Shown one piece after another: positions 1 to 64,000 of a stretch of 64,000 nucleotides of DNA (the first letter of the stretch is position 1; each line of letters begins with the position of its first letter). The stretch lies in the NCBI GenBank assembly GCA_976551045.1, contig CDPCPM010000114.1, positions 7,192,001-7,256,000 of the forward strand. Reading direction: 5' to 3'. The position numbers and the translations under genes are program-made. The notes beneath the pieces were generated by a model that had not been told where the DNA came from, did no database searches, and saw only the letters and a program-made list of their open reading frames with translations. Source of the stretch: Glaucostegus cemiculus (taxonomy: Eukaryota).

Positions 1-202
1 CTGCCAGGGCTGGTGGTGAAGGCAAATATGATAGAGGCGTTCAAGAGGCTCTTAGATAGGCACATGAATGTGCAGAGAATGGAGGGATATGGACATTGTG
101 TAGGCAGAAGGGATTAGTTAGGCATTTAATTACTAGTTTAATTAGTTCGGCACAACAATGTGGGCCGAGAGGTCTGTTCCTGTGCTGTACTGTTCTATGT
201 TA
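1..202 (+). mobile_element. LINE 3' end, CR1-type
   Basis: Ends in gggccgagaggtctgttcctgtgctgtactgttctatgtt, a tail shared with other copies in the window (e.g. ~18020-18058, ~16935-16980). Confidence 0.75.
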
Positions 203-245
203 TTGTTGTTGAAATTTGTCTAATTGCTGTTGTTGCTTGCTGCAG

Positions 246-384
246 GCTGACCTGCCTCCGCTTCCTTCTGACTTGAAAGGGGAAACGTTTTCACATGTGT
301 TTGGCACGAATACTTCGAGTCTTGAACTTCTGCTCCTCAACCGGAAAATCAAGGGTCCATGCTGGCTGGAATTCAAGGCTCCAC
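246..384 (+). CDS. POLA1: POLA1 internal coding exon 1 of 15 in window ([46 protein letters not shown])
   Basis: tgcag acceptor at 244-245, gtgaga donor at 385. 139 nt, ends phase 1. Peptide matches recalled vertebrate Pol alpha p180 ([16 protein letters not shown]...KIKGPCWL). Confidence 0.96.
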
Positions 385-429
385 GTGAGATTTCTGATTT
401 TCCTTTAAACTGTTTCATCTAATTTAAAG

Positions 430-700
430 AAAAGAACTCTCATCTATGCGCCACCTTCTTGATTTCAGTTTATCCCAAATGCTTCACAACAAACATCATG
501 TTTCTGAATTGTCATTAGTATTATAATAGCATCAATATGGCAGCCAATTTATGCTCAGCAAGATGCCAGTAAGATAAAAGGTCATGTTGATTGTGGGATT
601 AATAGTATGTGGTACCTTGTCTTTGAATATTGTTAAGGGACCTAATGGCATCCATTTGAGAGATAGGATGGTATTTCAGTTTAATGTTTCATCTGAAAGG
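430..700 (-). mobile_element. Degenerate Deu-domain SINE (SacSINE1-like)
   Basis: aatatggcagccaatttatgctcagcaag...gtttaatgtttcatctgaaagg resembles the reverse complement of the Deu domain. Similar to 5320-5500 and 29520-29815. Confidence 0.55.
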
Positions 701-3329
701 TCAAACTATTTTTTTCCCACGCCTTTCTTGCCTTCCTCTGCTGAAGTTTCGAAGTTTTGAGTGATACAAGCTCAAGGACATCAGCAGATTATCCCCACTT
801 TACTCCATCGGAAGTACAGAATATCAGATCTCTTCACGGGATCTAACTTCATTGGGGTGATATCAGGCTGCCCCCTCACCCTCACTCCAGGTATGTTTAA
901 GTCCAACTGTACTCAGGTCAGCTACCTCAGCACACACTGCTCTGTTTCACATTTCCTGATGTTGCAAGTTACTAACAGTTTGGCCAATTACCTTTCACCA
1001 TTTCATCCTGACCAGCAGCTGGGCATCAGCAAACTACCAATTAGGCCAAGTTAACAAAAGCTTCAGCAGCTGGTTGTCCTGGGCTAGGCAGAGGTCCCCA
1101 GCCATCCACAAAAGCTCAGCTGCTGGTGTGACTCAATGGTGAGCACTTGTGAAAGGAACCCGGGCTTTACTGTCAACCCTCTGTGTGCTTCACAGGAATG
1201 TGACAAAGATTTCATGAGAGCAGTCAGTTGCAGGTGGACACCAAGGCAAAAGAGATATTGGGACAAAATATGTTGAGGTTAGACGATGGGTTGAGTTGCT
1301 TGGTTAAGAGGTGGAGGGATGATGGAATTTCTTGGATAGAGGATTATCAAGTATAAATGGAGAAAAAGAGCTCAGCAGGTCATGCACAACCCCTTAAGGC
1401 AAAAGAGCAAAGATCCTGGAGTACACCATAGCCAGGAAATCTTCATAATCATGGCTAACCACCAATCTGCCTCCTGAAAGTTAGTGTTCTCTTTCCTTGG
1501 GTACAGGATAGATTTTCTTCAATCAGAAGTATAAATCCATACTTGTTGCACACATTGGCAGTTTGTTTCAGTGATTCACTGTGCCAAGAAATACTTCCTG
1601 GGATTAACTCTAGTTGCATTCCTGCAAATCTTGCAAGTATATGCTGTCCTATTGTGCTCATCAACCTCAAGTAACCTGTCCCTCTGGAGAAAAACAAGCC
1701 CCTCCGATGTTTACAAGTCCTTACTTATTTCCTAATGTATTTGTGTTTCTATAAAATAAATAACCCTAATGTCAGAGAGCTGACCCCCCCACCCCCATGG
1801 GGAAAAATGGCATTTCTGTATCGGGGGACTTAAGCTTGTCACTGCATTTAAGTAAAATAAAATATATTTCAATAGATCTAGCACCAGACCTTAAAAATGT
1901 TTGTTTCGCTAAAACAAATTCAGAACTTCAAAATCATTAAAGGACGTTCATCACTTATTCCTCCAGTCTTTTGATCTAATTGTTTTAAGGAGGATGCCTT
2001 AATGGTAATTTCCCAGTGCTAAACATAACGCTGCATTTGTTCATGTGACTGGGCACTGGCCATGCAAGGATGCATTGTTCTAACTTCTCTTAAGCCAGTC
2101 TGCAACCTATTGATTTTGTCCATTACAAAGTCTGTTCACCCTTTCCTGTTATCTGTGATTTAACATTTTATTCCATGAATGCACTAGCTAAATCATTAAA
2201 CATAACAATTTCACGGGATCTTTTGCCACTCTCCTCATTACAAAGAGGTTGTATGCTTGTATTTCTGCCAAGTAAGCTGGCCTGTCATGCATTGTCTCAC
2301 TTTCTGCACTTACGTATTCTTTCTGAAGAATTGTGTCGGCGTCTAAATCATCAGACATTGCATCAAAAAGTCTGATCTGTTCTATGCTGCAACTTTGAAT
2401 GCGATTGACTTTTTAATACAGGATTTATAGATCAGTTCTGTCTGCAGCAGCTCAATTTGCAGGTGTCAAATATTTTAAAGAAAGTAGTTGTTTTTGCAAG
2501 GACACAGCTGTCAGGTGAAGCAATCATTGGTGATTTTTACTTACTCACATTCTAGCCTTGTGGATTTAGACCACTTGTAGAGCTCAAACTGTTGATCCCT
2601 CTCAGGTGAGCTAATCTCAGTAAGCTTAACCTGGTATCCTCTAATTCTTGTGGCGACGCTCTTGCCCATTGGAGAGTTAATTATAATCTTCCACTTGCTT
2701 TCTCAATTCACTGTGGTCTTATACAAGCAAAATATTTCTTGGCAAATTATTTATGCATTTGAAAATTCAGCTGTAGCATCACATAGCTCATTTAACTTTG
2801 CCTTTAGCACTATTATGATACTCTAAGTGGTCTCTGATTGCTCTGTCAAGATAATTACATAAATATAGGTTTAGAATTTTTCTGTACTCCAGCTCTTTTA
2901 TTGTGCCATCATTGGGAACACACGTAATGCAAGTGGGTCTAAAATCTTTTTTGTTTGCCATTTATTGTGTTTCTCAAACTGTCTGTTTTTGTAACTCCTG
3001 AATTGCCACAAGAAATTCGTGAGAACACATCCAAAAGGCATTACTCTTCCTGTTGATGAAGAGGGATCCTATCCCTGCCTGCCTTTGAACACTTAATATT
3101 GAGAAAGAGGGATTTACTATAAATTCTTTGAATGTGAGCACCACCAGACTATTATGTTCCTCTGTTCCCCATTATTTTGGATGTAACCCAATCTCAATGG
3201 GTGACTGCAATAAATTTGCTGCAAATCTGTCTCCAAGTGGCACTTTTACTGTTGAATAAATATTACCATTATGCTACAATTGGCCCTAAACTTGTCATTG
3301 CTGCCTTTATGTATTTAGAATGGGACATG

Positions 3330-4090
3330 TTGGTATTGGGAGACTCACTGCAGTCAGTTTTGGAGAGATGGAAGTAAGTAGTTTCAGTGATGGCACAGGT
3401 GTGAAGTTTGAAAGTCTGATCTGGGTCTTGGTTAATATCAAGATCATGAGCAGTCCGATTGCCAGTGAAAGAGGAATGGAGTTGGTAGCCAAAGAAAGGA
3501 GTTTGAGATGAGGACTAGAACTACAGTCTTCACAGTGTTCAGTTGGAAGAAGTCTCTCCTTGTCTATTGCTAAATATCAGATAAGCAGTTCGACAATTTA
3601 GAGGCTGAGAAGGATGGAGAAAGCTGGGTGTCTTTGGTTGTATTTGTCGAGACTGGTGTGGTGTTCTCTGAGGAGAGGAAATAAATGAGAAATGGGAAGG
3701 TGGGGTGGAGGCAGATATGGAGGCACCAGAGGTGGTGGCACAGGTGTAAGTACAATTGTTACTGGTGATTCTCTGCCTGTGAGTATATAACGTAGGAATG
3801 GAACTGCACTCACTTGGTTTAAGTCAACTGGGCAACCGTGAGGTATTGGAGGAGGATGGCGATTGAGTGGAAGAGGATTGTGTTTAAAGCTGCGGACAGG
3901 TCAGGAAGGATAATGAGGAGTAGGTTGTCACAACCACATGGTGTGTCATTCGTGGGCTGGTCAGAGCTGTGGTAAGATTGTATATCTGGTTGGAGAGGTC
4001 CAAGAGAAAGAAAAGTATAGCTTGGGGGAAGATTGTATATCCTGGGGTTGTTTTCTTTGGAATCCAAGGCTGAGGGGAGACGAAAGGAAG
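3330..4090 (-). mobile_element. Degenerate L2-clade LINE RT fragments
   Basis: Minus-strand ORF 3819-4067 contains LLIILPDLSAALNTI, resembling the L2 RT motif LLDLSAAFDTI. Otherwise frameshifted. Confidence 0.6.
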
Positions 4091-4109
4091 CTGCGTAAAC
4101 TTATGAGGT

Positions 4110-4400
4110 ACCTGGATAGAGGAAATAGAGAAGGCCTATTTCCCTTGGAGGGATCAAAAACTGGAGGCAGATTTCACAGAAACAGAGGAGTCGTGCTGAA
4201 GATTTTCCTTCCACTCAGAGAGCAGTAGAGGCAGGACCCCTCCATTAATATTTGGGTGTGGACCTGAAGAACAATGACCTACAGGGTCATGAACCAAATG
4301 CCGGAAGGTCAGATTGGACTCTGGTCAATTTTTCTCGACTGAAGCAGATGCTATGGGGCTGAATAGCCTTCTCCAGTGATGTAAAGTTTCTATGGTTCTG
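4110..4400 (+). mobile_element. CR1 LINE 3' fragment
   Basis: Resembles other CR1 3' ends. Tail atggggctgaatagccttctccagtgatgtaaagtttctatggttct. Confidence 0.55.
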
Positions 4401-4678
4401 TGGAATGGTTGGAGGGGTCAAAGGTTGGATTTCTGTGCAGTGACTGTGGGTTTGAGGGAGAGAGGAGTAGTACCTGAGGAGTGAGAACCATCGACAATGT
4501 CAGCTAACGAGATGCTTCAGAAGGAAAGTTGGATGGTCAACAGTACATAGGAATCTGTTTGGCTCAATGCATCATTTTGGCTCAATGGCCTGGAGAAGAA
4601 GGATCATACATGCATGTAAAGTTGAAATTTAACGTGGGTGCTTCTACATAAATATGTCCACTATTGTCATCTTTATAG

Positions 4679-4833
4679 AACTCCCCAATCAACCTATGAG
4701 TTGGTGCAAAGTGGAGGCTGTGGTGCTGAAACCTGATCACCTGACTGTGGTAAAGGATATGGCCCCTCCTCCGCTTATCACGATGTCAATCAGCATGAAG
4801 ACTGTGCAGAATGCCAAAACTCATCAGAATGAG
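4679..4833 (+). CDS. POLA1: POLA1 exon ([52 protein letters not shown])
   Basis: ttatag acceptor, gtaaat donor at 4834. 155 nt, phase 1 to 0. Split codon C|AA gives Gln. Confidence 0.96.
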
Positions 4834-5499
4834 GTAAATGGAGCTTGTGTTTTGATGCATAATGATTGACAATTAACCTTGACTTTTGTCAGCCTCTAAT
4901 TCTAAGACTAGTGGTTTTGGTGTGTTAGTAATAAGCCCAAAGGCTCAATAAGATTGTTTTAGAGTTCAGTTCGCCACATAAAAATGATATCAGAATGGTT
5001 TGCATTTTATGGAGGGTTGAGTTGTGGATTGGTATTCAAAATGTGAATAGAATGGCTTTTGTTCAGAAATATTTAAGCTTGGTGCAAGTTCTCTATCAAC
5101 ATCAACTGGGAAAAGAAAGCAACCAGATTGCCACGCACAAAATAGTATGGACAGATGGAGACTCTCTAGTCTAACTATTTTGTTAGCCATTGCTTTACTC
5201 TAAATAGTTTGCATCTGAACACATGGGGCTAAAGTCTCCATCTGAAACTCAATTGAACGAGATGACAATTGGTTTTTGGCAGTTTGGATCATAAGTAAAA
5301 TGAGTTTATGATACTGAGAGAGGTTTGCATTTATTTAACTCCTTTCATGGCCTTGGATCATTCCCAAAGCTAATCAATTACTGCTGAAATGTAGTCCCTG
5401 TGTAGGGGAGATACATGGCACCTAGTTTGCAGACAGCAAGCTCCCTCAAACAGCATTGTGAAATTGACCAGAGACCTTCCCTTTTGTGATGTTAATTGA

Positions 5500-5910
5500 G
5501 GTTTGCATTATGAGGAAAGGTTGGACAGGCTCTGCTTGTATCCACTGAAGTGAGAGGAGTCTTGATTGAACCAGGCCTGACTGATCTCGATGGATGGATG
5601 TGGAGAGGATGTTTCCTCTTCTGGGAGTGGGGGGGAAGCATTAGAAATAATGAGTAATTCATTAAAGACAGATGAAATGAAATTTTCTTTTCCAGAGGGT
5701 CTTTGGAACTCTTTTCCTCTTAGGATGGCAGAAACACTATTTTTGGGGCAGGGTTAATAGATTCTTGATGTGCAAAGGTTGAAAGGTTACCTGTGGTTGG
5801 TGGGAATGTGAAGGTGAGGTTACAGTTAGATCAGTGATGACCTTATTAAACATCAGAGCAGGCTGCAGGGGCCGTGTGCCCTATTCCTGCTTTAACTCAT
5901 ACGTTCATAT
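5500..5910 (+). mobile_element. CR1 LINE 3' fragment, nested within Deu-SINE remnants (~5320-5500 and ~6010-6120)
   Basis: tatgaggaaaggttggacaggct...ggatgtggagaggatgtttcctct...cagagcaggctgcaggggccg...ctattcctgct. Confidence 0.6.
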
Positions 5911-6645
5911 GGTGACTGTTGTACAATTTGGCCAACACCATCTCTTTGGAATGGTTCTCTGCGAGTTTTCACATCTACCTGCGAAGGGGCTTCTTGACAA
6001 TCATTCACCAGAAAGACCACCCCCTCTCAGTACTGCAATGAAGTGTCAGCCTAGATGTCTTTTGTTGAAATCTCAGAAGTGGGGATTGAACCTTCTGATT
6101 TGTATGCAAGAATGATACCACACGTCGCTTAATACTTGTGTTAAAACTGCAGACTTCACTGGGTTTACACGTTAAATGGAATATAGTAAAAACTTTGGGC
6201 AAATGTTTGATGTTAGATCAGTTTAGAATCAGAATCAGTTTTTATTGTCACTACTATATACACATTCAGTATGCATAGGAGCAAAATACCGTACTCCACA
6301 GATCAAGGTGCTCGTCACATTAAAAAAGAAACAAGCAATGAGAGACACAAAGACAGAAAGACACTAAAAACATTGGAACCACAAAATTAAATAGTGACTC
6401 AAATAAACAATCTTATTATTAATTATTAAGCATTAGTAATGAAACTTTTCTTGTGTTAACATCAGATCCTTCAGACTGATGTTCTCAATAATTTGTGTAC
6501 ACATAAAAATAAAAATGAATCATGGGCAGAGCAAAGCTTGAGGATCTTAGCTGCAATTTACAATGTGGCTATGTGTAATTTAGAGAAGTGCCTTAATGGT
6601 AATCCTGCTAGAGGGATCTTTTTATATCATTTTCTTCTGTTTCAG

Positions 6646-6730
6646 ATTGTGGCCTTGGCAGCTCTAGTTCATCACAAATTTCCTCTGGACAAAGCTGCTC
6701 CCCAATCTCCATTCCAGGCCCACTTCTGTG
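6646..6730 (+). CDS. POLA1: POLA1 exon ([28 protein letters not shown])
   Basis: Pyrimidine tract plus ttcag, gtaggt donor at 6731. 85 nt, phase 0 to 1. Confidence 0.95.
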
Positions 6731-7579
6731 GTAGGTGTTTTCGAGAAAGTATATGACATGAAAATGCATTATTTTATTGGTAAATCATTATTAAAAGCAG
6801 ACCTTGTTTCAGGTCTGGGTTTAAGTTGAGCCAGGACCTATGTAATGAATCATTTGTGTACTGAAATTCGAAGTGAAATGAGTTTTGTTAGTCTCAATCC
6901 ATTTACCAATGGCAATTACTCGTCAGTGTGACATTTCCAGTAATTTAGATTAGTTGCTCTTTGTCCAGAAAGCTCACAAGGAGGCTAGTGCAGAATATTG
7001 GGAATGTCACTGCTGTTTGATGCATATGTTTTTCTAATGTAGGAACAGGTTTTTTAAGTATTGCTGTTGTGCAACCTACTCATAATGTTGACACTAAGTG
7101 CAAAATTAGAAGTTTTTCTTTTCCAGTGCTAATATATTTTGCACAAATTTTCAGATGATCAGTGCTCTGAGTCATTTGCTGTTCAACTGTGTTAAAACAT
7201 TAAATTAAGCCCAATATGGTCATTCTCTCATGTCCATTGATTTCCACATTAGTCCATGTCAGTGAGGATTGGAAGAGCTGTTCAGATGATTTTCTCATTC
7301 ATAGGTATGCTAATAATGTCATGGACATTATTAGCATAATAATGTCATGGACGACCCAAACTTAGGTTCAACTACAGCAGCTGCGGAATTTAAATAAACT
7401 ATTCCAAATTCTGCATGTGACTCCAGATCCACGCCCATTGTGGTTGACTCTTCTGAAATGGTCTGGCAAGCCACTCTGTTTACGGGTACCAGGATTGGTT
7501 AATAAATGCTGATCTTCCAGCAATGCCCAGATACTGAAAAAATGAATAAAACAAAATTAGACTCTGACCAGAAGTACAA

Positions 7580-7750
7580 TATTGCAGATGCTGGAAATCT
7601 GAACTATTAACAGAAAGTATCAGGTGACATGTGCAGAAGGGAAAAGTGAGATTGATGTTTCTGATCTTTGACCTCTCCATCAAAAGAGAACTTGTTTTGC
7701 ATGTAACAGGTTTGAAGAAATGCAGAGACAGGGTTGGGGAGGAAAGATCA
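7580..7750 (-). mobile_element. Degenerate Penelope-derived pLTR element
   Basis: tgcagatgctggaaatctga start. Reverse complement shows an eroded hammerhead region (ttgatggagaggtcaaagatcagaaacatc). Confidence 0.55.
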
Positions 7751-8353
7751 AAAAGGAAAGTTTGTAATGGGATGGGAAATGTAAGTGGATAAATGAACAG
7801 AAAGTCATTACCAGCTGCTTGTGAAATTAGAAACAGTGGCTATGATCCACGATAGTTCAATTTGCTGCTCAGACTAGGAGGCCACAAAGTGCTTCGTTAA
7901 CTCTCAAGTTTTATTGGAGACCAAGGAAAGAGAGGTCAGAAAGGGTGGAGAATCGAGATGATGCGCCTAGAACTGGTATGGCCTGATTTAAGTTATTCAG
8001 CAAAGTGGCGTGTGTTTGCTCAACCAAATGTAGAAGAAACTGGGTTGAGAGCAGAAACCGGGGAATACTAAACAGAACGAAGCTCAATTGAATCACTTTG
8101 TCACTGGAAGAAGTGTTTGGAGCCATGGACATGGGGAATGCAGATGTAATGATCTTGGGTTAAAGTATTACCTAGTCCGTTGAGATTTTGAAGCTCTGAA
8201 TGAAAAGGTCAGCTGGAGGAGTCGAGGTGAATTTTACAATAAAGAGCAAAAATTGGAGGTTTAATTTTGTATGTTCCACTCTTGATATGTAGTTTGGCTT
8301 TGGGTAACAAGAATAAAGACAATACGTTTGATAAAGGCAACTCGAGGCATTTA

Positions 8354-8651
8354 GATACAAGATAAGATATTTATTAGTCACACGTATGTCAAAACACAGT
8401 GAAATAGGTCTTCTTGCATTACTGAGAATGTGCTCGGGGAAGCCCGCAAATGTCGCCACTCTTCTGGTTCCAACATAGCATGCCCACAGCTCCTAACCTG
8501 TACGTCTTTGGAATGTGGATGGAAACCAGAGCACCCGGAGGAAACCCATGCAGACACAGGGAGAACGTACAAACTCCTTACAGGCAGCAGCGGGAATTGA
8601 ACCCAGGTCGCTGGCACTGTAATAGCATTACACTAATCGCTATGCTACCAT
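8354..8651 (-). mobile_element. tRNA-derived V-SINE, tail type B
   Basis: V-domain (rc gggtttcctccgggtgctctggtttcc), B-box-like ggttcaattcc on the minus strand. Possible 7-bp TSD gcattta at 8347-8353 and 8652-8658. Confidence 0.85.
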
Positions 8652-8953
8652 GCATTTAATGATGACATCACCAACAAGCCTGCCTGTCGTCTATCCTTTG
8701 AGTTATGAATATGCTAATAGATCCGACAGCATGGCACAGTTGTATTCCACCAGCATGCATTCAGTTAAATGCCCTATGCTAGAAGCTGGTCATTGTCCTG
8801 AGTGTCAGTGTCTTTGGGAGTGATGAGCTTGGATCTGTGCATCGGGAGAGAATTCATTTCCTTGATTTTCCTATTCATCTGTTAATCATGCTCATAAGAA
8901 GGAAGTCTGTGCTGAAAACCTTGTTAAAATGTTAATGCTTCCTCCCATTCTAG

Positions 8954-9015
8954 CCGTTAGCAAGCCCAGTGACTGCATTTTTCCTTATGATTTCCGGGAG
9001 GCATTGGCAAGAAAA
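8954..9015 (+). CDS. POLA1: POLA1 exon (AVSKPSDCIFPYDFREALARK)
   Basis: ttctag acceptor, gtgagt donor at 9016. 62 nt, phase 1 to 0. Confidence 0.95.
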
Positions 9016-9699
9016 GTGAGTGATTTTTCTCTCTGTCTGTATCACTTCTGTAAAATTATTAATGTGGTGCTTCAAAAGAGAACTTCTATCGCAGTTCTTG
9101 TACAGAATTTATGCTTTTATTTTCTATTTGTATGCATTTTGAATGTGTTAATGGGATTTGAACTGGTCCAGAAAATTACCATCTAATAAATTGATAGATC
9201 TGTATGAAAAACCTTTTGTATTGACAAATGTGCGATGCTGTTAGTGAAAATAAGATTATAATTATCTTCCCTGATCTGCCTTGTGTGGATTTGAGCTTTG
9301 TACATTGGGAAGGTCTTTTCTGGTCCATCACTATCTGCATGAGTTAGTCGGACAGGCGGTAACTTATCAGGGTTGAAAGAAGTAAGCCAATGTGCTCATT
9401 TCTAGTCATAATCCAGTGTTCCCAGAAGTGTGTGCTGGCCAGAGCAGCATTCTCCAGGTGCTGTAGCCTCCTGATACTCACTGAAAGCTGGTGAGGTTCA
9501 GCAGATGACTGAAGTTCCTCAGAGAGGATAACACAGTACTGTTACTTGTTTTGTCAGGAGAGGAGGGTCTGAAGGTTCACATCAAGATGTTAACTTGTTT
9601 GTGCGTTGTACCATTGCTGAGCGACTGAGTTTGAAACGATTGTAGTAACTAATTCATTCTAAAAAAGTGATTGATTTTCCGCAGTACCATGAGTATTCT

Positions 9700-9820
9700 G
9701 CTATTGGTTTTACCCTGTACTACCTCAATGCGCTGTGTAATGAATTGATCTGTACAAATGGTATGCAAGACAAGTTTTTTCACTGTACCTTAGTACAAGT
9801 GACAATAATATACCAATACC
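9700..9820 (+). mobile_element. LINE 3' tail fragment (Rex1/Babar-like, family uncertain)
   Basis: ttttcactgtaccttagtacaagtgacaataa followed by a short repeat. Shares a motif with the type-B SINE tail. Confidence 0.5.
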
Positions 9821-10447
9821 TGTTTTTAAGTTTTAAAATTACTTTTATGTGGCCTGGATGGCATAATGAGTTGAAGTACTTTATTTTTGACTTAAGTTTA
9901 AAAATCACTGAAGTTTTTCGTTACCTTGGTTTTTTACTGATGGGAAATTTTTTTACTGATACCTTTTTGCTGATGCGAACAACATCCAGAAACTGGATTT
10001 TCAGCCTCAGTTCCTAAACTGACCTATCCATCAGCCATGTCAGCTTTTATCAAATAAGCTATTGTCAAATGAAGGAGCAAATCTTCTGAATGAATATACA
10101 CTTCCTATTGAAAGACTTGGCAGTACATAGATAATTAAACTTGTTAGTAGCAGATGTAATGCTTACAAACTTTTGAAATACTTTATGGAGTGGAAAGGAT
10201 TTCTTTAGAAAAACTGGAGATATGTACTGGCTACATCAAAAGTAACAGTAGACTACAATCAGAAAACTTAGGATGAGTTTCAACTGATTGCTTGGGTTCT
10301 CTGAGTAAACCTCCTTCATTTCAACTGGATATTTCGCAATGATCCAGTATCAGGGTGGAGAGGGTGAGTTAACTTGTCTAAATTCTAGACAAAAAGCAGT
10401 TGGTGATTTAATTAAAACTTCTGAGTTGATTTATATCTTGACTTCAG

Positions 10448-10537
10448 AATGGCAAGGTTGAGATTGCTGCTACTGAAAGGACTCTCTTGGGCTTCTTCCT
10501 GGCAAAGATTCACAAGATTGACCCTGATGTCCTTGTG
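10448..10537 (+). CDS. POLA1: POLA1 exon ([30 protein letters not shown])
   Basis: ttcag acceptor, gtgagt donor at 10538. 90 nt, phase 0 to 0. [16 protein letters not shown] lies in the inactive exonuclease domain. Not in the ORF track. Confidence 0.96.
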
Positions 10538-11384
10538 GTGAGTCGAAATTTTTAGTAATATTGTTGAAGATTGCCCCAATGAATCAGGACTATGAAAGCT
10601 CACAGCTACCAGAGCAAAGTGTAGTTACCACAGTAAATATTTAATTACAGAAATGCTGTGGGTTTTATTATATAGATTTACCACTGTATTGATGTGGCAC
10701 AAATCATCCCCAAGTTCTGGAGTGCTGCCTTTTCAGCATCTCTGTGTATCCAAGTACATGTAGGCCAAACAAATTCAGTTGGACCTGCCTCCGAATTTTT
10801 TTTTAAGTTCATGTTAACATCTGACTATATTTGGAATGATTATAAAACTGCTTTTTAAAGTTGCTTCTGATTATTTATTATATTCTTAATTCATCAAAAT
10901 TATTTCTGGAATTTGAGAACAATGTGACCCATTTGGTTTAAATTTTAGCATAATTTGGCAAAAAAAACCCAAATTGAGCAGTTCTGTCCTTGGTAATGTG
11001 GGAAATGAGCAGTCATGGTGTACGCATTCCCTGATGAATGTTGTTTTTGATTAGAACATTGGTTTGCAGAAGGGGGAAGAGCCTTCGGTTAATTGGAGAC
11101 CAGACCCGATAGGATATACATGTATAAAAATCAAAGTATTCATAGTTAACTATAAACTTAGGTTAAGATTAATATAATTGTAAATGATGCAACTTCATGA
11201 TTTTTTTCTGCCCCCATCACTCCCAAGCACCTTTAAGTCTTCCCATCTCTTTGCCTTCCTACCCATCCTTCCAAACTCCACAATTCCTTCCCAAATCCTG
11301 TTATTCCTCTGGTGACTTAGTTTCCACAGGCAGCAGCACCCCTTCAAAATGGCTGCTCCTCATGACTGAGATTCTTTAGTGACT

Positions 11385-11675
11385 GACATAAAGGGCATAG
11401 TGTCAGAATACAGGATGTCCATTGAAGATAGAAATGAGAAGGTATTGCTTCTTTCAGTAGGTTGTGGCTCTTTGGAATTTTCTGCCACTGAGAACTGTGG
11501 AAATGGAGTCATTGGACATATTTAACCCAAAGTTTGCCAATCATTTGAACTGCAAGAACTGTTGGGATAGAGTGGAAAAGTGGTTAAGATTGGACTGGCC
11601 ATGATCTTATCAAAGGGTGGAGCAGGCTTGAGGCGCAAATTAACCTATTGTTGCTCTTGTTCCTTAAGTTCTTCT
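11385..11675 (+). mobile_element. CR1 LINE 3' fragment
   Basis: gggcatagtgtcagaata...tggaattttctgcc...ggccatgatcttatcaaagggtggagcaggcttgagg. Confidence 0.6.
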
Positions 11676-12122
11676 AACTTGTTCAAAATTTGCTGCAGTA
11701 GCAAGCTGCCTGTGGTGGCTGCTCACATACCCATTGACTGCACTTAGCTCAATTGGATCCTGAAGTGGAAATGTCTTGTCATGCTGATTCTTATCACCTC
11801 TTCTCAATGTAAATTCCGTCACCTTGCAGGGTCAGAACAAGCCCAACCAACAGAAATAATGACATCCAATGAACTGCCCTGACTTGGGCAGATGCCAAAG
11901 CGTGAGGCATTGAATGTTTTAAGGTGTCTTTGACATTCTGCAACATTAAAAGTTATTAAAGATTAAGAATATTAATTTTTTTAAATTGCCAAATTAAAGC
12001 ACTTAATAACATGTAAGTAAACTAAATTTAAAAAGTGTTAATTGCCCAGTGCTCCAAACCCATGCAGCCATTCTTTTTTGAAATTAATGGAGCTGCTACA
12101 GCCAGTCGTGATCATTCATTAG

Positions 12123-12713
12123 AAAAACCCAAAAGGACTGCAGATGTTGTAAATCTAAAATAAAAGCAGAAAATGCTGGAAATATTCAGTAGGTCAGGCC
12201 ACATCTGTGGGAGGAGAAACAGAAACGATAGCGGCACGATAGTGTAGCGGTTAGCGCGATGCTGTTACAGCGCCAGCGATCGGGGTTCGATTCCCGTCGC
12301 TGACTGTAAGGAGTTTGTACGTTCTCCCGTGTCTGCCTGGGTTTCCTCCAGGCGCTCCAGTTTCCTCCCACATCCTGAAACGTACGGGTAGGTTAATTTG
12401 AGGGGGGGGTCTTAAAATGGGCGGCGTGGACTCGGAGGGCCGAAAGGGCCTGTTACCACGCTGTAAATTTAGAAAAAAATAAAATAAAAAAAGAAATAAC
12501 ATTTTGTCAGAAGGAAAGGAGCTGCAGGAAGGACAAAAGGACTTGTTAAATTGCTGGGGCTTTAACCCTATCAGATACATCCCTTCCCCCGCTCTCCCTA
12601 AAGCTGAATGAGCTGCTTTTGTCTCCTTCCCTGCTCTGACAAAAACGTTGACTCTGCTTCTCTTCCCACAGATGTGGCCCGACCTATTTCCAGTATTTTC
12701 CGTTTTTATTTTA
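12123..12713. mobile_element. Palindromic Penelope-derived element (inverted pLTR arms) interrupted by a V-SINE
   Basis: Left arm ctgcagatgttg...aatgctggaaatattcagtaggtcaggccacatctgtggga is the reverse complement of right arm ttcccacagatgtggcccgacctatttccagtattttc. Degenerate 13-bp TSD at 12110-12122 and 12714-12726. Confidence 0.7.
12231..12495 (+). mobile_element. Young full-length V-SINE, tail type A (CR1-like tail)
   Basis: A-box tagtgtagcggttagc, B-box ggttcgattcc, V-domain, tail gggccgaaagggcctgttaccacgctgta and an A-rich end. Many CpGs retained. Confidence 0.9.
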
Positions 12714-12914
12714 GATCACTCATAAGCGTTGGGGAATCATGGTTGGCTGCACTTTGAGGTGCGTTAGAAAGCAGCACTTTTGTGTTCTCGTGGGAGACCC
12801 AATCTTCTTGATGCTTAAACAGTGAAATGCTAGCATTTCTGAGGAAAATCTGGGTTATTGTCTTAGCTTGTTGTTGAGTGACATTTTTTAACATCTTTGT
12901 GTACTTGCTTTCAG

Positions 12915-13031
12915 GGCCATGATATTTATGGATTTGACCTTGATGTTCTGCTACAAAGAATTAATGCTTGCAAAGTTCCTCACTGGTCAAAGATTGGTCG
13001 GTTGAGGAGATCTGCTATGCCTAAACTTGGG
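12915..13031 (+). CDS. POLA1: POLA1 exon ([39 protein letters not shown])
   Basis: tttcag acceptor, gtaagg donor at 13032. 117 nt. HWSKIGRL motif. Confidence 0.97.
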
Positions 13032-13749
13032 GTAAGGCATGTCTGCTTTCTCAGAATGAGAGATTCACAATCTGCCAGAGAGCGACAATAAAAGAAATGA
13101 AGTTACAGTTATGTTTAAACAGCAATGTGCACAAGTAATGGAGGTAGATTGCCACATATATTGGTAAAAATGCTTTTAACCCAGTGTCATTATGCTTTTG
13201 ATATATGCTAACAGACTAAATAATGGAATACCATTACCACTCTAATGGAAACCCACACAATATGTGACCTGGGAATGTTAAGTATTATCCCACATGCAAA
13301 GTGAAGGAGAAAACATTTGTCATCATAGCTACATTTAAAAAACAAAATTAGCAGTCTGTACAATGACACCCTTAATGTTAAGTTGTGAGAATAAGCATAG
13401 TTAATGTTATAAAAATTGTTCAGTAAGGCTTGGTGTGGTCTAGCAGTAAGCTTTAAAATGCTGTGTTTTTTATACATAGCTAATTGCAATTACTTGAGAG
13501 AATTTACTACCTTAATAAAGATGTTACATCACTGGTATATTTACCATTTATTAAATCGGATTCTTGCACAAAGAATTTCTTGGGATTTTTTTTTTATCAT
13601 GTTTATCAGATGAATTAACCAGCTGAATTAGATTCCAGAAGTGAGGGGACTAAGTTGCTCTTTAAGCAAAGTGGACCACTTCTGCTTGTCATTCAGTGGC
13701 ATCTATGGTAAAATAGTTGAGAGAATATTTTAATGGAGTCTTTATCTAA

Positions 13750-14170
13750 TATTAGGGCTATGGTCACTTACTGAACTTGCAGCAAGAGTTCTGGATAACT
13801 GATGCAGAAACAAGAGTGAATCCCACGTGGCAGCTGGGATTTAAATTCAAGTAATTAAACAAACATGGATTTCTTTTTAAAATCTAGCCTTAAATTCCCC
13901 AGCTGCCTTAAATATCTTAGTAAACCAGACAACCCACTGATTTCATGTTACCATTTTTAAGTTCAAGTAAATTGTATATAATAAAAAGCTTGTATTAAAA
14001 TGGTAACATGACATTAACTGGGTTTTACATAAACTGATCAGGTTTTCTCAGATACTTAGGGGAAGGAAATTTGCTTTCTTCACTCAATCTGAGTCCAGAG
14101 CTAACAACACTGTTGACTCTTAACTGCCCCCTCAGTTTAGGGACAGTTCGGGATAGACAATAAATGCTTT
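13750..14170 (+). mobile_element. Old SINE, with related copies at ~7360-7560 and ~52370-52630
   Basis: Shared motifs aatcccac..ggcagctgggatttaaattc, aggggaaggaaat, gttgactcttaactgccc and ataaatgct. Confidence 0.5.
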
Positions 14171-15033
14171 AACCCCTCCCTTAACTCCTCAAGAAGAGAC
14201 CAACCTATTCAGATTTCTTGTCTGTAGGAAAGCTGATTCCATATCATGTAGAATTACTTAAAATAGACAGCACTGAAACCAGCCAGTTACCACATTTGGT
14301 TAGTGGTGGTGTTCATTTTCTTTGTATTGGCCAAAGTCCCCCGGTGGTCAGGACGGCTGACACTATAAAATCACATCATATGGTGCAGGATGTCAAAGTT
14401 ACAAGTTGTGTTTTGCGGATAGTGTGTCCTTTTATTTGAATTCAGATTTGTTCAGATTCCGTTGGACTCACTTGTAAATGAGTAAAGTGATCAGCCTGTT
14501 CTGATTTGGCGTACTGCAAGGATGTTTATTAAAATGGTCTTTCCGTGCCAGCATGCTTTATGGGTACAGGTGTTCTGTTCAGTTCCCTCCTTCTCTTCTC
14601 CACTCGGGAGAATGAACCTCTTGCATGATGGAAAAGGAATTTTGCAGTCTTCAGCTTGATGGCCCTTTCTCCCACTTGCAATAAGGCCTATCAATAAGTA
14701 GCTCCATGAAAAAATAAGTATAAAACACAGCACAATTAAGTTTTGTGGCAGTGCCCTATGTGTCAGCCCAGTTGGAGCAACAAGTAGGATTTTTTTTGGT
14801 AAAAATGTGTCAACGTCTCTGAAATAGGAGTGTGTTGTATGGTGATAGCAGTTTGACCCTGAATTAAGTATAATTGCTTCCTTGCCTGTACTTGGGAGTC
14901 TAGATCCTCCAGACCAACTGTCCTGCTGTAGCTGATGTAACGCAGCAGAAAAGTACTGACCTTCTCATCCAGGCTTCTTTTGCAGAGCTGACCTTTCAAT
15001 GATTCAATTTGCCATTACCTTTTTTTATTAAAG

Positions 15034-15209
15034 GGTCGTGGAGGGTTTGCAGAGAAGAATGCAGCTTGTGGCAGGCTGATCTGTGACGTTGAAATTTCTG
15101 CTAAAGAGTTAATCCGATGCAAGAGTTACAGTTTAACTGAACTGGTCCATCAGATCCTCAAAGCAGAGAGGGATGTCATTCCAGCTGAAAATATTCGGAA
15201 TTTTTATAG
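15034..15209 (+). CDS. POLA1: POLA1 exon ([58 protein letters not shown])
   Basis: T-rich tract plus aag acceptor, gtgagg donor at 15210. 176 nt, phase 0 to 2. Confidence 0.96.
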
Positions 15210-15784
15210 GTGAGGGATGTTTAAAGGTTTGCTCATAGTTTTTTTGTTTGCAAGTGAAAGTTTTGATACCAGGTTATTTAACAAATCCCAATATATTTGC
15301 ATCTAGGACAGAAAGGGAGGGTGCTTCGCTTGGGCCTTTCAACTGTTAGGTCAGATTTCAACTCTTCAGACTTGTGGTTGAAAGCTTCCTTTATCCAATT
15401 GTGATTCCTGCCTGAAACAAACATCAAATCAATTGCTTGTGGGCACCACATTGGTCTTCTGCTTCCTGCATCACTGGTGACAAATGGCAAAGTGCGATGC
15501 AGTTGTAACTCTGATGGTGAAAAAGTTGGTGAAAACACTTAACCACACTATGTCTGACCTGGAGCTCCTGACGATGACACTGGCTGCCCGAAAAGCAGTT
15601 CAATTACTATTCCAGCTCGCAATACATCTCATCCATTTATCGGGTTTATACTGGATAATTTATGTCTCATTGGCATTCTTGCAGAGAATACTGACTGGCT
15701 AGGAAACTGATGGAAACCGCCCTGACACGACATGATTTAAAATTGCAGAGTAAAACCTGACATATTTCATCAGGCTTGTTAAAG

Positions 15785-16035
15785 TAATAGAGTCTCACAG
15801 CACAGCCACAAGTCCTTTGGCCCAACAAGTCTGCGCCGTCCATCGCCCACCCAGTTACATTGCTCCTATACTAATCCTAGTTTGTTCTTCGCATATTCCC
15901 CTCAACTCCCCCCAGGTTCTACCACTCACCTGAACACGAGTTGCAATTCGCTGCAGAGAATCAACCAACCCACTTGACTTTGGAATGTGGAACTCCAAGG
16001 GGAAACCCATGCAATCACAGGGAGAATGTGCAACA
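15785..16035 (-). mobile_element. HE1-like V-SINE, 5'-truncated
   Basis: ctttggaatgtggaa...ggaaacccatgcaatcacagggagaatgtgcaac plus a CR1-like tail (ctttggcccaac). Confidence 0.65.
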
Positions 16036-16039
16036 TAAG

Positions 16040-16982
16040 ATAAAATATTTGTTATTTATTTAAATGATTTGGATGCAAATGCACAAGGCTTGATCAGTAA
16101 GTTTGCAGATGACACAAAATTAGGAGGTGTTATTGATAGTGAAGAATTGGCAGATCATTACACGTATTTCCCACCCACTGCATAGAAAAGGTTGCCTTTC
16201 AGGTCTCTTAAACATTTCCCCTCTCACACTAAACCTATGCCCCCTAGTTTTGGACTGCCCTACCCTGGAGAAAAGACTGGTAGCATCCACCTTATCCATG
16301 CCTCTCATAATGTAAACATTTCAATAAGGTTGTCCCTCATTCTCATATGTTTCAAGGAGTTAAGACCTAGCCTGGTCAGCCTCTCCCTATAGCTTATGCC
16401 CACCAGTCCTGGTAACATCCTTGTGAATCTTCTCTGCATTCTTTAATGACATCTTTCCTAGAACAGGGTGACCAAAACTGTACACAGTACTCCAAGTGTG
16501 GCCTCACCAATGACTTGTCCAACTGCAACATAACATCCTAACTACTATACTCAATGCCCTGACTGATGAAGGCCAGTGTAAATTTTTTTAAATTTTACTT
16601 ACAACGTGGTAACAGGCCCTTTCGGCCCAACGAGTCCACGCCGCCCATTTTAAACACCCCAGATTAACCTACCCGTACGTCTTTAGAATGTGGGAGGAAA
16701 CCGGAGCACCCGGAGGAAACCCACGCAGACACGGGAGAACGTACAAACTCCTTACAGACAGCGATGGGAATCGAACCCCGATCGCTGGCGCTGTAACAGT
16801 GTTGTGCTAACTGCTATGCTATCGTGTACTAAATGCCTTTTTCACCACTCTGTCTACCTGTGATGCCACTTTCAGTGAACTATGCATTGAAATTCATTTG
16901 TCATTCCTCGGCCCACTTCCCTAATGCATGGACTCGTTGGGCCGAAGGGCCTGCATCCATGCCGTATTGCTCAATGCTCTAT
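16040..16982. mobile_element. CR1 LINE remnant with an internal inversion
   Basis: + strand RT motif FADDTK (tttgcagatgacacaaaa, ~16102). - strand [12 protein letters not shown]-coding segment within 16161-16921. + strand 3' tail at 16927-16982. Confidence 0.8.
16580..16826 (-). mobile_element. Young V-SINE, tail type A, nested in CR1
   Basis: Near reverse complement of 12231-12470. Splits the CR1 sequence gatgaaggccagtgt|tactaaatgccttttt. Confidence 0.9.
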
Positions 16983-17245
16983 CTTAGTCACCTGTACATC
17001 GAAACACACAGTGAAATGCATCTTTATGTGTGGAGTGTTCTGGGGCAGCCCACAAGTGTCACCGCACTTCCGGCGCCAACGTAGCAAGCCTGCAACTTCC
17101 TACATATTTGGAATGTGGGAGGAAACCGGAACACCCGGAGGAAACCCACGCAGACACAGGGAGAACATACAAACTCCTTACAGACGGTGGCTGGAATTGA
17201 ACCTGGGTCGTTGGTGCTGTAATAACGTTACACTAACCGCTATAC
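16983..17245 (-). mobile_element. V-SINE, tail type B
   Basis: ttagtcacctgtacatcgaaacacacagtgaaatgcatc...ggaggaaacccacgcagacacagggagaac. Confidence 0.85.
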
Positions 17246-17744
17246 AGACAGCACCAGAGATCAGGATTGAACTAGATTACTGAAACACCAGATCTCTCTG
17301 GCTTTCAATGCCAACTGTTTTTCCTGGTAGCACGTATGCAGCATTTATGTTCAGTAGTAATGTCCTTACTTAGATGCTTCCTTACATATCCATTCATATA
17401 ATGTCTATCAATGGTTTTCATTCCTTCATTTGCCCTGTTGCCTCAAGCTTCCTAAGGATCTGAACTTTTCTACTTCCTGATACCCATTGTTCTTTGGCAA
17501 CAGGTATCCAGCAATATTGTTATCATGTATAATAGGTTGACCAACGTTGTTCTGCACTGACATGTGCAACCCTTTAATGTCCTTGTAAGACTGCTTGTCT
17601 TTGAAGCAGATTTGGCTGAGCCAGAGTTTCCTTCTGTAAGTAAATAAATAATAATGTCTTTGTCCTCTGTTATCAGTAGTGATTGAATTGAGGAATCTCA
17701 GTTGTAAACCTTGGCAAAATGCAAGACAGTCTTAAGAAAAAGAT

Positions 17745-17882
17745 CTTTATCTTTATTAGTAAGATATCTTCATTAGTCACATGTACATCGAAACACAGCG
17801 AAATGCATCTTTTGCGTAGAATAACCTGGGGCGCAGCCCGCAAGTGTCACCACGCTTCCAACGTCAGCGTTGCATGCCCATA
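17745..17882 (-). mobile_element. 5'-truncated type-B SINE (tail only)
   Basis: attagtcacatgtacatcgaaacacagcgaaatgcatc...gcagcccgcaagtgtcaccacgcttcc. Confidence 0.75.
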
Positions 17883-18183
17883 GTCTTAAGAGTTGTTCTT
17901 CTCATTATTAGACTTTCATTAGTCTCTGTAAAGTGTCTTTTTATGATTTCGGGAGCTGCCAAAGTACTTTTGAACTGTAGTCACTACATGATATGTTTAT
18001 ATATATATAGGCACAACTTGGTGGGCCGAAGGGCCTGTTTTGTGCTGTATTGTTCTATGGTAACTGCAAGCAGTAACTTGCATTAAAGTTGTTGCAGGAA
18101 ACTAATTTAGTAGCTAGTGTTGTATGTACTGTATCTGCTGCTGTATGTTGTGATGGTTTTAACCTGTTGCTCTGTTCTACTAG

Positions 18184-18313
18184 TGACTCTCCACGACTCA
18201 TGCATCTACTTGAGAATACCTGGATGGATGCAAAATACATCCTGCAGATCATGTGTGAACTCAATGTGCTTCCTTTAGCTCTGCAAATAACTAACATTGC
18301 TGGAAATGTCATG
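18184..18313 (+). CDS. POLA1: POLA1 exon ([44 protein letters not shown])
   Basis: ctag acceptor, gtaatg donor at 18314. 130 nt, phase 2 to 0. Confidence 0.97.
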
Positions 18314-20386
18314 GTAATGTAATTTTCATGAATTATGATGTTCAAGTCATTGCTAAACTCCTGCCAATGTTGTCAATCTAACCATTGGAGTCGTACTTTT
18401 AAAAAATCAGTGTTTAATTGTTTCAGGTTGAAATATCAAAACCATTGTCAAAGTTATGCAGATAATAACAATGTGCCAACAATATAACTTTCTCCCCCAA
18501 GTTTCTTGGCTTCAGTACATCAATATTTGATATTGTAAGCTGATCTGTATATTTTACCTGCAGGTAAGGTTCTACCACATGCACTGTAAATCTTACCAGT
18601 AGCAGATGAATACTTAGTTGTACTGATGAAAGGAATTTCCCTTGTACCGCTGAAGGAATTTGCTCTTGCAAGCATAACATGCAGCCAGAGGTATTGGTAT
18701 TATGGTATAGCCAGTTCCTGGCTGATTGAGTATAGTTACACCACTAACCTACTGTTATCAAAATTCACTTCCAGCTGAAACCCATCAATTTTATTGCCCA
18801 TCAACACCAATCTTAATTCAACAGACCAACATAATGTTTTTAATGAATTTAAAAAAAAAGTCTCTGCATAAGAATCGTTAATCAACTTAAGAATTTTTTT
18901 TTATTTTGTGGAACACTGCAAGTGTTATTTATGTATGTTTGTTTTTATGATGCGCATCTCCTGTCTACCTTGATCTTGATTGTAGAATTGTGTTTTTAGG
19001 TTGGCATTTCTAATGGCAAAATCCATTGTGAGCGTTTGCTGACACAGTGCATCTACAGTTCTCCTCCATTGTTGCTCTCTTCTGTCTGCCTCTCCCAACC
19101 GCTGCAAGGCTCAGCTTGTTACACTCTTTCAGTTTTCCCCTCCAAATGGCTTTTGCTTCTGTTAAGGCTTGAAACTTCTGCTGGGTCCGATTCTGGCTCT
19201 GTCTGCTTCTTGCTGCACATCCTCTGAAATATCCTTTGAAAATTTCTGTTGCTACCTTGTTGGTCATCCTGTTGTTTGTGTGTTGGCCACCTCTGCTTTG
19301 TGTGTTCATTGGCTTGTTTTTAGTTTTCTGGGCAGTTAGCTGACCACAGTCAGCTACTATATCATCTTATCCCACATACCCACTGGTCCATTTGAATTTA
19401 TTAATTCAGCAGTGCCTGTTGCTCCATTTAATAAATATCTTGCTACTTTGCCTACATACTCTTGAGTATTTTTTTCTCTTGCACTCCCAAAGATTATTTA
19501 AGTTTGTTACTTAGACCTGGATGTTGCTGCCAACTTTGGTGTGGACCTCACTTGCAACTTTGTTCCCATATCCCTAATAATCTGCCCACCTCACTAAAAG
19601 CTGGAGTGACAAGGCCTTGCTGCTGAAGGTTTAAAAAACAGAGTGGAGGGTGGGGAATGGGGCTGGGGGGAGGGAGATCATGAGAGAGGACGGTATGGTG
19701 AAGATGACGGCAGGAGAAACACTTTGATGGAAATGTGGCATGGAGACATAGAGATGAATAGGATAGGAGACATCAAGGAGAGTGGAAGTCAAATTCACAA
19801 ATGAGGAAAGATGACATGAAGTGAAGTCAGTCAGAGGGAGGCCACAGTGGAGGTATTTATAATTTGGGGAGGGGGGGTGGAGGGGAAGGGAGGTCAGTTA
19901 CCCAACTGGTAGATGCAGAGAGGTTGAAGATACTGACCCTGCAAAGTATGAAGACACTTTGAAAGATAAGAAAGAGATAATTTGCAGTGGGATGGTTGTG
20001 GAGAAAGGGACACGTTATAGGGTGTCAGAAGCAGGTAAAGATCAAGTGAATGGACAACTTGCTGTGAGCATCGTGAAAGAGTTACTAATTTATCTCACAC
20101 TTAAACTAGCATATCCATTGTGACATTGTTCAGGAGTAAGCAGAGATGCTGTTTTATGTAACTTCCGAGGATGTTACCAAATCTTGACTGAGACTCGGGA
20201 AATACTCTTTGATATTACTAATAAATTCTGCACCTCATTGATGGAGGTTACACTCTTTATAATTCTATGAATGTTACCAATAAAGCATTAAAGAAAATGA
20301 GCTACATTGGTGGCAAATATTGGTTGTGTGCAAGACTATTATTACTGATGAATAATATGCTTTAAATGTTAATTTATTTCTCTTAG

Positions 20387-20506
20387 TCACGAACACTGAT
20401 GGGGGGCCGTTCCGAGAGGAATGAATATTTACTGCTGCATGCTTTCCATGAAAAGAACTACATTGTACCAGACAAACCTTCTTTCAAAAAGCATGTGCAG
20501 GAGCAC
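20387..20506 (+). CDS. POLA1: POLA1 exon ([40 protein letters not shown])
   Basis: tcttag acceptor, gtgagt donor at 20507. 120 nt. [14 protein letters not shown]...YIVPDK motif. Confidence 0.97.
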
Positions 20507-20639
20507 GTGAGTACAGTTGTTATATGAGTACTCCCTGTGTTGTTTCCTTGATTCCGCTGCTGAGGTGTGCCCACAAGGACTTGATGCCATTTGGTGGCAT
20601 TAAACACCATTCCATTAGTTTGTTCAATGTTTTTATCTC

Positions 20640-21380
20640 ACTTTTTCATGGTGATGGGCATTGCTGGCAAGACCAACATTTATTGACTATCCATAATTGC
20701 CCTTCAGAAGATTATTGCTTTAAATTGCTATAGTCCTTCCAACAAGGGCATTCCAACTTGGAAAGTTCTAGGATTCTGACCCTGCCTTGTTGGAGGAACA
20801 GTGATATATTGCCAGGATAGGATGGGTTGTGACATGGATGTGGTGGTGTTCCCATGCAGATGCTACCTGTTATTGTGTGTGATTGAGGTTGAAGACCCTG
20901 TTGAAGAATCCTTGGCACATTGCTGATTGCATCTTGTAAATGGCGCACACACCATCCATGGGGATGGGTGATGTGGAGCTTCTTGAGTGAGGTTTGAGCC
21001 ACGCCCATAGAGGGGAGAGTATACCATTATACTTGTGTAAAAGTAGTGGATAAGAGAGCGAGTCACTTGCCTCTGAATAATCTGTTTGACGATTGTTAAC
21101 ACGACATTTATGTGATTGTCTAATTAAATTTCTGATCTCAGTTGCTGGTGATGGATTCAGTACTTGATGCCTTTAAATGCAGATGGTTAAGCCTTTCACT
21201 TTATTGAAATGGTCATTGACCATCACTTGCATGGCACTCATGTTGCTTCCTGCATGGGGACGTGGTTGCTTTATTATTTGAGGCATTATACACTGCATTC
21301 ACAACAAACATCCTCACTTCTAATGTCATGTTGAAGATGACTGGGCCTGGAACATTGTCCTGAGGAACTCCTACAGTGAT
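20640..21380 (-). mobile_element. Degenerate LINE fragments (CR1/L2 group)
   Basis: Minus-strand ORF 21213-21437 contains VGVPQDNVPGPVIF, resembling RT motif GVPQGSVLGP.LF. 3' end gggcattgctggcaagaccaacatttattg. Confidence 0.55.
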
Positions 21381-22374
21381 ATGGGATAAATAAAGTAATG
21401 GCAGAGAAATTAAACAAATAATTTGTGTCTGTCTCAACAGACAAAGACAAGGAAAATCTCCTGCAAATTGTGGAGAACTACAAGTCTAGAGTGAATGAAA
21501 AACGCAAATATATTAGCATTTACAAAAAGCAGCATATTTGGGGGTGAAAAAGATTGCCGACATTTCATATCGAAACCCCGGATCAGGACTGAGTGGAAAG
21601 AGGAGTCTGCTACCATTCCCTTTCCCACAAAAAACTGAAGTGGATGTGTCCATTCCTGACAGTCACAATCTGAGGATCGTTCTGTGCTTAATATGGAATG
21701 AAATAGCTTATGAGGAAATAACTATATATCCTATTAATATTATAGGGTGGATGGGTGCTGTATGTATTTTATTTCTGTACCTATATTGTTCTGCTGTAGT
21801 GTGCTTTCAATGACATATCACTTGAATACTGAAATCTGGCAGAATGAATCCATTTTCAATTGACAGGCAATTTCATATGAAGGCAATTGGGTGTCATAAT
21901 GCTGCAGTAAAATTCTAGACACAGAGAGACGGCTGAGAGGATAGTGTAAATAACTGTGGAATTGTAAAATTAGGGTTCTGATGAGCTTTCAATTATTTTT
22001 TATAGGACTTTGAAAAATGCCTATTTAAAAAAAAAATTAAGCCCAATTTTTCTGATGCATATGCCTTCCGAGGTTTCTGTTCCATTTTCTTTAACTTATA
22101 GGTGCTCAGTTTTAGGATTATTTTTAAAATATTTTTTTTTCCTGACACAATTTACCAAAACTGACTTTTTCAAGCTTTCCGAAACTCGGATAATTTACTT
22201 ACAAAAATATAAGTGGCAATAGTTTCTCAAGGAAGAGCTCTTGATGCCTCTGGACATCTCAAACTGCTTTTGATAATCAAATATTTCTGATGTGCAGTCG
22301 CTGATGTAGTGTAGGAAGTGTGCACAGCATTGCCTACAAACAACGTGATTATTGTTTGACCCTTGGACTTTCAG

Positions 22375-22486
22375 GTAGATGATGATGAGGAGCACATTGA
22401 TGGTGGAGGTGGAAATGTGGGAAAAATGAAGAAAGGTCGAAGAAAAGCAGCTTATGCCGGTGGCTTGGTTTTGGACCCCAAAGTTG
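22375..22486 (+). CDS. POLA1: POLA1 exon ([37 protein letters not shown])
   Basis: tttcag acceptor, gtaagt donor at 22487. 112 nt, phase 0 to 1. [11 protein letters not shown]-family motif. Confidence 0.95.
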
Positions 22487-22579
22487 GTAAGTTTAAGTAC
22501 TGAATAAACTATACTGCATTGTTTTCCTCCTTTAACCTCACATCTTTTTTGCATATGATTTTCCCCATTGCCTCCTTTA

Positions 22580-22810
22580 GATAAGATATCTTTATTAGTC
22601 ACATGTGCATAGAAAGACACAGTGAAGTACATCTTTTGTGTAGGGTGTTCTGGGGGCAGCCCGCAAGTGTCGCCACGCTTCTGGCGCCAACGTAGTATGC
22701 CCACAACTTCCTAACCCCTACGTCTTTGGAATGTGGGGGGGAATCAGAGCACCCGGAGGAAACCCACGCAGACACTGGGGGAACATACAAACTCCTTACA
22801 GAAAGCAGCA
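22580..22810 (-). mobile_element. V-SINE, tail type B, 5'-truncated
   Basis: gataagatatctttattagtcacatg...gagcacccggaggaaacccacgcagacac. Confidence 0.85.
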
Positions 22811-23017
22811 TTAATGTACTGCAGATGAATTTACATATGAACCAATGAATGTATATGCCAGCAAATTAATTATGAATAGGAGCTGGCCACTCGGGCTCTC
22901 AAGACTTTTCCACCATTCAGTAAGGTTTAAGGTTGAACTGATTGTTACCTCCATTGTGCATTCTGCCTACCTCTGGTAACCTTTCACCTCTCTTGCTTGT
23001 CAAGAACTACCTATGAT

Positions 23018-23215
23018 TAAAAACTGAAAATGCTGGAAACACTCAGCCAGGTCAGGCAGTATCTATGGAAAGAGAACCAGAATTAACATTTCAGAGCAAA
23101 GACCCTTTGTCAGAACTGGGAAAGAGGAAATCAGTTAGTTTTAAGTTGCAGAGAAGGTGGGGGAGGCAACATGGTGAATCTCCTCCGCCCCCTCACCTTC
23201 TCTACCTCTAAATTA
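23018..23215 (-). mobile_element. Penelope-derived pLTR element with eroded hammerhead core
   Basis: Reverse complement ccagttCTGACAAagggtctttgctctGAAAtgttaattctgg. Short inverted copy of ccaccttctct at ~23190-23205. Confidence 0.65.
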
Positions 23216-23440
23216 CAGAATTTTAACCTGGTCTTTACTCGGGTTTCTCAGTTAAGTGAATCCCCCACTTCCAACACACAATCAGGACATAGGTTTGTCA
23301 TCTCTCTCTTGCTATTGGAATACAAGATGCTCAGTCCCTTCTGGGCGATCTGTTCTGCAGCTTCATTTGCCTGACTGATTTGAAAGCAGCATTAGTCGAA
23401 CAGTTGGATTCTTATAATTGTTGATCTGGTTTTTTTTTAG

Positions 23441-23565
23441 GCTTCTATGATAAGTTTATACTGCTGCTCGACTTCAATAGCTTGTATCCTTCAATCATTC
23501 AAGAATTCAATATCTGTTTCACCACGGTACAGAGAACTGCCTCAAATTCTCGGAGGAATCTGGAG
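23441..23565 (+). CDS. POLA1: POLA1 exon with motif A ([42 protein letters not shown])
   Basis: Poly-T plus ag acceptor, gtagga donor at 23566. 125 nt, phase 1 to 0. Catalytic DFNSLYPS. Confidence 0.98.
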
Positions 23566-25040
23566 GTAGGAGCAATGTTTCCAATGGTTAGTGCATGTGA
23601 AATTTGGAAGAGATGGAACGGGACCTTCCTATAAATGATTCCTGTTAGTGATTCATGACTAGCAAATACATATTTCCAAGCAGGGCAGTGTGCATCCTAG
23701 AGGGGAAGTTGTGGTCGTGCCATTCCCATTCTGCCTGGACCTCCCAGCTCATGGTCTTGGGAAGTGCTGGCGCGGTAGCCTTATTGCTTTTTAACTTTTA
23801 AATCTCTGCTACTATTATGACTGTTTACTGGGCTACTTGAAGGTGTGATACCCAGTTAACTTATTTTATCTTGCCACTTATTTTCCATTGTCGCTGTCTG
23901 CCATAAGCAAGTGTCATGCTCATTGAAATGAGAATAAGCTTTAATGTGCTGAAACCTGATGCGAATGTTCAAATAGATGATGATTTTCTTAGTTTCTATT
24001 GCTGGAGCATCAATACAGCAAAAAGTGGATGCATCTCTTACTGATTGTAGATTTAAAATTAATTTATATTTCATTGTAACTAATTTTATTACTTTTTCAG
24101 CAACCTCCAAAAATACATGTTATACTGTATATGCATTATAGATGTATATTGCAAATTTTATATACTTTGCCGATATTATCGATTGGGAATGGTATTGATT
24201 TTGGTAAATGCTTTGATAGTTGGTGGAATTCTATTGAAAAATCTCTTCACTGTGAGAGTACTTGGAGCGGTTTTGTTGGCACTTGAAGCAATAGGACCAT
24301 TTACTTCTCATCAACTCTCTTGAAGCAAGCACAAGATCTGAAACATTAATAGGTTGTATCATACTCCTATTCAGGTTGCAACCTCCTCGTATCTCCTCCT
24401 TGCTGGCCAGCTCATCTTCGACTTCCATGTTTCATTGCACAGGCGTGAAAATCCAAGATGAGCTGCAAGTTGGATAATTCCATGATTTTAACCTCTGCTC
24501 CGACACCGGATTCAGGTCTGAGCCCAACAGCAGAGCAGTGACTTGATGAGTATCTGGGCCCTCAGTTCTGGGCCAGCACTGGTCTGAATTGGGTCACCGA
24601 CCCCGTAAGATGTGCTGCTGAATCATTTGCTTACTTTCTTAATGTTTATGATAACTTTCCAGGACTTCAAAGTCAAAGTTAAGTTTATTGTCACATGTAT
24701 AGGTGCAACGAAAAATGTCTGCAGCAGCATCACAGGCGCATAGCACTAGAGGTTCTTCATTAAATTGTTTTTCTATTTTTAAAGCAGCTTTAAAACTTAT
24801 TTCAGCATTTCTCTGACATTTGGCAGTGGTGAGTTGACCAAAGCTTATCAGGATATTTCAGTGGCAGAGCATCAGGATCCACTGTGTGAGGCCTAGTTGC
24901 TACTCGAGGCCTGCTCCACTTGGGAAGACACTCAGGCTGTTGATATCCAGATTGGGTTCATGCATCTGCATGTGATGAAGGTTTGGCCAGTGGGCTGCAT
25001 CCAGTATCTCCTATTCCGTATCACATTTCTTTCCCCTTAG

Positions 25041-25190
25041 GGTGACGAACTAGAAGAAATACCTGAACTGCCAGACCAAGATCAGGAGATGGGTATTCTG
25101 CCCAAGGAAATCCGGAAATTGGTGGAGAGGCGACGACAAGTCAAAAACCTGATGAAGCAACCAGACTTAAACCATGATCTCTACTTGCAG
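25041..25190 (+). CDS. POLA1: POLA1 exon ([50 protein letters not shown])
   Basis: ccttag acceptor, gtaatt donor at 25191. 150 nt. Fingers-region [13 protein letters not shown]. Confidence 0.97.
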
Positions 25191-27682
25191 GTAATTGTCT
25201 GTCTCTTTATTGCTTTATTTCTTGTAAAAAAAAGGAAGCATGATGGCTGGTTCATGCAAATATACTGAGTGGCCATTAAGGTTAATAACACCTTTTGGAT
25301 TTGACTGGAGAAATAATGAAGTGTCTTTGTCACTGAGGGCACCACGTTAACAGTACTTAATTGATCTATAGAGTTTATTTTGCTTAGTAACATTCTATAT
25401 GAAGGAATTATTACCCCTACTAAAACAGTGTCGTATTGCTAAGCTGAATGTATTGAGGCAGATGCTGGCAGCGGCTGCCCATGCTTGCCACTGCCTTCCA
25501 AAGCACATTTGTTTGCATCTCAGATGATCCTCTCAGGGAGAACTTGAGGGGAAAGCCACCCACCAATCCATCACAGGCAGTGTAGGGCCTTTCCACGTGT
25601 GTGGCACGGAAAACAATTCTTGCCAGCAAAAAAGGTGACAGTCAGCAAAACTTTGTCCCCTAGCTGCCCTGGAATAGGCAAAGTTGGAATATTTTGACCT
25701 TCAAGAACGTTCAAAAGCTATTAAAGTTCTTGCAAACACATTTAAAATCAAAAATGCTTAATGTTAAAACAGTAACAATAATCTATATTAACCAAAACGT
25801 GCCATTTCCCTCCACCTTGCCTTCATTGGAGGCATTCTCTTGGACATCAGCCTTGAGCAGGATCCCCAGCACGTGTGCTGGTGAATGTCAGCAACTTCCT
25901 CCTGCCATGCTGAACCCCACAATGACTCCTGTGCCACAGCGCAGTCTGCTGACTCGAGACGATCTGCTGACAGCAACCTCTGCTTATCCACGTCAACTCA
26001 AAAGTGGCTGTCAGTCAAACTTCAGTGCAATGCCAGTTTCATCTACATTTCTTTGCAAATTCCAGGACCGCTGTTCTTTTGAAATGAAACTCAGTCACAG
26101 TTTACTCATTAAGGCTTTGATAACATTTTCTCAAAGTAATGGGGTTTCTTGTTCCACTGAGAAAACAATGGGATTTTAATATTGGAAATTATGCTGCATT
26201 GGGAAAACTCTGGGATTTTCTAATGCCTGATGATGCTCTCACTGTTGCACATTTCAGAGCTCTGGGGACGTGCAGCATGAGTGTACCGTTTTAGGCTTTG
26301 CTAATGACGAGTTGCAATGCTTAATGTAGAATTGAGGGAAACTAATACATGAGCACGAGTGTGGAAACTAATACAGGAGTGTGGGATGTGTTTGCTAGCT
26401 CTTTCAAAGAATCAGTATGCTTCTGATGGGCCAGATGGCCTCTGGTGTTGATTGATGCTATGAACGCTGTCTTTGGGCAGTAATAACTTGTGCAAACTAA
26501 AGGGAAGTGCTGGTTGGAAGAACAGAAGAATGCCTGTTCCATTCAACTTGCTTGAACATACATAGTTTGACCTTTTTGAGTTTTTTTATTCAAATGTGTT
26601 GATACACAAATGAAACAGTAGATGATTCTTGGATGCGAAAGCTGATTGAAGAGACTAAAATTTTATTCAGAAATACATTATTATTTACAGCAATTTGATT
26701 CTGTCATCTCATGGCTTTGGGTTTGTCTGAAATACCTTCCTCGAGGGGTAGTGTGGGGGGGTGGGGGAACGTTAAAGTTGGTGACTTGTAACATTTTTTT
26801 TCATCCGAGAAACACCATATAAAAGCTGTTTTTTTTTCTCAGTGCTGCTTTAAAATGCACAAAATTGCACCATTTTAAATATAAATTGCAACTAACAATA
26901 GGTAGCAAGGTTTTACCCACAATGGTTCCAGCACTTAAAGGCTTTTTACTTCCTTAAAATCTCCATGCATTTAGTGGCCACTTCTCTCGTCTTTGTGTGG
27001 GGGGTAGGGTAGCAGACGGAGATCTCAACTAACTGAAGCCTCCAACTTGCCAGCTATTTGCAAGGGATAGCAACCTTTTTAAAATTTATGTCACCTTCAT
27101 TTTCCTTCTCCCCATAACAGTAATTTTTAATAGGTGTGTCACTCCAATTAATGCCAAGCTTTAATATGGCAGCAGCCCCTGTTCTCATTTATCACTTGAC
27201 TGGCAACTTGGGCAGGCAGTAAAAGCTGAACTGTATCATGGTCGGGATTGTAATGATACAGAAAAATGTTAGCACGATTGCTGCCTTAGTAATGTGACAG
27301 TTCTGGGTATATTACTGATTTATCACTTCACAGTAGCATTTTGAGGTGATTTGTCTTTAGGGAAAAAAAACACTGAAACATTTTAATATTTATAATATCA
27401 CTTGTCACTCTTGGAGATGTCTGCTTGTAAGAAATATAGAATGCCTTTAGCTTGAAGCCAGAGGCGAATTATGCTGCACTAATAAGTTGGTAATTTGTTT
27501 ATCACTCTTAATGGCATTAACAATGATATTAATGCTCTTCTTGGTTCCTATTTCAATAGTGCTAAGTACTTTGTAATTCTATTTAGTGTGGTTGGGACAT
27601 GACACCTGTTGACACTGGAGATTAACCCCTTCATCAGTTTCTGAATGATATGTCAATGTTCAATATTTTTGGGAGGTGCTGA

Positions 27683-27874
<192 letters not shown>

Positions 27875-29519
27875 TAATTTTTAATTAGGTTGCAGGTGCA
27901 TATAAGTATGTACTTGACCATGGTCATTATGATTTGCCTAATTTGCATGCTGTAAGTGTTGTGGCATGGTTTTTAGTGGCAAGTGACCATTTGATGCATA
28001 TTCGTGTAACGTTGACAGCCTTTGAAGTACTTGTGTTCCGATGCTGTGTTGGAAGGATTTTAGTCATTTACTTGAGCAAATTGTTGAATGAATACTGATC
28101 TCATGCATGTTCTTTGATAGCAACTCTATTAATAAAACAGCTACGTTAAATGAAAATTTTGTTTTTTTGATTCTAATGAGCTTAGGGTTGGGGTTCCGCC
28201 ATCTTTGTGATTCCTTCTTACCGTCTCCATCAGTCACAAAATAGAATTCCATCCACTGTTTCAACCCAGTCGAAAAAGTGCTAATGTTTTAAACCAGAAG
28301 GCATTCTCCTTCTGTCAGGTCCTTTTTGTGGATCATAAAGGTGCAGAGGTTGGTTGAGAGTGTGCAGCAGGAACTTGCAGCAGCTGAATAGGAAACATGT
28401 ACCCAGGTTTATGAACCCAAGCAGTTTGGTTTGATCCCCTGATTTGTCTAGCTCTACTTCAATTGAGTTTGTGTCAGCGGAGAGGCAATCTGATTAACGA
28501 CAAAGGAAAATGAGGCAGGTATAAGCTATTTGGCCTCTTGCACCCAGTATCTAATTCAGTAAGATCACAGCTGATCTATTTGCTTTCAGTTGATTCATTA
28601 ACAACATTCTTCTGATAGACTCTGCCTCTTCCTATCAGTTCACCAACCATAAGCACCAATGCTTCACAATTTATATTCTCATACTTTTTTTAACCTCAAA
28701 TAATGTAATTTTAAATACTCGTGTAGTAAAATTGCAACAATTTCTTCAGTTTATTTGTAGTTAGAAGCCATCATTTCTGAAATTAGTGATATTTAATATT
28801 TTGAAGTGAAGATCTCAGATTGGATGTGTAACTCTAACTACAACCTGTTCAATGGTTTAAAATGCTTCATTGCTCCATATTAAAGAAGCCATACAAAATC
28901 TATAGTTTTCTGTCTTTTGCTTCCATTGTTATTGTAAGGAATGATTGGAAAGATTCTGGTCTCAACTGTTCCTGTGCTTTGTTTCTGTGCATCTTCTACG
29001 TACTTTATTCCTGAAACCTTTTATTTTTAGCTCGACCATCTCATCCTTTCTAGCAGTAACTCTTCTGGAATCCAGTGCCAGTTCTCCACTTCATCTCTTC
29101 CCCACACCTTGTCCCATTACAATTATCCACTCTCCCTGCAACTGACAAGCACTAATGCCAGCAATGATTATCACCTGGGAATGAGTAGGATGTGAATCAG
29201 TAGCCCCTTGTAGTTGATGTTGTGAGAAGCATGAGGCATCAGACTTCTCTCTCCAAAATGTGCTACCTTTTTTGAATCAGGGAATGGCTCGTTATTTCCG
29301 ACATTGGCGTTGTTATGTCAGTTGAGAAATGAAGAGATGTGCTAATCAGTCTGTGTATTCTGCAGCATGGATGATAAAGGCGAGGGGCTGGTGGTCAAGA
29401 GGTGATGCCTTGTCCAGAATCTATAAAGAGTCATGATAGAATCAGTGGGAAAGAAAATGAGGTGTTAATTCAATGTAATAACATTGAAAAGAATCCATAT
29501 GCTATTCCTTCACCCTGAA

Positions 29520-29815
29520 CACTTCTGCGTCTGATCTAGAGTTGCACGTTCAAGTTAAACTTAAGGGACGCAAACCTGGATAGTACCAATGGAGTATTGC
29601 ATTTTTGGAGGTACTGTTTTATGGATGAGACGTTAGATGGAGGTTCAATCTACTCTCTTAAGTTAACACTCTCTGTAACTATTTCCAAGATTTGGAAATT
29701 TATCTCCAGTGTCCTGGCCAATGTTTATCCCTTGACAACACCATGAAAACAGTTTATCTTGTTATTTTCAAGTTGCTGTTTGTGGGAGTTGGCTGCACAC
29801 AATTTCCAGCTATGT
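29520..29815 (+). mobile_element. Deu-domain SINE (SacSINE1-like); another remnant at ~30190-30400 (-)
   Basis: ggatgagacgttaga...ccagtgtcctggccaatgtttatccct...ttgctgtttgtgggagttggctgcacac, typical of the Deu domain. Confidence 0.65.
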
Positions 29816-32800
29816 TTATGGTCTGTGTATTGATTTACATCGCTGCACCTTGCAGTCTACTTTGCTTTTGGCAGAACATTGCAAGATGAAATGTAATAAG
29901 GACAGATGCCTCAAAACTGATTTGGTTCGAAAAAGCATGCAAGACCTTGAATATGGTGCACTTGAATGAGAACAAATTTTTCACTAATTGTTTTTAATTA
30001 AATGTAGAGGAGGGCAGTGGGCTGATGCAGACGATTGAGGAGTAGTTAGATCAGCTTATGTATTTTTGATATGAACAAAATAGCTTGTTTCAGAAGCCAG
30101 CCCACAATCCCTGCCTCTCTTCAAACTTTACTGCCAGGTAAATGCGGTTTAAGCAATAACTTTCAACCAAGAAGCTGGTAGCGGATCCCCTGCTCTTTAT
30201 AGAAATAGTTCTATAGCACCTTTTATGTGCGCCTCAGGGAGGAGATGGTGTATTTGTCCTACGTCTCACATAGAAGTGACATTTCCTACAGTGCAGCTCT
30301 CACTTGGTACTACACTGAAGTCTTAGTCAGATCCTGTGATCAAATCTCTGGGGTGGGACAAACCCACAACCTTATGGTCAGGGGAAGAGGAGAGCAATAG
30401 CAATACCAATTAATTATTCAAAAATAATTTATTATTCACACTTATGCATTGCTCCATTCAAGTAGATCAATATAATAATATGAATCCGCTGACACCCTGT
30501 TTGCCATCAACAATATGAATTTCATTCTGACAAAATAATAATAAAGTATGTCATCTAAATAGATGCAGTAAAGAATAGATAGTTCCACTTGGGTTAAGTT
30601 ACATGGGGGAAAATGTGAGGTGTGTTCAGGGAAGACTTCAGTGTGGAAGAAAGAGTAGCAGAATGAACCTCATGAAGGTGGGTGAGGAGTTGGTGTGGGT
30701 AGGTTACTATGCTGTGTATGCAAGTATTTTTGGTGGCCTGAGACAGAACTGAGCAATTAAGACTTGCATTTAGAAGCACCTAGTGATCCAAGATCAAGGA
30801 GCAGGAGGGGGCCATTGTTGTGTTGGGTCTGTCATTCATTGTACATCACTGATACAACTGAGATCAAGGATGAACTTCTATATCAGCTCTACTTTCCATC
30901 TGATTGCCACATCCCTTAATTTCCTTCATAACCTAAAGGGAAGAGCCTCTCTGTATCAACCCTACATAGCACTCAGGGTAATTTATATTATTTCTGTATC
31001 CAGAGAATATAGGTCAATTTTATTCAATCTGTCCTCATAGAACAGCCTTATTATCCCAGAAATAATTCTAGTAAATGTTCTTTCGTAAGAAGATCAAGCT
31101 GTAGTGTTGTTTTGTCAGTCCCAGATGATTGCAGTGAGACTTCTTTATTCTTGTACTACAGTCCTCTTGAAGGAAAGGTTAATGTAGCCATTGCCTTCCT
31201 AATTTGTGGACCTGCACGTTATGTTTGTGATTTATCTGTAAATCCCTCTGGATCTCAAGATTTATTAGTCTCTCTCTTATCCTCGTGTCATGGAGAAGTA
31301 CTGCAAAGGGTACCCACTGAGTCCATTCTTACACTAATTTCAATTCATTCTCCTTGCTTGTGTTTTTTTTTAAATTCTGGTTTTCTGTTCTTCCTTCTTA
31401 AACATATAATTTTGCACTATGCCCTCTCTTCCATCTTCTTACTCGGTTATTTTGCAAAGAGATGCAGACCGGTTACATCCTCGCAGCTTACTTTCCCATC
31501 TGCTCTGCTGTGTATTGTCAGCCAACTTTAATGTGTCGTTGTTGTTCTCCTCACTTGAGTCATTGATCCAATTTGTAAATAACTGAGGCCCAAGCACCAG
31601 TTCTTACGGAGGTTCATTATACCCTGTTGTTTGTGGATATGTTATTTTAATGTTTTGCCATTTAAAGATGATCTTGTGTGTTCCTTGAAGGGACCCACCT
31701 TTTCTTTCACTTGTCTCTCTCTTTACACACACACAGAGTTGTTACAGTTTGTTTGTCACTATATAATGTAATGTTAAAAATTATAGCACATGTTTCAGAG
31801 AGACTGAATGGAGCCTAAATTGTAGTTTAAGGTTCCATGATTAAAAGCGTGGTTTTTCAGAGTATTTTAACTTCCATGTGAATTATGTGGCAATGCTTGC
31901 AGAGTCTTGACGACTCCTTGCTTTGCAATGCATGAAAGTCGAGTTTAACTCAGTGAGGAGTACTTGATATGGAATAAGTTTTGGGCAGCCACATTTTGAG
32001 AAAGTTGACATAGGATGGAAATTGGGAGATTTCTTTGAGTGATGCTACAGACCTCTGACCGAAAGCCAATGAGTATAAGGCCTATCTAATCAGGAAGTAC
32101 AAGGATGTAAATTAAGCGTCATCCAGAACATTGGTACTAGAGTTGAAAGCTTTTTAATTTTTTCCATATATGATTGGAATAAAATAACCTCATTATTTAC
32201 TAACTAGCAGAGATGAATGGCGGTGAAGGGGAAGCGTCAAAAGGAATTGATTAGTCACTGCTGGAGCACTGTGGCTGAGCATCACATTCCATGTCCTTCT
32301 GTCAGCAAGCCCTGTTGAAGTAATTGGAAGGTGACTGGGATAGGTCTTGGTTTTGCACTCAGCAGTGTTTACAAACACAACATACTGTGGTCTTTATGAT
32401 CTGGTAATATTTCCTTCCTATTTGAGAATCACCCAATTCTCAGGTAATGTTGGTCATGAAAGAACTTGTGAGAATTGAGTCGGATTATGTGAAGTACATT
32501 TGCCTGATGCAGTTTCTGTGGGTTGTGCTCTTGGTCTCCTTGATTTTTTCTCCTGATTGGGAATGTGGACTATGTGAGATACAAAGCAGAAACACTAGTT
32601 TATCATTCTGTTGTATTAAGCAGTGATCTGCTTAATACAGTACATGACTGACCATACAAAGCAGCTGCTTTATAATCCTTTCCGCATGTATTTTGAGATT
32701 TTCTTTCATCTTGGAAATTTGAGTATTGAATCATTTGGAGGAGCTTGGGAGGTCTCTCCATTTGATTGGATAAGAGCTAAGATTGCACTTGACTGACACA

Positions 32801-34189
32801 AATGCTTTTAGAGCTTGGATTAATGGATGAGAGAAATTTTTGATGTGGTAATGTTATTAGTTTTAAATGGATCTAATTTGATTATTTTGAGGTTGGTACT
32901 TGGACTCTATGTTCTGAGGTTCCACCAGGTGGCACCACACACTATAGAATCTTTAGCAAAGTTATGCCATTGTGTAACTCTGAGCTGTTCTGGGCATCAT
33001 CCCTATCTGCTTTCATAACCAGTCGAGCAGTCTGATTACTGTCTTAAAAATTGTCTTGAATTTAGCTGTAGCAAAGCTTTCAGCACTTCACTGGAATGCA
33101 CACTACACTTCATTTTTCAAGCACTTTTAGTTGTTGTTTTATTTATAGATTAGAAGCACTTCACTGACTATGATAAAACCTTGTTTAAAATTTCTTGCTT
33201 CATTATAGACTTGATGTTCATTATTGAGTAATTCCAATTCCACTAAAGTGCTCCAAAACTCTGGTTCTTTCAGTTTGTTGATAAGCATCTTTGATTTTTT
33301 TTTTCTCTCTTTCTAATTTTGTAATTCTCTGCTTTTGAAACGGGTGAAGAATGAATCAAAATCACATTGAATGATTTGGTTATATGTTTTTAGGTCTTGA
33401 ATGTTGTTCCATTTCACTTAATGAAAGTCTGATTTGTCTGTATTATTGAACCCTTGATGGTTGTTTGTGATGTGTTGGGCAGTTCCATTAAAGTCTTTGA
33501 CCTTTGAAGCATCTTGCCTACTGCTGGTGAATGTTACTCATTTTTCAAGAATGATATTAAGATGCAGGTGGAGGGGAAATGGGAAGAGGTTAAACATTCC
33601 ATCAGGATAGCAAAGTCGGAATTGTCAAAATGGGATTTAAACCTTTTTTTCAAAGTAAAGAATTTTCTGATCAGTGTGTACCATCATTGTAGGATAAATT
33701 TTCTTGATCTAAATGTTTGAGTCAATCCTAGATCTCTGGGATTATTTTATTTTAAAATCTTGGAGTTTGCAGAAAATTTTTTGATCAACCACTGACTGTG
33801 TGGAAGGAAATTCCATGTGTTGCATAGCTCGGTGGGCTGAAGGGCCTGTTTCCATGCTGGCTGACTCTCACTCCGTGACTACTGTGCGGGGGATGTTTTC
33901 TGCATTCACATGATGGGTGATTTTACATCTTCAAAGTTCTCGGCCATTTTGCTAAGTTATTCCATTGCAATGAAAGATCTGAGATTGGTTGTCTGTGAAC
34001 CAGTTGAATGAAATAGTTGCAAGTCATCTGAATTTTGCACACTCTTTGTATTGGAGCCTATTGCATTTTTCTAAGGTGATTGGCTTTAATTCAGATTTAA
34101 TTGGAAGGAAGCACAAATTATTGCATGTATATTCATTATTGTGATTTTGCTCTCCATGTTGCCCATTTCATGCTCTCCATATCATGCTC

Positions 34190-34530
34190 TCTCAGTTGCC
34201 CATTTTCATGGGGTTCTTCTCGACTAGTTCCTCTTTTTGTCTATCCATTCTGTCATAGCCCAAACCACTTCCACCCATGAGTCTTCTTTCCCAGAATACC
34301 CCAGGCCTCGGTAGGTCCCCTTCTCTCTCATCTATATGCCTTCCCTTGTTGATATAATGTACAGACACTTGTACACTGATAACTCTTGGTTCTACTTTTC
34401 CTTCATCTTTGCAGTTCACCTCTTCCCATGCTTTTGATCACATTTACTTATACTCCCTTGCCTCATTATCTATTTCTGTCTGCTTTGTGCCTCCTTGAAG
34501 TCCTTTGGTATGCTGTTGAGATTGTAAATG
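34190..34530 (+). mobile_element. Degenerate L2-clade LINE RT fragment
   Basis: ccccaggcctcggtaggtccccttctctctcatctatatg resembles PQGSVLGPLLFSIY. Confidence 0.5.
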
Positions 34531-37500
34531 CAGTACAATTCTAGAGTACAAGTCTAGAAATTGCTATCCGCATCAGACAGAAATCTAGGACATCAGATCT
34601 TAAATGGTTGGAAACTGTTGTTTCTTGTTAAAGGTTTTGGTGGTGGGGGAACTGTAAGTTATTAAATACTACTCACCTCAAAGCAGATTGCATTGAAAAA
34701 CAGTATGTGGTCTAATTGGGTTGAAATTACTATCTACTTCAGACAACTTTGTGAGGGTTGCATAGAAACTGGTAATGGAATCATCATACTACAATTGTGG
34801 AAAAATAATTTGTACAGACATTTAACTGCTGTAACAAGTGTAATTAATTTATCTTCAAGTCAGATTGTTTTATTGGAAATTGTTACAAAGCCTAAATAAC
34901 TAGGTGCACAGTAATTTTTCTTAACATGGCTCAGAGACATGAATTATAAGAATGTGTTTTTCTCCACTACTCTCAAGTTAGAAACAGTAATGTTCCTCAA
35001 TGACCATTTTTTCCTAATCTAATTTTTGTCCTTGTAATCAAACTATTCAAAAATGTACGAATGTGGAACAAATTATTTATTTTGGCGAACAGATTCTAAT
35101 ACCTAAGAAAATAAACCAATTCATTCTAGAGGGTTTTACAATTTCTCGATAAAACTTTAAAGGCTTAAAGTCAGAATAATTTTGACTTTGACAAATTTAG
35201 TTAAAATATCTACTCTCAACAGAATGTAGAAGCCAGCTGAAGATTTTTTTTTTTGTACTTGTGCAGTTTACCCTGTTCCCTTCTGTCATCATGTACATTA
35301 TTGACAATCAGTAACCTGTGTACAACTCGATGTGATCTGCAGATGCTCCCACCTTCTGAATTTCAGTGGGTGAACTTGAAAATTTCTTTTTACTGTAGTC
35401 ACACTGATAATGTTGCAGATGTTATCTTAAACTGTATGTGTGTTTGCTTACTCATTTACACACCACTCATATTTAAAACAATAATCAAATTTTACATTTC
35501 TCAGTCTTTTGCTATGTTTAAGTGTAGAAGATTTGACTTGATTATTCTAAAATTGAGTGGTTGTCCAGGGAGTTGTGCAAACAGTGCTTTTAAAATTCAG
35601 TTGCTTGACTGTTATCTGGTGGAATTGAACCTATCATTTCCAGGAAATTTCAGTTCTATGAAAGATTAACTGAGCCCACTGGCTGATTAGATCCAGGTTT
35701 CTGTAGTGGTGAAGCTTAAAGTATGTTCTGTTTTTGCTGGCAGAATTGTCATTTGATTGCAGGGACTAAAGTTGAAAGGTAGGAAAGCTGGAGAACGTGC
35801 TGTTGTTGCACTAATAAGATCAGCATGCATTTGTAAACTTGAACATAGCAAAATGTCCCAAGGTGTTTTGCAGCCCTCTCTAACAAAAGCCAAAAAAAGG
35901 AATGGTATTAGGATAGGTTTCAAAAGCTTAGTCAAAATATAGTGTCTTAAAATGATAGAAAGGCAGAAGGTTAGGGATAGAAGCCTAAAGTCCTGGGCAG
36001 CTGAAGGCACAGACACCAGTGGATGATTGAGGCTTAGAACATTATGATCTTGTCTGAATGTAGAAAGGGGAAATGCTATAGTTCCATGTGCTCTTATCTA
36101 CATAACTGAGACTCTGCCTTGATTATATTTAATACTGTGATGTTTGACAATTGAATTACTGTTGTGCATTTAAAATTATCTTGATATTAATCTGAGTTAC
36201 TTATCTATTTTTCAAAGGACTGGTAATTGGAAAAAGAGGACCAGTTTGAATTTTGCAGCTGTTTTAACTCCATTTCATTGCTGAATTTCACAGTTGGGTT
36301 TGCAAATTTTCCTCCTTGGTTTCAAATTTAGCTGTTCCTCTTGGCCGAAGGTCATGGTAAAAAGACTGTCATGCTATCACAGAATGGAATCCTGTCAGAG
36401 AAGAATAATGGTTATAAGGATCATTTGGCCGAGATTCTCAACATCGTTGGGTTATTTCTTTCCCGACCACAGTCATCCACACATTTCATGTTGACTGCTC
36501 ACATAACTCGTCCACAGATTCTTGCTAAACTCAACAAACACTGTTACCACTAGGACATGTTGAGCATGCAAGGCAGCAGATTATCGCAATTATCTGGTAT
36601 TGTTCAACACTTTACTCAACTTCAGCACTATTATGTTGACATACTTCAAAGCTGTACTTTTTGCACATCTGTTGTTCTATATAGTTATTAATAGTTATTT
36701 TTCTCTGAATTGCATTAGTCAGTAGCTCCCTGTAACAAGTGCAAATTAATTCTGTATGTTATACAATGGACAGCTGGAGTGTCAAGTGTCTAAGTTTATG
36801 AGAATAACTCGCCCTCATTTTCTGTCATTACCTGGGTATTGATGGTTTAATGTGAAGGAGAAAATGTATTCTAGGAAAGATGGATTTAGGATTCAGATAC
36901 TGCCCTTTATTAGCAATTACTGTTCTCATAACATAATTAGCTTTGGACATGTCTGTTATCTTGATGTTAATGTGCTACACCATGATGTAGTCAGTGACTG
37001 AGCATCAAGTGCTGTATGCCCTGTTTTTGCGTGATAAAATGTTCATAAAATCTAGTTGTGTAGCTTCATAATTTAATGGATCAAAAATATTGGTATTAAA
37101 TGGGAAGAGAATTTGGGAAAGCTGTATGTTTCCTTCAAAATTCTCCATTTATCTATCTAAAGGTATTTTGATGAAATGTGTCTTGACTATTTATGTTATA
37201 AACCATTTATTTTAAACCTCAGTAGAAAACCATTGTATTATGCATCTGGTTCCAGTGATTTCAAACTTTGGCCAATGTTCTTGTGCTTGTATTTGGCCCT
37301 CAAGAAAGTCTGTTGATCAAAACAAGTACAGCAATTTTAGACAGCCTCAGACCTATGTAAATTCACACAGTCGCTTTGATAACTATGAACAAAAAAGTAC
37401 TATTTTCCCTTCCTGCACCTTCCCTCCCTCATTTCTCTTCACTTTCAATGCACAATTTCCTAGATTTTGTTTTGCTACTCTGGTGAGATGAGTTGGTGCA

Positions 37501-38042
37501 GGATAACAGCAAGAATCTTTAAGTTGATCTGAATGTAGATTGTTCTGAACACAATACTGACCAGTGTATTTTCTTGCTTTTTCTGCTTCACTGTTGGTGC
37601 TTTGCACAATGTATTATTGCCATTAGGGTAATTGCCCGTTGAGGAGCTTCTACGCTTCTACCAGTTTTGGCTTTGAGCTGGCTGCCCACAGATGCATGGG
37701 TGGAATCTGAAATGTCTCATCCTTTAATTTGCTCTCTGAGCTAATCTCCTTGTCACTTGACACACCAATGTAAACAATGTGTCCTTGATCATGGAAGTGC
37801 TCTGTGAGTAAACCAGACATACCATATTAAATATCCACATTAAATTACCCATAAACTTGAAATTTATAAACTGAACTATTGATTGTAAAAGACAGAATAC
37901 ATTTGCACTTTGCATCATTCACTTAACTTGGGATACTCCAATACATTTTGGGGCTAACTTTTGAAGTACAGTCATTGTTGTTCTAATGCAAATTGGCTGA
38001 TATTTTGGTTGACTTCAAGGTTCCACAAACTGCAAATGGGCA

Positions 38043-38336
38043 GATAAGATAAGCTATCTTTATTAGTCACATGTACATCGAAACACAGAGTGAAATGCAT
38101 CTTTTATGTAGTGTTCTGGGGGCAGCCCACAAGTGTCACCACACTTCCGGCGCCAACCTAGCATGCCCATCACTTCCTAACCTGTACTTCTTTGGAATGC
38201 GGGAGGAAACCAGAGCACCCGGAGGGAACCCATGCAGACACAGGGAGAACGTACAAACTCCTTACGGACAGTGGCCGGAATTGAACTGGGTTGCTGGCGC
38301 TGTAAAGCGTTACGCCAACTACAATGTTACCGTGCC
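38043..38336 (-). mobile_element. Full-length V-SINE, tail type B, inserted in a Deu-SINE remnant (~37920-38620)
   Basis: Collinear with 8354-8651. Flanks carry Deu-like motifs (cttttgaagtacagtcattgttgt; gtttagtgtcctcttcaga). Confidence 0.85.
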
Positions 38337-41145
38337 TGCCAGCTTCAATGGAAGAATTCTGGCCTGGACTTTGAAAGTCTGCCCTCTCCTTTTTTTGCAG
38401 AGAATCTTTGATCATCACCTGAACAAACTGCTGGGTTTAGTGTCCTCTTCAGATCGTCAGACCCAATAGTGCAGAACTCTGAGTAGTTCTGTCCACAAAA
38501 CAATGAACCAAATTAATTAAGTGCCTGTAAAATGTTAGGGATGAATTAAGAATGTGAAAGATGCTGTATAAATGCAAACTTAATGCAAGCTTGGATCATA
38601 TGTTCATGCCACAGAAGAGAGTTTGAATCCAGTGGCTTTTAATGATGCTGCAAACTGAGTGAAAAGAAAACTGAATCTCTCAGAATTACCAGAACACAGA
38701 AACCCTTCACCCTTGTGTGATATCAAACCTTCTGACGTGTTGCAAGTTGCTTGCTGATATGTTTCATGGTACTACAGTCAAATCCAATCCGGTGGCCCTC
38801 ATGGACTTTCATTTTATATTGCTTGATGGTCATTCTCATTACTGCAACAGAGATAATGTTACAGTAAGATTTATAATCATTGTAACTCCATGCTTTGTAT
38901 CAATGTTGTCCAGAGCTTTTCCACTGACTCCAATTTTCCTCAATTCCAGAGACTCCAAGCAACTCATTGAGGTTTTTTTTGTTTAAGTTTGGAGAGCGCA
39001 TATATGCAGACTGTTCAACAATGGCAGATTGTTTTCAGTCAACCAGCTGAAGGCTCAGAATGGGTTTGCTGCCAGTGCTGCTTTAGGCTCAACCAACAGT
39101 TTACTGCTTGAGATTCTCATTGGACTAAATTCAACAACAGTGAAATATGCTGCAATTGGAATACTGCAGTACCATTGCTCGTATTGATTGTGATTTGGTG
39201 TGATCAGAGCAAGATGCCTGCTGTCTATTAAACCTACCCATTTTCCCTTGATTTAGTCTTTTGACCAAATAAGTAAACGTTTTTATTTTAATGCTTGTCA
39301 GTAATGATTAGTAAATGAGCTGGCCATTTCTTTTTATGAATCTGAGACTGCTGGCATTAGCACATAGTGAAAGGCTGGTTTCCTGAAACTGCCATTATCT
39401 TCTAATGGTAACGACAGCTGGAACAGGAGACCTCAATTTAATCTAAAGCAGTTGGCTCAATTCCATATTGTAGTGGAAGCTTTTGTTGTCAGGGTAAACC
39501 ATGGATTTTCCACGTATCAATGTGGTGTGAATCCTTCAAATAAAATGCAGTGTATTTTTCTTCTAAGAATGCTTTACCAAATTTTTGCTTGCATGCTGCA
39601 GCCTGACTTTAAAATATCTAGTTTAAATTAATTTTCTAAAATTAAGACCAAGTTCTTGCAATATGCATTACTCAAACTGTTCATTTACACTACCTAGAGT
39701 CTTTGGCAATGTAACGAAAGCACAGTGGATTTTAAGAAAAATTAAGATCTGTACCTTGCCAATAAATTGGCATTGTGTGAGAATGATGGTTATGTTAACA
39801 GCCATAATTTAATCCTGACAGTCAGTAGCTTTGGTATGTGAAACATGATCTGAGTAAACACAGCACAGTTTGTATATCAAGAGATGATCTGCCAGTTGTT
39901 TAGAATACAAAGGTCATTTCTAAATACTTCCTGGAATAAGACCCAAAACAGTGAAACATAGAATGTGAATAGCCTTGTAGTGAGACTAGTTGATACAAAA
40001 GTGTTAGGACATCAGTTTGATCCAAAAACTGACTAATGAACAAACATGAATCAATTCAAACATATAGTTTGGTTCTCATAAATTGTATTTCTGTCCCTAC
40101 CTAGCTTCCAACCAAACACCCTCCTTATCCCTATGTCTCCAACTATGGTGAGGGTATTGGAATTAATCTCCAAATTAGCATTACATCCTTCTGCTCTCGC
40201 CTTGGTAACTCTTCTACATTAAGGAGCCCCAGGTATCAACCATCAGATGGGTATGTGGAGGATTCATCATAAACAAACGTGACTGATGATAACATACATT
40301 TTCCTTGTTTGGAAAATGTTTGCAATATAGCATTTTAGATCAGTAGCCAAAGCCAGCTTGTGTTTGCACTGTAGTCTTACTGATGGTAGATAGTTCAGTG
40401 GAGATCAGATGAGTATAATTGACCACAATGTGAGATCTGGCAATTACCTGCAGTATTTGGGAAAGCAAACTTGGAGTGTAGCTGTTATAAAAATGGTCTG
40501 GTAATACAGAGTTCACGTCCCACATAACAACCTGATGGCTTCATGGTTAGCTGATTGTTTAATTCTGATTTTTTTAAAAGAGAATTGAAGAAAAATTCTG
40601 AAACAGAAAATTTGTTTTGAGAGTTAGAATTGAGCTCGCAATTTAGAATTTAAAAATTCACCTAGAATTTAAAAAAATTAAGTTAAATACATCAATGAAA
40701 TCACAAAGTTAGTAACAACTAATTGCTTTTTCCTTCTTAAAAAAAATCTTCTGAAACTTTTTTTCTAGCATCCGTGGGCTCCATATTAAGTTGAATGCAG
40801 CTTCTTGAAATGGTGCTAGTAGCCATGTAGATAGAAAGAATAAGAAGTAAATAATTGTGCTAATATTTTTTTTGTCTGGTGGCCAAAAGTTATTAAATAA
40901 TGTTTCTCATCATGTATGCATATGCAGACACTTGTTCATGAACATTGACAATCCATTAACTGTGCCGCAAAGTTTCATCTTGGGCGAATCATTTTATCTT
41001 TACCTTGTTACATAGAATAATACAGGATGGAATTTCAGTTTTAATAAAGAAAAAATGAGCAGAACTATGTAAACTTAAAAATAATTTTTTTCTATGAGCT
41101 ATTTATAGCATACTACTTCATGACAAAACTTGAAACAATAGCAGG

Positions 41146-41342
41146 TTTCTGGTCAGGCATCCTTCAGATGCATCAAACAATGCAGGTCAAGCAGCATTGT
41201 TTGATGCATCTGATGAAGGATTCCTCACCAGAAATGTCAACTCTGTTGCTTTCCCCAAGGATGCTGCTTGACTTGTTCAGTGCTTCTAGCATGCACCTTT
41301 TTTTTAACAGATTTCTAGCACCTGTGGCTTTTTGCTTCAGAC
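41146..41342 (+). mobile_element. Penelope-derived pLTR with hammerhead core and 5' fold-back
   Basis: CTGATGAaggattcctcaccaGAAAtgTC at 41210-41238, followed by gatgctgcttgacttgttcagtgcttctagcat...cagatttctagcacctg. Confidence 0.7.
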
Positions 41343-43049
41343 TTTTAAGTGTTTGTTAAATGCTGTCATTTCTTTGATGTATAATACTGAAGAAAATAAA
41401 ATATATGTGGAGCAATATTTAGAAGGACTGTGTCATTAAGTTTTGGAGGGAAGTTCAGAATAAAAACTGTGATTTGAAAGTTGTATAATGAAATGTGTGT
41501 AGCTGACTGCTGTGCACGGTCAGAAGGAAAGATGCAGAGACGTGGCGGCTGGGTCGGAGCACACTTTACTGAGAGAGTTAAAACTGCGTGCGTGCGAAGT
41601 ACCCGATAGCCTCGCCGGTGGATGTGACATGGGGTCCACGCCGGAAGGCCCGCCCGCGATAGCTACGGTGCACTCCTGCGCGTTCGCCCGCAGCCGCCGA
41701 TGGCGTTTCAAGTTCGGTGAGTGTGGGCTGCTACTTGTGTAACTTAAGCACAGTGGTTTTATACCAATATTTGGTAACGAGATGACAAAAATAAATGTAA
41801 TGTGAGTTTTCCTTGTTGTCAATTAAAAAGCTGCACACTGAACCTGACATGAATTGTTGCCCTGATTTAATATTAGTGATTTATGTGCAGAATATGAAGT
41901 AACAAGCTCACTTATCCAGCTGCAGTGTTTTAAAAACAAATGCTTTCATTTTTTAGAACCAATCAAAAGTACATAAATATGTATTTTCTTTTACTTTAGG
42001 ACCTTGTAGCCTTTGGCACTAGGAACAGGGAAAATAAAGAAGTTGCATCAGATGCAAGATAATAAAATATGATGGAAGTTGGAATAGGTTTTAAAATGAA
42101 CATTTTTTATTTGCTTGTGATACCTGCATATTGTTTCATGAAGTTCCAAGTTTGATGTAAATGTGATAGGATTTAGAATGTAAAAAGGATTTGAAAGCAT
42201 AGTGTGTTTTCGATTGTGTGGTTTTGGAATAATTTACTGTTTATATGTAAACTGCATTCGGATGCACTGCAGGGGGATCCCTTGACTGAATGATCAGTCG
42301 TGTGAGGTATGTTCAGGAAAGTGGGCCAGTAAAGACCTTGGTTTGGCGATATGCAAAGACACGAAAAATAGACTTTATCTATCTGAAATCTTGGATTTGA
42401 TTTCCATTTTTTTAAAAAGAGAGATTAAATTGGACTTCCATTTTTTTACTTTAAGCATTTCTGAATTCATATTGAGTTCAGTCCTTCTGCAGAGTGTTTG
42501 TACAGAAGAGATTGATTGGTGTAATTGGACCTTCCTCTGGTCAGGTGCAAAGGCATATGTATTGTGCCCTCCATGCATGGGTTAACAATGTATTTACAGT
42601 TGCCATTCTGGGAATGCATATGTGAGATTTTCTTGTGCTAATATTAATCATGACTAGTGGTTTTGGAGGAATCAGTTTGCAGATGAAACATTACAACATG
42701 TGTATTTAAAACCACTATTCCTTTGATCTAATCCATTGTTTAGATGTGTACTTGAGAATTCATGCCATTTAGTTCTTGAAAGCCTTGAAGAAATTGGTCC
42801 TTTCATACTTTTGGCTGGTACTTTTGTGGCATCATGAGCATAAATTTGACGTTGAAGTGTTCAGCCAAATGATTTCAGAGATACCGATACTTGAACACAC
42901 TGACCTAACTGAATTGGATTGTAAAAACAAATCTGATTGAGGAAATAAATGGAATTGATTTTAGTTTTTATATCTCATCCTCACAACTTCCACATCTTCT
43001 CTCGAGAGAAAGCTCTTAACATGGTCTTTATAGCCCATCTTACGAGGAA

Positions 43050-43600
43050 GTTCAAAGGAACAAACTTACAGATGGGGGGGGGGGGAGCAAGCTATGAGGA
43101 GGATGCAAACCAGTTACTGAGAGATATTGATGGTACGTTAAATGAGTGAACAATAGGTTGGTAAATTGAGTATTATGTGGGGGAAATGTGAAGAGGTTCA
43201 CTTTGGGAGAATGATAAAATGAATATTTACATGGAGTGCAGAAAGCTGCAGCACAAACGAATTTGCAGTCCTCCTAAAAACACAGAATAAAGCAAGCATA
43301 TAATTGAAGCAGGCAAAGATTTAAAAGAATGCTGGCTTTTAGTTTAATGAATTTGGTGTATCAAGTAAGGAATTCTTATAACAACACTGCAAGGCACTAG
43401 TGAGCATACTGTGCAAAATTTTAGTCTCTTTATTTAAGGAAAGATATACAATCATTGGGGGCCAGTTCAGGAAAGAATCATTCAGATAATCCTGGGTATG
43501 GTGGGATTGTCTTAGGGAGCAATGCTGAACAGGTTCAGTCTGTAGTGATTGGAGTGTAGAAGAATAAGAGCTGATCTTATTGAAACATAGAGACGCTTAA
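43050..43600 (+). mobile_element. Degenerate CR1 LINE fragment
   Basis: gaggaggatgcaaaccagttactgagagatattgat...gaaatgtgaagaggttcactttgg...gatcttattgaaacata. Confidence 0.55.
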
Positions 43601-43659
43601 ATGATCCTTCTCCAAGGATCAATCGTCGTACCTGTCCGTACTAGTGTTTGTCATACACT

Positions 43660-44400
43660 AGTGTTTGACAATGCAATCTAAAAACACCACCCCAGTTTCC
43701 ACATCCAGTACGCTTTCATCTCCACATTTTGCTTCCCCCGTTGCCTTTGGTTTGGCCACATGACTTCTCTGTCATCCAGTTCTGGATAGGAAGAGATTGT
43801 CATCAGCCAAATATTGGATAGGCTGGTTCAAATTGTCTTTTATCATTGGCACTCTTCATTCCACCGTCACATGGCTGCCCACTTCCATCTTTAACATTGG
43901 TGAGTTGACACTGCCACTGTTGAAATCTTCAACCTTGCAATGTCCTCAAATTGACTGTTCCACTGAGTTCTTTGCTGGCCTCCTACCTTCCACCTCAGAT
44001 AAATTTTAGCTTAACTAACTGCTGCCTGTACCCTAACATTCACCAAATCCTGTTTAATTTTTACCCCTGAACTTGGAGAATTACACTGGCTCGCAATCTG
44101 GCAGTCTCACTTATAGAAAGCTCTCTTCCATTGCATCCTCCCCTATTTCATTTTCTAGCCAAGATCTGCTCCTCTGGTTCTGGTCTCTCAATTTATTGTT
44201 GATTTTTAATCCTTCAACAATGATTGTTTTGGCTTTAACTATAAAGGTCTGGATTTCCCTCCTTGTCACCTTGGCATTTTAAAATGTTCCTTAAAATCTA
44301 CACCTTTTGGTCATTTGTCCTGATAACTCCTTGTATAGTTCATTATTAGATTTTGTCACCCTTCCAAAGAAGTGCTTTGGGTCATTTTTATCAATTTGAA
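43660..44400 (+). mobile_element. Degenerate L2-like LINE 3' region
   Basis: C-rich L2-like tract (ttacactggctc...aaagctctcttcc) ending aagtgctttgggtc. Confidence 0.4.
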
Positions 44401-44409
44401 AAGATGGTG

Positions 44410-44688
44410 TATCTATTTATCTATCTATCTATTTATTTATTTATTTTACAGCGTGGTAACAGGCCCTTTCGGCCCAACGAGTCCATGCCGCCCATTTTAA
44501 CCTACCCGTGCGTCTTTTGAATGTGGGAGGAAACCGGCGCACCCGGAAGAAACCCACGCAGACACAGGAGAATGTACAAACTCCTTACAGTCAGTGACGG
44601 GAGTCGAACCCTGATCGCTGGTGCTGTAACAGCGTCGCGCTAACTGCTACGCTATCGTGTCGCCCTTCTACACTATCGTGTCGCCCTT
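44410..44688 (-). mobile_element. Young V-SINE, tail type A, with (TAGA/TAAA)n tail and duplicated 5' end
   Basis: Near reverse complement of 12231-12470. Microsatellite-like tail at 44410-44447. Confidence 0.9.
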
Positions 44689-46394
44689 AAATTCGTTTAT
44701 ACCATCTTTTAAATTTTTGGAAGGCCTTGTATTTGAGCACAGTACTGTTGAACATTACACCTTTTACTTGGAGTCACTGGATTTGAATCAGCAAGAGAAA
44801 CTTGAGCTTTCTGTTCCTGGACTAGAATACTTGATCCAATTGCAGCACTCCTGGTGTGCTGCATAAGGTGGGGATTGAACCAAGTGTTTCTGCTTGTATC
44901 TGTCTTGCACGCAGTTACATGGACCAGTGAGTCATGAGGATCACTTTAATGTATTTTTGTTTGATGTAGGGAAACCTTAAATAAGTGTTTGAAAAACCAG
45001 AGAAGGAGAAAAACTGGAATCATGGCGTATTATTTTCATCACCACGCTTTGCCATACAATGCTTTTTCAAGGAAAAAAAAACTGTGTATCAATGCAAAAA
45101 TGTGTTTAGTACCAGATTTCTTGAAGATGGTCACAAAGAAAGCACATTTTTTTCTTAGTCTTCACCATAAATGACTTGATACCCTCCAGGCTTTTGAAAT
45201 TGAAGATGATGGAAAAATTGTAACCAGTTTCATTTGATCTGGCATCAAAGTTGTTGAAACAACATAACGTCAGCAAGCAATGTGCAAGGTGATCTCTATT
45301 ATTTAGGAACAAATTCTGTGCAGTTTGGAATAACTTAGTGTAAAATTGGCCTGAATAATTTTACTTTTGTGGCATTTTGTGCAAATATGTATCCCTAGTA
45401 GAATGATAGCCCACAGTTAGGTTACCTTGCTGTGTTTCTGGTGTTGGATGTCAGTGACTACATGATAGAGAAGGCCTTCTTGCAAATTTTCTCAAATGTT
45501 TAAGATATATCTGTTTAGTTTTAATTTTGATTTTTCTGACTGACGCATTCAATTATCTGATAGATCTTGAGAAACTTCAGTAAAGTTGCTTTTGTTTTGC
45601 AGGGTTCTGCATTATGAATTAAGGTTGAGGAACAAATTCTGTTCCTGACACAACACAAAACAGATGTCGTTAAACTAATCCAAATATCCTTGTTTGTTAT
45701 TAATGTGAGAAAGTAACAAATCCCAGGAATGGTGTCTCTGTACTTGTTAATTGGTGGGTGGTTATTATGATTAAAGAGCACGGATACATTGGGATGTGTC
45801 GAATTTAGGATTTTTGTGATCTTTGATGCCCTCCAATTTTCCTTGAAATTCGAAGAAACCACCATGCATGATCTATGACTTCTGTTCCCTGTCCTGCACT
45901 GACCTTTGTGTTCATCTCCTTTCCTACTGCTGGTTACTGTTTTCAACAGGGTTGCCAACGTATTGAACACGGTACAGTTCAGTAGAATGGATGCAATTGC
46001 CTCCTCTGGGATACTTGTGTTAATTGCAGAAAACTCCAGTTATGATATATGAAGGAATTTGTTTTGAATTTTTTATCATTAAATTGTTTTTCTGTTATTT
46101 GATGATGAGATCATTTTAGCCTTTGCAAAGCACAGGACTAAATATCTCATCCATTGGTTGGTCTGTGTGGGGAAATTCTGGTGCTGTTACCTGGTAACAT
46201 TATTATGTTGCCGGCATTGTCCCGACCAGTCATCAGCTAGACACGTAGGCTCCATAGCCAATCTTCCAACTCCAGGTCTTGAGTGACACCAGGCTAACCT
46301 TTTCGGTTCTTGGCCAAAGCTTAATCTGAACCTTTCAAACTGTTATTTCATTCAAATCAATCCGGCCATTCTGACAAATTTAGTTATCTGACTC

Positions 46395-46530
46395 CTGTGT
46401 TCTGATGAAGTGTCTTTGACCTGAAACATTCCCTGTCACTCCCTCTGAACAGATGCTTACCTGATCTGCTGCATTTTTCCAGCATCTTCTGTTTTTATTT
46501 CAGATTTCCAGCATCTGCAGTTTTTTTTTA
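46395..46530 (+). mobile_element. Penelope-derived pLTR with hammerhead core
   Basis: CTGATGA at 46402-46408, stem gtgtc-ttt-gacct, GAAA at 46423-46426. Tail ttttatttcagatttccagcatctgcag. Confidence 0.75.
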
Positions 46531-47662
46531 ATTTTCATTTCCTTCTGGGTTCCCCTGTTTGCACCCATGCCTGCTTTCATAACCAAACACGATACAGATT
46601 ACTGCAGTGTGCACTAGTTGGGCTATTGACTGGAGGTTTCATTAATTTTTTAATAACCATCAAAAAGTTGAGAAAAATGACTTTCCATTTGTACACATGG
46701 TACCAAGCCTCCAACTTTCACATTAATTTACTTCTTTGTGACAGTTAAATAGCATGCAGAATTAATCTGTGGGGTTAAAGGGAAGAGTGATGATCTCCCT
46801 GTGGTGAAACCTGAGTAGATTATTTTGAATATTAAATATTTTAACTGGACGTCCTTTTTAATTTTAGTCTTGCATCTGTCAACAGCAGAGGATTGTGTGG
46901 AAGTGGGCACCTGCTGTCAGAGTTATGTTTAGTTGTGTGTCTCAGGCACATTTAAATTGCGTTATTAATTTTGCATGTTGTGACATTTAAAAGTGGCATG
47001 GATCTGGTGGTGAGGGGCAGGGGATGCTCTCAAAGTTTCTGTAACACCATTAATCTTCTTCGGCTATGTTCTGCTAAATACTTCATTATAACTTGGACAG
47101 GAACCAGAAAAATGTTTTTAACCTCCAGAGGACTGCTGGTCAGATCCATCTGAGGATTAAATACTTTCTAAGTGCTGCCTTATGATACACATTTATGCAC
47201 GTACGCTATAGATTTCCCAAGGATTATGCTTTGCAATTGGCCATGAAAAATCACCTTTGAGAACGTTGCAGTTAATTTGTGAAACTACATGAGAAGTTCA
47301 AGACAACTTTCCTCAGTGGTTTAAACATGAATCCAAGCTTCAGAAGGAGCTAACTTAATTTGTAATCACAAGTTGTTTTTTGATGTAATTCTACTTGCTT
47401 GCTGACCAAGTGCTAAAGTGATTTTTTTACTTACTGGTTTCATTGCAAGAAAAAAGAATGGTCTTTGTTCTTCAGATTTCAACACCAGAAGAAAAGAACA
47501 TGTTGCTTTCTGTCTTTGGCTGTGTTCTAGTTTGTACCTCTGGTGTGCCATGAAATGTTCCTATTACTTTTCCTTATTTGATTCATCTTGGAAATAACTG
47601 GTTCTATTTCGCCACTGAACATCACTTTGGATAGACCTCTGAAGCCTCAGTGTCCAAACTGT

Positions 47663-47978
47663 AGGGTGGCATCGTGGCGCAGCTGGTAGAGTTGCTGCCT
47701 CACAGTACCAGCGACCAGGGATCACTCCTGACCGCCGGTTGTGTCTATGTGGAGTTTTGCACATTCTTCCTGTGACAATGCGGGTGCTCTGGTTTCTCCC
47801 ACGTCCCAAAGATATGTGGGTTGGGGAGGTTAAATTGACCATTGTACATTGCCCTGAGTGTGCAGGAGTTGATGGGAATGTGGGGAGAAGAAAATGTGAT
47901 TAGTGTAAGTGGGCAATGATCGTCAGTATAGTCTCAATGATTTAAAGCAGTGTTTCTCTGCTGTATGATTCTGATTCT
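47663..47978 (+). mobile_element. HE1-like V-SINE (older)
   Basis: gtggcgcagctggtagagttgctgcctcacag tRNA-like head, gcgggtgctctggtttctcccacgtcccaaagat V-domain, CR1-like tail ctgtatgattctgattct. Confidence 0.8.
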
Positions 47979-50900
47979 AAACTGTTCAGTCCATTACTGC
48001 TGGAAGAGTATACCACATTAAAGATAGAGAGAATAGCATTAAGCAATAGCACCACAGCTCACTTTGCATATTTGTTGCCTGAGCCTGCCGTTGTGAGAAT
48101 GCTGTGTGACATTTCCTACTGCTGAATCCATGGGTGGAAGATGCTACAGCTGGTTTGTTTGAAGTTTCACCATCTTACCTTGTATCTTATATAATTGGCA
48201 CGTGGAAGCTTTTTGATTTTGAATTCATTCGAAGATTGCACCATCATTTTGCAAGAGCTGTTTAGCAGCTTATCAACTTTACCTATGAAGTCTGACCCAA
48301 GTGAGAATGAGCACATGTCCAACCTTGTTCCATGTACAGAATCCGATTTTAATACTAACCATGGAAAACTGATTCTCCACAAGCAGATGAGTCGAGTCTT
48401 AAAAATTCGATTAGTAATGTGTCTATTGGTTTTAATTACACTTTAGGCGTCATCTTTACATGCCGTAAAGAGCACATGAATTTTAATCTGACAGAACCGA
48501 TGAAAAAACTCTTCAGGCTTGTTCCACGAGAGTCCGCCTCGCTCAGTCCTGATGTTAAATCTCTGTTTTGGTGATATGCATGAACTTATTCTTTCAGTAC
48601 AGTACGGGCAAATCAAGTGAGTGTGTTAGAATTCTATACCTTGCATCAGGTGTGCTTTCATCCAGTTTCCACTTTGTGTCCTTGAACCCTGCTGGGTTCT
48701 GATGGAAGAATGAGACCCCTAAGCACAACTGACAGCTACTTGCTGCTGAGGGGAAACTGATCTGTTAGTCGCCTGCCTCGTGGGGTGCCAGCAGCGTGCT
48801 TTGCGGGTGGCAGAGCCGTTTGCTGCAGTTCTCCCATGCGCTCATTGACAGGGCAGCAGGCAATCGCTTTACATTACACTTAAGCTGTGACATTCCCTTG
48901 TACATATCATTGCATGGCTTGATACCATCATCCCTGGCATCCCGGACCTTCTCACTGCATTTTTTGGCCACGGTCAGAGTGATTGTCTTTCAAGGGAAGG
49001 TTGCAACCTTGGGGACAGCTGTCTCTTTTGTCAAAACCTTGGTTTCTTTTGGGTTAGAGGTTAATGAAAACTCTGACTAAAAGCCAGTTGATGGGGGTGT
49101 CTCAGGGAAATCTAATTAGTCATTAAGAGCTCTTCCCTCCTCCCCCAAACTTCCCTGAGTGCCAGAGAGTTTGAACAATTCATGAACACCTGTAGGTGAT
49201 AATTTGAAAAAAGAAAACATTTGCACCAGAAACCCGGAATGCAAGGCTACTGTTCAGTTCTAATAAATGTCACCAAATGAGTCTAACAAGGTTGCATGTC
49301 TCACAGAGTAGCTTATGAAATTTTTCTGGTGTGAGGTAATTTGAAATTGCATATTCTCAGAGAAGGATTGTTGCACGCCTTAAAATAGCAGACACGTGGC
49401 CTAGGCTATTAGTACCTTGTCATCTTTTGAAGAGAAACTGGTTAGGATTTCAGCCCCCCCACCGGAGGGGGTAGATGGTCAGGCTGGGTTAGGCATTTGC
49501 TGATGAAAAGATGGTGCATTCATTGCTTTGGTTTTCACTATTAAAGGCTAATGCAATTATTTATGTTCGACAACAGCCACCTGTTAGAATCTCTCTTGTT
49601 AAAGGTCATTCCTTGGTGCCGCGCCGTCTGACTTTTAACTGCTCTGTATTATGTTTGTTGCCCACTATATTGTATGAAGTGAAAATGCAATGCATTTCAT
49701 TTTATAGTATGTGTAATATTTTGTCTTTTGTTTGGCCATTGACGATCTCTTGCCCCTATATGTGTTTAAGCAGAAGCTGTTCGACCTGTATTGAAGTGGA
49801 GACTGTGTATTTGTGAAACGTTTAAAAACTGTCAGTACTTGAAAATGCAAAGCTACATGTTGTCTTGAAGAGTGCACAAAGCAAAATTTTTGTAGACGAG
49901 ATGAGCTGAGTGGCTCATCCTGTTCCAAGGTAAAAAGTCTAAATCAAAGTGAGTGACCGTGTAAAATTTTCAAAACCACGATAGATACAGTATGTATTTT
50001 TAAAAATTGTTTTTCTTGCTATCGATGTGATTCTGAGTGAATGTCACTCTTTTCCTTGTATCAAGTTGTGCAGCCAAAGAGGTTTTTAAACAAAATAACA
50101 GCCTTATCAGCAAGCCATTGAGTTTTCTCCCTTAACTCTCCAGCTATTTGACTTTTTTCCTTCCCCTGAATAAAGGACTTGGGACATTTGCTAAATTAGA
50201 AAATTAATCCACAGGAGTTGGAAAATTGTGATTTTTGCATGTAATATTTTTAGAATACATGTTTTTATTGAATGTTACTGAGCAAGTGGCTGTCCCCTGT
50301 TTGGCTCAGATTCAGCTGCCTGCAACAGTTGGGTTATGTTTGGTGCTGACACTTGTCCTTGTAGAGGGAAGCCTTAACTTAAAAGAATTCTATGACTGAG
50401 CCTTACCCATATCTAAGCAGTTAATTGCCCTGCATCAATTAAGAGAGAGGCCAATGGGGATACAATGGTGTTTATCCTTTTGCCACTTAACACTTGTGGC
50501 AGGAAAGCCAACTCAGGGGACCAAAATAAGAACTGACAACGCAGCATTGAAGCCAGGGCTTAATTTTGTTAACTATTTCAAGCCATGTGGAAGTTGTCCA
50601 CAAGACCATTGAAGCTGCATAGCACCATAGTAAATAGAAACATGTTTGATTTAAGCTGGATGGGAGCCAATTACATTTCTTCAGTTGATTTAGTATTGAT
50701 TTTGTTTTGCCTGTTTAAGAGCAAGGCAAGCATTTTCAGGTATAGTCATCTTTTAAAATACAATGTGAAAGGAGTTTCAGAAGAATCCACTCAGTGACCA
50801 AGCTACCTGATATGAGCTACTCAGTAAGATCCCATATTTGATCTTTGGACTGTGTGGTCAGATGATCTCAGTTGTTCCTTTCCACTCTTGTGTCATGGAG

Positions 50901-51843
50901 GGTATAGCAGCTGGAAGAAGATGGGATCTGATTGTGGTGTTAGGTGAGTAGTTTGCCAGCATCCATAACCGAAGGTCTGTGATTTGAGTACAACTATATC
51001 TCAGTGAAGGTGAATGGTGTTGCTGAGTGTGGGGAAGGAAAGACAAGGAACTGAAGCTTGCTTTGCCTTCACGATTGTCATTCCCCTTGAATGCTTAGCT
51101 CAAAAGGAACATGGAATAAATATCTGAGGAGATATGAGCTTTGTGCCAATAATTTCCCTGAAAGCTTATTTTTCAGTTTTGGGTATACTTGCTGTTGTTG
51201 TTGTTGTCCCCATGAACTTTTACTTTCATAGCATCCTTTTTAAATAGTACCTTATCAAGTGTTATTTGGAAACGCTGTTATAGTGCACCCATTGATACCC
51301 CTCATCTAACTGAATAGTTGCACAAAAAAAGCCCTCATCTGATTTGTCAAAGCATAGTTAATTCTGCTAATGCCTAACGATGGATTCCAGCATTTTGACA
51401 ATTGATAACATGATAACCAATCTATGGATTACCAATTTTTCCTCTCCCTCTTCCACAGTAGTGTTAACATTTTGAAGTGGACAGGCAGTGCATTGTTGGT
51501 GTAAAAATAAACCACCTATTTCTTTACCTCAATTACTAACACCTTAGGTTGACCTTCACTTCTCATCTGACAAAAGACTTTTAGTTTAATAACCATTGAT
51601 TAATTTGTCATTTTAGCGACCATTTAAGCCAAGGTTGGCCAAACAAACAGCTTGTGAGCTGCGTGCAGCTCCTTTACAATTCGATTGCAGTGCACAGTGA
51701 TTCATGACAGCACTTTTTTGATATTCTACATCCATCAGATGTGAGTCAGAGTAGGGTAGGGTGGGAGGCAAGGGTAGGTGTTGCGACCTCAAATGTCCAA
51801 TGTGTGTGCCTTCTGATCTCTGCAAACTGGCCACAAAGTAAGC

Positions 51844-51972
51844 NNNNNNNNNNNNNNNNNNNNNNNNNNNNNNNNNNNNNNNNNNNNNNNNNNNNNNNNN
51901 NNNNNNNNNNNNNNNNNNNNNNNNNNNNNNNNNNNNNNNNNNNNNNNNNNNNNNNNNNNNNNNNNNNNNNNN
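51844..51972. other. Assembly gap (129 N)
   Basis: Run of N. Confidence 1.
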
Positions 51973-53899
51973 TTGCAAATGTTTGATTTACCACTTTTTG
52001 CTAAGTTGCCATTGATCCTTTATGGTAGGTATCTTTGATTTGCAGACCTTATAACAAAGAGCTCACCACTCTCCTTCCATGGGAGCACACTGTTACCAAC
52101 ATAACCTATGAAACATTTTGGCCAGACTTGTCAGTTTGTGGAATTTTACTTAACAAAATATTTCATAAGAACACGTCCCTTGAGGAATGGTTGTCTACAT
52201 CTGTATGGTACATGTTAAGAGCTAGCTTCTATCAGGTGACATGGCTCTTAATGCACTGGTGTACCTCAATACCATCGTTTTGTTGAGAGTTGTCCTTAAC
52301 AAGTGATGATCTATTGATAGCACTGCTTCTGTCTATTTGCTTATGAGCAGCAGTACAAAGAAATGGGTACAGGGCTGATGCAATGGTTCAGTTACTGGAC
52401 TCAAAATCCAGAGACATGGACCAACAGTCCTGACAGTTCAAATCCCACTTTGATAGTTGTCGAATCGAAATTCAGTTAATAATCTTGAATTGGAAAAATA
52501 AACTAGTAATGAACAGAAGCCCATCTGGTTCACTAATTCCCTTCCAAGGAGAAAATCTGCCAGCCTTGCCAAGCCTGGTGTATATATTGCTCTGGACCCA
52601 CCAATGCGAGTCTTGTAACTGTCCTCTGTTGTACCGTCAGCTATGTTGACATGGGAAAAGAGTAATATTAGATGGACTTCCATGTACCGAAATCAGTGCA
52701 GGTTTTAGCTGTGACAGTCATTCCCAGCTCAGCCAACCTTCTGAAATCCTCCTCGCAAACATCTGGTGTCAAATCCCACAAACTGGTTAAGCAACAACAT
52801 GGCATGGTCATACTTACAAAATCATACGCTAAAGACAATGTTCCAGACAGTTCCATTGCAATGCTGTCCCATCGACATGGCGGAACCACTCAAAGGTGAA
52901 GCGAAGTGGTGAACAGGCAGGTGATCCTGATTTGGGTCTGGCAAACTCTGTACGGTTCTGTCTGAGTTCTGGTGAGAGCTTGGTGTCTACAAGATTCTTG
53001 CTATTGCAGGACTGGTGAATGAATGGAATCAGATGGGGACTGAGTTGGATAATTTGAGAATGGACTTTTCGCAATGTGGAGGCAGGTTCCAGCGAAGATC
53101 CAGCCCAGCAGAGCATAATCAGGGTACAAATGGGTAGAGTGGAAGCCCTTGATAACCCATAAGAAGGTTAAAGGAGAGATGAATTTGTCTTCAAAAGCAA
53201 CTAAAGAGAGAAGCTTTCGCATACACTGAGCCACAGGATTCAGGATGTGAGATGGCATGAAAGCAGAAGCACAAAGCTTAAGAAGCACCAAAGTATTTGT
53301 TGTAATTGAGTTTGAGGTGTCCAGTGGCATACCAGCTACTGTGCATAATTGTAACTGCAGTAGTTACAGATAAACTTGTATTTGTGTTGAGTTTTATGTG
53401 GGGAGTTTGGTGACATCAACAAGATGGTGATCCAGAAAATGTAATACAATGTATTCTGAATCATGAAGACAGTTATGTTGACTCAGCAATTGCAGAACAG
53501 GATGTGAGACCAAGTGGAGAAGTGATCCACTGGAATCACCAGTGCCTGGAGTGAGACTTCTGGGATGTTAAGTGCAGCTCACAGTGAAGAGTTCATTGAA
53601 TGAAGAGACAAGGAGGTTGAATTGGTTGAACTTACAACTGCATTCTAATGAAAAGTTAACTTATTTGTATTGTTTCATGTATATTGATCATTGATTGTAT
53701 GAGTTTGTTTCCTTTTTAAGGGGAAACAGTTTGTACATAGATTTGTTGGATAACTATAAAAACTGATTTGCATCACATGGAATGTTTAATGATATATTGT
53801 TGCATGAGGTACCAGTTTAATTGAGAGTTTTGCTTTCAATAAAGTATATTTTGTTTACAGCTTTATCCATGCTTATTTGCTCATCCAAGCAGCAAATTA

Positions 53900-55960
53900 G
53901 AAATCCAACTCTCTTATGGATTTCCTTTCTGTTTAAAACTTTGAATACTGCAAAGTGAGCAACTTGAACATGCCACCACAACATTATTGTCTAAATATCC
54001 TCTTTTATCAGAATTTAAAAAATAACTGAATTAAAATTGTCCCATTAGCTAATTTCTGCATTCATTAAGGAAGCTGACAGAACAAAGAAAAAGCAAGATT
54101 TTATTATTTCATGGATTATTTCTTGCTTTAAATGCCCAATCAAAACTTTAGTAATTTGTTACAGTGGGAACAGGGATGATGCTCCCCGTGGCTGGGAGGC
54201 TTTGTGCCAGGGTAATGATATCAAACTATGTGTATTACATATTCACAAACAAATGTGTTTGGTCAGTTGTCTGGTAGTCTATACATAAAGCAAGACTTTG
54301 ACGGCCAATTTCTTAAAATGCTTCATTGAAATTATAATTGGCACAGACTTTTAGTGGAAAGTGAATTGAGTTTTCTAACTAGATCTTCAGGTCTGTTTTA
54401 TTTTTTAGTTAACACTGGTTAAAACCAAAAAAATTCAAACCCTATCAATGTGTACAGTGCTTTTGATGATCTTTACAGCAGGTTCCTTCTCAGAGAGAGG
54501 AGAGGATGCAAGATGACATTGTAGTGATTTTTGTCCCATTCATTGTATTTGTTTTTCAGTGTCTGCCAATGCTAGGGGAGTTGATAAAGAAAAGGTTGCA
54601 CTAATTGGTGTGCTTCCATTCCTTATGGCATCATACTGATTCAATGTTACAAATCAATGCTGTACCTTATCATTTGTCCTTAGGGTTTGGAGGTTAGTTC
54701 TATAGCCTGTTGTTGCAGTATTTCTGTATTTCAATAAGGTATTATGTTATTTCCACATTCCTGATGCTGTGTGCATGAAGAAAAGATGAATCAATGGTTA
54801 ATTTTGATGGAAGACTTTTCTTGCTCACCTACATTTAATGGTGCAGCAAGCTCATTGCATGGACATTAAGCATATAACAGTTTTTCATGTGACTATGTTA
54901 GAATATGTTCAGCGTGCTACCTAAGGTATTAAGTGTTTTGGAAGAGATGATGGAGATGGTCTGTTGGGCTTTTTTAGTTTTGGGTTTTTATTCATCAATT
55001 GATCTAAATGTTTTGATTGCAGCCAGTGAGGGTGAATTATTCCCAGTGTGTATGGAATGTGTCTTGGAGCTCAGAAAAAAATAAGGAAATCGTTGCTAAC
55101 AAAGTAATTGCTGTTAAATAAAACACCGGTTTTAAACTTGAAATGGAAAAATATTGGGAATTCCCCAAGTTCCACTCGAACCACATTATCTATTTAGAAA
55201 AGGTTCTTAATTTATGGCTTTTCTAATCAGCCAACACTTGGATTGAGGAGTTCATTATTGCTTTTAAGCAGTTGTAGTCCAATAATGCTTACATCTCAGC
55301 CAATTAGTCTGAAGGGAAATGACTTTGGCATTTTGTAATAAGTGTTGAATTACAGCATAGATTTGCCTATTAAACCCTTCACTGATGTGTTTGACATGAG
55401 AGTGAAATATTGTTTCCAATGCAGTAGTACTTCACAAATCTAGAATTTTTTTTAAATTCTTGAAGGAATTTGCCTTGGGATTGGGAAATAGTAATGCTAA
55501 ACTGCACAAAGAGTTAAAAATTGGTAAAGAAATGTGCAGGTGTTGTTTAATCTTAGCACCATGGGCTCTTAAATTAATGAGAATTAAATTAGAATTGCTT
55601 TTATATTTATTCACTTTTGACACTTTAAAGAGATCTGTCTGTCACTACGTGCTAAGTTAATGGGCTGCCCATTACTTCCTGAGCACTGGTGAACCTTTAT
55701 ATGCCTACAACTGGGGAGTATTTGAAATCCAATTGTTGTGTGGCTGTTTCTCTTTTAAATAGGAACCAAACAATATTTCAGATTTGTATTTGGATGATTT
55801 GTGCAGTAGGTTATTTTTGCGTCTGTGCCATTCATTGGGCTAACAGCTTGTTTAAGCTTATGTATCTTCAACATGTCATTGGTTACATTTAATGGGAATT
55901 TTTAAGGCAAATTTAATTGTCAGGCTGACACTAAAGAAATGCTCATTTTTGGTCCTTTTT
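53900..55960. promoter_or_regulatory. Candidate conserved non-coding elements (ARX/POLA1 regulatory block)
   Basis: No recognisable repeats. AT-rich with dense TAAT/ATTA clusters. Position in a large POLA1 intron. Conservation not verifiable here. Confidence 0.4.
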
Positions 55961-56981
55961 CTTGTCTATTTCTGTGGGTTTAAAATGGGCCTAGTGAAAA
56001 AATGACCATCCCAGTAGACTATAGTGGGTAGTTCTGGGTTTTAAGCCTTTCTATGAAAAGCTAATCAACAAACATATTTTTGGAGATGAACACAATTTAT
56101 AAATTATGACTTGAAGCAGGACCATTTTAAAATTAAAAAGAGACACTTTTGAGTAGTTATTATCGAAGTTCAAAAATATGACTTATTTCTTGAAAGTTCC
56201 TCACTTCCTATGATAAGAGTTTGTATCATCCATTCCTTCTCCCCAGTCCTCCATAAATGGCTAAGCTGTCCTTATTATGACCATTGCACCTCATGTGGGC
56301 AGGAAGTTAGGGCAGGTACTGTGCTCACACACACTCCATTACTAATCATGACTTTGTATTTGGACCACTTATGTGTTTTAGGTTAAAAATAGACTATAAG
56401 AACAAGATTTTTTTCTGAACTATAAGTTGAGTCGAGGCTCAAACTGATGACACTATTTAAGCAGAGGTGAAAGGATGAGACAAGTCTTGAGTATGTGATT
56501 GGGTGAATGCATATCTGTGCTTTAATAAAAGAAAATTCCTGAACAAAAGGTGACTTTAATTTCTTGTGTCTTATCTCCTTGTCCCCATTTAACATCATTT
56601 TGCCATTTCCTTGCCTTTGCTGTGTTCCATGAATATTTTGCCAGAGTAAAAGCACTGGAAATGGCTAAGCATCAAACCTTTATATATGTGCTTTGTAGCA
56701 CTGCTCAGGAGGTCCAACTGTGTTTGCTTTTTACCTTTTGCCCCTTTGAACTATTCCCACCCACCCCACAGTTTTATGGCAGCATTGCTTCTCTAACCAA
56801 TGTCACTCAAGACCAGATTAAATTTGGCATCTTTCTGCTCTTTATTATGTGGTATTAAATCATTTACCTTCTAAGCCAGACATGTTCAGCACAGCTTTGT
56901 GGGCTGAAGGGTCTTAGGTTTTCTATTTTTCTATCTCCAGTCAGTGTATATACAGTTTTGCTCTGGGGGGAGAAAAGAAGG

Positions 56982-57095
56982 GGCAGATGCTGGGAATCTG
57001 AAATAAAAACAGAAAGGAAACACCCAGCAGAACAGGCAGCATGTGTGGGAAGAGAAACAGTTAATTTTTTCATGTTGAAGACTCTTTGGCAGCTT
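56982..57095 (-). mobile_element. Degenerate Penelope-derived pLTR fragment
   Basis: gcagatgctgggaatctgaaataaaaacagaa...cagcagaacaggcagcatgtgtgggaagagaaacagttaa. Confidence 0.65.
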
Positions 57096-57397
57096 TACTT
57101 TGTAGAGTTTGCAGTGAAGAAGTCAGCTAAAAAATTAGATGACTTATTGATGGCGTTCGAATCTAAGCATAGAAATTAGCTGTAACTATGTGGCACTGTC
57201 TAGGCTGAAGGGATTTGTGACACTCTGGTTTTCACTCGTACAGGCGATTTACCAAATATAATTACAGTTCTTTTCATTGCAGAAAATTACGACATGCCCA
57301 ATACAGAAATTTAAATAAAGCATGTTGTGAAAATTCATTTAATTACACGGGGGTTTGGGAAATGTTGCTTTTGTTAAAACTGTTAAATTACCAGTGC

Positions 57398-57659
57398 CAC
57401 AAAGAGATTCTGCAGATGCTGGAATCTGGAGCAACACGCAAAAAAATGCTGGAGGAACTCGGCAAGTAAGGCAGCACCCATGGAGAGAAATAAACAGTAG
57501 ATGTTTCAGGTCGAGACCCTTCATCAGGACTGGAAAGGAAGACTGGCTCTGCCCACTTCCTTTCCAGTCCTGATGAAGGGTCTTGACCCAGAACGTCGAC
57601 TGTTTATTTTTCTCCTTAGATGCTGCCTTACCTGCTGAGTTCCTCCAGAACCTTTTGTG
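57398..57659. mobile_element. Palindromic Penelope-like element with two inverted minimal hammerhead motifs and a 14-bp TSD
   Basis: TSD taaattaccagtgc at 57384-57397 and 57660-57673. ~105-bp inverted arms around a 14-nt spacer. CTGATGA cores at 57570-57576 (+) and 57521-57527 (-). Confidence 0.85.
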
Positions 57660-57849
57660 TAAATTACCAGTGCAATAGCTTGGGACACACGATCAAACTT
57701 CTCCAAATTCTACTGCATTCAGGTGTGGGTTGTTGCTTCCCTTCAGTTCGCAATGAGAAACATGGCTTAAGGCTGTCACCAGTATGATACTCAACTGTGC
57801 GTTGATTCTTGACATGAGTGGGTTGCTGGTGAGAAGTAATTGAGGAAGT

Positions 57850-58230
57850 TGGCCTTTACCCACTGGAGTTTAGACGATAGAGAGATCATTGAGACTGAGG
57901 GGAAACATCTGGCTGTTTCTTCTGTGTGGAGAGTCAAGGACTGGGGACTATAGTCTCAGGGTAGGAGGCTGACCAATTAGGATTGAGTTAAGAAAAAAAT
58001 TGTCCATGCACAGGGTTATAAATCTTTGGAAATCTGCACCTCGGAGGGTAGTGGATGAGTCATCATTGAGTAAGTCTGAGACAGATGGGTTTTTCAATGC
58101 TAATGGAACCAGAGAATATGGTGATGGGGTGGGCACAGGCCAGTGGATGAGGCATGGTAGCAACAATATAAGTCATTGATTAACTGCACTGACTCAAAGG
58201 GTTTACTCCTGCTTCTGTATCTTATATTCT
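57850..58230 (+). mobile_element. CR1 LINE 3' fragment
   Basis: cactggagtttagacg...agggttataaatctttggaaatctgcacc...tttactcctgcttctgtatcttat. Confidence 0.6.
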
Positions 58231-58316
58231 TGTATTGTGTTTGTATTTAGAATATACAAGTAGCTCATTAGCCAATATTCACCAGCTGTTCACCTGCAAC
58301 TTTTATTTTGTTTCAG

Positions 58317-58349
58317 ATCCTCATGCACACCAAGGAGATGGTCCAGAAG
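58317..58349 (+). CDS. POLA1: POLA1 33-nt micro-exon (ILMHTKEMVQK)
   Basis: ttttattttgtttcag acceptor, gtaatt donor at 58350. Supplies the expected peptide between KGRE and [12 protein letters not shown]. Confidence 0.94.
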
Positions 58350-60094
58350 GTAATTTATCCCCATGCATATTGGTGTATAAAATGGTGCTAAGCTGCAAAG
58401 ACATCAGCAGTCGACTTGAGGAACTGCTCCTTCACAGCAGCAAATCTCATTCATATTCAAGAGTTTAATCAGGAATAAGTTATTTGTGTTAATTAAAGAA
58501 ATGTTTTTCATATGTTGGGTGTGATAAATTGTGTTGTTCCTCATATATGTGAACCTTGTGAATAGAAGCACTTCTCCCTCAGGAGCTGCCTTCTTTGAGT
58601 GCTTTGTGCTAATGCTGTGTTTACCACTTTGCTTTTGTATGCCATTAGCAGCAATTTTGCAATGGGTTTAATTTTTGGTTTATTTTGAGTAACCAAAAAT
58701 TAAGCCCTGCTCAAATGTGCTATCCTGTTCCAACAGCAGGATTTGGGGGTCATATGTTGATGACAATGCATAATATCCATTTTCAGAAGCTTTTGTACTA
58801 TTCATGTCGTGTTTAGTGCAGAGGCAGAGGGTGGCCCAAGAAATAATGGGAGGTATTAAACCATCCTTAGTGCTTGATATTGTCCCCATTAAAATCAATA
58901 TGAAGCAACTTTATCCATACCTGATGTGAACAATACGTATGTCTTTTGTGTTCATGGCATGTATTCTGAACAATTACATTGCTGCAGTCTAATTCTTGGT
59001 AGAGAAGTTGCCAGATGAGCTGCTTTGGGAATGACACTGTTATGACTAATAAGAACAAAGCTCACAAATAACTATGTAGGTTATTAAAGGTCATGGGCTT
59101 TTTATAGTCAAAGTGAACCTACAATTGGATTAAACAGGTTCTTGAAATAAATTTGCTTGATGAAGAATGTAGATGTTGGATTTGTCCCATCTTAAAATGA
59201 AAATATTATAATTAGCTATGGGGGAGTAGAGATCCTTAAGCAGACCCTTCTTGTAAAGAAAAGGTAGTGCAGCAATTCTAACCTACTCACGGGTGATGTA
59301 AATTTATGCAATAAAAGGTCAGAACCATGACAGACCTGTCATATTTGCCATTTCCAGTAATGTGCTCTGCTTCCCTATTTATTAACTCATCTGTCAACAT
59401 CACTCTTTACATCTTCACTAACAGGATTTGCTTAATGCTAATAGACAATCTGAAACTGTACAATTTAATTCTGCTGAGGGTTTCAATTGACAGACTTACC
59501 TGTGATTGAAGTAAAAGTGAGCATTCAGTTGGAAGTGGGGTTCTGAATGTAAATTCTACTCAACCCAAGTCTGGTCTCTGAAGGAAAGACTTGGTTGGTT
59601 ATTGGGCCTGTGAGAATAACTAACAAATCCTTGCTGTGGGCAACTGTTGCTCTGTTTGTGTGGCTCACTAGGAGTCTACAATGTAGGAGTTTAGTATGAC
59701 AGTACAGTATCAAGCACAGCCTGAATGTACAAAATAAATTCTGTGGATTGATGTGTGTCAATTAAACAATTCCCTGCATGCATGTTATATGGGTTAACAT
59801 GTTTCTAAAAGATGTGAAATAATTATTTTTCCATTAAGGCTTTTAGGCTAATTAGATGAATGTACACAGTGTATAAATTTTGTGACTTATACATTAATCT
59901 TAAAAATAGGTATTAATTCATTTGCTCTATTTAAATGCAAAGCCAACAGACCACTTCAGCACAGTATTGAATAGTAGCTAGCTTCACACGTTATTCCCAA
60001 GTGAATATACACGCAAGCATTTGAGAGCTCTTTAATTTGAAAAATTAACTTTTGCAAAATAGTTTGAACACAAGCATCTTTGTTAGGTTGATCA

Positions 60095-61550
60095 CTTACC
60101 CAATAAGGATACTATGGGAAGCAAGAATGGAGATTACTGGGGCTATAATGGAGACTTTTGCATCTTCATTAGTCATGGGTGAGGTACCAGAAGATGGGAG
60201 GAGAGCTAATGTTGTTCCCATATTCAAAAAGGGCAGTAGGGATAAGCCAGGAAACTACAGGCGGTGAGCCTTGCAATAATAGTAGGGAAATTATTGGAAT
60301 AAATTCTAATGGATGGGACTTGTGTTCACTTGGAAGTGCAGGGACTGATGAGCAGTCAATGTGGTTTTGTAGCGGGGTATCCCTTTTCACAAATTGGCTC
60401 GAGTTTTTTGAGGAAGTAGCAAAGATGAAGGCAGTGTAGTAGACGTAGTTTACAAGGACTTTAGCAAGGCTTTTGTCAAAGTCCCGTTCTGTTGGCTGGT
60501 CCTGAAAGTTGGGGCAGATGGCATTCAAGGGATGTTGACAAATTGGGTCCAAAATTGGCTTGGTGATATGGAGCAGAGGATAGTGGTCAAGGGGTGGAAG
60601 TCTGTAACCAGTAGTGCACTGCAGGGATTTGTGCTGGGACATTTGTCATAAAAAATAAATGACCCGGATGAGAATGTAGGTGGAATGATTGGTAAGCTTG
60701 CTGATGACACAAACTTGGTGGAGTAGTAGATAGTGAAGAAGGTTGTGAAAGAATACAGAGAGACATTGTTCAGTTGGAAAAGTTGGGCACAGTGATAGTA
60801 GATACAGTTTAATCCTAATGAGTGTGAGGTAATGCTTTTTGGGATGAAAATACTAACAGGACAGACACTGTAAATGGCAGGGACCTCAGGAGTGTCAATG
60901 TACAGGGGGACCTTTAGATGCAAGCTCACAGCTTGCTAAAAATAGTAACATAAGTGGATAGGGGAGTGAAGTAGGTTTCATAGCCTGAGACATTCAGTTA
61001 AAAGAGTTGGGATGTCCTTTTATGGCTGTACAATATATTGGTCAGGCCACACTTGGAGTATTGTGTACAGTTCTGGTTGCCACACTACAGAACGGATGTG
61101 GTAGCATTAAAGTGCACAAGAGGTTCACCAGGACACTGTATGGATCAGCAGGCTCTTATTAGGGGAATTTGGCTGGGCTGGAACACGAGCTGAGGTGTAA
61201 CCTTATTGAGGTTTATAGATTTATGAAGGGGCAGAGATAGGGTAGATAGAGTCTTTTTCCTAGTGTATGGGAATCTCTAACTAGAGGGCATAGGTGTAAG
61301 GCCCAAGGTGAAAGATTTAAAGGGTACCTGAGGTGCATGTTCTTTACCCACAGGGTGGTGGTTGTATGGAACAAGCTACTAAAGGAAGTGGAAGAGGTGT
61401 TTAAAAGGCCTTTGTATAGGTATTTAGATAGGAAAGTAGAGAGATAGAGACCTAATGTGGGCAAATGGGATTAGTGTTGATAGGCTTCACAGTCAGCATG
61501 GACAAGTTATGACGAAGTGCCTGTTCTTGTGATGTTCACCTCAGTAACTC
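60095..61550 (+). mobile_element. 5'-truncated, deleted CR1 LINE (RT region to 3' tail)
   Basis: Peptide remnants ANVVPIFKKGSRDKPGNYR, DFSKAF.KVP, LADDTNL and [13 protein letters not shown], with multiple stops and frameshifts. Confidence 0.85.
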
Positions 61551-62403
61551 TAAGATGACTCACTGTTTTAACAGGTTGTGATTTATGCTGTGCTCCCTTC
61601 AACCCCTCAGTCTGCTCCCTTCTTAAGGAGTTTCTATTATTCATCCTTTATTGGCCACTCAAATGAGATATACAAAGTCTCCTAAAGCACTGTTTATTGC
61701 ATCAATTTTTTATCTATTGGGAGGCGTTTCAGTGCTCAACTTCTGCTTGGCTCAGAAAGAATGAAGGTTCCTATTTAAGAACTGGAAAAATTGAACAGAG
61801 AACATGGAATGAAAACCGTGCAGCTCACAAGCCCTGGGGATCTGACCGACGAAGCCCCAGAAACAGGGCAAAGCAATTTTATGAACTTGGAGGTTTTGAA
61901 AGGTCACCCCCAGGGCAGTTACTTCATTCATTGATTAAATCTTCAATCACAACAAGATCTGCTGGTATTCACAGTTATGTATGTATGGACTTGAATGAAA
62001 GCAGTTAAAAGAAAAAGGATTTGTATTTAATGGCACTTTAGGATCTCACAACATGATTTACTGCTTATATATTACCTATGGAGCATGGTCATTGCAGATA
62101 TGTGAGACGGGCACTGAAACTAATTTGCAAGCAATACGGTCTAAACAACCATAACAAGATTGAACAGTTAATCTGCTTTAGATAGTTTTGCAATACAATT
62201 TAACCCCACTCTTACTTTAAGCCCGCATAAGAAAGCAAGCAGGACTTCACTTTCACTGACAAAGTAAATTTGGGTTTTATTTGTGGTTTTCAAAATTATT
62301 ATTTTGAACTGAGAAAGACCAAAATTTGGACTCTTCGTAGTAATAGCATCTGTGCAGAAACAATTTTCTTAGTTGTTACAGCTGGCATTTTCTTTTGCTG
62401 TAG

Positions 62404-62535
<132 letters not shown>

Positions 62536-64000
62536 TAATCTAATGCACAGATCAGATATCAGTGCCATTTAAAAAAAAATACCATGTGTCACAAGTATGA
62601 GATTTATTTATAGATCAGAAGAATTTGGACATCTTCTGAATCATTCACTTAAATTTCAGTAAATTTAACATGTAAATGAAATAGGATTTATTTTACTTCA
62701 ATTTGCCTTTGCTTGAGTTGGACACTAAGTGTGAAAATCATAATCTAAACAATTTGGTTATAGCCAGGTGGCTTTTAGTTGAAATTCCTTTCTTCCCATG
62801 AGGAATTCCATACTGGTAAGTTTCTGCAAATGCTACTCTTTCTGTATTGTACAGTTCGTAAACTAAAGGTCTGAGTTCCTTGGCTGAGCTATTCTTTCAA
62901 CTGTTCACTGTTACCCTTAAATATGCCCAGTAAATCAGAGCATGAATTGATTATGTGATGGAAAGGTCGGACTCTCTCTTGTTTCACTCTCATCTCTTCT
63001 TGCACCCTCCCCCCCACCCCACCGATACCCAATCCCAACAATATTGGTTTGATGGCAGTAGTCATTGGTCATTTAATGAAAATTTAAAGGGAAATTGGAA
63101 ATGTAGAACATTTCTAATAATTAAAGTAATGCATAAAATTTTCACCCTAAAACTAACTATTTGGAAATTCATATTTATGTATTGCGTTTTGATCAGATTT
63201 GTTGGAGATGAAATCACAAACCTCCTTTTGATTTTCATCAGCTTGATGAATTTCCTTCAGTTTTATCTTACGATTCTGCCAGAAACGTGCTGAAGTGAAG
63301 CATTAATAAACTTTGCATGCAGGTAGCAACAGTGATTTTAAATCATTTTGATCCTTACCTGGTTCTGTTAATTGGACACTTGTAGCCTTCAAGTTTTACC
63401 GTTGAAAATATCACCTGCCGAAGTAGCTGCTGTAACGACTGAATTGAAAAAGCAACAGAATGTAACCAGGTTCACAAATTCAGGTTAACCACTGAATTGG
63501 CTTTATGGAATTGTCTGTGATCACTGCACCAAACAACAGAGTGCAACCTGTTAGAAATGTAAACACGTGGAACTCCGGCAAAGAGGACAGATTTAAATGG
63601 CATATAAATGTGAATTGGGCCTTGGGGCCTGCTCTTTTAATTCATTCAAGGAGGAAGAGTAGAACTTTTGCCTGGGAAAAGCCTGGATTTCTTTCTGATG
63701 TTTAGCTCTGGCAGAGTTCTGCTCATCAGCAAAAGGTTGAAAGAGTCAATAAGGCCTTGACTTCTTGGTCCAAAGTCAAGTCAAAGATCCACCTCAGACT
63801 GTTATCATTAGATTCTGAAAAAACAGGGTTTGGCTTGGACAAGGTGCATTTTTAAAGTCAGAAGAGCCAGACCAATGTACCTTGGTCCACTTTTGGGAAT
63901 GAATGAGGTTGCAGGTGACTCAAGGAATATAATCCTACTGGGACATGAGACTGGAGGGATTAATATTGTGGTCTTTTTAATTGCAAAGTTGCTTGTGAGA

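Follow-up and report, generated by a model that had tools for sequence, protein, structure and literature searches.

Two head-to-head, hammerhead-bearing repeat ends in a POLA1 intron: a probable remnant of a Penelope-like insertion

A 262-bp insert in an intron of POLA1 carries a hammerhead-like motif on each of its strands, which raises the question of whether such a palindrome is a unit that is copied as it stands or the trace of an insertion from something longer. We analyzed it within the window, the whole 64-kb stretch of DNA in which it lies. This type of architecture is already known, as inverted truncated copies of Penelope-like elements (PLEs) with opposite-strand hammerheads have been published: minimal hammerheads on opposite strands, 100-700 bp apart, were reported in 2014 and ascribed to truncated PLEs (PMC4209133), and PLE insertions are described as 5'-truncated, often adjacent to an inverted truncated copy, one of their ends carrying a tail of 30-40 bp (PMC8557442; PMC3846280). 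The origin of these inverted repeats and tails was called 'still undefined' (PMC8557442, Craig et al. 2021), and the present insert is a clean example for this open question. We consider it probable that the insert is a dead remnant, consisting of two head-to-head, 5'-truncated, hammerhead-bearing ends of a high-copy repeat that were left by one Penelope-like event; that it goes back to a longer PLE-type RNA, of which only a truncated part was inserted, appears very likely.

Architecture of the insert

The features of the insert and of its hosting intron are as follows.

27842-58316, plus strand: intron of POLA1 (DNA polymerase alpha catalytic subunit) hosting the insert, 30.5 kb
57384-57397, no strand: left copy of the 14-bp direct repeat, likely a target-site duplication (TSD); the orthologous contig from organism B differs from it by one substitution (57393)
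57398-57436, minus strand: 39-nt tail, the long family terminus; loose ends of the family at 57402-57410 turn into low-agreement, A-rich flanks
57437-57541, minus strand: left arm, the 5'-truncated 3' end of a PLE-type terminal repeat, with its sense on the minus strand
57495-57532, minus strand: minimal type I hammerhead, damaged
57542, no strand: single junction base fitting the family continuation of neither arm, presumably untemplated or mutated (judged by eye against the family's loose ends at positions 57541 and 57548)
57543-57659, plus strand: right arm, a 5'-truncated repeat with the short, tail-less terminus; its inner end is 13 nt longer (57543-57555)
57565-57602, plus strand: minimal type I hammerhead
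57660-57673, no strand: right copy of the 14-bp flanking repeat, by identity to the left copy

The insert lies at 57398-57659 between two copies of TAAATTACCAGTGC, which are identical at 14/14 positions, as an earlier note on this DNA had proposed, and extendable on neither side; the chance of a match of this 14-mer at a given position is 5.5e-9. From its sequence the repeat is likely a TSD. No empty-site joint occurs among the joints listed (15 of 506), and organism B has the left junction. The inverted arms, previously put at about 105 bp, align over 101 nt (57441-57541 and 57556-57656) with 85% complementarity and 14 nt between them, and the extension of about 38 nt that had been noticed on the left arm alone is 39 nt long by alignment. 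The central 14 nt had been described as a spacer. We observed instead an abrupt junction at 57542 and, at 57543-57555, the sense-strand continuation of the family minus one base (by eye, against loose ends of 118, 210 and 422 contigs); therefore the 'spacer' is 13 nt more of the right-arm terminal repeat plus one base, and not foreign sequence. Both outer ends are thus family termini, one long and one short, and both inner ends are truncations. Since the left arm has the 39-nt tail and the right arm the 13-nt inner sequence as pieces of their own, neither arm simply duplicates the other. The tail partly duplicates the sequence that it adjoins, with ATGCTGGA found at 57410-57428 and again at 57441-57459. 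Another possible reading of the right end is that it is a tail end which has suffered an internal deletion.

The two arms differ at 15 of the 101 aligned positions. Because 12 of these 15 differences are transitions and 6 lie at CpG-type sites, five of these within the hammerhead motif, they look like neutral decay. The innermost 28 nt of both arms are identical (P 0.005 under uniform differences, 0.046 excluding CpG sites). Both arms have a T at 57468/57629, where 92-99% of the family depth has a G, and they therefore stem from one template or subfamily.

Taken together, the inverted truncated second copy, the one-sided tail and the long flanking duplication support the PLE pattern suggested in the earlier note. 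5' truncation with an adjoining inverted truncated copy is present, both arms stopping inside a longer family repeat, and the one-sided tail of 39 nt falls within the 30-40 bp of endonuclease-positive (EN+) PLE insertions. Likewise, in EN+ PLEs (Penelope/Poseidon, Neptune), as far as the sources cited above describe them, head-to-head truncated repeats with a 30-40-nt tail at one end are enclosed as a whole unit by a TSD. The insert differs from them in that no ORF remnant lies between the arms and in its 14-bp duplication, compared to 8-10 bp in the Adineta examples (PMC3846280, Arkhipova et al. 2013).

Hammerhead motifs and predicted RNA folding

Both hammerhead-like strings were found where they had first been noticed, and each of them is damaged. 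In the minus-strand motif, a palindrome G>A (57502), a stem I closing G>T (57499) and a stem II closing C>T that leaves a wobble (57508) all fall at CpG-type sites. In the plus-strand motif, with a predicted cut after 57597, stems I and II and the palindrome are intact and the GAAA core reads AGAA (57590-57591). These lesions agree with the proposal that core mutations may have silenced this copy, which from its sequence is likely inactive. In the family, the base at 57591 is A in 99%, 99% and 96% of the depth of three DNA runs (40 of the 162 rows of the depth table being listed), as GAAA requires, and the loose-end consensuses of the family carry GAAA as well.

A descriptor of the minimal hammerhead matched two sites in the 64-kb window, one in each arm with 2 deviations each, and none with 0-1 deviations; among random 64-kb sequences, 0/60 matched at ≤2 deviations, a slightly flattering control in that stem I of the descriptor was fixed at 5 bp after the element had been seen. 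The minimal consensus of PLEs consists of a U-rich flank, a short stem I, CUGANGAH, a G-C-closed stem II, GAAAN, a palindrome, UH and an AU-rich flank (PMC4209133, Fig S3). The present motif matches it including the extra base before stem II, the G-C closing of stem II and the palindromic positions, and its flanks, U-rich on the 5' side and AU-rich on the 3' side, fit as well. This agreement, with two deviations per arm, supports the reading of the arms as PLE-type terminal repeats that bear a minimal type I hammerhead. Compared to the metazoan PLE minimal hammerheads of that study, the core, the short stem I, the G-C-closed stem II, the loopless stem III and the palindrome are the same; the differences are that 0/56 rows of its Fig S3 are from cartilaginous fish, to which the present host probably belongs by the look of its repeats, and that both motifs here are damaged. 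For stem covariation of the hammerhead across 8 mostly old sequences of the window, 64% of cells were paired in register versus 25-44% when slid, with no excess over shuffles (256/500).

No Rfam hammerhead model matched at E≤10, likely because the motif has no stem III. Only 22 sub-threshold Rfam matches were observed, 21 of them to miRNA-hairpin models; a miRNA gene was rejected, all the matches being far under gathering scores. Some caution follows for annotation, as such hairpins score against miRNA models and can pass for MITEs.

We then considered the RNA that each strand would give. The predicted fold energies are -169.7 and -165.8 kcal/mol, with z-scores of -22.0 and -17.5 and 0/200 shuffles as good on either strand, and forcing the hammerhead stems would cost 56 and 48 kcal/mol, respectively. 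Each strand holds a single sense hammerhead motif plus its antisense. The RNA is predicted to form a hairpin of about 100 bp burying the lone sense ribozyme, and no self-cleavage would be expected in the POLA1 pre-mRNA. The hammerhead dimer model concerns same-strand tandem copies (PMC4209133; PMC6765202). Here, with one sense motif per strand, buried in the hairpin, a dimer in cis of the two arms was rejected. On this model, the description of the insert as two ribozymes applies to its DNA and not to an RNA that would function.

The repeat family and its relation to PLEs

Four read sets, from organism A, organism B (DNA and RNA) and organism G, were aligned to 56700-58300 at 86% likeness. In the three DNA runs, depth over the element rose to 3.1e5, 3.5e6 and 1.2e6, compared to about 3-5, 25-64 and mostly 0-15 over the unique flanks. 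The repeat family is very abundant, its depth exceeding that of the flanks by 4-5 orders of magnitude, although depth is not the same as copy number. The flanks of organism A show 1 difference in 475 letters (three pieces). Those of organism B diverge by 4.8% (50/1038), and one of its contigs (57081-57426) spans the left flank and 29 nt of the element, so that the insertion predates the split at this divergence. In organism G, depth was low on either side of the insert and no joint was found among those listed. The RNA run (organism B) had a flank depth of 0 and family reads on both strands, 96% of them continuing unlike this stretch; no pile-up of read ends was observed at the hammerhead cut site in these reads, which represent the family and not the locus.

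The junctions of the family are informative about the insert's centre, within what was listed (15 of 506 joints, 24 of 1503 loose ends and 24 of 84,381 pieces). Loose ends before 57548 in 118/210/422 contigs, and behind 57541 in 235, lead into a pyrimidine-rich, longer continuation. Among the pieces listed, 0/17 in-element pieces cross the centre at 57543-57555, and in organism G 7/8 have 59-729 unaligned inner-side letters unlike this copy. The arm-to-arm joints listed sit at other breakpoints than 57542, and several head-to-head joints in other organisms have 1-18 letters between their sides, one joint being seen in 71 RNA reads. Some of these joints may merely mark where subfamilies diverge and, since contigs break in repeats, copies with the same centre could be hidden beyond those listed. 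The left arm was exited at 57529-57533, the 5' edge of stem I, in 6 of the 15 joints listed; truncations may cluster here, or subfamilies may simply part at this point.

More decayed relatives also occur in the window, six at E≤0.02 compared to 0 in the reversed-window control:

7575-7700, minus strand: decayed relative
21528-21595, minus strand: decayed relative
23027-23126, minus strand: decayed relative
41210-41324, plus strand: decayed relative
46399-46521, plus strand: decayed relative
56983-57092, minus strand: decayed relative
12135-12730: older head-to-head relative with longer arms, interrupted by a SINE-like repeat of about 250 bp

The longer arms of the head-to-head relative at 12135-12730 agree with centres that vary within the family. 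The relative at 56983-57092 ends only about 300 bp left of the insert, and a short inverted repeat surrounds a hammerhead core at 41146-41234. A search for TSDs around three older window copies returned 7- and 10-nt matches or none. In another assembly, the spurious ORF P0004 runs through two hammerhead units on the same strand at a distance of about 105 codons, a hint at the sequence level that tandem units of the family may also exist.

We searched for a coding partner in several ways. No Pfam match to RT or GIY-YIG was found in 150 of the 154 window frames of at least 70 aa, endonuclease-like peptide motifs were absent from the six frames of the window, and ARAGORN returned 0 genes. Scanning contigs from viruses, prokaryotes and metagenomes for the DNA pattern gave 0 matches. 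As a protein query, the left-arm translation found nothing in longer or near lengths; against 1.84 billion representatives it gave 8 matches, 4 to spurious ORFs of family copies and 4 to unrelated repetitive proteins, with no RT or GIY-YIG domain among the 8. As no RT/GIY-YIG is linked to the repeat, its PLE identity rests on non-coding hallmarks, and judged by these the insert appears to behave like a PLE insertion.

The non-LTR retrozymes of animals (Li, Clavereau, Pollet 2026, bioRxiv 10.64898/2026.07.22.740005) are also ORF-less, PLE-derived and equipped with a type I hammerhead, and the accessible part of that work places them in one chondrichthyan sampled. They are tandem direct repeats with at least 2 same-strand ribozymes, in contrast to the inverted, dispersed and TSD-flanked insert described here; this candidate was rejected, since it requires tandem same-strand hammerheads and the insert has one motif per strand, inverted. 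The chondrichthyan families in the supplements of that preprint may include the present repeat. The accessible text of bioRxiv 10.1101/2025.06.08.657570 makes no mention of Penelope. The family is very abundant, yet in the literature searchable outside subscription journals, Repbase and Dfam we found no description of its hammerhead or of PLE twin priming.

Origin of the head-to-head arrangement

In the probable course of events, an RT/GIY-YIG protein encoded elsewhere would have nicked both strands 14 nt apart. At the top-strand nick, cDNA synthesis would have begun from the long (tail) start site, and at the bottom-strand nick from the short one; both cDNAs would have halted soon after the hammerhead, at 9 and 22 nt from stem I, and would have been joined head to head with one extra base, before gap filling generated the 14-bp duplication. 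Neutral decay has likely followed since. That each arm holds sequence which the other lacks suggests one priming event per nicked strand.

Parts of this course have a biochemical parallel. The PLE protein of Anolis nicks and extends both strands, its RT starts at two sites bounding the tail, and it uses uncleaved RNA, as a predicted dimer (PMC11167929). For PAc, the Poseidon of Anolis carolinensis (Frangieh et al. 2024, PMC11167929), a tail between two termini and read-through of the uncleaved hammerhead are likewise described; the RT start of PAc is AC-rich, as opposed to the TTTGTG with which both termini here end on the hammerhead-sense strand, and the accessible text of that study contains no discussion of inverted insertions or TSDs. 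The shared TTTGTG looks as if the two start sites had a recognition motif in common. We tentatively propose, while thinking it somewhat less than an even bet, that such palindromes preserve the trace of twin priming, in which a PLE dimer let each nicked strand prime its own cDNA, one from the tail start site and one from the short one, and the two cDNAs were joined head to head. The depth suggests a family on the order of 10^5 copies per genome, possibly fed by ORF-less tandem pLTR RNAs. If this were true, arm ends, junctions and TSD lengths would offer a direct genomic test of how PLE inverted insertions are built.

The main rival for the joining step, with some support, is fold-back synthesis. 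Here the PLE origin is the same, the mirror arm arises by self-priming or fold-back of the first cDNA or of an antisense template, and the tail comes by a second nick or by resolution. Self-priming is a published proposal for head-to-head PLE repeats (PMC3846280), and the identity of the inner 28 nt fits copying or conversion near the centre, where a 3-bp mini-hairpin is predicted. However, one such event cannot yield both the 39-nt left tail and the 13-nt right inner piece, and by eye the junction has no microhomology; we therefore regard this route as unlikely, though the most serious of the alternatives.

The earlier note had read the 262-bp palindrome as a fixed, ORF-less, two-ribozyme element, transcribed and re-inserted in trans by a PLE protein. 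It has no ORF, its ends are discrete with a 14-bp duplication, a pLTR is enough for a sequence to be mobilised in trans (PMC3846280), and vertebrates have retrozymes that derive from PLEs and lack an ORF (bioRxiv 10.64898/2026.07.22.740005). Nevertheless, the copies do not share ends and interior among the pieces and joints listed: none crosses the centre, the family runs into the longer repeat, and the other junctions differ. Moreover, the RNA would be locked in its predicted hairpin, and the retrozymes described are tandem direct repeats (bioRxiv 10.64898/2026.07.22.740005). Copying of the palindrome as such thus finds no support and we hold it to be quite improbable; the loose ends, the non-crossing pieces and the other joints argue for a likely short, doubly 5'-truncated PLE insertion. 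In a loose sense, mobilisation in trans is possible, with a template that was perhaps ORF-less.

Marginally less probable still is a longer PLE insertion with inverted ends whose interior was deleted later. There are published cases of copies that have lost internal sequence but keep inverted pLTRs and a TSD (PMC3846280), but the several short joints (1-18 letters) among those listed make short inserts seem a routine product, and no guiding repeat was seen by eye at the junction.

A DNA-transposon MITE whose terminal inverted repeats are long, which the long arms and the CACAAA that begins both insert ends might suggest, was rejected as extremely unlikely given the one-sided tail, the 14-bp duplication, the variable centres, the relatives in single orientation within the window and the hammerhead fit. 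The TSD lengths known for DNA-transposon superfamilies are typically shorter than 14 bp.

For the doubly truncated PLE insertion that we favour, this single locus is likely an old intronic remnant, inert in its host gene. The insert ends 643 bp upstream of an 11-codon POLA1 exon (58317-58349); the exons either side of it align with chain 8d96_C at residues 942-982 and 994-1024, and exactly 11 residues lie between these two segments. A dispersed SINE-like family of about 250-300 bp, with copies 76-89% identical, is also present in the window, and the remaining features are as follows.

4633-62496, plus strand: POLA1 exons, e.g., 27719-27841, 58317-58349 and 62404-62496
8359-8661, 12231-12483, 16582-16835 and 16978-17245: SINE-like copies
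17756-17881, 22577-22806, 38046-38335 and 44431-44663: SINE-like copies

At 60049-61444 (plus strand) we observed broken frames which we take to resemble a CR1-type LINE reverse transcriptase, with no Pfam match for these frames. Finally, the short segment 56862-56915 has very high depth in all four runs and likely stems from the 3' end of a different abundant retroposon.
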